From positions 1 to 47,808 of IMG/VR virus record IMGVR_UViG_2778261394_000006: a DNA stretch of 47,808 bases. One strand, 5' to 3'. This document shows, one piece after another, positions 1 through 47,808 of the stretch. The notes beneath the pieces are model-generated. The model made no database searches, had not been told where the DNA came from, and worked only from the letters and a program-made list of their open reading frames with translations. Positions within the stretch are counted from its first letter, which is position 1; every line of letters begins with the position of its first letter. Made by a program: the position numbers and the translations under genes. The DNA is from a virus (lineage: Duplodnaviria; Heunggongvirae; Uroviricota; Caudoviricetes).

Positions 1-954
1 ATGACTAGCCGCCGCATTGCCTATGCTTATTTCGATCCTGTATGGGATAAAAGCATACACAGTACAGCACAGTTAGTTCGTACAAGTGTTGGACCATTAG
101 AATATCAAGAAGAAATGAAAGATCATCTCATTTGTCCCCAATGTTATGAGCCACTTAATCGTATACCATCAGAGTCAAGTATAACGATTATGACTGACGG
201 GCGAGAAGCTCTCTTCCGCCACTACCCAAATCCAAATGCTCCTTTTTGTTTGTTGAGAAGCGGAGCTATTATCGGGAAACGCTATTCTAGTGAAGAAGAA
301 GCCCAAAAAGCTGTTAGCGACAATGATGTCATTATCATATCCGGATTCATGCAGGAACGACCAGAACTTGTATATCGTGATAATACAGATTCTTCCGCCA
401 CTCGAACGGAAATGTACTTTGAAAGTAAAAATGGGGTATTTGTTGAAATTCCCATCTCTCGTCATCAAGGTGAAACATTCAATCTGCCCAGTAAGATAAC
501 AAGCGTGCAAGCTCTATGTACTAACTTTCAAGAAAACTACTATAAAGAGATATTTATCACCACTGGCACTAGTCTCGCTCGCAGTTATATTTTTTGCGAT
601 GCATTAAAAAGTATTTCTGATATCCGCTCTGAACAAGAAGAACCGGGGTTTTATTTTGGTGAAATAAGTTCAATAGAACAACATACTAATCATTCAACCG
701 TATGGTTAAAATTAAAAGGTTCTTGTTATTATCCTGATTTCAGAGTGCGAATAGAAAATAACACTGCAATTTCTCGTGGTATAACGGACGAAAATGCAAA
801 AAATAGAATTATTATTTTTTACGCTCCAATATCATCTGTCGGCATGGGATACTGGACACATATTTTGAAATGGGGGGAAGTAGGTTTACTGGCTGAAAAA
901 CACAAAGATTTTTTACTTGACGATTATAACAAGAAACACACTAGTAACTGTTGA
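1..954 (+). CDS. Hypothetical AT-rich cargo protein beyond the tail-fibre module; may be truncated at the window edge
   Basis: 317-codon ORF starting at base 1; AT-rich compared with neighbouring tail genes; opposite strand to the late operon; CxxC motif (ICPQC); no family recognised. Confidence 0.5.
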   Translation: MTSRRIAYAYFDPVWDKSIHSTAQLVRTSVGPLEYQEEMKDHLICPQCYEPLNRIPSESSITIMTDGREALFRHYPNPNAPFCLLRSGAIIGKRYSSEEEAQKAVSDNDVIIISGFMQERPELVYRDNTDSSATRTEMYFESKNGVFVEIPISRHQGETFNLPSKITSVQALCTNFQENYYKEIFITTGTSLARSYIFCDALKSISDIRSEQEEPGFYFGEISSIEQHTNHSTVWLKLKGSCYYPDFRVRIENNTAISRGITDENAKNRIIIFYAPISSVGMGYWTHILKWGEVGLLAEKHKDFLLDDYNKKHTSNC

Positions 955-1042
955 AATCATTAAAATATAATTTTCTTGGGCTAATGGCACACAATTCTTC
1001 GTTGCGAATGTGTAACAAAAGCCCAAAATCACCCGTAAATTA

Positions 1043-1606
1043 CTAGTTAATTGCCAGCTTTCTGATTGAGCTCAGATCCTTCAGTGTATTTAACGCTTCT
1101 TTCATCTCTCGCTGACGGCGATAAATTTCATCATTGCGATCAACCTGCGCCTGAACCATTGCAGTAAGTAGCTCATCCAGTTGTTGCATTGACAACTTTA
1201 CCTGCTGATTTTCCGCATCGCCCCACGTCATGACGTCCCGTGCTGTGTCGGATTTCGATGCCATCGCCACCGGATAAAGACGGGCCATAGAATCCGGCCC
1301 CCCGTTCCAGCTATGACCGTTCCATTCAAAAATGAATGGCTGCGCCTCCTGCTCTGTACGCCATGCTTCAATTTCCCGGCGTTTGGCTGCTTTTGCTGCT
1401 TCCAGCATCTCTGGCGTGACGGTGAACGGCGTTATTTCTCCCCATCTCCCGCTTTGCAGCTCCTGCCAGACTCGCTGCCCTGTCTCTGCTGTATCCGTGG
1501 CAGTTGCCGTATACGGAACCGGTTCATCCATGCCATCAAACAACACCCCGCAGTCAATCGCGCCATTTTCAAGATAACGCGCATTTTCGATGCGTTTTAT
1601 TTCCAT
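1043..1606 (-). CDS. Putative tail fibre assembly chaperone for the Stf-like fibre
   Basis: ORF directly downstream of the side tail fibre gene; start placed at internal Met MEIKRIENAR; function from position only. Confidence 0.5.
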   Translation of the reverse strand: MEIKRIENARYLENGAIDCGVLFDGMDEPVPYTATATDTAETGQRVWQELQSGRWGEITPFTVTPEMLEAAKAAKRREIEAWRTEQEAQPFIFEWNGHSWNGGPDSMARLYPVAMASKSDTARDVMTWGDAENQQVKLSMQQLDELLTAMVQAQVDRNDEIYRRQREMKEALNTLKDLSSIRKLAIN

Positions 1607-1613
1607 AAAACAC

Positions 1614-3038
1614 CTACGCAATACGTATGAACAAACCAATCATGACACTGGCTGACCCGGCAGACCCGAGCCCATCACCTGACAGTGCCCGATATGACCC
1701 CGGCATACCACCACCAGAACCCCGCACATATACGGAAACGCTGCCGTTATATCCAACCCCGCTACCGGTCGTGCCGTGACACATAAATTCAACCGCGCTC
1801 AGGCGTGACCCCGGATAGCTGTAACCGCGTTTTATCCGGCGGTCGGTGTCTGCGTCTCCCTTACCGTTATAAGCCGCCAGTACAAGACTGCCTGCACCGT
1901 ACCAGCCGTCCGTGGTACCGGGAGCAATACCGGACAGAAGAGAGATAATGTCCTGTGAGGTAATCTTCAGATTTTCCCAGCCAGTCAGATAACCATTACC
2001 TGTTGTCCAGTAGCGGTTGTAATAAACATCGCCATTAATACCGTAGAAAATAATGGCCTTTGCTGTATATCGCGGCTCCGGTGGATTATTGCGTGCCTCA
2101 ACCCACCGGATGCGGACCATCCCGTTAAACAACACACCTCCGGATATGATTTTACTGTCACCCTCAACAAAATATTCACCCGGCGTCGCATTCCTTACCC
2201 AGGACAGAAAATCATCCTCTGTGTTAAAACGGATACGCTCTGCGGGCAAAAAAATATGCCCAAAACCAAATGCGCCAGGTGTCGCCAGACGCCCTTCAGT
2301 CCGGTCACGAATGTCGCTCTGTGGCGTCATTGTGGCAGCGCTTTTCAGTCCAAGATTAGCACGGGATTCCTGCTGAGCCTCTTCACCTTCATCAGCCAGC
2401 TCTGATAAACGATTCGCCGTTTTCAGTGTCGCAGATAACGCAGTATCAATATCTGCTCTGGCCTGCTCTGCACCGGATGCGGCCTTTTTCGCGGCTTCAG
2501 CATCCTGCCTGACCTCCGCGGCGGTATCCTCAACCCGTGAGGCCAGATTTTCGGCCTGTTGTTTACCCTCCGCAACCGCGTCGGCGTTCTGCTGAACACC
2601 TTCCGCCAGTTTTTTTACCTCTTCTTTTGCACGGGCGGCAGCGTCTGCATGTTGCCCTGCCTGTCGTTCGCTTTCTGTTGCAGTTTCCGCGCTCTGCTGC
2701 GCCTGCGCCACCATTTCCTCAAAACGTTTCACCACGTCGGGTTTGAGGTCACCTTCATCGATGGCTGTCAGAAAATCATTCAGCGTGCCGGGCTTTGAGT
2801 CATCGTATACAGCAATATCGCCAACACAGTACTCGTCGCGCCAGTCCTGTTTCAGATATACGCAATATTTTCCGGTCTGCGCCTTAAAAGAGTACTCGCC
2901 ACAGTTTCCTGTCACCACGTCGGCAACTGTGCGCATCACCACCTCTGAGGTGTTTACCCGGGATTTCAGAATAATGTGGCATCCGGACATGGGGATGCCT
3001 GCGCCATCAATCAGCGCACCTGATATCACTACAGACAT
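1614..3038 (-). CDS. Side tail fibre protein (lambda Stf-like N-terminus)
   Basis: N-terminus MSVVISGALIDGAGIPMSGC resembles the conserved prophage side-tail-fibre N-terminal domain; Ala/Glu-rich coiled region and Gly-rich C-terminus. Confidence 0.75.
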   Translation of the reverse strand: MSVVISGALIDGAGIPMSGCHIILKSRVNTSEVVMRTVADVVTGNCGEYSFKAQTGKYCVYLKQDWRDEYCVGDIAVYDDSKPGTLNDFLTAIDEGDLKPDVVKRFEEMVAQAQQSAETATESERQAGQHADAAARAKEEVKKLAEGVQQNADAVAEGKQQAENLASRVEDTAAEVRQDAEAAKKAASGAEQARADIDTALSATLKTANRLSELADEGEEAQQESRANLGLKSAATMTPQSDIRDRTEGRLATPGAFGFGHIFLPAERIRFNTEDDFLSWVRNATPGEYFVEGDSKIISGGVLFNGMVRIRWVEARNNPPEPRYTAKAIIFYGINGDVYYNRYWTTGNGYLTGWENLKITSQDIISLLSGIAPGTTDGWYGAGSLVLAAYNGKGDADTDRRIKRGYSYPGSRLSAVEFMCHGTTGSGVGYNGSVSVYVRGSGGGMPGSYRALSGDGLGSAGSASVMIGLFIRIA

Positions 3039-3061
3039 AGTTTTTCTCGCGATAAATTAAA

Positions 3062-3607
3062 TCAGGAAGAGGCTTCCGGAGAGACGGGCCATTCAATGGC
3101 GTTATATGAGGTTTTATCAGCGATGGTGCTGAAATCCATCGCCTGCAGCGATTTCGCGTAAATGCGGTACGCTTTCAGCTTCTCCCTGTCTTCATCACTG
3201 ATTAATCCCAGCAGCAGGTCTTTTTCCCATTCGCTGGTCATGATGCTGACCCGTTGTAACAGGGCATCGCGCTCATCTTCCGCTTTAAGTTTGTAGTCGA
3301 AGACAAATTTATCGTCGCGGTAAAACCAGTAACCAGGCACGGTAATACGGCGGTTAGCGGTAATATCAGGAACTTCAATAACACTGGCGTTACGGGGTTC
3401 AATGCCTGTCACATCCTTACCGACCCACACCACGCGCCCGTCTCCGGTGTAAACCATTTTTATGGTGTCACTGGCAAAATTTTTCAGCTCTTCATACCAG
3501 TTTTTGTCATCTTCCGAAAAAAGCCAGGTGATACCATGTTGTTTTGTCATCTGATATTGTTCTGCGGTTTTCGGATTGCCTGCAGTAATATTTTTTAAAT
3601 GCAACAT
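3062..3607 (-). CDS. Tail fibre assembly protein (Tfa)
   Basis: 181 aa; C-terminal AIEWPVSP resembles the conserved Tfa C-terminus; directly follows a tail fibre gene. Confidence 0.8.
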   Translation of the reverse strand: MLHLKNITAGNPKTAEQYQMTKQHGITWLFSEDDKNWYEELKNFASDTIKMVYTGDGRVVWVGKDVTGIEPRNASVIEVPDITANRRITVPGYWFYRDDKFVFDYKLKAEDERDALLQRVSIMTSEWEKDLLLGLISDEDREKLKAYRIYAKSLQAMDFSTIADKTSYNAIEWPVSPEASS

Positions 3608-3609
3608 TG

Positions 3610-4995
3610 TTAAACACTCGCCACGTTATACCAGGTGCCGTTAATCAGTTTCTGAAGCGGTCGGTAATACACGCCGTTGACGTTATCCGCTGAATTTTTA
3701 CCAGTATCCGATATCGATATCCCTGACAATCCGTGTCCCGCAGGAGCGTGATATGTCCAGGAGATTACATTGCTGCCAGGGTTGTAATACATTTCGGAAC
3801 CATAGCGCACATCCTGCACTCCCTCTGTTCGCTGCTTATACCTTGCATCAAAGTTTCCGTAGTCTGACGGTGTTACCCTACCAGAAATGTTCATGGACCT
3901 GTTGCTTTGTAGCGTCCCGTTCTGAAAACGGAATATATGCTGGCCATTGGCATAAATATCCAGCAGGCCGTCGCCATTCTGCTTTATACCCGTATCGTTA
4001 TCCCCGAAAGCAATTGAGTTTCCGCCCAGCGCGTTCTGAACGCCGATACCCAGCGCACCATTGACCTGCGAACCACCGCCAACAGACACTTTATGCGACA
4101 TGGATATTTCGCCCGTCCGCAGATTAATAGTGAACGGGCGAAGTGGACCAATATCGCCGTTTTCGCCCTGATTTTCCCTGGTAGGAATGAGATGCAGGCA
4201 CTCTTCCGAACGACGAAAAATCAGACCAAAGGCTTCGTTGAAAATCCTCAGCGCATTAACACCACGGATTTTCAGCTCCCCGGTCATCAAATCACCAGAT
4301 TTTTTTACATATCGCAGATCAAAATCTGAATAGATATTGCCGGGGTTTATCACACTGAAATAGCTTTTCTCGCTATCAAGAAGGCAAATCAAAGGAATAC
4401 CCTTAATGATATCATTCGCTACCAGCTCGGACTTGTTCCCCTTATAAAGTGGGAACGAACCAAGAACCTTTCCGCCTAGTGTTAATTGAAGCGTCGCGGC
4501 GTTGGTATTGTTCTGAACGGGGAAAACGATAATCGGAGTTCGTAGCGTCCAATCTGTACCTCCATTAACAAAAAACGTCGAGGGAACTTCCAGCGTCAGT
4601 GCGTTTGCAGTGCCGCCAGCAACACCCGCAATATAATGACCGCTCTGAAGCTGCGCTATCTGTACGAAATAGTTTTCCGAACCACGCGTGGCAAAGTTAG
4701 CCACAACATCATTAAGGGACCAACCTTTCGCGGTTGTTCCTTCCTGCCCACGAATGACTTTCAACACATCACCGCTTACCGATACCAAATGACAAATCTC
4801 AAATGCAGACTCTTTATTATCGGTAAGCGTAATTTTTGCATAGACGCGTTGCCCGTTCGATTTATTTTCAAAATCGGCAGAAAGCAATTTTGCAAATTTA
4901 GCTCCCGTGCCCGGCATCACCGGAATATCAGTCTGAATCGTCGTAATATCACCAGCCAGTGCTGAAACAACGTTATTTCCGAATCCAAGAATCAT
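3610..4995 (-). CDS. Tail fibre protein (P2 H / Mu S-like position)
   Basis: 461 aa, Gly/Asn-rich; position between baseplate genes and Tfa. Confidence 0.7.
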   Translation of the reverse strand: MILGFGNNVVSALAGDITTIQTDIPVMPGTGAKFAKLLSADFENKSNGQRVYAKITLTDNKESAFEICHLVSVSGDVLKVIRGQEGTTAKGWSLNDVVANFATRGSENYFVQIAQLQSGHYIAGVAGGTANALTLEVPSTFFVNGGTDWTLRTPIIVFPVQNNTNAATLQLTLGGKVLGSFPLYKGNKSELVANDIIKGIPLICLLDSEKSYFSVINPGNIYSDFDLRYVKKSGDLMTGELKIRGVNALRIFNEAFGLIFRRSEECLHLIPTRENQGENGDIGPLRPFTINLRTGEISMSHKVSVGGGSQVNGALGIGVQNALGGNSIAFGDNDTGIKQNGDGLLDIYANGQHIFRFQNGTLQSNRSMNISGRVTPSDYGNFDARYKQRTEGVQDVRYGSEMYYNPGSNVISWTYHAPAGHGLSGISISDTGKNSADNVNGVYYRPLQKLINGTWYNVASV

Positions 4996-5618
4996 TTTTG
5001 AATCACCGTTGTTGCATAGGAATAAATAAAAGGGAGTTTTACATATTTCTGGTCAATGGCATCTTTCAGAAAATAGCCTATACCATCACCATATTCTGGT
5101 ATCTGAATAGAAAAAACACTGTCCGATACAGTCACGCTCACATCAAAAGTGTGCTGCAACGGCGGGTCTATTCCGTTTTTCCCATGAATGAACCGTGCCA
5201 CACGGCGCTTTAACCAGTCAATGCAGAAATGCGAACCGTCAGCCTTATAAAAATTCCAAGTTAATATTCGCTTGAAATAATCATCCGGAACATACGATGC
5301 CTGCCCCGGAACATAATTCCGCATTGCCGCATAAGGGATTGTATTGTATTCAATGGTATCGTATGCGCCGCGTGCAATAGCCTCCTCGGAAACCTGTAGT
5401 AAAGGCCTTTCAACGCCATAAATCCCGAGAGCAATCCAGTCCAGCAATTGCCCGGTTATTGATTCCGATGTCCAGCATGGCAATGCCAGATTGTTGAGTG
5501 AATCGAGGTATTCCTGAGCAATTTCATTGTATGCATCAAAGAACGCAACAACATTCGGATCATCTCTGTACTGCACAAACGGATAAGCAGGGAGAATTTT
5601 TTCAGTCAGATATTGCAT
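4992..5618 (-). CDS. Putative baseplate/tail protein (P2 gpI-like position)
   Basis: ORF 4992..5726 trimmed to internal Met so it overlaps the upstream J-like gene by only 17 bp; synteny. Confidence 0.45.
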   Translation of the reverse strand: MQYLTEKILPAYPFVQYRDDPNVVAFFDAYNEIAQEYLDSLNNLALPCWTSESITGQLLDWIALGIYGVERPLLQVSEEAIARGAYDTIEYNTIPYAAMRNYVPGQASYVPDDYFKRILTWNFYKADGSHFCIDWLKRRVARFIHGKNGIDPPLQHTFDVSVTVSDSVFSIQIPEYGDGIGYFLKDAIDQKYVKLPFIYSYATTVIQK

Positions 5619-6828
5619 ACTTGTTAACTTGAACCTGTGATACCACCGTCGAAAAATAGGAATAGGTATCGCCATAAACCAGGCTTGTGTCTTTTGCCGG
5701 AGGAACAATATGGCCATTAATGCCAATGCTCACACTGATTGTTGAGATCAACGTCGCATCAACCAACAATCTGACGGAACTGGTAAAAATATCCTGGATT
5801 CGCAGCAGATTTATCGGGTGTCCGACTTCAATAGAATTGATGTAATCAGCAACGTTTTGCTGCACAGCCATAGCAATACCCGCCGGATCAACATAATCAT
5901 CAGATACAGTGTTCCAGGTGATTAGCACCATGACGTTTTGTGATGACGGGATAACGAACGGCACCTGATAAACATCTGGCGAAACGGTTATTGAAACCGT
6001 GCGTTTTTCCACTGCCGCACCAGATGGATTGCTAACATCGTTGGTCAGTTTCGAAATATCCGGTACAGATTTGTAAATAGCATAAGCCACATCATACGGA
6101 TCACCGCCACCAACAACCGCAACCCATTTCCCCAGCGACGACTGCCGGAAAGAAATCAGGTTTTCTCGCACACCGCTTACTGATTTGAGCATCGCTTTAA
6201 AGCAATCCGGTGTTCCCTGCACACCAAACATGCCGGACTCCATGACTTCGGCGCGGTAAGATGCCCACGTTTGCGCCTCCTGACCTGGCATCCCTGCGGT
6301 AAGGTTCGTGCATTTTACAGGCTGATCTTTGGGTACCGATGTAATGACCTGCGTTACGGTTCCTTCCGGTACAGCCCATGAGCCTGACGTTGTGGCCACA
6401 CAGTAGACTGGCTCAGTCTGCCCGCTTTCCGGCACCACCGTATCGCGGGAAACTGCATACTGGTAGTTGCCGTCACCGACAACAAATCCTTTAGGGATAC
6501 CAAACCCCGGCAACGCCTCAAACACCACGTATACCGCCGTATTTGTACTTAATCCCTTCTGTGCTCCATAAATGTTTCCGAGTTGCATCAGTAACGGAAT
6601 ATTTGCGCCGTATGGGCTTACGGAGTTAATAAGGTCCACCCGCGCCTGGTCTATTAATGCCAGCGCCCCGACAGCCGTGCTGGCAAGGTCTGTAATAAGC
6701 CCCGCCGGAAGGTTGGCTGTATATCCAGGTACTTTTTCGGCAACTCTGGTGATAAGATTCGCGAGCAAATCATTGGGTGGCGTAGGCTGCGCCCCCGCAC
6801 TGGTCATAGTAATTGGTATTTCTGACAT
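5602..6828 (-). CDS. Baseplate J-like protein
   Basis: 408 aa; size and position typical of baseplate J family; synteny with V/W-like genes. Confidence 0.6.
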   Translation of the reverse strand: MSEIPITMTSAGAQPTPPNDLLANLITRVAEKVPGYTANLPAGLITDLASTAVGALALIDQARVDLINSVSPYGANIPLLMQLGNIYGAQKGLSTNTAVYVVFEALPGFGIPKGFVVGDGNYQYAVSRDTVVPESGQTEPVYCVATTSGSWAVPEGTVTQVITSVPKDQPVKCTNLTAGMPGQEAQTWASYRAEVMESGMFGVQGTPDCFKAMLKSVSGVRENLISFRQSSLGKWVAVVGGGDPYDVAYAIYKSVPDISKLTNDVSNPSGAAVEKRTVSITVSPDVYQVPFVIPSSQNVMVLITWNTVSDDYVDPAGIAMAVQQNVADYINSIEVGHPINLLRIQDIFTSSVRLLVDATLISTISVSIGINGHIVPPAKDTSLVYGDTYSYFSTVVSQVQVNKYAISD

Positions 6829-6841
6829 ATTTACTCCATTA

Positions 6842-6866
6842 AAAAACCCGCTTTCGCGGGTTTTTT
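6842..6866 (-). terminator. Rho-independent terminator (hairpin CCCGCGAAAGCGGG with flanking T/A runs, bidirectional)
   Basis: aaaaaacccgctttcgcgggtttttt immediately downstream of the moron CDS. Confidence 0.6.
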
Positions 6867-6868
6867 AC

Positions 6869-8029
6869 TTATTCAACCTCTTCTAAACTGCTCACTCTGG
6901 ACCCTCGGCGGAAATTATCATCATTTTTAACATACTCGTATGAATCCAGAATCAAACCAGATATGCGAAGTATATCTTCCGGATTAGTTATATGTATCCT
7001 TTTACCATCCGTATCAAGTCGAGCTCGTCTTATTTCATTCAACTGAACTTCACTAAGCGAAATAGGTAATGTTATAAATGAAGATTTTTTATCATAAAAT
7101 CTTAACAGCCATCTATTAGTTTTACCATTCAATAGTACACCAAAATATGACTCAGTATCTTTATATTCTATATTATCTTCTGTTTGTATGATTTGTTTTA
7201 CCCTTTCAAATAGTTCCAATTCTTTGGCTGTGGTTATTATGTTGGGGTTTTCTTCATCAACAATGGCGTTATTAACTTGTGTATCCGTTGCATCATTTTC
7301 TTTAGTTTGCTCTACCGGTTGTGTAGATAGCCCGGAAACCACCATTGCGCTAACAGCGCGCTCAACGGCCTGTTTAACTAATGGAGTCACGAACTCAAGA
7401 AATCTCTGATTAAGTTGTCTCTCAATATTTGAACGACTAGCAACATATCGAACAAACTCCAGATCAACTTCACGAAGACTAGAACTGATTGTTTTAGTAA
7501 ATGAATTCAAATAAACACTTTCTTCAGCCAGTGTCCGCAAAGCCTCTGGTTTGAATTTATCATAACGAAAACGAAATAATTGTGTAATATCGGAGTGAGT
7601 TAGAGAATCCATTCTTATTTTTAAAAACGGCGTTGAATCCATTATGTTTTTTTGTTTCAAATCCGTAAAAAAACGCCATTCAACACCATTTGTAATGGCT
7701 GATATAGTAACTTCCGGTGTTGAATTAAAATATCTTGATAGCTGTGGGCAGTGATTATCAATTTGTTCTGAAAACGATTTCGCCTCAATGAACATCACAG
7801 GAACATCATGACAAAATAAAGCGTAATCAACCCGTTCATTAGCCTTAACCCCGGGGAAGTCAGCACTATACTCAGCTTTGACTTTTCTTGGATCATACGG
7901 AGTAAAACCAAGAATATCTAGAAATGGCATAATGAGTGCTTGTTTTGTCGTTTCTTCAGTTGTACAAAACACCCCCATTTTTGCAACATGCTCTGTGTGT
8001 ATTTTTAACTTATTTGCAAAATTTTCCAT
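6869..8029 (-). CDS. Moron: restriction-endonuclease-like protein (N-terminal PD-(D/E)xK, HsdR-N-like motif), C-terminal domain unknown
   Basis: Start at second Met (MENFANKL) preceded by GGAGGAG; motif EETTKQALIMPFLDILGF...VDYALF...FIEAK; markedly AT-rich; own upstream AT-rich region and downstream terminator. Confidence 0.6.
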   Translation of the reverse strand: MENFANKLKIHTEHVAKMGVFCTTEETTKQALIMPFLDILGFTPYDPRKVKAEYSADFPGVKANERVDYALFCHDVPVMFIEAKSFSEQIDNHCPQLSRYFNSTPEVTISAITNGVEWRFFTDLKQKNIMDSTPFLKIRMDSLTHSDITQLFRFRYDKFKPEALRTLAEESVYLNSFTKTISSSLREVDLEFVRYVASRSNIERQLNQRFLEFVTPLVKQAVERAVSAMVVSGLSTQPVEQTKENDATDTQVNNAIVDEENPNIITTAKELELFERVKQIIQTEDNIEYKDTESYFGVLLNGKTNRWLLRFYDKKSSFITLPISLSEVQLNEIRRARLDTDGKRIHITNPEDILRISGLILDSYEYVKNDDNFRRGSRVSSLEEVE

Positions 8030-8178
8030 GCTTGTCTCCTCCATGGTAACAATATGTATTTTGCAAATCCGAAATAATATATGTCAATATGCTCCAGCTT
8101 AGAAAATTACTCGCCCCCCTAAAATATCTCTCTACAGCACTCCAAACCAAGGTAAAAGTTTTATCATAAAACTGTGAT

Positions 8179-8526
8179 TCATACCGGCACCTGCGTCCGG
8201 TAACTGGTCCCATTAAAAAACACAACATCGATGTTATAGGTGGGGTTATCTGCTCCATCTACCTTTGAAATTGCCAGTGATGCAAAATACCCAGCAAACT
8301 GTTGCTGAACCATGTTCACATAGTAGTCTGGGTAAATCTGCTGCACGATGCACTGCTGTGCAGGAATACCGTAATTCGCGTAAAACGGCGACTCCCCCAA
8401 TCCCAGCTTTAACGTCTGAATGAGCGTCGTCAGCCAGCCGTAGGAGAAATCACCGTTGGCGTCAGATTCTACTGCAACCCATTTTTTGTTGCCGTTCGCG
8501 TCGGTGACGCGGCCCCATGTTCTCAT
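8179..8526 (-). CDS. Hypothetical tail/baseplate protein (gpW-size, 115 aa)
   Basis: ORF with phage-typical composition between the V-like gene and the moron; position only. Confidence 0.4.
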   Translation of the reverse strand: MRTWGRVTDANGNKKWVAVESDANGDFSYGWLTTLIQTLKLGLGESPFYANYGIPAQQCIVQQIYPDYYVNMVQQQFAGYFASLAISKVDGADNPTYNIDVVFFNGTSYRTQVPV

Positions 8527-8684
8527 CGTGCCCCCATCACTTTAACTAACTCTGTCAGTACTGGTGAAAAGGCAAATGCTAAAGCTACGAGTGCAGCGGT
8601 GTAATACATGCGTCGTAAGGTATTGCTTTTTGCCACTAATTTTAAGGCTTTCACAATCCAGTCTCCTCCGCTAAAATTAATCAC
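8523..8684 (-). CDS. Small hypothetical protein with hydrophobic C-terminus
   Basis: GTG start preceded by GGAGG; overlaps next ORF start by 4 bp; weak. Confidence 0.3.
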   Translation of the reverse strand: MINFSGGDWIVKALKLVAKSNTLRRMYYTAALVALAFAFSPVLTELVKVMGAR

Positions 8685-8741
8685 GGAAGACCTCCAAACA
8701 TACGTAATCATCCCTTGCGTATTCAAGGTGAGAAACAGAAA

Positions 8742-8767
8742 CCCCCGACTGGGCCAACAGTCGGGGG
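8742..8767. terminator. Hairpin cccccgactg/cagtcggggg with T-rich flanks (possible bidirectional terminator)
   Basis: Perfect 10-bp inverted repeat downstream of the V-like gene. Confidence 0.45.
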
Positions 8768-8808
8768 TTTCGTTTTATGGTTAGAATTTAAAGTGAAATG
8801 AACCGGTA

Positions 8809-9522
8809 TTAACCAGGATTTGGTTTCTTCGACGTAATCGTGCTACTGCCGCTTTGAACACCAGTCACATCGTGACTGTGGCCGCTGACGCTCACGCCGT
8901 TGATAACTGCATCCATCTCGACATTAAGAGGACCAATCAGCGAAGCGGTTGTATCCTTCATCTGGGCTTTGTCCTGGACGATCGGTCCGTTGAGGTGAAT
9001 TTTCCCGTTCAGGAAAATATCTTCGGCCTCGAGGTAAACAGCTTTCGACTTTTGCCTGATTTCTTCCAGAGCCACCATTACCGAGCTACTGCCGTCCTCT
9101 GTTTTGAGGATCGCGCCATCCGGACCGTACAAAACGATTTTTTGCGGATCTTCGTCGGACCACTCCTTGTTTGCCAGTGGCACGAAAAACAGGGGAGTGA
9201 GCGACATCGAGTAAGAAAGCGTTGCCATACCGGTTCCCAATCCGGACACACCGCGCAGTGATACATCAGCGGCAATTGTTACTCCTCGATCGCCCGGCTG
9301 TATCGGGTAACGGATATACGGGAATGTGGCGACAGGGATTGTTATCTGCGGGAAGTTGATCCCCTCCGGCAGCATATCAAACTGAACTGTCACTATTTGC
9401 CCGCAGATATCGACAACATGGCAGGGCAATTCGCGGCCTTTAAGCTCGGCTTGCTGGTTACCAGAACTGGTCATCATCTCCGACAGTGTTCGGAGAAACG
9501 GTAATTTTTGAGCGTTTGACAT
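8809..9522 (-). CDS. Putative baseplate spike / assembly protein V-like
   Basis: 237 aa; position upstream of W/J-like genes. Confidence 0.5.
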   Translation of the reverse strand: MSNAQKLPFLRTLSEMMTSSGNQQAELKGRELPCHVVDICGQIVTVQFDMLPEGINFPQITIPVATFPYIRYPIQPGDRGVTIAADVSLRGVSGLGTGMATLSYSMSLTPLFFVPLANKEWSDEDPQKIVLYGPDGAILKTEDGSSSVMVALEEIRQKSKAVYLEAEDIFLNGKIHLNGPIVQDKAQMKDTTASLIGPLNVEMDAVINGVSVSGHSHDVTGVQSGSSTITSKKPNPG

Positions 9523-10529
9523 TACACCCTCGCCCAGTTCTCAGCATATGCCTCAAATACCGTCACCCAGGCATCGCCATCGGCTGTCAGATACGAACCA
9601 ATGTGTCTGACTGATTTCACAAGAAATTTCCCGGTGAACGTGGTCGAATTTTTTGCGATAACGCTGGGTACCGTTGTATTAGCCATCACAATCGACGCAG
9701 CGCCAGAATATAGCCCCTCCGGCAGTTTAACCACATCACCACATCTGATATCGCCTCTCATAGGGCATTTGAAACTGACGGTAAACGGCGCTATCCATGT
9801 CGGCTGCCCGACCAGTTCATGGGCATGAATTGTTTTTGGCTCACCCCACTTTGCCGATGCGTTATCGTAGATTCGTATTCTGTCGGAAAGAATACTGATG
9901 GCGATTCCGCTATACCTTTCATTACGCATCATCGCAATAGAGGCGTTTTTTACGACCATAGCCAGCGAACCAATCTCCGTATATTTGCCCGTCCACGGCT
10001 CTGGCAAAACCAGGTTGTCGCTGACTGTGCAATCAATAAGTTTATTGGGATATGCTTTTTGCAAAGCGCGGACTAAAACATCGCCCACCCTTTCCCCTGC
10101 TTCCCCCTGCCCCTCAATTGAAAAAGGTTTACCGTCATCGGTTTTGCGTATGCTTGGATTTATTACCAGGTTTAAAGTCTGGTTCGTGCCGATCCAGTTG
10201 GCATAGGCCAGATAAATTTCACCATAGATTACCTCCCCCTGTTGATCCTTATTTGCCAGTGGTAACCCCTGAACAAAGCCTGCTTTCATACGTACCAGAC
10301 AACCCTGCAAACTTACGCTTTGCTTCAGCATGTCAATTGGTAATCCATAGATCGTCAGCATCGTACCCGAACAGACTACATCCAGGCCGGTTACTTCAAA
10401 GTCAAATTCAATATGCAACCCACATCCTAGTGTTTCATTGGTATCAAAAGGTCCAATGGGTTTTCCATTGCTATCCACTGGCGGCTTGCCTGTTTTAGGA
10501 TTAATAATTTCCAGTCGGTAATAACGCAT
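9522..10529 (-). CDS. Putative tail protein (gpD/P-like position)
   Basis: 335 aa ORF, translationally coupled to neighbours; synteny. Confidence 0.45.
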   Translation of the reverse strand: MRYYRLEIINPKTGKPPVDSNGKPIGPFDTNETLGCGLHIEFDFEVTGLDVVCSGTMLTIYGLPIDMLKQSVSLQGCLVRMKAGFVQGLPLANKDQQGEVIYGEIYLAYANWIGTNQTLNLVINPSIRKTDDGKPFSIEGQGEAGERVGDVLVRALQKAYPNKLIDCTVSDNLVLPEPWTGKYTEIGSLAMVVKNASIAMMRNERYSGIAISILSDRIRIYDNASAKWGEPKTIHAHELVGQPTWIAPFTVSFKCPMRGDIRCGDVVKLPEGLYSGAASIVMANTTVPSVIAKNSTTFTGKFLVKSVRHIGSYLTADGDAWVTVFEAYAENWARV

Positions 10530-10795
10530 TACGAAACCTCAAACTGATTCGTACTTTTGCGAAAAACAAGTTTCCCCGGTGAGCAAGGCAGCGCCAGATT
10601 GATGTCGTAACTGTCAGGTGACGCGATCAAAGGCATGTATACAATCACGTCGCCTGAACTGTCTTTCAGTTCCAGGTAGTAACGATTTGCATACAGATTA
10701 AACGGAACGCGGGCGAATGTTTCATATTCTCCGATTCTGGCCGTGAACTGAAATGGTCCTCGCCCGTCAGGTTTGAAAGGAATTAACGTTGTCAT
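10529..10795 (-). CDS. Putative tail protein, small
   Basis: 88 aa ORF with 4-bp overlaps to neighbours. Confidence 0.4.
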   Translation of the reverse strand: MTTLIPFKPDGRGPFQFTARIGEYETFARVPFNLYANRYYLELKDSSGDVIVYMPLIASPDSYDINLALPCSPGKLVFRKSTNQFEVS

Positions 10796-11460
10796 AAGCC
10801 AAAACCAAACTCCTGCACGACCTGGTTCTTAATACCTGACCACGATAGCGCCCCGTCTGACGGCATCCCTTTATCAAATTTATCCAGAACGCTCGCCAGC
10901 GTTTTTACCGTTTGTTCGACAGACGACAATGGTTGCTCAAACTCAATCTGCCAGGTGTGCTGAACCTGCTTGTTCTGCTCAGAGAAACCGGATGTATCGA
11001 TAAACGACCGCATCAGACAGCGCGTGTAGATGAAAGATGGCGTCATTACGGTGTAACAACCGCCATACTGGTTATGCATATCGAGCGCCATTTTCAGCGC
11101 CGTGAATGTCATCCCCTTAGTGATGTAGCCACCGTCCTCCGTTGATGCCGGACGGATCATCTGCATGACTACTCGGTTAGGCTTCTTGACGGTCGCATTC
11201 GCTGCCGTTACCTGGTTATAGAAATTCAGGTTGCAAATATCCTGCTGAACCAACGTTGTCCCCGCCATCGGGGTAAATGCCGCCATCGAGCGTGTACGAA
11301 TCTCGCCATGCAGCAGACCGTTCACAATGCTTAGGCCTTCGGTCAAAACAGCAATCGGCATCACCCCGCCGGGAATTTTCGACGCTATGCCATCAACTAA
11401 AAGAATGGGCGATACTTCAAACGCCAGTTTGAAAGCTTGTCCAAAGTAATTAAGTGACAT
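10792..11460 (-). CDS. Putative tail protein (downstream of tape measure)
   Basis: 222 aa ORF; synteny. Confidence 0.45.
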   Translation of the reverse strand: MSLNYFGQAFKLAFEVSPILLVDGIASKIPGGVMPIAVLTEGLSIVNGLLHGEIRTRSMAAFTPMAGTTLVQQDICNLNFYNQVTAANATVKKPNRVVMQMIRPASTEDGGYITKGMTFTALKMALDMHNQYGGCYTVMTPSFIYTRCLMRSFIDTSGFSEQNKQVQHTWQIEFEQPLSSVEQTVKTLASVLDKFDKGMPSDGALSWSGIKNQVVQEFGFGL

Positions 11461-11463
11461 GGT

Positions 11464-13542
11464 TTACCCCGGTATTTGTTGCATTCCGGCGAGTTGTGCC
11501 AGTATGTCGGAACCTGGTTTTTGTTGAACGTCGAGCCTGATTACCTGAGAAGTATTATTTGGTGAATATACGTTTCCCCGGTTCATTGCCAGCGCCCGCA
11601 TCACATCATCGCCACTTACTGCACGAGCGGCGTCCCCATTTTCATGGTTAATAATGCCCTGAATTAGCTTTCTCATTATCTCAAAATTAGAACCATCGAT
11701 TTTCTCCTTAACACCTAATCCGGTGTACTGAGAGAGATAGCTTTTATAGGACGATGTGTTATTTCCATCAGATGAAGGGGCATAAATATCAATAATCTGA
11801 TCAATCGTATTTTTGCCGCGTTTCAGGTATAGCATTACCTGCCGATCTAAGGCAGCAATGCCTTCCAGCATCGTCGGGAAGCTGGCAAAACGGGCATTTG
11901 GCCCCGATTCCAAGGTAGCCCCTTTTTGTCCTGCGAAATTAAGATTTCCGGGATTGTTATTCCTGATCCCTCTGGATAAATATGCAGATCTGTTTACTTG
12001 ATTTGAAAATCCCTGCAATCCTCCAGGCCAGACCTTACCCGGATTGTTTTTTTGCCACTCCTGCACTTCGTTAAAATAATCAAAGTTGAAACGCCCCTCC
12101 AGCCCTTTCATTTCCTCACTGGTGGTAGGTGTGTCATTTGTAGGAATAGCCAATCCAGCTACTGTTCCGGCTGTAGCCCCAAGAAGACTTCCACCAACAA
12201 CACGGGCGGCAACTCCGGTCGTTGTGGCTGCCACAGCACCAACTCTCGATGGTCCAGCAAGTACTGCGGCCCCAAAAAGCCAGGGATGTTCAACCGCAAA
12301 ACCAACAAACCCGCTAAGTGCCTTAACAACCTTTGCAACATTTTCGGCAAAATTATTCAGGTCGTTATTAAAATCCGGGCCATTTACATACTTACCAAGT
12401 TTATCCAGACCTGTTTCAACATCAGTCAAAATTCTTTTAAAGTTCTCACCGTTAAGGAAATTTAGACCAGCATTCTTTACACCATTAGATATTCTAATTA
12501 GCTGTACAGAGTTACCCGACATTGCCCCCTGAAATCCGCTGGTAAGTTGATCCCAGTTATTTTCTAAGTTGCTGGTAAGATTCTGATACTGGCTTGTATG
12601 TCCAGAGGTGAGCAACGAGTCATTCTGAGAAGCTCGCGATAAAAACTCTTTGTTGAGTTCAGGTATTTTGTCCTGATATTTGACTAACTGGTTAGCAATA
12701 CCAAAATTTACCCATCCAAGGCCACGACCTCTGAGCATGCTCTGAGTAAGTCCGGTTCCCTCATACTCCTTTGCAAGAGCAGCAACTCTTTCTAACAATA
12801 CAGGAAGATTTTCTGCTGCCCCTTTTTTAGGATTTATCCCTAATCCAATTAGCCCGTTGTAGGCAGAATGCTGAGTGTCATTTTGCGCGGCTGCCAGTGT
12901 ATTGAGCAAATTACCAACACCGGAAAAATAAGGCGAATAAGTGCTTTCTGCCGCCTTTAACTCTCCTGGAGTTGCCTGCAATTCATCAGCATTTTTCTGT
13001 TTCTCTACAACATTACGAGCCATCATGCCAAAGCCAAACGGCCCGGCAACGCCCATAACCGCAAGTTTTGTCCCCCACGATACGGTGGTTTTAAACAGGT
13101 TGTTTAATCTCGAAGTGGTCGTCCGTAGCGTAGAATTGATCTGCTTGTAAGTTTTCAGCGTCTGTTTGGCGTTTTTCCCCAGCCCGCTGAGGTACTTATC
13201 AAACATCGTTTCGCCGCGACCTTTATAGTTGCTCACCAGCGAATCAGGTGTTTTCCCGCTGCCAACAAAGCGCCATTTTTCATCCCTTAAACGTCCATCA
13301 GTGGAAGCAGCCAGAACTGGCGCGGGTGAAGATGGTTTCCTGGGAGCCTGATTGGCTTCTCCGCCTGTGGTTGTCTGCCAAGAGCCACCTCCCGGACCGG
13401 TATTTGAAGGTATTTTAAGCGGCGTACCGGCAGGGCCAATCATCAGTCCGTTGCGATACTTTTCAAATATCGCCTCAAGCCGCCTGAGGTGTTCTTCATT
13501 AACATCCAGCGTCAGAACTGGCATCTGGTTACCAGCCATCAC
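11464..13542 (-). CDS. Tail tape measure protein
   Basis: 692 aa; Gly/Ala-rich hydrophobic segment (AVLAGPSRVGAVAATTTGVAARVVGGSLLGATAGTVAGLAI); position after chaperone ORFs. Confidence 0.65.
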   Translation of the reverse strand: MMAGNQMPVLTLDVNEEHLRRLEAIFEKYRNGLMIGPAGTPLKIPSNTGPGGGSWQTTTGGEANQAPRKPSSPAPVLAASTDGRLRDEKWRFVGSGKTPDSLVSNYKGRGETMFDKYLSGLGKNAKQTLKTYKQINSTLRTTTSRLNNLFKTTVSWGTKLAVMGVAGPFGFGMMARNVVEKQKNADELQATPGELKAAESTYSPYFSGVGNLLNTLAAAQNDTQHSAYNGLIGLGINPKKGAAENLPVLLERVAALAKEYEGTGLTQSMLRGRGLGWVNFGIANQLVKYQDKIPELNKEFLSRASQNDSLLTSGHTSQYQNLTSNLENNWDQLTSGFQGAMSGNSVQLIRISNGVKNAGLNFLNGENFKRILTDVETGLDKLGKYVNGPDFNNDLNNFAENVAKVVKALSGFVGFAVEHPWLFGAAVLAGPSRVGAVAATTTGVAARVVGGSLLGATAGTVAGLAIPTNDTPTTSEEMKGLEGRFNFDYFNEVQEWQKNNPGKVWPGGLQGFSNQVNRSAYLSRGIRNNNPGNLNFAGQKGATLESGPNARFASFPTMLEGIAALDRQVMLYLKRGKNTIDQIIDIYAPSSDGNNTSSYKSYLSQYTGLGVKEKIDGSNFEIMRKLIQGIINHENGDAARAVSGDDVMRALAMNRGNVYSPNNTSQVIRLDVQQKPGSDILAQLAGMQQIPG

Positions 13543-13832
13543 AATACTCCTGCGGGATTTTTGAATTTGAGCAGCTCACGAAACTGAGCTGCTGTTTTTA
13601 CATTTAGGCCGGAATCTGCACAGATGTCTCTGAATCCGGCTCCGGCTGAGTAGTCGAGGATGTCGCTGATGACGTGTTCGCCGTCGCGCCAGAACTGGCG
13701 GCTGATTTCAATGTCGGCAATGAAGCGATCCATTCCGTAAGATTCAATAACGAGCATTGAGTGCTCCATACTCCATTGACCACATCCATAGTCCCCTTCG
13801 CCTGCTCCGGTGAATTTATCGACGAGACGCAT
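13539..13832 (-). CDS. Tail assembly chaperone -1 frame extension (E'/T-like), probably expressed by frameshift from the upstream ORF
   Basis: 97-codon ORF in -1 frame relative to 13604..14221; frame opens exactly at a T8 run; no Shine-Dalgarno before its ATG. Confidence 0.45.
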   Translation of the reverse strand: MRLVDKFTGAGEGDYGCGQWSMEHSMLVIESYGMDRFIADIEISRQFWRDGEHVISDILDYSAGAGFRDICADSGLNVKTAAQFRELLKFKNPAGVL

Positions 13833-14221
13833 GTAAAAAAAATGAGCTCACCCGCCACTTCATCCAAATCAATGATTTCACGCTCCAGCGCCATATCGAG
13901 AGGGATTGTGTCGTAGCCTTTACCCTCCACTGGGTAAACAAGGTTTGCCAGGCGAATGACCTCATTAACAAGTGTATTACGGACCCCTTTATCACCTTCC
14001 CAGATATTAGAATCACGCGAGATCCGCTCCAGCATCAAAAAAGCGATACGCGGACCCGCAACGACGCCAAGACCTTCTGAAAAAATGGCAGAAAAAGTTT
14101 TACTCAGAATGAAGAAATGCTCTTTAAACACCTCTTTGCTGATCGGCGTGGCATGGATCCAGCCATTACCCTTTTCTGTCCGGACAGGAATAATCAGGTT
14201 TAAATTTCGCGCGATTTTCAT
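13604..14221 (-). CDS. Tail assembly chaperone (G/E-like)
   Basis: ORF between tube and tape-measure genes; ATGA overlap with tube stop; contains slippery T8 at 13835-13842. Confidence 0.5.
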   Translation of the reverse strand: MKIARNLNLIIPVRTEKGNGWIHATPISKEVFKEHFFILSKTFSAIFSEGLGVVAGPRIAFLMLERISRDSNIWEGDKGVRNTLVNEVIRLANLVYPVEGKGYDTIPLDMALEREIIDLDEVAGELIFFTCVSSINSPEQAKGTMDVVNGVWSTQCSLLNLTEWIASLPTLKSAASSGATANTSSATSSTTQPEPDSETSVQIPA

Positions 14222-14661
14222 ACCAGATCCCACATTTCAGAGTTGATGTAATACGTACCAGTAATGGTGATGGCCACACCCGGCTCGCCCCCGGCGAAGG
14301 TCATATCCTGCACGTTGGTGATCGCCGTGTTATAGATATCGAAGTCACCGAACACCGTGCTGTCGCTATACACTTTTGCGTCGCCGATCGTGGCATTCTT
14401 TTCCCATTGCGCCTTGAATTGTTTTCCCAGCGCCTGGCTACGCAGCAGATGAACACGCGCCTGTAAAATCATGTATGGCTGCGGCGACTGCACGGCTCCC
14501 GTCATAGCGGGTAAAAACTCCGTGATATTGCCCTGAAAGGACAATTCGACGCCTTCTTTTGCCAGAAATGAGGCGGACACATTCAGTTCAGAATGGGAGG
14601 TGAATTTAACGCTGGCGCGAACCCGGTTAAGGGTGCCAACGGGGATCATTGGATTAGGCAC
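14218..14661 (-). CDS. Putative tail tube protein
   Basis: 147 aa; follows the sheath-sized gene. Confidence 0.5.
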   Translation of the reverse strand: MPNPMIPVGTLNRVRASVKFTSHSELNVSASFLAKEGVELSFQGNITEFLPAMTGAVQSPQPYMILQARVHLLRSQALGKQFKAQWEKNATIGDAKVYSDSTVFGDFDIYNTAITNVQDMTFAGGEPGVAITITGTYYINSEMWDLV

Positions 14662-14672
14662 GGTTCAGTCCC

Positions 14673-16010
14673 TCACGAAAGCTGCATTGTCACATTGATG
14701 TTAAAAATGATTTCGACAAATCCGCGCATCGGCGTATAGGAGGCCGAAAGGCCTGCATAACGCCCGATACCGTAATCATTGGGATTAGTGTTGATATACT
14801 GGCGGAAAGGCACTGCATCGACGACAGGCTGACCGTTGACCAGGCCGTAAGATACGCCCGTATTGAACACCGCCTGTGCGACCTGCTGTAGACGGTCGAT
14901 CCCGTCCTGGTTGTAGTAAAGCGGGTTAATTGAGTTATTGCTGCCGTTGATCACCGTGTTGGCGAGCTGCATATCGACATTAATCTGCACCCAGTCCACG
15001 GAATACCAGTACGTCATATCGTTACCGTCACTGGTAACGCCTTTCACCAGAATCGTGTTGGAAATTCCCCCCTCAGCCCCCGTGTCGACGTAGTTAATAT
15101 TCTGCTTCGTCATCGTGACCAGAATTGAATTTTTGCCCTTGTGGGCGTTTACCGCCTGTAGATAGCGAAATGCCATCGGCGGCACCTTGTTGATTTCTGA
15201 AGGTGATGCGGAAACATAGTTCCACATTACGGCTGCTGCCGCGTTTGTCGCCGGATACGTATCATCCGCCGTTGCAATAACCGACTTAATACCGGCATAA
15301 GGCGAAACGTAATTCGTGTCGTCCGGCGTTTTCGTCAGCACGAAGAAATACTGCATCGCTTCGTTGGCGGTGTGGAGTTTTGCCAGACTGATAAACTCTG
15401 CGTCACCATCCCACGGCTGCGGCACCAGATACGCATAAAAACGCAGGAGCGGATCTTCCATATAAGCTTTCAGTGCAGCGATTTCCTTACTGACTCCACC
15501 TTTCTGTACTCCCAGCTCCAGCAGGTAAATCCCAACTGAATTTCCCTGGGCAAAAAACGTGTTTACTGCCGTCACCAGATTTTCACTGCCAACAATGGAA
15601 AACTGCCCCAGTGTCACTGGCGAACCGGAAAGCTGAGAATCAGCAATCGTCCAGGTCAGTGTTTTTTCATCCGTGACGGTAGCAGTATATTCGCCATTCC
15701 ACGCGTCGGGCGAACACCCGGAAACAACAATTTTCACCTCAGAACTGTTTTCGCGTCGGATGTTGCTCCCTTCCGGAAGCGTCATCGTAACGGTGACGTT
15801 TGCCGCAGATTTTCCTGCGGCAGCCGCCGACAACGCAGCAATCGGATTTCTTACCAGATCGTTAATATCCTGATTACGGGTGAGTAATACAGGCTTTCCC
15901 GGCTCATGAGTCGTGGAGCCAAACGAGAGAACAGCGGACATCTGCTGCAAATTCGAGGGAATGGCCCCGATGGTCTGGGACACATTCACCGTGACGATAT
16001 TAAACCCCAT
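14673..16010 (-). CDS. Putative tail sheath protein
   Basis: 445 aa; position before tube/chaperone/tape measure implies a contractile tail. Confidence 0.5.
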   Translation of the reverse strand: MGFNIVTVNVSQTIGAIPSNLQQMSAVLSFGSTTHEPGKPVLLTRNQDINDLVRNPIAALSAAAAGKSAANVTVTMTLPEGSNIRRENSSEVKIVVSGCSPDAWNGEYTATVTDEKTLTWTIADSQLSGSPVTLGQFSIVGSENLVTAVNTFFAQGNSVGIYLLELGVQKGGVSKEIAALKAYMEDPLLRFYAYLVPQPWDGDAEFISLAKLHTANEAMQYFFVLTKTPDDTNYVSPYAGIKSVIATADDTYPATNAAAAVMWNYVSASPSEINKVPPMAFRYLQAVNAHKGKNSILVTMTKQNINYVDTGAEGGISNTILVKGVTSDGNDMTYWYSVDWVQINVDMQLANTVINGSNNSINPLYYNQDGIDRLQQVAQAVFNTGVSYGLVNGQPVVDAVPFRQYINTNPNDYGIGRYAGLSASYTPMRGFVEIIFNINVTMQLS

Positions 16011-16954
16011 TATTTAACCTCATATTTACAAATGACTTTTTCAATCAACTGCCGGGATATTTCCCGGGCGGTGCTCTGGTAGTAATTCACGTCAAAATCG
16101 ACAATCTTTTTCTTCGCCAGAGCGTTGATTTCAACCTGTCCCGACTTTGCGTCCTGAACCACCGGAATATTGGTTACACCAAACTTTTCCTCCTCCAGCG
16201 CCCTGTTCACCACCGAGTCGACAAGATCCAGCGCCATTTTGTTGCTGAATCCGTAAAGCGTCAGGCGAACCGAATCCTGGACGAGCTGGAATCGCTCACC
16301 ACCGAAAACAACGGGAGCCACCTGCAAAGGAATACTGTTGCGAACATCCACCGCGATATACGGAGGGCGAAGGTTCTGCGGTACCAGGTAAGACGGATAC
16401 ACGGTCGCGGCATCTTTCATTTGCAGCCAGATCGGGATGCTGTTGGATATGATCTGCTCGTCGCTGATATCCTCCTCGCAGTCGATAATCTGGGAACGCA
16501 TGGTTGGCAAAATCGCCATGCCGCGATAATGAAAAATACCCGACTGCTGATAGCGGCTCTCCATTCGAGAAAAAGCGAACTGGACGCCGCCGTACTCACC
16601 GAGATAGATCGCATCGGGATTTTCCACATTAAAATCATCAACCTGCTGAACAGGCGTGAAAATAATGTTGTTCACATCCTTCGAGACAGACTCGTCCTGA
16701 ATCGCAATAACCTGACGATGCAGGCTGCCTTTGATTTTCAGACGAGTTGGTGACTCAATATTCAGACGACACAGTTCATCGCAACTGATGATTTCCGCAT
16801 TAACCCAATAGACAAAACCATCCAGCGGCAGAACCTGCCGGACATAGAGCCTGAACGTGATTTCCTGGTCTGACGAGATGGTTTCAACTGCGGATTTAAG
16901 AACGGACGAGAGCTGCGAACTGTGCTGTTCGGCTAATTCTTCAAGACTCGGCAT
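16010..16954 (-). CDS. Hypothetical head-tail joining / tail completion protein
   Basis: 314 aa ORF between capsid and sheath genes. Confidence 0.4.
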   Translation of the reverse strand: MPSLEELAEQHSSQLSSVLKSAVETISSDQEITFRLYVRQVLPLDGFVYWVNAEIISCDELCRLNIESPTRLKIKGSLHRQVIAIQDESVSKDVNNIIFTPVQQVDDFNVENPDAIYLGEYGGVQFAFSRMESRYQQSGIFHYRGMAILPTMRSQIIDCEEDISDEQIISNSIPIWLQMKDAATVYPSYLVPQNLRPPYIAVDVRNSIPLQVAPVVFGGERFQLVQDSVRLTLYGFSNKMALDLVDSVVNRALEEEKFGVTNIPVVQDAKSGQVEINALAKKKIVDFDVNYYQSTAREISRQLIEKVICKYEVK

Positions 16955-17396
16955 TGTTATCTATCCACGCTATAAAGCTGCCCTTAAACAGGCCGCCATC
17001 TATGAATGACGGGCGCCGCTCCCCGGTATATTTGTCCTTAAGCCTTGAGTTAACACCCTGTAACGCAGCCTGGGTTGGGACCTGATTTCCGTTGATCGTC
17101 ATTCCGGCCATTTCTTCGGTTTCAAGAAATATATGGAAAATCTTCCCGGTCCCTTCCAGAAAATGCTCGCCAGGTAGCGGAGCCTTATACTTGAAGTGAT
17201 TGACCAACTGGTACGCCAGTTCAGTACCTGCCTCCTGGATAATCTCGTCCTTATGCATTTCCCAGAAGTGCGTAAAAATTTCGTATCGCTCCTCGAGGTC
17301 ACAGGCCACGTCAAACGTGGTTTTTCCCGGTTCGTCGCCGTAGTCATACGGCTGGTCGATAACCCCAAAACAAAGTTTCATGGCGTGTAACCCCAT
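16941..17396 (-). CDS. Hypothetical virion protein
   Basis: 151 aa ORF in late operon. Confidence 0.4.
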   Translation of the reverse strand: MGLHAMKLCFGVIDQPYDYGDEPGKTTFDVACDLEERYEIFTHFWEMHKDEIIQEAGTELAYQLVNHFKYKAPLPGEHFLEGTGKIFHIFLETEEMAGMTINGNQVPTQAALQGVNSRLKDKYTGERRPSFIDGGLFKGSFIAWIDNNAES

Positions 17397-17818
17397 ACCG
17401 TGCCCATCTGCATCAGCACCGCAACAACCTGTCGTCCATACGGATCCTGTAACATCTGCAAATCCAGCAAAGACAGATTACTCAGCGCGTCGCTGATGGT
17501 GATCGAACCAGATGTCCCCTGGTCTGCTGCCGCGCTGACAAGCCCGGTAGCCAGTTTCCCAAGGTTGAGTTTTTTTCTCAGGTCGGCAAACCACGAGCCG
17601 GGAGCGAAATTCAGGAGAAATGAGGCGGCAGCGTTATAAACCGTTCGCACATAGATGATGGGTAAACGCTCCAGCCCCTGATCGTGAGGGATTAGCTCCA
17701 TCGCAGACTGAAAGCAACATTCCAGCGTCGGATCATCGTCAGCAATAGCGTGAACCGGTACTTTCATGTCGTCACGAACAAAGCGAATAAATCCCTCCAG
17801 TGACGGACGCAAGGTCAT
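17378..17818 (-). CDS. Hypothetical virion protein
   Basis: 146 aa ORF in late operon. Confidence 0.4.
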   Translation of the reverse strand: MTLRPSLEGFIRFVRDDMKVPVHAIADDDPTLECCFQSAMELIPHDQGLERLPIIYVRTVYNAAASFLLNFAPGSWFADLRKKLNLGKLATGLVSAAADQGTSGSITISDALSNLSLLDLQMLQDPYGRQVVAVLMQMGTVWGYTP

Positions 17819-18288
17819 TATTTTTTAACCTTAATATTTCGCTTTGTGCTGGGCGGATTTTCCTGTTCAGTGTTAATCGCTTCCCCGGTGATTTCCATTT
17901 CAATACCACCCGGTTGAGGTTTTTCGCCACTTTGAATCACTGCCTGATCCACTGCGTTATTCAGCGATACGGCGCTGGCTGCAAGAATTTCTTCTGACAG
18001 GGATTCCAGATTTTCCGTTTTCTGCTCCGCGCAATCCTCAATGCGACCGACGCTCACAGGTTTATCGATGGAATAGCAGATACCGGAAAAATTCTTGTCC
18101 ACCTTGTCACAACGCTGGAATCCGTAAGGCTCATGCTGTCGGATGATGTGGTCGATAATATCGGACTGATTTTCGATCATATGCTGACGTCCGGACGGAA
18201 TTGTCACACCGAACGACTGCGTTTTTTCGGGGAGTTTGTAGTTGAACGTGTGCGGCTGACGTGAGCAGTTAGCGATGTAGAGCTTCAT
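17818..18288 (-). CDS. Hypothetical virion protein
   Basis: ORF trimmed to internal Met MKLYIAN. Confidence 0.35.
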   Translation of the reverse strand: MKLYIANCSRQPHTFNYKLPEKTQSFGVTIPSGRQHMIENQSDIIDHIIRQHEPYGFQRCDKVDKNFSGICYSIDKPVSVGRIEDCAEQKTENLESLSEEILAASAVSLNNAVDQAVIQSGEKPQPGGIEMEITGEAINTEQENPPSTKRNIKVKK

Positions 18289-18344
18289 AAATTTTTCCCA
18301 CAAAAAAGGGAGCATTTAGCTCCCCGCGTTATCAGATTGAACGT

Positions 18345-19373
18345 TTATGCGTATTTGGCAGACAACAGGGTGATCCCCTCAGGGCGGAAGTTCCAGCCCG
18401 GCGTCGCGCGCATGGTATACAACGTGGTCAGGCCGCCATCCGGCATAGGGGACGGGATTTCCGTCGGCGCTGCCATATCACAGAACATCACGTTGACGGC
18501 CTGCTGGTTAGGTACCAGCGTGGAGAAAATATTGGTGTTAATGGTGTGACGCGCTTCCGGAACCTCAATCGTCGGGTTCGTAACGATGATCAGGTCATTA
18601 CCACCAGCGCCTTTACCGATCAGCGTGTCGTCCTGGCAGAACATGATGTCGTCGCCTGTCGCCTTATCGGCGACGTCTTTAACCATCGTTCCCACCGTTC
18701 CGGTACCACCACCAGGACGCTGGTAACTGGTCAGCTCAACAATTCCTGTCCACTCCAGCGCCTTCATGAATCGCTGTGGGCTCAGAATAACAGTCGTTAA
18801 TGGCTGCCCCAGCAGCAACATGCGGGTTTTCTGGTCAGCAATCAGGCCAAGCATAAATTTAGCCATCTCGCCGGAATCCCAGGTGGTGTACGAATCGTTA
18901 CCTTTGCTGTCGTTGCCCAGATTCAGCGTCACTGCGTTCGGTGAGTTGGTGATCCCCTCGTTATTAGCTGCATTCACGCCATACAGCAGCATATTACGCA
19001 ACATTTGAGCGTGTCCCTGACGGTTAGCCAGGCGCAGGCCTTCAATCAGAGAATAGCCCCAGCGATCTGCTGCATCAGTATCGAGATAGCTGTATTGCGA
19101 GCGGGAAGAAATTCGGTAAGTCATCATTCCGTCATAGCCGCCAGAGATACTGGAAGACGGTAACTGACCCGGCAGAGACTGGCTGACCTGCGCCTGCGAG
19201 GTCATGCGCAGATATTTCTGATAGACCATCAAATCACTGGAACTGATTTTTACCGCTGGAGCACCACCAGCCAGGACTTCAAACGCCCCGGAAGCCATGC
19301 TCTGTTGCACGATCATTTCCGGCAGCACCATTGACGGCGACACAATAGTAGTCGCAGGAGTAAATGCGCTCAT
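18345..19373 (-). CDS. Putative major capsid protein
   Basis: 342 aa; position after scaffold-like gene. Confidence 0.55.
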   Translation of the reverse strand: MSAFTPATTIVSPSMVLPEMIVQQSMASGAFEVLAGGAPAVKISSSDLMVYQKYLRMTSQAQVSQSLPGQLPSSSISGGYDGMMTYRISSRSQYSYLDTDAADRWGYSLIEGLRLANRQGHAQMLRNMLLYGVNAANNEGITNSPNAVTLNLGNDSKGNDSYTTWDSGEMAKFMLGLIADQKTRMLLLGQPLTTVILSPQRFMKALEWTGIVELTSYQRPGGGTGTVGTMVKDVADKATGDDIMFCQDDTLIGKGAGGNDLIIVTNPTIEVPEARHTINTNIFSTLVPNQQAVNVMFCDMAAPTEIPSPMPDGGLTTLYTMRATPGWNFRPEGITLLSAKYA

Positions 19374-19387
19374 TAATTAATATCCCC

Positions 19388-20005
19388 TTAAATTAAAAAC
19401 AGGCCGCACGGTTTGCCGATTTCCCAGACAACGTTACCGCCATCCTCTTTTTTCACCGTCAGGTTTCCGTCAACTGAAACCATCAGCAGCTTAATATCCA
19501 CTTTCGGATTAGCGCCGGGTGATCCCGAATAAACATCAACCATGTTTTTCGTCAGATCCCACACAAAACCACTGGCAGCAACGGTGTTATTTCCATCAGC
19601 CAGCGCAACAACTTCTGCACTGACAGGGAGAGGAATGCGGGCACCTGAGCCAACGCGGTAATAGTGAACAAAGCCACCCGCGAGATATAACGGCACCGGA
19701 TTATCCGGCGTGGTAATGCCATGAAATGCCTGATTAAAGACAGTAAAGGCGTTACAGGCGTCCTTCGTGGCTTGTTTAATTACCGCACCGTTAACGCTGT
19801 CTTTCGCGGGAGCAATGCACTCCATAACTCCAACTCCACCCCATACCGGTTCAGTGATTTTGCTGTCCAGTCGACCGGAGCAAAGTTGCAGACGAATTGC
19901 CGGATCATCCTGCGCATCCCCCTGCATCAGCCCACGGGATTCGACGTTAAAAAGGCCACCAAATGCTCCACGGTTTTTAAACGGATGAAAGTTAATATCA
20001 GCCAT
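19388..20005 (-). CDS. Hypothetical head protein
   Basis: 205 aa ORF between scaffold-like and capsid genes. Confidence 0.4.
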   Translation of the reverse strand: MADINFHPFKNRGAFGGLFNVESRGLMQGDAQDDPAIRLQLCSGRLDSKITEPVWGGVGVMECIAPAKDSVNGAVIKQATKDACNAFTVFNQAFHGITTPDNPVPLYLAGGFVHYYRVGSGARIPLPVSAEVVALADGNNTVAASGFVWDLTKNMVDVYSGSPGANPKVDIKLLMVSVDGNLTVKKEDGGNVVWEIGKPCGLFLI

Positions 20006-21320
20006 TGTTCAGGCTCCCTTGAGTGTTAATTTTTGCCAGACGACGCCCCGGAATTTTGAAAGCACTCAGCCAGACGTTCGGATCGCCCTGATATTCAGTA
20101 ATGCGACGTCCGGCTTCATCGTTGCGGATACGTTTATGCAGTTGCCCCTGCGTACTCATCATTTCTTTTTCGATGGACTGACGGGCGGCACTGAAAATTG
20201 CGTCCTCAAGCACAGCCAGCGTTGCAGAATCCGCAATCGCGCGAATATTGACGTCCTTATGTGCCGGAGAGTGTTTCTGCATAGCGATTAGCGCACGCTT
20301 GCGGTAGTCCAGCGCATTTTCACCAGAAAACGGTGCTGGCGCGTTTTTACCGCAGGCACTGAATGCGGAGTCGGCTTTTGCCTGTGCTTCTGCCAGGGCA
20401 GAGTCATTGCGTTCTTTTTCTGCCTCCTCGTCAGCCTTACGCTGTTCTTCCGCTTCGGAATCAGCCTTTGCTTTCTCCTCAGCGTCTTTAGCTGCCGCCT
20501 CGTCAGCTTTGGCTTTTTCTTCCGCCTCCTTTGCCGCAGCTTCATCAGCTTTACGCTGTTCCTCTGCTGCTTCATCGGCTTTGGCCTTTTCTTCGGCCTC
20601 TTTTTTCGCCTGAGCTTCGGCGTCCGCCCGCGCTTTGTCCCGCTGTTCCAGTGAGTCCATGCGCGTAACGACACCATCGATTTTCTGATTAATGCCTTGC
20701 AGGGCATCGCTCACAACCCCCTGTAACAGGGCCTGGAGTTCTTCTTTTTCCATCTCGATTTCACCTGTGCTTGTCACTTCAACCCCTGCGGGGATCCGGT
20801 CTTTATCCCACACGCCCAGCGAGCCGTGGTCTTTCGTCACCAGGGCGATGTGATCAACAAGGAAAGGAACGCCTTCGATTAAAAAATTGGTGTCACCTTC
20901 CTGTACTTCCACATTTCCTGATGTGCTGTTGAACACCACCGACGGGCTTGTCGAAACATCCCCCTCAGCGATTTCTTCAACAATGCTCTGGAGGTAAACG
21001 CGGCACACCGCCCATACCTCATCACCCCGGATATACGGCAGCATGACGCTACCGACGATCCGCGATTTAAAATCCTCCTCCGTCAGAACTGCGTCGTCAG
21101 GATGGTTTGTGATAACCGGAAGGCCATTGCATCGCCTTAAAAACTCCTCGTTCAGATAGAGCTTTGGATCACGCCAGACGTGCTCTTTCAGCCCGGCGCG
21201 ATAGGCAAGCCCGGTTCCGGTTATGCGCAAATTCACCAACCACATGTTGGAGAATTTCACCGGAGACGGTACGGTTCCGTCCCTGATGCGTTCTGCCACT
21301 TCAAGCTCGGTTAAACTCAC
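19998..21320 (-). CDS. Putative prohead scaffold/protease protein with acidic coiled-coil tandem repeats
   Basis: 440 aa; repeated AEEKAKADEAA units; position after head-morphogenesis gene. Confidence 0.5.
   Translation of the reverse strand: MSLTELEVAERIRDGTVPSPVKFSNMWLVNLRITGTGLAYRAGLKEHVWRDPKLYLNEEFLRRCNGLPVITNHPDDAVLTEEDFKSRIVGSVMLPYIRGDEVWAVCRVYLQSIVEEIAEGDVSTSPSVVFNSTSGNVEVQEGDTNFLIEGVPFLVDHIALVTKDHGSLGVWDKDRIPAGVEVTSTGEIEMEKEELQALLQGVVSDALQGINQKIDGVVTRMDSLEQRDKARADAEAQAKKEAEEKAKADEAAEEQRKADEAAAKEAEEKAKADEAAAKDAEEKAKADSEAEEQRKADEEAEKERNDSALAEAQAKADSAFSACGKNAPAPFSGENALDYRKRALIAMQKHSPAHKDVNIRAIADSATLAVLEDAIFSAARQSIEKEMMSTQGQLHKRIRNDEAGRRITEYQGDPNVWLSAFKIPGRRLAKINTQGSLNNG
20400..20650. 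repeat. Imperfect tandem DNA repeats encoding the AEEKAKADEAA coiled-coil segment
   Basis: Repeated gcttcatcagctttggc / ttcttccgcctc units; generates spurious ORFs on both strands. Confidence 0.6.
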
Positions 21321-22134
21321 GTTTGCCCTTCTCCGTTAAAAATTCGTCGGGTAGTTTCTGAGGGGCGTAGATCGGCAGAGCATCGCAACTGCAATAAACC
21401 TCCTCCCCGGCAGCAGTGATTTCGTCATAAAAACCATATACGGGCTTAATAAGCCCCTGCTCCAGCGCCCACGAATCGCGGAGGAGATAAATTTTCTCGT
21501 CGCGCTCTTTGTGGTCCTGTCGGTATTTGTAGCCCGGACGCCGCCAGTTAGAATGCCAGCGCAGAGCAATCGCACCACTCTGAACAGCCAGCAGATACTT
21601 AACGTTGCTCGCCAGCTTATGTCCCTGGTCAATTGCCACCCGGCGACTGATAAAATCCATATCCTTCACGGACTTCTGAAAACCGGACTTCACTTCCCGG
21701 CGATCAATTTCGCTCACCCCGTCAGGCGGAATGGACGTAACCCATCCCTGAAAACGCTGTATGGTTTTCTCGATAGCCTGTTCGCGGTTGAGTTTTATCA
21801 GGTTGGCACTGGCGAAAATTCGCCTGTCGAGTTCCTTACGAAACTCAGGTTTCAGTTTTTCAACAGTGATTTTTTTAGGGCCATCAGGAGGCTGATCCCG
21901 TAATGCCCCGCCGTCGATGACAAGACGGCTGTAGATAGCGGTGAGATGTTTTCTGGCTACGGTATCATCAGGGGTTTCTCGCTGAGCGGCTACACGGAGT
22001 TTCCGGCACCATTCGAGCAATGATTTTTCGCTATCCCACCCGTGATTTACGTAGTAGTTAACGGCATCCGTCAGAACCTCATACAGCGTCCTGATCCGTT
22101 TCTTCTTCCTCACCGCCCGGCTGGAAATTGCCAT
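21301..22134 (-). CDS. Putative head morphogenesis protein (Mu F-like position)
   Basis: ORF after portal; start uncertain (overlaps portal 3' end). Confidence 0.45.
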   Translation of the reverse strand: MAISSRAVRKKKRIRTLYEVLTDAVNYYVNHGWDSEKSLLEWCRKLRVAAQRETPDDTVARKHLTAIYSRLVIDGGALRDQPPDGPKKITVEKLKPEFRKELDRRIFASANLIKLNREQAIEKTIQRFQGWVTSIPPDGVSEIDRREVKSGFQKSVKDMDFISRRVAIDQGHKLASNVKYLLAVQSGAIALRWHSNWRRPGYKYRQDHKERDEKIYLLRDSWALEQGLIKPVYGFYDEITAAGEEVYCSCDALPIYAPQKLPDEFLTEKGKREFNRA

Positions 22135-23518
22135 CAGGCGTCTCCTGCTTCGGTGGTTCATAATTCGCCAGCGCGTCCACATCAATGATGAGTGGAGCTT
22201 CGCCATAGGTTTGCGTGGCATTAACAAGGCTTGCCAGCCATTCAGTGACGGCGGCACGGTTTTCAGGATCAACCTGTGGCGACACGGCAGAGAAAAGTGC
22301 TATCGCCTGTTGAATCACTTTACTGTCGCTTTCCCGGCGTTTGTCCGGCGACTCCTCCACCAGCTCCTGCCATGTCGCGGTAAATTCACGTCGCCACTGG
22401 TAAAACGTGGTTTTATAGTCATCAGTTATGATGTCCGGGTAATCATTTTTCAGCGACTGATAAAATTCCTCGTTCCAGGCGATGTACTGCACCAGGCGTT
22501 CGAAATAATCCATCACAGGTTCAATCTGCTGGCGTACACCATCGATATACTGGCTGATAGCTTTCGAATCCTCAGTTCCTTCACCGAAACCATTCGAGAA
22601 AGCCTCCTCCTTGATGAGAATCGCGGGAACATCGCTACCTGATGCAATATCAGAAATAATGTTGTCGCGGGCGGCATTTAGCGCGCCATCGATGTTTTGT
22701 AAATTCAGCGAGGTAACGTCCTCATCCTTCCCGATACTAAGCACACCTTTATTTTTTGCCTCTTTGACATTTTCCCTTTTTCGTCCCGTGGCGGCAGCCA
22801 TGATCCCGTCAAGTTTCGAACCATACTGCACAACTTTAGCCACCAGTACGCCTGCCTTCTGGCTGACGAGATCATTCGCCTCCATCGTATTGATATAGGA
22901 TTTCAGGGAATAAAGAACACGCTGAAACACGCTTCGCCCGGTGAATCCGAACGATGAACTCTGAAACTCCAGATAAATCGGTGTGCCATTGAAAATTTTC
23001 AGTGTGCGTGACGGATGCCAGTCTTTTCCGCCAATCTTCAGCTTTTTATTGGCTTCCTGGAAAAACGGGCTGTTTGGGTTCTGGTCAGTCACCATCGAAC
23101 CAGAAGCGTTCAACGGGTCCCACGCGTTGATATACACATCATCTTCTGTCAGTCCGAATGTCGGAAGCGGCTCACGACATGGAACACTGTCGGTGCCCAC
23201 GCCGATCGCTGCGGCACCGTAGCAACGAGACAGAAAAAACAGATTTTTAATCTTCTCGTTAACCTTCATACGTTCCCATACCTCCTGGAAACGCCGCACA
23301 ACCCGCTCGTCAGGGTCTGTCTCCACGTTGTACTGACGCGGCTTACACATCGCCATAAGTATGGGTTTTTCGACAAGTTTTCCGCCCAGAGGATGGAATT
23401 GCCACAGCAGCTTACACAATTCATAGCCAATATCGGTTCCCGGCTGAATTTCTTCAGCCTCAAGAATACGCATCAGTGCTGAACCGAGGCCGCCAGTAAT
23501 CTCGATCTCTGCCATCAA
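22079..23518 (-). CDS. Portal protein
   Basis: 479 aa, acidic C-terminus; immediately downstream of terminase large subunit. Confidence 0.7.
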   Translation of the reverse strand: MMAEIEITGGLGSALMRILEAEEIQPGTDIGYELCKLLWQFHPLGGKLVEKPILMAMCKPRQYNVETDPDERVVRRFQEVWERMKVNEKIKNLFFLSRCYGAAAIGVGTDSVPCREPLPTFGLTEDDVYINAWDPLNASGSMVTDQNPNSPFFQEANKKLKIGGKDWHPSRTLKIFNGTPIYLEFQSSSFGFTGRSVFQRVLYSLKSYINTMEANDLVSQKAGVLVAKVVQYGSKLDGIMAAATGRKRENVKEAKNKGVLSIGKDEDVTSLNLQNIDGALNAARDNIISDIASGSDVPAILIKEEAFSNGFGEGTEDSKAISQYIDGVRQQIEPVMDYFERLVQYIAWNEEFYQSLKNDYPDIITDDYKTTFYQWRREFTATWQELVEESPDKRRESDSKVIQQAIALFSAVSPQVDPENRAAVTEWLASLVNATQTYGEAPLIIDVDALANYEPPKQETPDGNFQPGGEEEETDQDAV

Positions 23519-23533
23519 AAATATCCTGATTTT

Positions 23534-24862
23534 TTACAACGCCGCGTAATTACCGTGCGCGATGATCAACCCATAGGTGTAACAATCGAAAAGGTCATCA
23601 GCACGTTTATGCGCGTTTTTATCCGCCAGGTGGAATCCGGCGATTTGTTTTATGAGGTGGTTTGCGGTGGTACGTTTGAATGAAACGGTCTTGTCGTAAG
23701 CCTCCCGGACGATTTTGCACATCCCCTGATAGTGGTAGCTGGATGCCATCACCGCCCGTTCGTCTTTACCTTTGCTGGTTAGTGCCGATTTAATCGGCGT
23801 CATATCCCAGCCTTCGGTTTCCGCCTTCTGGTTGAGGATTGCCCCCATCGCGGCGTCTTCCATAAAAATGCCCTGGCAGCCCAGACGCGGACGGCATAAT
23901 TTCGCGAGGCGCTCGAGGTTGTCATAAACGCCGGGGATATATTCAGGAAGCAATGACGCTTTAATTTGCGTCACATCCCAGTCAATAATCGTCAGTTTTG
24001 GCTCGTCCGAATACGTTGACTCATAAGCGAAATACACCACGCCAGTACCATCATTTTCGGTCCCGCCTTTCAGCGCCGTATCCATCACTGCGAAAATCAT
24101 GTCGCAGTACGGCGGCATCTCAATCGGCTGACCGTCCACCAGCAGCTTATCGACATCGAGTAACGCGTCTTTGGACCAGTCCACGAACTCTGCAAGATAT
24201 TCCTGCTGCCAGACGCGCGGATCGGATTTCTTCTCCGTTTCCTCCAGTTCTTCTTTCGGAATATACGGATTCGATGAAGTTGGCGCATGGTGCATGACAA
24301 ATCCCAGGGATTCATCGTGGCATATCGCGTAGAAAAAATTGCTCTCGTCGATACCGTTTGGTGTGGAAAATACCCACGCACAGCCGCGGTAATCGACAAG
24401 CGTCGGGCGTATAGCTCGGGGCCAGATTTCCTCGAGCATTTCCGGCGATTTAGTGAATGCTGCCTCATCAATCAGCACAGCGTGATATTTACGCCCACGC
24501 CCGGCCAGTTTGTTATTGTCCGTTACCCAAAAGTCGATGCGCCCCCCATTACGGAGAATAATGCGCTTTTCATTTTTTGACTGGCTGAGGATCAGCGGTT
24601 GCAGAACGGCGCTAATTTCATCCCAGATTTCCTGGTACTGGCGGTATTGTGCGGTAAAAATCCCCACCCTACCCGCGATAAGTTGCCCGGTGGTAGGAAC
24701 GGCAAATTTCCGCGTAGCGAAACTGGTAGCGATGTTTACCAGCATCACCGTTTTACCCCAGCGACGACCACAGCATACCGCGTGGAAGCGTTCCTCTATT
24801 GCCGCCGTCCATGCAGCTATTTGCCCCTCATGAGGTTTTGGGAGGTAGATTTCAATCGACAT
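23534..24862 (-). CDS. Terminase large subunit
   Basis: Walker A CGRRWGKT, Walker B AVLIDEAA, C-terminal nuclease-like Asp motifs. Confidence 0.85.
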   Translation of the reverse strand: MSIEIYLPKPHEGQIAAWTAAIEERFHAVCCGRRWGKTVMLVNIATSFATRKFAVPTTGQLIAGRVGIFTAQYRQYQEIWDEISAVLQPLILSQSKNEKRIILRNGGRIDFWVTDNNKLAGRGRKYHAVLIDEAAFTKSPEMLEEIWPRAIRPTLVDYRGCAWVFSTPNGIDESNFFYAICHDESLGFVMHHAPTSSNPYIPKEELEETEKKSDPRVWQQEYLAEFVDWSKDALLDVDKLLVDGQPIEMPPYCDMIFAVMDTALKGGTENDGTGVVYFAYESTYSDEPKLTIIDWDVTQIKASLLPEYIPGVYDNLERLAKLCRPRLGCQGIFMEDAAMGAILNQKAETEGWDMTPIKSALTSKGKDERAVMASSYHYQGMCKIVREAYDKTVSFKRTTANHLIKQIAGFHLADKNAHKRADDLFDCYTYGLIIAHGNYAAL

Positions 24863-25943
24863 TATCCACTCCCGGCATCGGCAGAGAGTTGTGGATAATT
24901 ATTTCGTTATTCTCACCACCCACGCCTTTTTTGAGGTTTTCAATCTCAGTGCGCAGCTTTTCGTTGCGAAGCCTCAGTCCTTCAAGCTCCAGATCATTGC
25001 GACTGTCAGTTGCACCACCAGCAGAACTTCCTTTCGTCGCCATTATCAGCTTGATAAGTTCGCGCCGGGCGGCAGCCTTATCCTCCAGCAGGATCTCAAC
25101 ACCAAATTTCCCGAGCTTTGCCCCTGCATATAATTGTCGCGCATCCCCATCAAGCAGAGTGGTATCAGCCATATAAAGCTGTCCCGTTCCCTCACCGCAG
25201 CACTTCGGACAATCCGGATTGGGTATGGCGTTATCAACAAAGCCGAGGCCTCCATATTCCGGCTCGGGTTTGCCATCTCTGGAGGCCTGTGCCGCTGCCT
25301 TATCGAATTCTGCAATATCACGCCACTGGTAGAGATGATTCTCGCCCCAGCAATAACGGCAGTTAACACGGCGAAATTGTGCCAACTGATTGGGGTCGGC
25401 CTGGACAATAGCCATCAACTGACTCACCAGTAAATCCAGGTCTGCGGTATAGCGTTTCTGATACTGATTGCGGAAGTAGCTGATAGCACGATAAACCCTG
25501 GCATTTCTAAGCATACGGCTGGCGTTGCTGTTAGCTGTCGCACCTTGCCCCTCATAACCAGCCAGTCGGTATGCCTCTGTCGGCTTTTTCCCCTGAGCAA
25601 CAAGCATCGCAAACTTAGCCTGCTGGTCAGAAATGCCGAATTCATCGGGGCAGAACGAAAATTCCTCCGCGTCGCCCTCATTCAGGCACGCATCGGATAC
25701 TGGCTTTTTTTTCTGAGATTTTCCGTTCCGCTTTTGCGCAGTCTGCGCAGATTTTTTCTGCGCACTTTGTTGCGCAGTTTTGCGCATTTCTGTCTGCGCA
25801 TTTTTCGGAGGTTTTTTGATGTAACGACGGGCTGTTGCGTAATTCAGTCCCCTTGCCTCACACCATGCCACCGGAGATACACCGGAGCGGGTGTATTCAG
25901 CAATATATTCCTGCTGCAACGCCCCCCAGTCCGGTCTGCTCAT
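24852..25943 (-). CDS. Putative terminase small subunit / DNA-recognition protein
   Basis: N-terminal HTH-like segment, Cys cluster CPKCCGEG, 11-bp overlap with terminase large start. Confidence 0.5.
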   Translation of the reverse strand: MSRPDWGALQQEYIAEYTRSGVSPVAWCEARGLNYATARRYIKKPPKNAQTEMRKTAQQSAQKKSAQTAQKRNGKSQKKKPVSDACLNEGDAEEFSFCPDEFGISDQQAKFAMLVAQGKKPTEAYRLAGYEGQGATANSNASRMLRNARVYRAISYFRNQYQKRYTADLDLLVSQLMAIVQADPNQLAQFRRVNCRYCWGENHLYQWRDIAEFDKAAAQASRDGKPEPEYGGLGFVDNAIPNPDCPKCCGEGTGQLYMADTTLLDGDARQLYAGAKLGKFGVEILLEDKAAARRELIKLIMATKGSSAGGATDSRNDLELEGLRLRNEKLRTEIENLKKGVGGENNEIIIHNSLPMPGVDNVD

Positions 25944-25946
25944 CAG

Positions 25947-26156
25947 TTAGTCCTGATTTTTATCCACCCTGAGTAGTTCACGCAGGGCAAAGGCATCCCC
26001 TTTTCTGGCAAGCTTAAACAATGCCGCCCGTAGTTCGGCTTCACCTTTCGCTCTGCCCTTACGGATGGATGCGTAAAAATCTGTCATTGCTTCCCGATTT
26101 TCTTTCAGTCGGTTCAGATCAACATCCAGAACGTCAGCGATTTGTTGTGCAGTCAT
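25947..26156 (-). CDS. Small hypothetical protein
   Basis: ORF trimmed to internal Met MTAQQIADVL; basic helical. Confidence 0.35.
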   Translation of the reverse strand: MTAQQIADVLDVDLNRLKENREAMTDFYASIRKGRAKGEAELRAALFKLARKGDAFALRELLRVDKNQD

Positions 26157-27066
26157 CCGGCACGCTGCCAGAGACTCGACTTTCGAATACGGAATCATTT
26201 GTCACCCCCATTGATATGCAGGGTGTCTTCTTCCTGTATTTTTCGTGAAGGATTTTTACTGCAGCGTTGTTCCAGGTGACCTGATGGTGAATGCGTTTAT
26301 GGCTGGCCCCCATCAGTGAGATTTTTACGCACGAGGGCGCATACATGACGGAGTAAAAACTTTTAACGTAGGTTCCGGAATCCAGATACAGCTCGGTCAT
26401 TCCGCCGCTGTTTTTCTGCGTCTGTTTCTGCCCTAACTGGACAGCACCGATCGTCATAAACAATTCACCACAGCGACCGAGATTCGTGTACGTATTCACA
26501 TCCTCGTTAATGCGCCCCATGAATGAGAACGGTCGATCAACCGAACAGATAAAGCTGTTCATTGCCTTGCGTTTCACCCACGAAGCATGGCCGCCATTGT
26601 CACCAAGAAAATCCCCGCCCTGCGACATAGCGATGGAAAGCGCAGGTATTGATTCGTAGTACGCCAGCATTTCAGAAAGGATCGCATCCAGTTTTCTTAT
26701 CGGGAAATAGGCCTGGTCATAGTTGCGATCCACCCGAAACTGGAACTCGTGATAATCATCATCGAGCTGAATGAAGTATTTACACCCGACCAGTTTTGCC
26801 AGGTCGAAACAGGCATTACGGGCGTAAAAAATTGAGCGGCGATCACCGAAATTATCGGCTTCGTCAAAACGACTGGCTATATCGGCTTTGGAAAACACCA
26901 GCACCTGTTCACCAAATTCAGCTATGTACTGATGCCGTGTCTTATCTTCATCATCAACAACGATAAAAACTTTTCCGGTATAGCCAGCACGACGCAACGT
27001 CCGGTAAGTCAGAACTTTGTCCGGGCGCCCGTGAGTCAGAATAAAGGCGCAAAAATCATCACGCAT
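26134..27066 (-). CDS. Hypothetical protein with glycosyltransferase-A-like DxD signature
   Basis: Start at second Met preceded by GGGAGGAGGAGG; motifs VFIVVDDED and QLDDDY; 8-bp overlap with ParB-like gene stop. Confidence 0.5.
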   Translation of the reverse strand: MRDDFCAFILTHGRPDKVLTYRTLRRAGYTGKVFIVVDDEDKTRHQYIAEFGEQVLVFSKADIASRFDEADNFGDRRSIFYARNACFDLAKLVGCKYFIQLDDDYHEFQFRVDRNYDQAYFPIRKLDAILSEMLAYYESIPALSIAMSQGGDFLGDNGGHASWVKRKAMNSFICSVDRPFSFMGRINEDVNTYTNLGRCGELFMTIGAVQLGQKQTQKNSGGMTELYLDSGTYVKSFYSVMYAPSCVKISLMGASHKRIHHQVTWNNAAVKILHEKYRKKTPCISMGVTNDSVFESRVSGSVPDDCTTNR

Positions 27067-27850
27067 ATTCCTCCTCCTCCCCGCCATGCATGATCTCCAC
27101 CATGCGCTGCGTCATCCGGACAAATCCATTTTCAATAGCCTGCTGATAATCAATGATCACCAGCGCCGACTCCTCAAAAAGGTTCTGAATTTCAGCGGGG
27201 GCGTGAGCGTAATAGTCCGCAATTCTGCTGAAATTAAACACCGTGTGACGTTCTGCCGCGCACAGGAGGAATTTTTCGATATCAGGCTCAAGGGACGCCG
27301 AACGTATCCGGCTGACCAGCTCCTGAGTTTTCGTATCGTCGCACAGTTCACTGATATCCGGTTTATCGCCTGACGGCTCATAAACAGGCGTATCAATTTT
27401 CGTCGTGTACGGCTCCTCCTCATTTCCTGTACCTGGCAAAACATCCGTCAACAATTCATCAATTTCTGTTGGGCTGAATCCTGTCAGGGAGACATCAAAA
27501 TCAGCATTGATTAGGTCCGACAGCTCCATCCGTAACAGATCTTCATCCCAGCCAGCATTCATCGGCAGGCGATTATCTGCCAGGCGGTACGCCTTTTTTT
27601 GGTCATCCGTCAGACCAGACAGAACAATGACCGGAACCGAATCCATTTTGAGCACTTCAGCCGCCATAACACGACCGTGACCCGCAATAATTTCGCCCTT
27701 TTCATCAATCAGCACTGGATTAGTCCAGCCGAATTGCTTAATGCTTTCTACCAGTTGTGCCACCTGCTCAGGGCTGTGTGTCCTGGCATTGTGTGCATAC
27801 GGAGATAGTTCTTGTAACGGGCGATAGACGATCTTCAATTTCTCGCTCAT
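27059..27850 (-). CDS. ParB-like nuclease domain protein
   Basis: N-terminal ParB/Srx-like motif (NPVLIDEKGEIIAGHGR); acidic C-terminus. Confidence 0.65.
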   Translation of the reverse strand: MSEKLKIVYRPLQELSPYAHNARTHSPEQVAQLVESIKQFGWTNPVLIDEKGEIIAGHGRVMAAEVLKMDSVPVIVLSGLTDDQKKAYRLADNRLPMNAGWDEDLLRMELSDLINADFDVSLTGFSPTEIDELLTDVLPGTGNEEEPYTTKIDTPVYEPSGDKPDISELCDDTKTQELVSRIRSASLEPDIEKFLLCAAERHTVFNFSRIADYYAHAPAEIQNLFEESALVIIDYQQAIENGFVRMTQRMVEIMHGGEEEEYA

Positions 27851-28254
27851 ACAGCCTCGCTTTATGAATAAAAAAGCCCACTATCGGCCAGTGCGCTGGG
27901 TGCGCGGCGGGTGCTGATAACGAGCTTTGACATTATCGCAGCCCCTCACACTGAAGGGCTGCTGTAATGCCTGTTACTCACAAATCAAACGAGCATGCTG
28001 ACCACTCATTTCAATGCGTAAGTATTGTGGCTTGCCGTCAATCAACGCGGTGATTAACTTGTCACCTGTAGGTGTCCACATAATTTTCTCCTGTTTTAAT
28101 GCCCCTTGCCGCCAGGCAGTTGATCAAAGTTCATCTTGATTCGGCAAGATTTAGAATGAATAAGATAAAATTGGCACACGCAGCAGAATTTCATACTTTC
28201 CGGACGCTGACGCACCCTTCATTTTTCAGCAAAATATTCTGCTATTACAGGCGA

Positions 28255-28436
28255 TCAGTTCTGCATACACTGCCGAACACCGTCGACAATTTCACAAACC
28301 TGAGAAGATGTATCGAAAAGCTGGCGCGCCTTATCCAGACTGACGCATCCCGCCAGAAAAAAGGCACCAGTATCGCTACCAGTGCCCATTTCGCCGCCGT
28401 TCGCGGCATTCTGTGTGTCCAGTGTTTTCTGCTCAT
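28255..28436 (-). CDS. Putative small lysis-associated lipoprotein (o-spanin-like), interrupted by a frameshift at a T6 run
   Basis: Frame A encodes MSRKHWTHRMPRTAAKWALVAILVPFF; frame B continues LAGCVSLDK...; one extra T would give a canonical lipoprotein signal with lipobox LAGC. Confidence 0.4.
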
Positions 28437-28450
28437 AACACACCTGGTTA

Positions 28451-28828
28451 TCAGCGTTTCAACTGAAAGTGAGGCCCGTCTTTCAGTGTTTTCCAGTCCC
28501 CGCCCCATTCGATGGCAGTTCCCAGCTCTGCGGCAGCCTGCTTAAATGCCTGCGCGATTTTCTCGTACAGAGGCCAGTCCCATGACACCTGGCTGCCAAC
28601 CCAGGCAACAACATCCACCGCATCACCGGTCAGGTGGCGGCTGTTCATGGTCTGGCTTTTCCCTTCCGCGACCAGCTGTTTCTGGCGTTCTTTCGTGCGC
28701 AGCCCTTCCGTAATACCGAAATCAACCTCCGTCAGCTCCAGCGCACGGCGAACGACAGCAACCAGCTGTGGTTTAACGCCCTCCAGATTTTTTTCACTGC
28801 GACGGCTGAATCTGAATTTACCCGACAT
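28451..28828 (-). CDS. Endolysin, peptidase M15-like (L-alanyl-D-glutamate peptidase type)
   Basis: SRHLTGDAVDV and GGDW motifs typical of M15 peptidases; ATG preceded by GAGGTGA. Confidence 0.75.
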   Translation of the reverse strand: MSGKFRFSRRSEKNLEGVKPQLVAVVRRALELTEVDFGITEGLRTKERQKQLVAEGKSQTMNSRHLTGDAVDVVAWVGSQVSWDWPLYEKIAQAFKQAAAELGTAIEWGGDWKTLKDGPHFQLKR

Positions 28829-28830
28829 AT

Positions 28831-29106
28831 TCACCTCAACAATGGAAAGATTTTTGTGACGTTCCCGCGTGCGCGTATCACCAGCACGCAGAACAGCAGG
28901 TTAAAAAACACTTCCAGCCAGCCCGTTGCTAACGGGCGACCACACAGATAGCTGAGGGGCGCAAAGGCATACAGCAGCATCAGCAGCCACGCCAGCCATG
29001 ACATCAGCGGTTTATGTCTGGAATCACGGCGACGATAAAAAAAGAGCGTCAGCACGATAACCGTGCATAACGCTACATTCAGCAATCCGGGAATGTTACT
29101 TAACAT
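28831..29106 (-). CDS. Small membrane protein (holin/antiholin-like)
   Basis: 91 aa with hydrophobic segments; GGAGG before ATG; between holin and endolysin. Confidence 0.45.
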   Translation of the reverse strand: MLSNIPGLLNVALCTVIVLTLFFYRRRDSRHKPLMSWLAWLLMLLYAFAPLSYLCGRPLATGWLEVFFNLLFCVLVIRARGNVTKIFPLLR

Positions 29107-29488
29107 TGCCGCCTCCTCCACCCCGCAGACGGGAGAACAGGCCGGACACCAGTGATGCAATATCCTGCTGGTGGATGAACGAGAGAATCTTCACCGACAC
29201 CACTGACACCAGCACTGCACACAGTGCGTCGACAGGCGCACCGTCAAACCCTGTATGCTTTACCAGCCAGGATGCCAGAACCTCTGCGCCCAGCACGCCG
29301 ATAATGAACGACACCAGAAAATGCGCCGCCACACGCCAGGCTGAAAGCGCCTGCGGCATCGTTGCCACAAATAACGCCCCGGCGAACGCACCAAACACAA
29401 TCCCGAAATCCGTTCCGGTAAACAGCCCGAATACCGTCGCCCCGCCGAGCGCCACAGCCGTACCGGAACCGGATAAGGGTTCAGACAT
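29096..29488 (-). CDS. Putative holin
   Basis: Start MSEPLSG preceded by GGAGG; 2-3 predicted TM helices; first gene of lysis cassette. Confidence 0.5.
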   Translation of the reverse strand: MSEPLSGSGTAVALGGATVFGLFTGTDFGIVFGAFAGALFVATMPQALSAWRVAAHFLVSFIIGVLGAEVLASWLVKHTGFDGAPVDALCAVLVSVVSVKILSFIHQQDIASLVSGLFSRLRGGGGGNVK

Positions 29489-29507
29489 GCTTTTTCCTCC
29501 CACAAAT

Positions 29508-29529
29508 AAAAAAGGGCCTCCAGCGGCCC
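29508..29529 (-). terminator. Rho-independent terminator downstream of the AraC-family gene
   Basis: Hairpin GGGCC-tccagc-GGCCC followed by a T6 run on the minus strand. Confidence 0.55.
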
Positions 29530-29663
29530 GTAAAAACACCCTGTCAAAGGCACCCGCAGATGCCTTTTGTGTGGTGTTATCTGATGTGATGTGCGCCGGG
29601 CACGGCGCGGATATGAAAAAGGCCCGCCGCAGCGAGCCTGTTTTCAATGAGTGCAAAATTCAA

Positions 29664-47808: not shown

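What the first reader, a model, noticed from the sequence alone, without database searches (positions are those of the whole stretch)
6842..8178. Self-contained AT-rich moron inside the baseplate operon encoding a nuclease-like protein
A 386-aa ORF (6869-8029) interrupts the contractile-tail gene run between the W-like and J-like genes. Its composition is much more AT-rich than its neighbours. It has its own AT-rich upstream region (8045-8178), a strong GGAGGAG ribosome-binding site, and a perfect terminator hairpin immediately downstream (6842-6866). The N-terminal 110 residues carry a motif I associate with type I restriction R-subunit N-terminal (PD-(D/E)xK) domains: E-x-TK...IMPFL..LGF...VDYALF...FIEAK. 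The C-terminal 270 residues match nothing I recognise. Tail-operon morons with nuclease domains are typical carriers of single-gene defence systems.
Basis: partly seen in the sequence, partly recalled or inferred. Interest (0 to 1): 0.75.

Follow-up and report, generated by a model that had tools for sequence, protein, structure and literature searches.

The report
Prophage moron encoding a stand-alone nuclease
A 1.3-kb AT-rich gene cassette sits inside the tail genes of an E. coli Rac-type prophage and encodes a widespread but unstudied phage nuclease, which in other prophages usually lies next to the repressor gene and is therefore probably a defence against other phages, though nobody has tested this.

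Summary
Window 6837-8167 (minus strand) is a discrete 1,331-bp cassette. It carries a promoter-like site, a GGAGGAG ribosome-binding site, a 386-aa ORF (8029-6869) and a 12-bp hairpin terminator. It has the lowest GC of any stretch that size in the window (0.357; GC3 0.26 against 0.49-0.59 in neighbours).

It lies exactly between the 115-aa gene upstream and the baseplate J gene. About 70 related E. coli prophages and phages Rac-SA53/pPE4 hold other cargo in that slot, so it is not a tail part.

The protein has three regions:
- an HsdR-type PD-(D/E)xK nuclease domain, with D68, E82-x-K84 and Q96xxxY100 invariant in 60 diverse homologues;
- a helical linker;
- a confidently folded C-terminal domain of YdhG/YjbR/T4 MotA "double-wing" fold, with no Pfam match.

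It has no helicase motor and no HsdM/S or methylase partner, so the RefSeq name "type I restriction endonuclease" is misleading. The family (PHROG 4225) is very large and spans many phyla. It recurs right after prophage repressors, or in other moron slots.

The best reading is a lysogen-expressed, methylase-independent defence nuclease. This is inferred, not shown. It has no PADLOC match, and I found no paper on it.

The parts
6837..8167 (-). Whole moron cassette (1,331 bp): the DNA absent from Rac-SA53 and pPE4 at this position
   Evidence: blastn breakpoints at 6836 and 8168. GC 0.357, the lowest 1,331-bp stretch of the window.
8058..8087 (-). Sigma-70 promoter-like site, TTGACA-18-CAAAAT
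   Evidence: Consensus scan, 10 of 12 matches. Function not shown.
8036..8042 (-). Shine-Dalgarno GGAGGAG, 6 nt upstream of the ATG
   Evidence: Read directly from the sequence.
6869..8029 (-). ORF of 386 aa (WP_023568477.1), labelled 'type I restriction endonuclease' by RefSeq; member of PHROG 4225
   Evidence: PHROG 4225 full-length match, E 3e-149.
7550..8029 (-). Residues 1-160: HsdR-type PD-(D/E)xK nuclease domain (E25/E26, K29, D68, E82-x-K84, Q96xxxY100)
7325..7549 (-). Residues 161-235: three long helices forming a linker or possible oligomerisation region
   Evidence: AF2 secondary structure, pLDDT about 70-80. No family match.
7256..7324 (-). Residues 236-258: variable, disordered acidic/polar linker
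   Evidence: pLDDT below 50 for residues 234-252. Length-variable and gap-rich in alignment A2.
6920..7255 (-). Residues 259-370: C-terminal alpha+beta domain of YdhG/YjbR/MotA-CTD ('double-wing') fold; invariant T266, T267, E270, D291, Y295, R310
6840..6867 (-). Intrinsic-terminator hairpin: 12-bp stem, GAAA loop, A-run and T-run on either side, so potentially bidirectional
   Evidence: RNAfold -17.4 kcal/mol; sequence.
8179..8526 (-). Upstream flank: 115-aa conserved tail-module gene (the 'W-like' gene by position only)
   Evidence: PHROG 7986, unknown function. No Pfam or PDB hit. Conserved next to the slot in relatives.
5602..6828 (-). Downstream flank: baseplate J/gp47-family gene. Its GGAG ribosome-binding site starts right after the cassette.
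   Evidence: Pfam Baseplate_J 8e-8; PHROG 6 baseplate wedge 5e-38.

Best explanation
The cassette is a classic phage moron: an accessory gene with its own promoter and terminator, dropped into a variable cargo slot of the baseplate operon of a Rac-type E. coli prophage.

Its product is a stand-alone endonuclease that needs no methylase. It joins an HsdR-type PD-(D/E)xK catalytic domain, through a helical linker, to a C-terminal 'double-wing'-like domain. That domain most likely binds DNA, or a feature specific to foreign DNA.

I propose that the lysogen expresses it from its own promoter here, and from the repressor operon in most relatives. I propose that it cuts incoming foreign DNA (superinfecting phages, possibly other mobile elements) in the manner of a type IV or other solitary restriction enzyme, which would protect both the lysogen and the prophage.

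Shown: the cassette boundaries, the domain make-up, the intact catalytic motifs, the lack of any partner gene, and the recurrent position next to repressors.

Inferred: expression in the lysogen, nuclease activity, DNA binding by the C-terminal domain, and the anti-phage role. During lytic growth the internal terminator would have to be read through. The prophage does encode a Q-type antiterminator, but read-through is also inferred.
For: **Accessory, not structural**
- Flanks are 95% identical to Rac-SA53 and pPE4, but those phages carry 2-3 opposite-strand genes there instead, including an AntA antirepressor.
- About 100 of 5,426 complete E. coli genomes have this tail module. About 25-31 of them carry this gene. 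In the sampled rows the rest carry antirepressor, Rha, LprI-family or hypothetical genes, and no sampled slot is empty.

**Foreign composition.** The cassette is the lowest-GC stretch of its size in the window.

**Catalytically competent nuclease**
- Pfam HSDR_N and HSDR_N_2 match above their cut-offs.
- D68, E82, K84, Q96 and Y100 are invariant across 60 homologues that go down to 26% identity. They align onto the motifs of a real HsdR.

**C-terminal domain.** It is confidently folded and most similar to YdhG-like, YjbR/DUF419 and T4 MotA C-terminal domains. From my own knowledge, not checked here: MotA's C-terminal domain binds DNA, and YjbR was described as having a double-wing DNA-binding motif.

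**Lysogeny-linked context**
- The gene sits 10-31 bp downstream of, and co-directional with, CI/LexA-like or RacR-like repressors in Klebsiella phage KpF5, Citrobacter koseri, Providencia and E. coli STEC384. In E. coli PCN061 the gap to racR is 170 bp.
- It lies between repressor and integrase in Streptococcus phage IPP25.
- In 77 species-representative loci, the upstream neighbour is co-directional in 58. It carries an HTH_3 domain in 12, Peptidase_S24 in 6 and ImmA/M78 in 6. No partner gene or methylase recurs.
- A C. koseri prophage remnant keeps essentially the repressor and this gene.

**Other moron slots.** It lies between Q and the lysis genes, between tail chaperone and tape-measure genes, and after HicAB in a Porphyromonas phage.

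**Scale and company**
- The family has more than 8,000 clusters at 90% identity and occurs in more than 578 IMG/VR contigs.
- The same prophage carries another recognised defence pair (beta/cII) in a second AT-rich island.
- A Q-type antiterminator is present.
Against: - There is no experimental evidence for any member that I could find.
- There is no hit to any of the 5,027 PADLOC v2 models.
- It is unexplained how a constitutively expressed nuclease without a methylase would spare the host chromosome.
- The promoter is only a consensus match.
- In this window the gene points the same way as the tail genes, so it would also be transcribed late in lytic growth.
- The family is rare in E. coli (33 of 5,426 genomes).
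Confidence: 0.42

Rival explanations
1. It is an abortive-infection effector rather than a direct restriction enzyme. The nuclease is held inactive in the lysogen. The C-terminal domain senses a phage protein or a small molecule, and the nuclease then degrades host and phage DNA alike, killing the infected cell.
For: - There is no methylase or other self-protection partner.
- The invariant polar and acidic residues of the C-terminal domain (T266, T267, E270, D291, Y295, R310) suit a ligand or protein pocket.
- Genes next to repressors in other prophages, such as lambda rexAB and BTP1 bstA, act by abortive infection (my own knowledge).
Against: - No recognised sensor domain is present (CARF, SAVED, STAND and the like); Pfam finds nothing beyond the nuclease domain.
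- The closest folds include a DNA-binding domain, the MotA C-terminal domain.
- Sequence alone cannot separate this from the best explanation.
Confidence: 0.2
2. It is a nuclease that serves the prophage's own life cycle. It might process DNA during lysogeny control, recombination, or competition at induction. On this reading its link to repressors reflects regulation, not immunity.
For: - It is tightly coupled to repressor genes in many unrelated prophages.
- PHROG places it under 'DNA, RNA and nucleotide metabolism'.
Against: - It is dispensable. Most prophages with the same tail module lack it.
- It moves between at least five kinds of slot, including late-operon morons, and stands alone in a Lactococcus chromosome.
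- A core life-cycle function would not be expected to have such patchy presence and such deviant composition.
Confidence: 0.13
3. It is a selfish, free-standing homing-type endonuclease. On this reading it inserted between two conserved phage genes and spreads by cutting the cognate site in related co-infecting phages.
For: - The insertion is precise, intergenic and AT-rich, between conserved structural genes.
- Homologous coding sequences lie in different slots with unrelated flanks: homology to the E. coli SW070917 copy is limited to the coding sequence.
- PD-(D/E)xK homing enzymes exist (my own knowledge).
Against: - No empty allele of the slot was seen. Relatives hold other cargo of at least about 1 kb.
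- The dominant context is the lysogeny module under repressor control, and the gene is kept in a decayed prophage remnant.
- It is single-copy per genome.
- Members at 26-37% identity keep the full three-part architecture across phyla. That points to selection for a cellular function.
Confidence: 0.1
4. It is a non-catalytic decoy or restriction-alleviation factor: an HsdR nuclease-domain look-alike that interferes with host type I restriction.
For: - It resembles only the N-terminal domain of HsdR.
- Rac prophages already carry a restriction-alleviation gene, ralR.
Against: - All catalytic residues are invariant, which a decoy would not need.
- It has no similarity to the HsdR C-terminal domain (Pfam EcoR124_C). 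My assumption, from memory, is that this is the part that contacts the methylase.
Confidence: 0.04
5. It is a structural or assembly component of the contractile tail.
For: Only its position and orientation inside the baseplate gene run.
Against: - It is absent from Rac-SA53 and pPE4 (deposited as complete phage genomes) and from about 70% of E. coli prophages with the same tail module.
- Homologues sit mostly outside structural modules.
- It has a nuclease fold.
Confidence: 0.01

Closest known systems
Nuclease domain of type I restriction enzyme HsdR (EcoR124I, PDB 2w00; putative HsdR fragment 3h1t)
   Different: It has no SF2 translocase motor, no C-terminal domain of the HsdR type, and no hsdM or hsdS nearby. 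At 386 aa it is far shorter than the roughly 800-1,100 aa of HsdR.
N-terminal nuclease domains of type IIL/IIG single-chain enzymes (DrdV 7lo5, BpuSI 3s1s)
   Different: Those enzymes carry a methyltransferase and a target-recognition domain in the same chain. This protein has neither.
Type IV (modification-dependent) or other solitary restriction endonucleases; COG2810 'predicted type IV restriction endonuclease'
   Same: A solitary nuclease with no cognate methylase, carried by a mobile element. JGI gives this label to two family members. A 2012 PD-(D/E)xK survey groups COG2810 with HSDR_N (PMC3424549).
   Different: No known modified-base reader domain (such as SRA or EVE) is present. The C-terminal domain is a YdhG/YjbR/MotA-like fold with no known role in reading modifications. 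Dependence on modification is untested.
T4 MotA C-terminal domain / E. coli YjbR / YdhG-like (DUF1801) 'double-wing' fold
   Different: Only 9-14% identity and no sequence-profile match. The conserved residues are specific to this family.
Repressor-adjacent prophage immunity genes (lambda rexAB, Salmonella BTP1 bstA)
   Same: Same genomic logic: an accessory gene just downstream of, and co-directional with, the lysogeny repressor. That these known genes are expressed in lysogens and act as defences is from my own knowledge.
   Different: The proteins are unrelated. In this window the gene is not next to the repressor but in a tail-operon slot with its own promoter.
DefenseFinder 'FS_HsdR_like' (single-gene system from phage-inducible chromosomal islands, Fillol-Salom et al. 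2022). This is a lead from memory only.
   Same: It is reported as a single protein with HsdR-like similarity, carried by a mobile element of Enterobacteria.
   Different: I could not check it. The paper and the models are not available through these tools. None of the E. coli homologues I examined lies in such an island.

Membership tests
Type I restriction enzyme R subunit (HsdR) | N-terminal PD-(D/E)xK nuclease domain with the QxxxY motif | tested here: met
Type I restriction enzyme R subunit (HsdR) | SF2 ATP-dependent translocase (ResIII/SWI2_SNF2) plus C-terminal HsdR domains (T1R_D3, EcoR124_C) | tested here: not met
   No such Pfam hits in the 386-aa protein. A genuine HsdR scanned the same way shows all of them.
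Type I restriction enzyme R subunit (HsdR) | Encoded together with hsdM and hsdS | tested here: not met
   None is annotated in the window. No methylase or specificity subunit recurs among the immediate neighbours at 77 loci.
Phage moron (Hendrix/Juhala sense) | Present or absent at the same position among closely related phages | tested here: met
   Breakpoints at 6836 and 8168 against Rac-SA53 and pPE4. Alternative cargo sits in the slot in E. coli prophages.
Phage moron (Hendrix/Juhala sense) | Own promoter and terminator flanking the gene | tested here: inconclusive
   The hairpin with a T-run is clear (-17.4 kcal/mol). The promoter is a 10-of-12 consensus match only. There are no transcript data.
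Phage moron (Hendrix/Juhala sense) | Base composition differs from the surrounding genome | tested here: met
   GC 0.357 against 0.49-0.50; GC3 0.256; 0.13th percentile of the window.
PHROG 4225 'endonuclease' / COG2810-type HsdR_N proteins | Full-length profile match | tested here: met
   E 3e-149, residues 1-370 against profile positions 1-357 of 357. Full-length homologues occur in phages of at least 11 genera.
Known or candidate anti-phage systems in PADLOC-DB v2.0.0 | Match to any of the 5,027 models | tested here: not met
   No family at E up to 1.
DefenseFinder FS_HsdR_like | Match to the system's HMM or reference protein | not testable with these tools
   Models and paper are not available.
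Type IV modification-dependent restriction endonuclease | Solitary nuclease with no cognate methyltransferase | tested here: met
Type IV modification-dependent restriction endonuclease | Recognised modified-DNA reader domain, and cleavage that depends on modification | tested here: inconclusive
   The C-terminal domain is not a known reader fold. Activity cannot be tested here.
Free-standing homing endonuclease | Cassette-free ('empty') allele in close relatives that could act as the homing target | tested here: not met
   The sampled relatives whose match spans the slot all hold at least about 1 kb of other cargo there.
Contractile-tail baseplate component | Conserved across phages that share the tail module | tested here: not met
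   Absent from Rac-SA53 and pPE4 and from about 70 of about 100 E. coli prophages with the module.

The most novel reading that the evidence does not exclude
The family is a previously unrecognised single-protein immune system carried by temperate phages across many bacterial phyla. An HsdR-type nuclease is steered by a new kind of reader domain, a YdhG/YjbR/MotA-like fold with an invariant T-T-E-D-Y-R pocket. That domain would recognise a feature of foreign DNA, or a phage-made ligand, and so give restriction without methylation. Prophages would usually wire it into the repressor operon so that it is on only in the lysogenic state.
Probability: 0.3. Interest if true: 0.7.

Novelty: new variant of a known kind. 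Interest (0 to 1): 0.5.

Why it matters
If the inference is right, this is a very common prophage cargo gene whose function nobody has tested. It has more than 8,000 sequence clusters, hundreds of viral contigs, and hosts from Enterobacterales to Bacillota, Bacteroidota and Campylobacterota. It would be a compact way to restrict foreign DNA without a methylase.

Three things would follow:
- It would correct a systematic mis-annotation, since RefSeq calls these proteins 'type I restriction endonuclease'.
- It would give a function to a fold class (YdhG/YjbR-like) that is poorly understood.
- It would add the slot before baseplate J in Rac-type prophages to the list of cargo hot-spots that can be mined for defence genes.

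It is also easy to test, because the unit is one gene of 1.3 kb with its own signals.

Tried and rejected
**Sequence and family searches**
- PADLOC scan of the protein: no hit.
- NCBIfam: only a sub-threshold match to the nuclease part of a type I enzyme.
- Sequence and profile searches of the PDB with the protein, with alignment A2 and with the C-terminal domain: only chance-level hits such as haemagglutinin, chemoreceptor and DNA polymerase.
- Pfam scan of 27 C-terminal domains: nothing consistent.
- Longer homologues were checked for extra domains. Only one showed anything, a partial TerD match.
- The 'W-like' label for the 115-aa neighbour could not be supported by Pfam, PHROG function or PDB sequence search.

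**Structure searches**
- The afdb50 fold library was unavailable.
- BFVD gave only weak hits for the C-terminal domain: DUF5655, MotA and phage G proteins, none with E at or below 0.001.

**Literature**
None found a paper on this family.
- The DefensePredictor paper and its supplements do not mention this protein.
- Brenes & Laub 2025 and Fillol-Salom 2022 are not held in the library.

**Other checks**
- I looked for a chromosomal-island (PICI) context among E. coli homologues to test the FS_HsdR_like lead. All were in prophages.
- Rfam finds no RNA family in the cassette.

**Readings rejected**
- Structural tail protein.
- Genuine type I R subunit.
- Toxin-antitoxin pair, because no partner gene exists.
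Full report
**What is in the sequence**

The finding is on the minus strand. An ORF runs from ATG 8029 to a TAA stop codon whose last base is 6869, giving 386 aa. GGAGGAG (8042-8036) lies 6 nt upstream. An earlier in-frame ATG at 8044 sits inside that Shine-Dalgarno sequence, and RefSeq also starts the gene at 8029.

One base after the stop codon comes TAAAAAACCCGC-GAAA-GCGGGTTTTTTA (6867-6840). It has a 12-bp stem and folds at -17.4 kcal/mol. The consensus terminator scan missed it, apparently because the A and T runs pair and use up the T tail.

Upstream there is one good sigma-70-like match, TTGACA-18-CAAAAT at 8087-8058. It is only a consensus match.

**It is a discrete foreign insert**

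blastn against Escherichia phage Rac-SA53 and phage vB_Apl-pPE4 gives 92-97% identity on both sides. The homology ends at 6836 and resumes at 8168. The cassette is therefore 6837-8167, or 1,331 bp. It starts just after the stop of the 115-aa gene and ends just before the GGAG ribosome-binding site of the baseplate J gene.

Its GC is 0.357, against 0.49-0.50 for the tail module. It is the lowest 1,331-bp stretch of the whole 47.8-kb window (0.13th percentile). ORF GC3 is 0.256, against 0.49-0.59 in the neighbours.

**Where the window comes from**

The window is essentially identical to E. coli GmM062 (NZ_CM183653). It is a complete Rac-type prophage beside ompN and uspF. It carries:
- intR, xisR, ralR/RalA, recET, kilR and ydaS/T-like genes, plus hokD/sok;
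- a Q-type antiterminator (DUF1133 plus Phage_antitermQ);
- a contractile-tail module, with sheath PHROG 205, tape measure with transglycosylase, baseplate hub PHROG 196 and baseplate J.

It rests on position and size only.

**It is not a tail part**

In Rac-SA53 and pPE4 the same slot holds two or three opposite-strand genes: two hypotheticals and an AntA-family antirepressor.

Among 5,426 complete E. coli genomes, about 100 carry this tail module. About 25-31 of them carry this gene, at 99% identity or more. In the sampled rows the rest hold antirepressor, Rha-family, LprI-family or hypothetical genes. In the rows where the match spans the slot, the slot is never smaller than about 1 kb. So the junction between the 115-aa gene and J is a cargo hot-spot, and this gene is one of several interchangeable inserts.

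**The protein**

Pfam finds HSDR_N (8e-14) and HSDR_N_2 (1e-8), both above their curated cut-offs, and nothing else. PHROG 4225 ('endonuclease') matches over the full length at 3e-149. PADLOC v2 finds nothing.

An alignment of 60 homologues, reaching down to 26% identity, has these invariant residues in the N-terminal half: E25, E26, K29, P35, D57, K62, E65, D68, Y69, E82, K84, Q96, L97, R99 and Y100. A profile alignment to a genuine 978-aa HsdR places D68, E82-x-K84 and Q96xxxY100 on that enzyme's D...ExK...QxxxY motifs. The profile probability was low, because the template was a single sequence, but the E-value was 0.004. So the catalytic set of type I nuclease domains is complete and conserved.

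AlphaFold2 gives a confident model (mean pLDDT 85.8) with four parts:
- residues 1-160, nuclease domain, pLDDT above 90;
- residues 161-235, three long helices, pLDDT about 70-80;
- residues 234-252, disordered and length-variable;
- residues 259-370, a compact alpha+beta domain, pLDDT above 94.

The C-terminal domain has no Pfam or PDB sequence match. It has six invariant residues: T266, T267, E270, D291, Y295 and R310. From my own knowledge, not checked here, this fold group is the 'double-wing' DNA-binding fold. That makes DNA binding the first guess. The polar and acidic invariants would equally suit a pocket for a ligand or a flipped base.

**It is not a type I restriction subunit**

There are no motor domains and no C-terminal domain of the HsdR type. 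There is no hsdM or hsdS in the window, and none recurs among homologues' neighbours. The RefSeq product name is therefore misleading.

**Family and genomic context**

The family is very large. It has more than 8,000 clusters at 90% identity and 314 clusters at 50% identity with E below 1e-30. More than 578 IMG/VR contigs encode a relative.

Hosts include Enterobacterales, Pasteurellales, Acinetobacter, Beta- and Alphaproteobacteria, Campylobacterota, Bacillota, Bacteroidota, and metagenome bins labelled cyanobacterial, Synergistales and Thermoguttaceae.

The commonest context is striking.
- In Klebsiella phage KpF5, Citrobacter koseri, Providencia and E. coli STEC384, the gene lies 10-31 bp downstream of the lysogeny repressor, on the same strand. 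In E. coli PCN061 the gap is 170 bp. The repressor is of the CI/LexA-like HTH plus S24 type, or RacR-like.
- PCN061 and STEC384 both place the gene after a RacR-type repressor, and STEC384 sits at the Rac attachment site beside ttcA. So the gene occupies two alternative slots within this one phage type.
- In Streptococcus phage IPP25 it sits between repressor and integrase.
- In a Clostridium phage it sits after HTH regulators.

In 77 species-representative loci, the upstream neighbour is co-directional in 58. It carries HTH_3 in 12 cases, Peptidase_S24 in 6 and ImmA/M78 in 6. Downstream neighbours include tyrosine and serine recombinases. No partner gene recurs.

Other positions are also typical moron slots:
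- between antiterminator Q and the lysis genes, on the opposite strand;
- between the tail chaperone and the tape-measure gene, next to Bro-N genes;
- after hicAB, inside a Porphyromonas phage structural region.

Two further cases are informative. C. koseri keeps a decayed prophage remnant that is essentially the repressor plus this gene, in several genomes. A Lactococcus copy stands alone among housekeeping genes.

**Interpretation**

Several lines point to an accessory gene that is expressed in the lysogen and benefits the host-prophage pair:
- interchangeability with other cargo;
- foreign base composition;
- its own expression signals;
- repeated placement in the repressor operon;
- retention in a prophage remnant;
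- an intact nuclease active site;
- no partner gene.

The most economical function is defence against superinfecting phages or other incoming DNA by a solitary nuclease.

I commit to a direct, methylase-independent restriction mechanism in which the C-terminal domain supplies target recognition (confidence about 0.4). An abortive-infection variant, in which the C-terminal domain senses a trigger, is the main rival (about 0.2). Together, a defence role of some kind has a probability of about 0.6.

Non-defence rivals and my estimates:
- a nuclease serving the phage's own life cycle: 0.13;
- a selfish homing-type nuclease: 0.10;
- a restriction-alleviation decoy: 0.04;
- a tail component: 0.01.

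The unsolved problem for the leading model is how the host chromosome is spared.

The terminator in the middle of the tail operon would have to be read through in lytic growth. The prophage encodes a Q-type antiterminator, but read-through itself is an inference.

**Comparison with what is known**

It works like a solitary (type IV-like) restriction enzyme, or like the tethered nuclease of type IIG/IIL enzymes. Its position is like lambda rexAB or BTP1 bstA.

It is a member of PHROG 4225 and of the COG2810-type HsdR_N proteins. A 2012 survey of PD-(D/E)xK enzymes listed these with 'type IV restriction endonuclease (predicted)' (PMC3424549).

It fails the membership tests for HsdR. It matches nothing in PADLOC v2.

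From memory, DefenseFinder lists a validated single-gene system 'FS_HsdR_like', taken from phage-inducible chromosomal islands. I could not obtain the paper or the models. None of the E. coli homologues I examined lies in such an island. This check is the first thing to do, because it decides between 'new member' and 'new variant'.

**Verdict**

The moron and nuclease parts of the interpretation are supported. The defence role is plausible but unproven.

It is an interesting and cleanly testable candidate rather than a surprise, so I score interest at 0.5. For novelty I rate it as a new variant of a known kind: a solitary restriction-like nuclease with an undescribed C-terminal module.

Noticed in passing
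window 33245-34342 (+) and 34302-34880 (-): This is a second AT-rich island (GC 0.37-0.41). It carries a recognised defence pair. The 'beta' protein matches Pfam Beta_protein at 2e-52 and PADLOC PD-Lambda-2_C at 1e-41. The other gene matches the PADLOC 'cll' model at 2e-28. This is the gop-beta-cII type, so the prophage already carries at least one known defence system.
   Followed up: partly
window 1-954 (+): A 317-aa ORF with GC 0.377 and GC3 0.28 lies beyond the tail-fibre genes, at the prophage end next to host uspF. It has no Pfam or PADLOC hit. It is another uncharacterised cargo gene.
   Followed up: partly
window 8738-8771: A perfect 14-bp G+C-rich inverted repeat (GAAACCCCCGACTG...CAGTCGGGGGTTTC) lies between the small ORF 8523-8726 and the gpV-like baseplate gene. 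It looks like a terminator on both strands, in the middle of the tail operon.
   Followed up: no
Junction of the 115-aa gene and J in L001 (4249-6117), L002, and about 70 E. coli prophages: In relatives the same slot holds opposite-strand cargo: an AntA/AntB antirepressor, Rha-family regulators, LprI-family 'lysozyme inhibitor' proteins and hypotheticals. No slot spanned by a match was empty in the sample. This is a cargo hot-spot worth mining.
   Followed up: partly
L183 (E. coli PCN061) 7514-8704; L184 (E. coli STEC384) 7550-8704: In E. coli prophages with a RacR-type repressor (STEC384 is at the Rac attachment site beside ttcA), a 70-72% identical homologue sits directly after the repressor rather than in the tail operon. 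The same cargo therefore uses two alternative slots. The PCN061 copy abuts an IS1 element.
   Followed up: yes
L007-L010 (Citrobacter koseri) 5278-7152: A decayed prophage remnant between purB and phoPQ keeps essentially only the CI-like repressor and the nuclease gene, in several C. koseri genomes. This suggests the pair has been domesticated by the host.
   Followed up: partly
L069 702-4636 (Synergistales metagenome bin): A family member lies about 125 bp downstream of a complete type I HsdR, which has HSDR_N, SWI2_SNF2, T1R_D3 and EcoR124_C domains. It is the only case seen next to a real restriction subunit.
   Followed up: no
window 22079-23518 (-): RefSeq labels this 479-aa protein 'anti-CBASS protein Acb1 family'. 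It sits where the portal gene should be, and it matches Pfam Phage_portal_3 at 1.9e-12. The label is probably an annotation error.
   Followed up: partly
window 32533-32857 and 46074-46660: Two type I toxin-antitoxin loci typical of Rac/Qin-type prophages: hokD with sok RNA (Rfam, 119.8 bits) and ralR with RalA RNA (218 bits).
   Followed up: no
P0146 and P0288 (homologues): P0146 has an internal duplication of the catalytic core segment (visible in alignment A2). P0288 carries a partial TerD domain at its N-terminus. Either could be real or an assembly or gene-calling artefact.
   Followed up: no
L002 (PP818812.1, 'Actinobacillus phage vB_Apl-pPE4'): This phage, recorded with Actinobacillus pleuropneumoniae as host, is about 95% identical over the tail module to E. 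coli Rac-type prophages. The host assignment looks doubtful.
   Followed up: no

What the first reader, a model, noticed from the sequence alone, without database searches (positions are those of the whole stretch)
13539..14221. Probable programmed -1 frameshift in the tail assembly chaperone at a T8 slippery run
Between the tube and tape-measure genes, the ORF 13604-14221 is overlapped by a second frame (13539-13832). That second frame becomes open exactly at a TTTTTTTT run (13835-13842, minus strand), has no ribosome-binding site of its own, and ends 3 nt before the tape-measure start. A -1 slip would fuse about 130 N-terminal residues to the 97-residue extension, as in lambda G/GT or P2 E/E'. 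The zero-frame product here continues 76 codons past the slip site, which is longer than in the classical cases.
Basis: partly seen in the sequence, partly recalled or inferred. Interest (0 to 1): 0.45.

Follow-up and report, generated by a model that had tools for sequence, protein, structure and literature searches.

The report
Frameshifted tail chaperone with long overlap
A prophage gene between the tail tube and tape-measure genes almost certainly makes two proteins by a programmed backward ribosome slip on a run of Ts, as in many phages, but here the two reading frames overlap for an unusually long 76 codons and both look functional.

Summary
On the minus strand, ORF 14221-13604 (205 aa) holds an in-phase T_TTT_TTT heptamer (13841-13835, inside a T8 run). 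The -1 frame opens two codons upstream of the run. It has no ribosome-binding site. It runs 98 codons to a TGA that overlaps the tape-measure ATG.

Comparative evidence supports a programmed -1 frameshift. The slippery codons are kept at synonymous sites in 86 related loci and in nine relatives of only about 28-43% identity, including isolated myophages. The -1 ORF is under purifying selection, lacks a conserved start codon, and always ends at the tape-measure start. No record annotates the slippage, and no Pfam, NCBIfam or PDB sequence match exists.

The unusual part is the overlap. The zero-frame protein is one confidently predicted fold (residues 8-168), and the slip site lies inside one of its helices. 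The zero frame stays open for a median of 59 codons after the site across the family. It ends in a conserved [IVL]-P-x C-terminus.

So the shift switches between two alternative C-terminal modules across 228 nt of dual coding, against an average of 26 nt in annotated tail chaperones. No frameshift product has been shown experimentally. I rate it a new variant of a known kind.

The parts
13604..14221 (-). Zero-frame ORF (205 aa) of the putative tail assembly chaperone. Its ATG 14221 overlaps the upstream gene's TGA (ATGA). Stop is TAA 13606-13604.
   Evidence: It belongs to phrog_11810, 'unknown function'. There are 694 homologous 50%-identity clusters. AlphaFold mean pLDDT is 90, with one fold over residues 8-168 and a disordered tail from 170 to 205.
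13835..13842 (-). T8 run that contains the in-phase slippery heptamer T_TTT_TTT (13841-13835). The zero-frame codons are ATT TTT TTT.
   Evidence: T8 is present in 83 of 86 loci, T9 in 2, and T7C (T_TTT_TTC) in 1. TTT is used at 57 of 58 site codons, against 52% TTT elsewhere in the gene. Seven of nine distant loci keep TTT TTT and two keep only N_NNT_TTT. All 16 Phe codons at the site are TTT, against a background of about 39%. F128 and F129 are the only invariant columns among 128 homologues.
13539..13835 (-). -1 frame extension: 98 codons (TAC 13835-13833 through to TGA 13541-13539). It comprises a linker of about 27 residues and a conserved domain of about 70 residues.
   Evidence: It belongs to phrog_14324. 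Homologues reach down to 52% identity as a separate ORF and to 23-33% identity in distant loci. pN/pS is 0.19 for codons 47-60 and 0.34 for the non-overlapped codons 78-98.
13604..13834 (-). Dual-coding overlap: 76 zero-frame codons plus the stop, read in two frames.
   Evidence: Constraint passes from the zero frame to the -1 frame along the overlap. In codons 27-45 synonymous divergence is depressed in both frames, about 0.31-0.34 against 0.70 upstream. The zero frame avoids stop codons: P(open for 60 or more codons) is about 0.2 per lineage, yet all 29 representatives are open for 65 or more.
13848..13850 (-). TGA in the -1 frame that closes this frame two codons upstream of the T run.
   Evidence: Its position varies among relatives, from 2 to 131 codons upstream.
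11464..13539 (-). Tape-measure gene with a C-terminal lytic-transglycosylase-like region. ATG 13539 shares its A with the -1 ORF's TGA. The SD AGGAG lies at 13551-13547.
   Evidence: PHROG hits phrog_7694 and phrog_2276, 'tail length tape measure protein'. RefSeq start as. SD pairing is -6.9 kcal/mol.
14218..14661 (-). Putative tail tube gene (147 aa), identified by position only.
   Evidence: It lies between the sheath gene and the chaperone gene. It belongs to phrog_6566, 'unknown function'. There is no PDB sequence match.
14673..16010 (-). Tail sheath gene (445 aa).
   Evidence: phrog_205 'tail sheath', E = 3e-53.

Best explanation
The gene between the tube and tape-measure genes of this E. 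coli myovirus-type prophage makes two proteins from one start codon (ATG 14221).

Most ribosomes read the zero frame. This gives a 205-aa protein: a compact alpha/beta fold (residues 8-168) followed by a disordered Ser/Thr-rich tail ending in I-P-A.

A minority of ribosomes slip. With tRNA-Phe on the two UUU codons of U_UUU_UUU (13841-13835), they move back one base and continue in the -1 frame. This gives a 227-aa protein: residues 1-129, then a linker of about 27 residues, then a conserved domain of about 70 residues. It terminates on a TGA that overlaps the tape-measure ATG.

By analogy with lambda G/GT and P2 E/E+E', I infer three things. The shared N part binds the tape-measure protein. 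The -1 domain recruits the tube subunit or an initiator complex. The frameshift efficiency fixes the ratio of the two products.

This family differs from the classical cases in that the shift happens inside the fold. The two products therefore carry alternative C-terminal modules, encoded by the same 228 nt in two frames.

Shown by computation: the sequence anatomy, the conservation, the selection in both frames, and the absence of a start codon or SD for the -1 ORF. Inferred: that slippage occurs, that it is ribosomal, its efficiency, and the chaperone roles.
For: Anatomy:
- The heptamer is in phase, the -1 frame opens just upstream, and there is no SD.
- Gene order is sheath (phrog_205), tube, this gene, tape measure.

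Conservation of the site:
- 83 of 86 loci have T8, and L079 has T_TTT_TTC, still a valid heptamer.
- 57 of 58 site Phe codons are TTT, and the preceding codon ends in TT in all 29 representatives. Elsewhere in the gene the ratio is 68 TTT: 62 TTC.
- Nine relatives with zero-frame proteins of about 28-43% identity all have T_TTT at this place. Six have the full in-phase T_TTT_TTT, including one in a 66% GC contig. These relatives include Pantoea phage PdC23 and Yersinia phage vB_YenM_21.09, a contractile-tailed phage by EM (PMC9224151). All 16 of 16 site Phe codons are TTT, against a background of about 39%.
- F128 and F129 are the only invariant columns in 128 homologues.

The -1 ORF codes for protein:
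- pN/pS is 0.19-0.42 from codon 47 onward, and 0.34 in the part that does not overlap the zero frame.
- Conserved blocks persist across distant loci.
- Three near relatives lack the ATG. Most distant relatives have no ATG before the conserved domain, and where one occurs it is not at a conserved position.
- In every locus with a called downstream tape-measure-position gene, the -1 ORF ends within about 10 nt of that gene's start, while the zero frame ends 60-160 nt earlier.

Two T9 contigs encode exactly the predicted fusion as one ORF.

Literature: G-T type frameshifting is conserved among long-tailed dsDNA phages (PMC5009743).
Against: - No protein or RNA data exist, so the fusion is unobserved.
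- No conserved downstream stem-loop or pseudoknot was found (z = 0.2; consensus -0.78 kcal/mol).
- No consistent upstream SD-like stimulator was found.
- U_UUU_UUU is less shift-prone than A_AAA_AAG in E. coli (PMC5009743).
- The slip site lies inside helix 119-135 of a single predicted fold. The fusion would lack about 40 residues of that fold, and it is unclear how it would fold.
- An ATG directly after the run is kept in 83 of 86 near relatives.
- Two distant relatives have only a T_TTT tetramer.
Confidence: 0.85

Rival explanations
1. Transcriptional slippage. RNA polymerase adds one U on the T8 template run, and ordinary translation of the U9 transcripts gives the same 227-aa fusion.
For: The run is 8 long in 83 of 86 near relatives. 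A T9 DNA variant gives exactly the fusion ORF. Slippage on A/T runs is documented in bacteria (PMC5009743). The protein product would be identical, so sequence alone cannot separate the two mechanisms.
Against: Documented bacterial cases use runs of about 9 (PMC5009743). The eighth T follows from the Val/Ile codon (GTT/ATT) placed before the heptamer. L079 has T7C. Distant relatives have T7, T6 or only T4 at the homologous site, and they still keep the -1 ORF. What is conserved is the phase of the T codons, not the length of the run.
Confidence: 0.08
2. The -1 ORF is a separate 97-aa gene, translated from its own ATG at 13832 without any frameshift.
For: The ATG at 13832 is present in 83 of 86 near relatives. 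Gene callers have called it as a 97-aa protein, phrog_14324.
Against: There is no SD: -2.8 kcal/mol, which is background level. The ATG is accounted for by the conserved zero-frame Thr-Cys codons (ACA TGY). It is missing in L007, L084 and L086. Most distant relatives have no ATG before the conserved domain, and none is at a conserved position. The first 27 or so -1 codons show no protein-level constraint (pN/pS 0.8-2.3). This reading does not explain why the TTT TTT codons are kept.
Confidence: 0.04
3. The run is a sequencing error or a frameshift mutation in what is really one 227-aa gene, that is, an artefact or a pseudogene.
For: Two IMG/VR contigs (L009, L065) have T9 and a single fused ORF. 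Homopolymers are error-prone in sequencing.
Against: The window is 100% identical to a complete E. coli genome. 83 of 86 loci and all nine distant relatives share the two-frame layout. The zero-frame continuation is part of a confidently predicted fold and is conserved across 694 clusters.
Confidence: 0.01
4. The -1 ORF is not translated, and its apparent conservation is a side effect of constraint on the zero frame.
For: Three quarters of the -1 ORF overlaps a conserved zero-frame region.
Against: The last 21 codons lie beyond the zero-frame stop and still show pN/pS of 0.34. In codons 47-60 the -1 frame is strongly constrained (0.19) while the zero frame is not (1.45). The -1 frame stays open up to the tape-measure start in every lineage.
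Confidence: 0.01

Closest known systems
Phage lambda G / GT tail assembly chaperones (-1 shift at G_GGA_AAG)
   Same: The gene sits directly upstream of the tape-measure gene. There are two products from one start. The second frame is -1, has no start of its own, and abuts the tape-measure gene. A low-level shift sets the ratio of the products (PMC5009743).
   Different: In lambda the slip is a few codons before the G stop, so GT contains essentially all of G. Here the slip is 76 codons before the stop and lies inside the fold, so the products have alternative C-terminal modules. The slippery sequence differs (U_UUU_UUU). There is no sequence similarity. The host phage has a contractile tail.
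Phage P2 E / E+E' (contractile-tailed phage; -1 shift on a T-rich heptamer, from my own knowledge of Christie et al. 2002)
   Same: Gene order in a myovirus is sheath, tube, chaperone, tape measure. The slippery run is T-rich. The -1 ORF lacks an RBS and reaches the tape-measure gene.
   Different: In P2 the shift is near the 3' end of a 91-aa E protein. Here the zero-frame protein has 205 aa and a 228-nt overlap. There is no detectable homology.
Annotated tail-assembly-chaperone frameshifts in SEA-PHAGES genomes (PRFect training set, PMC10885494)
   Same: It is the same class of recoding event in the same gene position.
   Different: The mean distance from slippery site to in-frame stop is 26 nt across 2476 annotated frameshifted genes, 2397 of them tail assembly chaperones. 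Here it is 228 nt. In that paper's viral test set, only 2 of 43 genomes with distances over 51 nt were predicted, which may explain why this family is annotated nowhere.
HIV-1 gag / gag-pol (p6 and the transframe p6* region; from my own knowledge)
   Same: A -1 shift on a U-rich heptamer after which the zero frame continues for tens of codons. One stretch of RNA therefore encodes two different functional C-terminal segments.
   Different: It is a eukaryotic virus with a stimulatory RNA structure and unrelated proteins. It is an analogy of architecture only.
B. subtilis YqbN / XkdN-type chaperone of PBSX-like contractile elements (PDB 3klu)
   Different: The score is at noise level and there is no sequence match. 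This is not evidence of homology.

Membership tests
G/GT-type tail assembly chaperone with programmed -1 frameshift | Gene lies between the major tail tube gene and the tape-measure gene | tested here: met
   The order is sheath (phrog_205), a 147-aa gene, this gene, then tape measure (phrog_2276/7694). The tube gene is identified by position only. The order is the same in nine distant loci.
G/GT-type tail assembly chaperone with programmed -1 frameshift | Second ORF is in the -1 frame, overlaps the first, and has no start codon or RBS of its own | tested here: met
   The frame is -1. Anti-SD pairing is -2.8 kcal/mol, at background level. The ATG is absent in three near relatives. Most distant relatives have no ATG before the conserved domain, and none is at a conserved position.
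G/GT-type tail assembly chaperone with programmed -1 frameshift | X_XXY_YYZ slippery heptamer in phase within the overlap | tested here: met
   T_TTT_TTT lies at 13841-13835. It is conserved at synonymous sites. Two of nine distant relatives have only T_TTT.
G/GT-type tail assembly chaperone with programmed -1 frameshift | The two-frame arrangement is conserved among relatives despite sequence divergence | tested here: met
   It is present in 84 of 86 near loci and 9 of 9 distant loci.
G/GT-type tail assembly chaperone with programmed -1 frameshift | Frameshift ORF ends next to the tape-measure start | tested here: met
   The window has a TGATG overlap. In every distant locus with a called downstream tape-measure-position gene, the end is within about 10 nt of that gene's start.
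G/GT-type tail assembly chaperone with programmed -1 frameshift | [quoted passage not shown] | tested here: not met
   The site is 228 nt (76 codons) before the stop, against a mean of 26 nt in annotated cases (PMC10885494). It lies inside helix 119-135 of a fold that extends to residue 168.
G/GT-type tail assembly chaperone with programmed -1 frameshift | Two products are detected at a fixed ratio, and both are needed for tail assembly | not testable with these tools
   This needs proteomics or genetics.
Known chaperone protein families (Pfam Phage_TAC_*, lambda gpG, P2 gpE, XkdN) | Significant sequence match to a family model | tested here: not met
   There is no Pfam, NCBIfam or PDB sequence hit for the window proteins, for 128 homologues, or for the -1 extension. 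The only matches are phrog_11810 and phrog_14324, both 'unknown function'.
Known chaperone protein families (Pfam Phage_TAC_*, lambda gpG, P2 gpE, XkdN) | Fold similarity to a solved or annotated chaperone structure | tested here: inconclusive
Programmed transcriptional slippage | Long homopolymer (about 9 or more A/T) conserved as a run | tested here: not met
   The window has T8. Relatives have T7C, T7, T6 and T4 at the same site.

The most novel reading that the evidence does not exclude
This is an unannotated, widespread family of myophage tail chaperones (phrog_11810 plus phrog_14324; 694 clusters at 50% identity). In it the -1 frameshift is a switch between two alternative, separately selected C-terminal modules, not an extension.

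The slip occurs inside a helix of the zero-frame fold. A stretch of 53-100 codons is read productively in both frames. The zero-frame product carries its own conserved C-terminal docking motif (S-S-[IV]-P-x), which the fusion lacks.

If true, the short product is not simply a subset of the long one, and the lambda model of chaperone action would need amending for these phages.
Probability: 0.65. Interest if true: 0.6.

Novelty: new variant of a known kind. Interest (0 to 1): 0.5.

Why it matters
Tail-chaperone frameshifting is a textbook case of recoding, and its existence here is not surprising. Three things would matter if confirmed.

- A whole family of contractile-tailed phages and prophages of Enterobacterales and beyond carries it with no annotation. 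Current predictors penalise slip sites far from the stop codon.
- It is a natural dual-coding segment of about 60-100 codons whose constraint visibly passes from one frame to the other. That makes it a clean system for studying overlapping-gene evolution.
- The two products would share only the first 129 residues. The abundant product would keep a fold segment and a C-terminal motif that the fusion lacks. This contradicts the simple picture that the long product equals the short one plus an extra domain, and it points to an unknown binding partner.

Tried and rejected
- Downstream stimulatory RNA structure. The 98 nt after the site fold no better than shuffles (z = 0.2). The consensus of 19 relatives is -0.78 kcal/mol with no meaningful covariation. 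Rfam finds nothing in the region.
- Upstream SD-like stimulator. Anti-SD pairing 3-20 nt upstream is inconsistent across 38 sequences (median percentile 0.36). I make no claim.
- Structure of the fusion. MAFFT misaligned the permitted N-terminal fragments. I therefore modelled the -1 ORF alone, which gave pLDDT 49 and was unusable.
- Profile-based locus search with distant homologues failed because no conserved stretch was available. A single-protein scan with P0154 found nothing. One contig had no retrievable DNA.
- Tube gene identity could not be confirmed by sequence.
- Rejected explanations: assembly error or pseudogene, an independent 97-aa gene, and a non-coding -1 frame (see the rival explanations).
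Full report
**What is there**

The window is a prophage. Over this region it is 100% identical to E. coli EC11 and 90-93% identical to Escherichia phage Rac-SA53 and to a phage deposited as Actinobacillus phage pPE4.

On the minus strand the gene order is:
- sheath, 16010-14673 (phrog_205, E = 3e-53)
- a 147-aa gene in the tube position, 14661-14218
- the ORF in question, 14221-13604
- a tape-measure gene with a lytic-transglycosylase-like end, 13539-11464

The zero-frame codons at the run are ATT TTT TTT ACA. T_TTT_TTT (13841-13835) is therefore a canonical heptamer in phase. The -1 frame is closed by TGA 13850-13848 and then runs 98 codons to TGA 13541-13539. That TGA overlaps the tape-measure ATG (TGATG).

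A -1 shift gives 129 + 98 = 227 aa. The zero frame runs on for 76 codons.

The ATG at 13832 has no Shine-Dalgarno. Its anti-SD pairing is -2.8 kcal/mol, which is background level, against mostly -5 to -8 for neighbouring genes.

No public record annotates slippage here.

**Is it programmed?**

I collected 85 related loci from genomes and IMG/VR, using the -1 ORF as bait.

- With the window, 83 of 86 have T8.
- L079 has T_TTT_TTC, still a valid heptamer.
- L009 and L065 have T9, which makes one continuous ORF identical to the predicted fusion.

In 29 representatives below 95% nucleotide identity:
- 57 of 58 site Phe codons are TTT.
- The preceding codon is GTT or ATT in all.
- Other Phe codons of the same gene are 68 TTT: 62 TTC.

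Synonymous divergence upstream of the site is high (pS = 0.70), so this conservation is not due to lack of time.

A whole-library search found 694 homologous clusters at 50% identity. In an alignment of 128 of them, the only invariant columns are F128 and F129.

I fetched DNA for nine relatives whose zero-frame proteins are about 28-43% identical to the window's. They include Pantoea phage PdC23 (genus Certevirus) and Yersinia phage vB_YenM_21.09, which has a contractile tail by EM (PMC9224151).

- All nine have T_TTT at the homologous place.
- Six have the full in-phase T_TTT_TTT, one of them in a 66% GC contig.
- All 16 of 16 site Phe codons are TTT, against a background of about 39%.
- All nine have a homologous -1 ORF of 98-156 codons. 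It is open from the site and has no conserved ATG.
- Wherever a downstream tape-measure-position gene is called, the -1 ORF ends within about 10 nt of its start.

**Is the -1 frame translated?**

- The -1 product is conserved as protein.
- pN/pS is 0.19 in codons 47-60.
- pN/pS is 0.34 in the 21 codons that lie beyond the zero-frame stop.
- The first 27 or so -1 codons show no constraint in that frame (0.8-2.3), as expected for a linker.
- Three near relatives replace the ATG by CTG.

Taken together, independent initiation, an untranslated frame, and an assembly error are all poor fits.

**Ribosomal or transcriptional slippage?**

The products would be identical, so the window alone cannot decide. 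Runs of about 9 are the documented substrate for transcriptional slippage in bacteria (PMC5009743).

In this family the phase of the T codons is conserved, not the run length. The run is T8, T7C, T7, T6 or T4 in different lineages. The eighth T in the window follows from a Val/Ile codon.

I therefore favour ribosomal -1 slippage. I leave about 8% for a transcriptional contribution.

No stimulator was found:
- Folding downstream is no better than shuffles.
- There is no consensus structure.
- Upstream SD-like pairing is inconsistent.

U_UUU_UUU is only modestly shift-prone in E. coli (PMC5009743). That would suit a low ratio of the lambda type.

**The unusual part**

The zero-frame continuation is not a by-product.

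- AlphaFold, run on a 128-sequence alignment, gives mean pLDDT 90 and one fold over residues 8-168. The secondary-structure elements after the slip site include helix 138-152, strand 155-157 and helix 161-167.
- The slip site (FF128-129) sits inside helix 119-135. Residues 170-205 are disordered.
- Across 150 cluster representatives, the zero frame runs a median of 59 residues past FF (5th-95th percentile 53-88).
- 83 of 150 end in [IVL]-P-x, typically S-S-[IV]-P-[SHY]. The background frequency is 1.5%.
- That C-terminal motif falls at different places relative to the -1 motifs in different lineages. It is therefore selected in its own frame.

I resampled synonymous codons of the -1 protein. 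This leaves the zero frame open for 60 codons in only about 20% of trials per lineage. Yet all 29 representatives are open for 65 or more. The lineages are not independent, so this is suggestive rather than a formal P value.

Constraint passes from one frame to the other along the overlap:

| Zero-frame codons after the slip | Zero-frame pN/pS | -1 frame pN/pS |
|---|---|---|
| 1-8 | 0.28 | 2.3 |
| 27-45 | about 0.6 | about 0.6 |
| 46-59 | 1.45 | 0.19 |

In codons 27-45, pS is depressed to 0.31-0.34 in both frames.

Length insertions occur at the same place in both frames. That place is the disordered zero-frame tail and the loop between two conserved -1 blocks.

**Comparison with what is known**

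Mechanism, gene order and the abutment on the tape-measure gene match lambda G/GT and P2 E/E+E' (PMC5009743).

The family differs in two respects.
- The slippery site is 228 nt from the in-frame stop. The mean is 26 nt across 2476 annotated frameshifted genes, 2397 of them tail assembly chaperones, and the predictor built on them rarely finds sites beyond 51 nt (PMC10885494).
- The long product would not contain the whole short one.

There is no sequence link to any chaperone family. Structural resemblance is only at noise level. So it works like a G/GT chaperone, but I cannot file it in a known protein family.

**Verdict**

It is a new variant of a known kind. The existence of the frameshift is ordinary. 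The long, doubly constrained overlap with alternative C-terminal modules is not.

Noticed in passing
L009 3990-3998 and L065 3990-3998 (IMG/VR contigs UViG_2896595138_000001 and UViG_2917413769_000001): These two relatives carry T9 instead of T8. The N part and the -1 extension then form one continuous ORF identical to the predicted fusion. Protein P0140 (139 aa) looks like a T7 variant. The variants could be homopolymer sequencing errors or natural length variants.
   Followed up: partly
zero-frame C-terminus, window 13604-13620 (minus strand), and 150 homologues: The zero-frame protein family ends in a conserved S-S-[IV]-P-x motif after a Ser/Thr/Ala/Pro-rich tail of variable length. 83 of 150 representatives end in [IVL]-P-x, against a 1.5% background. 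The binding partner is unknown.
   Followed up: partly
window 13809-13834 (minus strand): The 25 or so nt directly 3' of the T run (ACATGYGTCTCGTCGATAAACAA) are almost invariant in relatives of only about 65-70% overall identity. No RNA structure is predicted there. Zero-frame protein constraint explains part of this.
   Followed up: partly
window 14218-14221 and 13537-13541: There are stop/start overlaps on both sides of the gene. The tube-position gene's stop and the chaperone's start form ATGA. The -1 ORF's stop and the tape-measure start form TGATG. This suggests translational coupling along the tail operon.
   Followed up: no
GenBank PP818812.1 (L001): A phage deposited as Actinobacillus pleuropneumoniae phage vB_Apl-pPE4 is 92.9% identical over 1.3 kb to this E. 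coli prophage, and its gene order is the same. The host assignment looks doubtful.
   Followed up: no
L004 (Yersinia similis Y228) about 3957-3998: In this relative the zero frame is open for only 14 codons upstream of the slip site, so the N part appears interrupted. This may be a decaying prophage copy.
   Followed up: no
window 46074-46252 (-) and 32682-32857 (-): Rfam finds a RalA sRNA (RalR antitoxin) and a sok antitoxin RNA. The prophage therefore combines Rac-like early or accessory regions with a myovirus-type tail module.
   Followed up: no
window 11464-13539 (-): The C-terminal third of the tape-measure protein matches endolysin and transglycosylase PHROGs. Some relatives carry a VanY peptidase domain there instead (L089).
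   Followed up: no
window 42162-42170 (+): An A9 run, the longest homopolymer in the window, lies just upstream of the 891-aa ORF at 42323-44998. I did not examine it.
   Followed up: no

What the first reader, a model, noticed from the sequence alone, without database searches (positions are those of the whole stretch)
26134..27850. ParB-like nuclease plus DxD-motif protein just upstream of the terminase genes
Two translationally coupled genes lie between the lysis cassette and the terminase: a ParB/Srx-like nuclease-domain protein and a 310-aa protein with GT-A-like signatures (VFIVVDDED, then QLDDDY). ParB-like proteins near terminase are common in phages, but the pairing with a putative glycosyl/nucleotidyl-transferase-like enzyme suggests a DNA or virion modification (anti-restriction) activity. 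I could not assign a family from memory.
Basis: inference. Interest (0 to 1): 0.45.

Follow-up and report, generated by a model that had tools for sequence, protein, structure and literature searches.

The report
ParB-partnered glycosyltransferase pair before terminase
A Rac-like E. coli prophage carries, just before its DNA-packaging genes, a tightly coupled gene pair (a ParB-type protein plus a glycosyltransferase of the family that sugar-coats phage DNA) that recurs as a fixed two-gene unit in viruses of bacteria and archaea but lacks the enzyme that normally prepares DNA for such sugars, so what it glycosylates is an open, testable question.

Summary
On the minus strand, a 263-aa ParB/Srx protein (27059-27850) and a 310-aa GT-A glycosyltransferase (26134-27066) overlap by 8 nt (ATGCGTGA) behind a GGAGG run, between the lysis genes and the terminase of a Rac-like prophage.

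- **Glycosyltransferase:** it is a clear member of Pfam TAGT (TET-associated glycosyltransferase; PGAP calls it "GREB1-related"). It keeps the R...DDD...ED motifs of DNA-glycosylating phage GT-A enzymes.
- **Partner:** a ParB/Srx N-domain of the subtype fused to phage DNA methyltransferases, plus an unnamed ~115-aa C-terminal domain.
- **Linkage:** that C-terminal domain and TAGT were adjacent in every informative locus I sampled (68/68 from the TAGT side, 79/79 from the partner side). These include Lactobacillus phage c5 and haloarchaeal virus HHTV-2, usually just upstream of terminase.
- **Selection:** both genes are under purifying selection (dN/dS 0.05-0.14).
- **Missing partner:** no TET/JBP dioxygenase or hydroxymethylase accompanies the pair. 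Some loci add sugar-nucleotide enzymes (GalE-like epimerase, UDP-galactopyranose mutase) or extra TAGT copies.

Most likely this is a late-expressed, ParB-tethered DNA glycosylation module whose acceptor is unknown; protein glycosylation is the main rival. It is a known enzyme family in an unexplained, TET-less, partner-dependent variant.

The parts
27059..27850 (-). Partner protein, 263 aa: ParB/Srx N-terminal domain plus TAGT-associated C-terminal domain. This is the full-length form of K-12 YnaK.
27446..27850 (-). ParB/Srx N-domain (residues ~1-135), with AGHGRxxAA (G57, G59, R60) and ADN (D92, N93) motifs.
   Evidence: Aligns to Spo0J GERRxRA and EN boxes. Invariant columns in A2/A4. Closest profiles are the N-termini of ParB-fused DNA methyltransferases: PADLOC MTase_II 9.7e-39 and phrog_498 3e-51. 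Below cutoff for partition ParB TIGR00180.
27086..27418 (-). TAGT-associated C-terminal domain (residues ~145-255): YTxKIxxPxYEP ... FLxxAAxRHxVFNF..IADYYxH...QxLxExSALVIID..AIxxGF. No Pfam family.
   Evidence: Conserved from E. coli to Lactobacillus phage c5, Nocardia phage NTR1 and Haloarcula virus HHTV-2. Occurs alone (129-139 aa), directly upstream of TAGT, in Vibrio phage SRILMA and in L091, L112 and L158. 1198 clusters at 50% identity have it, and in nearly all of the 150 listed it lies at the C-terminal end. 79/79 loci found through it have TAGT immediately downstream.
26134..27066 (-). TAGT-family GT-A glycosyltransferase, 310 aa ('GREB1-related protein' in PGAP).
27059..27081 (-). Coupling junction: SD-like GGAGGAGGAGG (27081-27070), TAGT ATG (27066-27064), ParB stop TGA (27061-27059).
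   Evidence: Sequence read directly. Overlaps of 4, 8, 11 or 14 nt are typical in homologous loci, where gene calls or conserved starts allow them to be read.
26134..26211 (-). E. coli-specific, non-conserved C-terminal tail of TAGT (residues ~285-310). It overlaps the start of the next ORF.
   Evidence: Alignment A1: homologues end at ~285-290 aa. pLDDT <50.
25947..26198 (-). Context: 83-aa ORF between TAGT and TerS, a TerS-like helical piece. Not part of the module.
   Evidence: phrog_309 terminase small subunit 1.7e-22. Same cluster (c4) follows TAGT in 15 of 72 non-redundant loci.
23534..25943 (-). Context: terminase small (24852-25943) and large (23534-24862) subunits.
   Evidence: Terminase_2 and Terminase_6N; phrog_51 and phrog_2. 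The main terminase-large cluster (c2) lies within 10 kb in 42 of 72 non-redundant loci, and smaller terminase clusters occur in others.
28451..29656 (-). Context: lysis cassette upstream (M15 endolysin 28451-28834; holins).
   Evidence: PGAP annotation of the identical genome; ORF list.

Best explanation
This is a self-contained, late-expressed, two-component glycosylation module that most likely acts on the phage's own double-stranded DNA around the time of packaging.

- **Catalytic subunit:** the 310-aa TAGT enzyme, with a GT-A fold and a DxD (DDD102-104) metal and NDP-sugar site. It would transfer a hexose from a host, or in some phages a phage-tailored, UDP-sugar.
- **Obligate partner:** the upstream protein. 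Its ~115-aa C-terminal domain would bind or activate TAGT. Its ParB/Srx N-domain is a probable NTP-dependent DNA clamp or nickase module of the type fused to phage DNA methyltransferases, and would bring the enzyme onto dsDNA. This would be analogous to ParB activating phage thymine dioxygenases on dsDNA, and to T4 alpha-GT riding with the replisome.
- **Acceptor:** no hydroxymethyl-pyrimidine-generating enzyme is encoded, so the acceptor is not the classical 5hmC/5hmU handle and remains unknown.
- **Expected benefit:** protection of packaged DNA from nuclease-based defences in the next host.

Shown: family membership, fold, motif conservation, invariant linkage in sampled loci, purifying selection, late-operon position, absence of TET/JBP, and occasional linked sugar-nucleotide enzymes.

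Inferred: physical interaction between the two proteins, DNA as the target, timing, and the anti-defence role.
For: 1. TAGT membership and GT-A fold. The R14...DDD102-104...ED188-189 residues correspond to the R...DDD...EDY/F active-site signature reported for JGT and for phage GT-A enzymes shown to glycosylate 5hmC in DNA (bioRxiv 10.1101/2023.12.21.572611). T2/T6 TAGT acts on DNA (PMC13216743).
2. The ParB N-domain is far closer to the N-termini of ParB-fused DNA methyltransferases (PADLOC 9.7e-39; phrog_498 3e-51) than to partition ParB (TIGR00180 37 bits against a cutoff of 58).
3. Published precedent: a phage ParB with an NBD and CTD but no HTH activates its cognate T-dioxygenase specifically on dsDNA (PMC13229309).
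4. Invariant two-way linkage: 68 of 72 non-redundant TAGT loci have the partner, and the other 4 have no usable partner call (two contigs begin at TAGT; in two my gene caller dropped a partner ORF that one search detected). All 79 partner-seeded loci have TAGT. This holds across Gram-negative, Gram-positive, actinobacterial and haloarchaeal viruses, which argues for a universal acceptor such as DNA.
5. Distance matrices of TAGT and the C-terminal domain correlate (r = 0.59) better than TAGT with the ParB N-domain (0.25) or with TerL (0.24).
6. dN/dS is 0.05-0.14.
7. Some loci insert a GalE-like epimerase, UDP-galactopyranose mutase, extra TAGT copies, GT2, radical SAM or amidoligase/GATase genes next to the pair. 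This mirrors the GT-plus-epimerase and sequential-GT architectures of proven DNA-glycosylation clusters.
8. The pair sits after the lysis genes and before TerS, in the same orientation as both; only one weak terminator-like hairpin (28387-28362) lies between the endolysin gene and the ParB start, so co-transcription with the late genes is likely but not shown.
Against: - No hydroxymethylase or TET/JBP is present in the prophage, in the 31.8-kb complete genome of phage c5, or in any neighbourhood examined. Unmodified DNA offers no hydroxyl acceptor apart from its termini, and glycosylation of canonical bases by a GT is unprecedented.
- The partner protein is strongly acidic (pI 4.1-4.6 in all 37 sequences) and lacks an HTH, so direct DNA binding is unproven.
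- GREB1, a TAGT-related enzyme, glycosylates a protein (PMC7968844).
- The conserved C-terminal third of TAGT and the inter-domain linker of the partner were modelled with low confidence.
- No experiment exists for this pair.
Confidence: 0.45

Rival explanations
1. Protein O-glycosylation. TAGT glycosylates a protein rather than DNA. The most economical candidate is its own partner, at the invariant Tyr/Thr-rich linear motif (Y148-T149-x-K-I-x-x-P155-x-Y157-E-P159) in the predicted disordered linker. Alternatives are a packaging or virion protein.
For: - GREB1, a TAGT relative, O-GlcNAcylates ERalpha (PMC7968844).
- The motif is invariant from E. coli to archaeal virus, and lies in a region with pLDDT <50.
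- The only universally co-occurring gene product is this domain.
- The partner is acidic.
- No hydroxylated DNA base is available.
Against: - The partner's N-domain subtype is otherwise fused to DNA methyltransferases.
- The accessory-gene repertoire (epimerase, second GT) copies that of proven DNA-glycosylating clusters.
- No rationale is known for glycosylating a cytoplasmic ParB-like protein.
- Virion-glycosylation GTs in other phages sit beside capsid genes. For example, the four GT2 genes after the capsid gene in L006 are separate from the ParB-TAGT pair.
Confidence: 0.2
2. Classical TAGT role with an acceptor supplied in trans. The enzyme glycosylates 5hmC, 5hmU or glucosyl-hmC made by something not encoded next to it. 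One version is DNA of a co-infecting T-even-like phage, making this a prophage-encoded anti-phage or inter-phage weapon. Another is a distant or unrecognised hydroxylase.
For: - All characterised DNA-acting relatives use a hydroxyl on hm-pyrimidine or on an attached sugar.
- The GT-survey preprint raises the anti-phage idea for prophage GTs.
- E. coli is the host of hmC-containing T-even phages.
- O'Toole et al. note thousands of divergent 5mYOX-like sequences that lack the Pfam annotation.
Against: - The pair sits between the lysis and terminase genes in the same orientation, presumably a late operon that would be silent in a lysogen.
- It also occurs in phage c5, whose complete 31.8-kb genome carries no annotated integrase and has no ORF large enough to be, or annotated as, a dioxygenase, and in an archaeal virus.
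- No third conserved gene cluster exceeds 10 of 72 loci apart from the main TerL cluster (42), the two TerS-like ORF clusters (23, 15) and ordinary terminase/portal genes.
Confidence: 0.1
3. Non-nucleic-acid, non-protein acceptor. This could be a cell-envelope polymer or small molecule, or simply sugar-nucleotide hydrolysis. The ParB-like partner would serve as an NTP-sensing regulator rather than a DNA tether.
For: - ParB/Srx folds include kinases and NTPases with no DNA role, such as Srx, SerK and SbnI.
- The partner is acidic.
Against: - The module spans hosts with entirely different envelopes: E. coli, Lactobacillus, Nocardia and Haloarcula.
- No membrane segments or envelope genes are linked to it.
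- The position next to terminase, rather than at the lysogenic-conversion end, is conserved.
Confidence: 0.1
4. Coincidental neighbours or a decaying relic. The ParB-like protein would be a nuclease or packaging accessory unrelated to the GT, or both genes would be non-functional cargo of a defective prophage.
For: - ParB-MTase ParB domains have reported nicking activity (PMC5512222).
- HNH nucleases often lie just upstream of the pair.
- K-12 Rac retains only an 87-aa YnaK stump.
- Many E. coli assemblies carry TAGT truncated or fused to tail-fibre sequence.
Against: - Linkage is 68/68 and 79/79 across different terminase types and hosts.
- C-terminal-domain-only partners remain attached to TAGT.
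- TAGT and the C-terminal domain co-vary.
- dN/dS is 0.05-0.14.
- Active-site columns are invariant.
Confidence: 0.03

Closest known systems
T2/T6 beta-glucosyl-HMC-alpha-glucosyltransferase (Pfam PF20691 TAGT; the PHROG 842 label)
   Same: Same Pfam family, GT-A fold and DxD motif. It acts post-replicatively on phage DNA. T4-like Aeromonas phage homologues annotated with that name align to residues 5-263.
   Different: Only ~23-26% identity to those T4-like (Aeromonas phage) homologues; T2/T6 themselves were not among the listed matches at E<=1 (10 of the 50 matching records were not listed). The T-even enzyme adds a second glucose to alpha-glucosyl-5hmC and depends on dCMP hydroxymethylase and alpha-GT, none of which are present here. 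T-even TAGT has no reported ParB partner.
Metaviromic C5-MT/5mYOX-associated GT-A DNA glycosyltransferases and trypanosome JGT (Burke 2021; bioRxiv 10.1101/2023.12.21.572611)
   Same: JGT-like GT-A with R...DDD...ED motifs. Neighbourhoods include a sugar epimerase or sequential GTs, plus ParB and terminase. The same accessory types occur in some ParB-TAGT loci.
   Different: Those GTs act on 5hmC or 5hmU made by an adjacent methyltransferase and dioxygenase. Here no such enzymes exist. The survey left the ~65% of GT contigs lacking 5mYOX or ThyS unexplained.
ParB-dependent phage thymine dioxygenases (5mYOX176/ParB176; O'Toole et al. 2026, PMC13229309)
   Same: An orphan phage ParB with a nucleotide-binding N-domain plus a C-terminal domain, no HTH and no ParA. 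It is encoded next to, and specifically required by, a DNA-base-modifying enzyme acting on dsDNA, and is often near terminase.
   Different: The client enzyme there is a dioxygenase linked to kinase, AADT and GATase genes, and GTs were mainly linked to the ParB-independent subclass. Here the client is a glycosyltransferase. I could not test whether the C-terminal domains are homologous because the sequences are not held.
ParB-domain/DNA methyltransferase fusions of phages and prophages (phrog_498; PADLOC MTase_II; B. cereus Bce_0392)
   Same: The N-domain here is the same ParB subtype (E 1e-38 to 1e-51). These fusions also lie near terminase in lambdoid prophages (from my own knowledge, not checked here). 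The logic is a ParB module attached to a DNA-modifying catalytic module.
   Different: The catalytic partner is a separate polypeptide (a GT) contacted through a dedicated C-terminal domain, not a fused SAM-dependent methyltransferase.
E. coli K-12 YnaK (b1365, Rac prophage)
   Same: 95% identical over 86 residues to the N-terminus of the window's protein. Same prophage family and position.
   Different: K-12 YnaK is an 87-aa stump. The C-terminal domain, TAGT, terminase and head genes are deleted in K-12 Rac, so K-12 work says nothing about the intact module.
GREB1 (animal TAGT-related O-GlcNAc transferase)
   Same: Homologous GT domain; PGAP's product name derives from it.
   Different: A eukaryotic cytoplasmic protein glycosyltransferase acting on ERalpha, with no ParB partner and no DNA link.

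Membership tests
Pfam PF20691 TAGT (TET-associated glycosyltransferase) | Profile match above the curated gathering score over the whole domain | tested here: met
   9.9e-35, 120.8 bits against a cutoff of 27.5; residues 15-229 match profile positions 4-205 of 205. All 240 listed homologues carry PF20691.
Pfam PF20691 TAGT (TET-associated glycosyltransferase) | GT-A (nucleotide-diphospho-sugar transferase) fold with a conserved DxD and flanking R / ED catalytic motifs | tested here: met
Pfam PF20691 TAGT (TET-associated glycosyltransferase) | Genomic association with a TET/JBP (5mYOX) dioxygenase, or another source of 5-hydroxymethylpyrimidine | tested here: not met
   - None in the prophage (PGAP; Pfam on the larger unannotated ORFs).
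- None in the complete phage c5 genome.
- No PF12851 in any precomputed Pfam list for 16 places.
- No third conserved cluster in 72 non-redundant loci.
- None among 20 adjacent ORFs scanned.
- The test is not exhaustive for very divergent dioxygenases.
Pfam PF20691 TAGT (TET-associated glycosyltransferase) | Transfer of a sugar to a modified base, or to a base-linked sugar, in DNA | not testable with these tools
   Needs nucleoside LC-MS or in-vitro assays.
T-even beta-glucosyl-HMC-alpha-glucosyltransferase (the name PHROG and RefSeq propagate) | Co-occurrence with dCMP hydroxymethylase and alpha-glucosyltransferase, which make the alpha-glucosyl-5hmC acceptor | tested here: not met
   Neither gene is in the prophage. 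Identity to the T4-like (Aeromonas phage) homologues is only 23-26%. The propagated product name is therefore not justified for this protein.
Partition ParB (ParABS) | ParB/Srx N-terminal NTP-binding domain with GxxR and EN/DN boxes | tested here: met
Partition ParB (ParABS) | Central HTH parS-binding domain, a ParA-interaction motif, and a neighbouring parA | tested here: not met
   No HTH family hit. TIGR00180 37.2 bits against a cutoff of 58.45. No parA is annotated in the prophage. The residues after 135 form a different, conserved domain. The ParA-interaction motif itself was not searched for.
5mYOX-activating phage ParB (O'Toole et al. 2026) | Architecture of NBD plus C-terminal domain without a DNA-binding domain, encoded beside its client DNA-modifying enzyme | tested here: met
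   Architecture; adjacency and coupling. Comparison is to the description.
5mYOX-activating phage ParB (O'Toole et al. 2026) | The client is a ParB-dependent T-dioxygenase; sequence homology of the C-terminal domain to ParB176-type proteins | tested here: not met
   The client here is TAGT, with no dioxygenase present. C-terminal-domain homology could not be tested because supplementary sequences are not held.
ParB-fused DNA methyltransferases | ParB N-domain of this subtype covalently joined to an N6/N4 methyltransferase domain | tested here: not met
   The N-domain matches, but the protein ends after the 115-aa C-terminal domain and has no methyltransferase domain.

The most novel reading that the evidence does not exclude
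The ParB-CTD/TAGT pair installs a sugar directly on otherwise unmodified DNA, on a canonical base, the backbone or a terminus. It would do so without any hydroxymethyl 'handle', with the ParB clamp opening or presenting dsDNA. This would be a previously unknown class of DNA modification, present in ~16% of complete E. coli genomes and in viruses of bacteria and archaea.
Probability: 0.2. Interest if true: 0.85.

Novelty: new variant of a known kind. Interest (0 to 1): 0.55.

Why it matters
TAGT-type GT-A enzymes are the workhorses of phage DNA glycosylation, but every characterised case needs a hydroxymethylated base. A published survey found that about 65% of phage GT contigs (GT-A and GT-B together, GT-A being ~82% of them) lack any such pathway and set them aside.

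This window provides a tractable representative of that unexplained majority:
- It is a two-gene, translationally coupled unit in a common E. coli prophage, also present in strain W and in isolated coliphages.
- It has an obligate partner domain, not described in the papers I could read, that defines the system.
- It has clear predictions that can be tested.

If it modifies DNA, it reveals new chemistry and a new anti-restriction mark that could confound sequencing and phage engineering. If it modifies its partner or another protein, it is the first prokaryotic-virus counterpart of GREB1-type protein glycosylation. Either way it extends the emerging theme of ParB-fold proteins as activators of DNA-modifying enzymes from dioxygenases to glycosyltransferases. 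It also corrects propagated annotations ('beta-glucosyl-HMC-alpha-glucosyltransferase', 'partition protein', and the split 'ynaK pseudogene').

Tried and rejected
**Led nowhere**
- Iyer et al. 2013 (NAR 41:7635), the paper that defined TAGT, is not held. I could not check whether it already describes the TET-less ParB-TAGT pair.
- Supplementary files of O'Toole 2026 and Burke 2021 are not held. I therefore had no 5mYOX or ParB176 sequences for direct comparison or for a local TET/JBP profile.
- The PDB sequence search found no solved TAGT relative.
- NCBIfam and PADLOC gave nothing for TAGT.
- AF2 modelled the conserved C-terminal third of TAGT (217-284) and the partner's linker poorly, so I attempted no acceptor-site inference.
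- The first viral-contig scan returned mostly near-identical E. coli loci. I repeated it with a distant first sequence.

**Considered and rejected**
- The 317-aa ORF start at 27087: homologues and the SD sequence favour 27066.
- The PHROG/RefSeq name 'beta-glucosyl-HMC-alpha-glucosyltransferase': there is no hmC pathway.
- A partition function for the ParB protein: no HTH, no ParA.
- The PGAP 'ynaK pseudogene plus separate CDS' split: the ORF is intact and under selection.
- The 83-aa downstream ORF as a third module component: it follows TAGT in only 15 of 72 loci and is TerS-like.
- Relic status: ruled out by dN/dS.

**Caveats**
- The pI comparison was uninformative for TAGT (pI 4.7-9.5).
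- The mirror-tree correlations are not corrected for phylogeny and are only suggestive.
Full report
**1. What is there**

The window is a Rac-like lambdoid prophage of E. coli. It is 100% identical over the query to strain GmM062, whose annotation shows intR, xisR, ralR, recET, kilR, replication genes, a Q-like antiterminator, holins, an M15 endolysin, then the two genes in question, then terminase and a head/tail module. All of these genes lie on the minus strand of the window.

The finding's coordinates match two ORFs exactly:
- 27059..27850, 263 aa.
- 26134..27087 as the longest ORF, 317 aa.

The true start of the second gene is ATG 27066-27064, giving 310 aa. Every homologue begins MRDDF, PGAP annotates 310 aa, and a GGAGGAGGAGG run lies 4-15 nt upstream. 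The ParB stop and the TAGT start form ATGCGTGA, an 8-nt overlap. Only one weak terminator-like hairpin (28387-28362) lies between the endolysin gene and the ParB start, and none separates the pair from the terminase genes. The single weak promoter-like match lies inside TAGT, and such matches were fewer than in shuffled sequence. Co-transcription with the late genes is therefore likely but not shown.

**2. The glycosyltransferase**

The 310-aa protein matches Pfam PF20691, TET-Associated Glycosyltransferase, end to end (9.9e-35; 120.8 bits against a cutoff of 27.5). It also matches PHROG 842 (3.7e-103). PGAP calls it 'GREB1-related protein'.

In an alignment spanning E. coli, soil and gut viral contigs, Lactobacillus phage c5 relatives and haloarchaeal virus HHTV-2 (37-82% identity), the invariant columns include:
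- R14.
This is the DxD proper.
- N187 and D189.
- TQ216-217, GGMT221-224, GTYxKSFY231-238.
- R258, H260, H261 and W265.

R...DDD...ED is the signature reported for trypanosome JGT and for metaviromic GT-A enzymes shown experimentally to glycosylate 5hmC in DNA (bioRxiv 10.1101/2023.12.21.572611). T2/T6 beta-glucosyl-HMC-alpha-glucosyltransferase is a Pfam TAGT member (PMC13216743; PMC13390438).

Direct similarity to T4-like homologues is low: 23-26% to Aeromonas phage proteins annotated with that name, and T2/T6 themselves were not among the listed matches at E<=1 (10 of the 50 matching records were not listed). No solved structure of the family exists by sequence search. The last ~25 residues of the E. 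coli protein are not conserved and overlap the next ORF.

**3. The partner**

*N-domain.* The 263-aa protein has a ParB/Srx N-domain:
- Pfam ParB_N.
- Conserved AGHGRxxAA and ADN boxes that align with the GERRxRA and EN boxes of Spo0J.

It is not a partition ParB. TIGR00180 scores below cutoff, there is no HTH hit, and no parA is annotated in the prophage. Its best profile matches outside its own family (phrog_620, 1e-89) are the N-termini of ParB-fused DNA methyltransferases: phrog_498 at 3e-51 and PADLOC MTase_II at 9.7e-39 over residues 10-145.

*C-terminal domain.* After a low-confidence linker comes a helical ~115-aa domain with no Pfam family. It is strikingly conserved from E. coli to phage c5, Nocardia phage NTR1 and HHTV-2. 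The motif runs YTxKIxxPxYEP ... FLxxAAxRHxVFNF..IADYYxH...QxLxExSALVIID..AIxxGF.

In Vibrio phage SRILMA and in three metagenomic loci, the gene upstream of TAGT encodes only this domain, at 129-139 aa. The C-terminal domain, not the ParB fold, is therefore the constant companion of TAGT.

A phmmer search of 1.84 billion cluster representatives finds 1,198 proteins with this domain (1,014 at E<=1e-10). In nearly all of the best 150 it lies at the C-terminal end, mostly in ~240-310-aa ParB-fused proteins and some in ~130-200-aa forms.

K-12 YnaK (87 aa) is simply the first 86 residues of this protein at 95% identity. K-12 Rac has lost everything downstream. PGAP's split of the intact ORF into a 'ynaK pseudogene' plus a second CDS is an annotation artefact.

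**4. Linkage**

From the TAGT side I collected 170 loci: E. coli genomes, IMG/VR contigs, and assemblies holding database homologues. Every locus with upstream sequence had the partner ORF immediately upstream and overlapping.

After reduction to 72 loci with TAGT <85% identical, the partner cluster was present in 68. The other 4 had no usable partner call: two contigs begin at TAGT, and in two my gene caller dropped a partner ORF that one search detected. The remaining clusters were as follows:
- Main terminase large-subunit cluster: 42 of 72 (smaller TerL clusters occur in others).
- Sf6-type TerS-like HTH: 23.
- The 86-aa ORF also seen in the window: 15.
- Terminase_2 TerS: 10.
- No other cluster exceeded 10; those reaching 10 are the TerS cluster above and a portal-sized cluster.

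From the partner side, 79 of 79 IMG/VR loci found with a C-terminal-domain profile had TAGT immediately downstream.

The pair sits next to at least three different terminase types and in viruses of Proteobacteria, Firmicutes, Actinobacteria and Halobacteria. Pairwise distances of TAGT correlate better with the C-terminal domain (r = 0.59) than with the ParB N-domain (0.25) or TerL (0.24). The C-terminal domain even correlates less with its own N-domain (0.36) (not phylogenetically corrected).

Both genes are under purifying selection: dN/dS is 0.05-0.09 for TAGT and 0.11-0.14 for the partner. In E. coli, 866 of 5,426 complete genomes carry >=80% of the 2.1-kb region. Many others carry truncated or chimeric remnants.

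**5. What is missing, and what is sometimes added**

*Missing.* No TET/JBP dioxygenase, C5-methyltransferase, or dCMP/dUMP hydroxymethylase was found in any of these:
- The prophage, including its larger unannotated ORFs scanned against Pfam.
- The complete 31.8-kb genome of phage c5, where ORF1 (ParB) and ORF2 (TAGT) are the first genes after cos.
- The precomputed Pfam lists of 16 neighbourhoods.
- Twenty adjacent ORFs scanned.

This test relies on Pfam and on clustering. It would miss a very divergent or distant hydroxylase.

*Added.* Some loci insert accessory genes between TAGT and terminase, or beside the pair:
- UDP-galactopyranose mutase (L174, L175; 8e-74).
- A GalE-like NAD-dependent epimerase (L136, L104; a cluster in 5 of 72 loci).
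- Extra TAGT copies (L002, L104, L174).
- A GT2 (L094).
- A radical-SAM/SPASM protein (L127, L104).
- Amidoligase plus GATase (L170).
- An N6/N4 DNA methyltransferase (L087).

GT-plus-epimerase and sequential-GT layouts are exactly the architectures of clusters proven to glycosylate DNA, in which GT activity depended on the partner epimerase.

**6. Interpretation**

The enzyme is very probably an active NDP-sugar transferase, and the upstream protein is its dedicated partner.

Four lines point to DNA as the target:
- Family precedent: T2/T6 TAGT, JGT-like phage GT-A enzymes.
- The ParB subtype otherwise fused to DNA methyltransferases.
- The published demonstration that a phage ParB (NBD plus CTD, no HTH) activates its cognate thymine dioxygenase specifically on dsDNA (PMC13229309).
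- The host-independent distribution, which calls for a universal acceptor.

Four observations argue for caution:
- There is no hydroxylated base to glycosylate.
- The partner is acidic (pI 4.1-4.6).
- The related GREB1 glycosylates a protein.
- The partner carries an invariant Tyr/Thr-containing linear motif in a disordered linker that could itself be an acceptor.

I therefore rate 'ParB-tethered DNA glycosylation with a non-classical acceptor' at about 0.45. The rivals are protein glycosylation (partner or virion) at 0.2, the classical hm-pyrimidine acceptor supplied in trans at 0.1, another acceptor at 0.1, and coincidence or relic at 0.03. The remainder is unassigned.

**7. Relation to what is known, and novelty**

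The enzyme family (Pfam TAGT; Iyer et al. 2013, which I could not read) is known. So is the general co-occurrence of ParB, GTs and terminase around phage 5mYOX genes.

The GT survey explicitly noted that ~65% of phage GT contigs lack 5mYOX or ThyS, and treated them as unlikely DNA modifiers. The ParB-CTPase survey does not mention glycosyltransferases.

I did not find the following described in the library searched:
- An obligate two-gene ParB-CTD/TAGT unit.
- Its defining C-terminal domain.
- Its independence from TET/JBP.
- Its prevalence in E. coli Rac-like prophages.

It is best filed as a new variant of a known kind: a known catalytic family with a new obligate partner and an unknown acceptor.

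Noticed in passing
window 6869-8044 (-): A 391-aa ORF with a type I restriction-enzyme R-subunit N-terminal (HSDR_N / HSDR_N_2) nuclease-like domain sits inside the baseplate/tail-fibre module. PGAP calls it 'type I restriction endonuclease'. It had no PADLOC hit. It may be a stand-alone nuclease cargo gene.
   Followed up: partly
window 33245-34342 (+) and 34302-34880 (-): A convergent pair in the early/nin-like region. A 365-aa protein matches PADLOC PD-Lambda-2_C (1.4e-41), and a 192-aa protein matches 'cll' (2.4e-28). PGAP names them 'beta family protein' and 'sce7726 family protein'. GC is low here (0.35-0.41). This is probably a prophage-borne defence cassette.
   Followed up: partly
window 27059-27850 (-); L001 20151-20942; L178 4378-4641: PGAP annotates the intact 263-aa ParB ORF of the identical genome as a 'ynaK pseudogene (missing C-terminus)' plus a separate 167-aa CDS. 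K-12 YnaK (87 aa) is 95% identical to residues 1-86, so the reference gene is a deletion stump that misleads annotation of intact copies.
   Followed up: yes
L174 8384-11951; L175 9232-11951 (human gut phage contigs): The arrangement is HNH - (TAGT) - ParB - TAGT - UDP-galactopyranose mutase - TerS - TerL. A phage-encoded Glf next to the pair implies a galactofuranose donor.
   Followed up: partly
L136 6105-7082; L104 10876-11856; L127 6826-7791; L170 7966-9711; L087 7172-8179; L094 3-1010: Other accessory genes are inserted beside ParB-TAGT: a GalE-like epimerase, radical SAM/SPASM, amidoligase_2 plus GATase, an N6/N4 DNA methyltransferase with NUMOD1, and a GT2. L104 carries two ParB-TAGT units.
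   Followed up: partly
L176 5459-6888 (Vibrio phage VB_VaC_SRILMA, 195 kb): Here TAGT lies in the replication module (primase, exonuclease, helicase) rather than next to terminase. It is preceded by a 139-aa protein that is only the C-terminal partner domain, with no ParB fold.
   Followed up: yes
window 22079-23518 (-): PGAP labels this 479-aa protein 'anti-CBASS protein Acb1 family'. Pfam identifies it as a phage portal (Phage_portal_3, 1.9e-12), and it sits directly after TerL. This is a likely misannotation.
   Followed up: partly
one search hit list (e.g. P0023, P0036, P0041, P0045, P0007): Many E. coli database proteins consist of the first ~230 residues of TAGT (97-98% identical) fused to tail-fibre or other domains (PF18906, PF09327, PF03335, PF00877). 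Some ParB homologues are likewise fused to Lom/Ail or terminase pieces. I read these as deletion junctions of decaying Rac-like prophages, as in K-12.
   Followed up: no
window 29664-30560 (-): A 298-aa ORF that PGAP annotates only as 'helix-turn-helix domain-containing protein' lies between the Q-like antiterminator region and the holin genes, at the head of the late operon. That is an unusual place for a regulator, and may be a moron.
   Followed up: no
L006 17837-20316: In one ParB-TAGT-bearing contig, four consecutive GT2-family genes follow the capsid gene, separate from the ParB-TAGT pair. I have seen a similar layout described for virion-glycosylation cassettes of actinophages (from memory, not checked here).
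   Followed up: no
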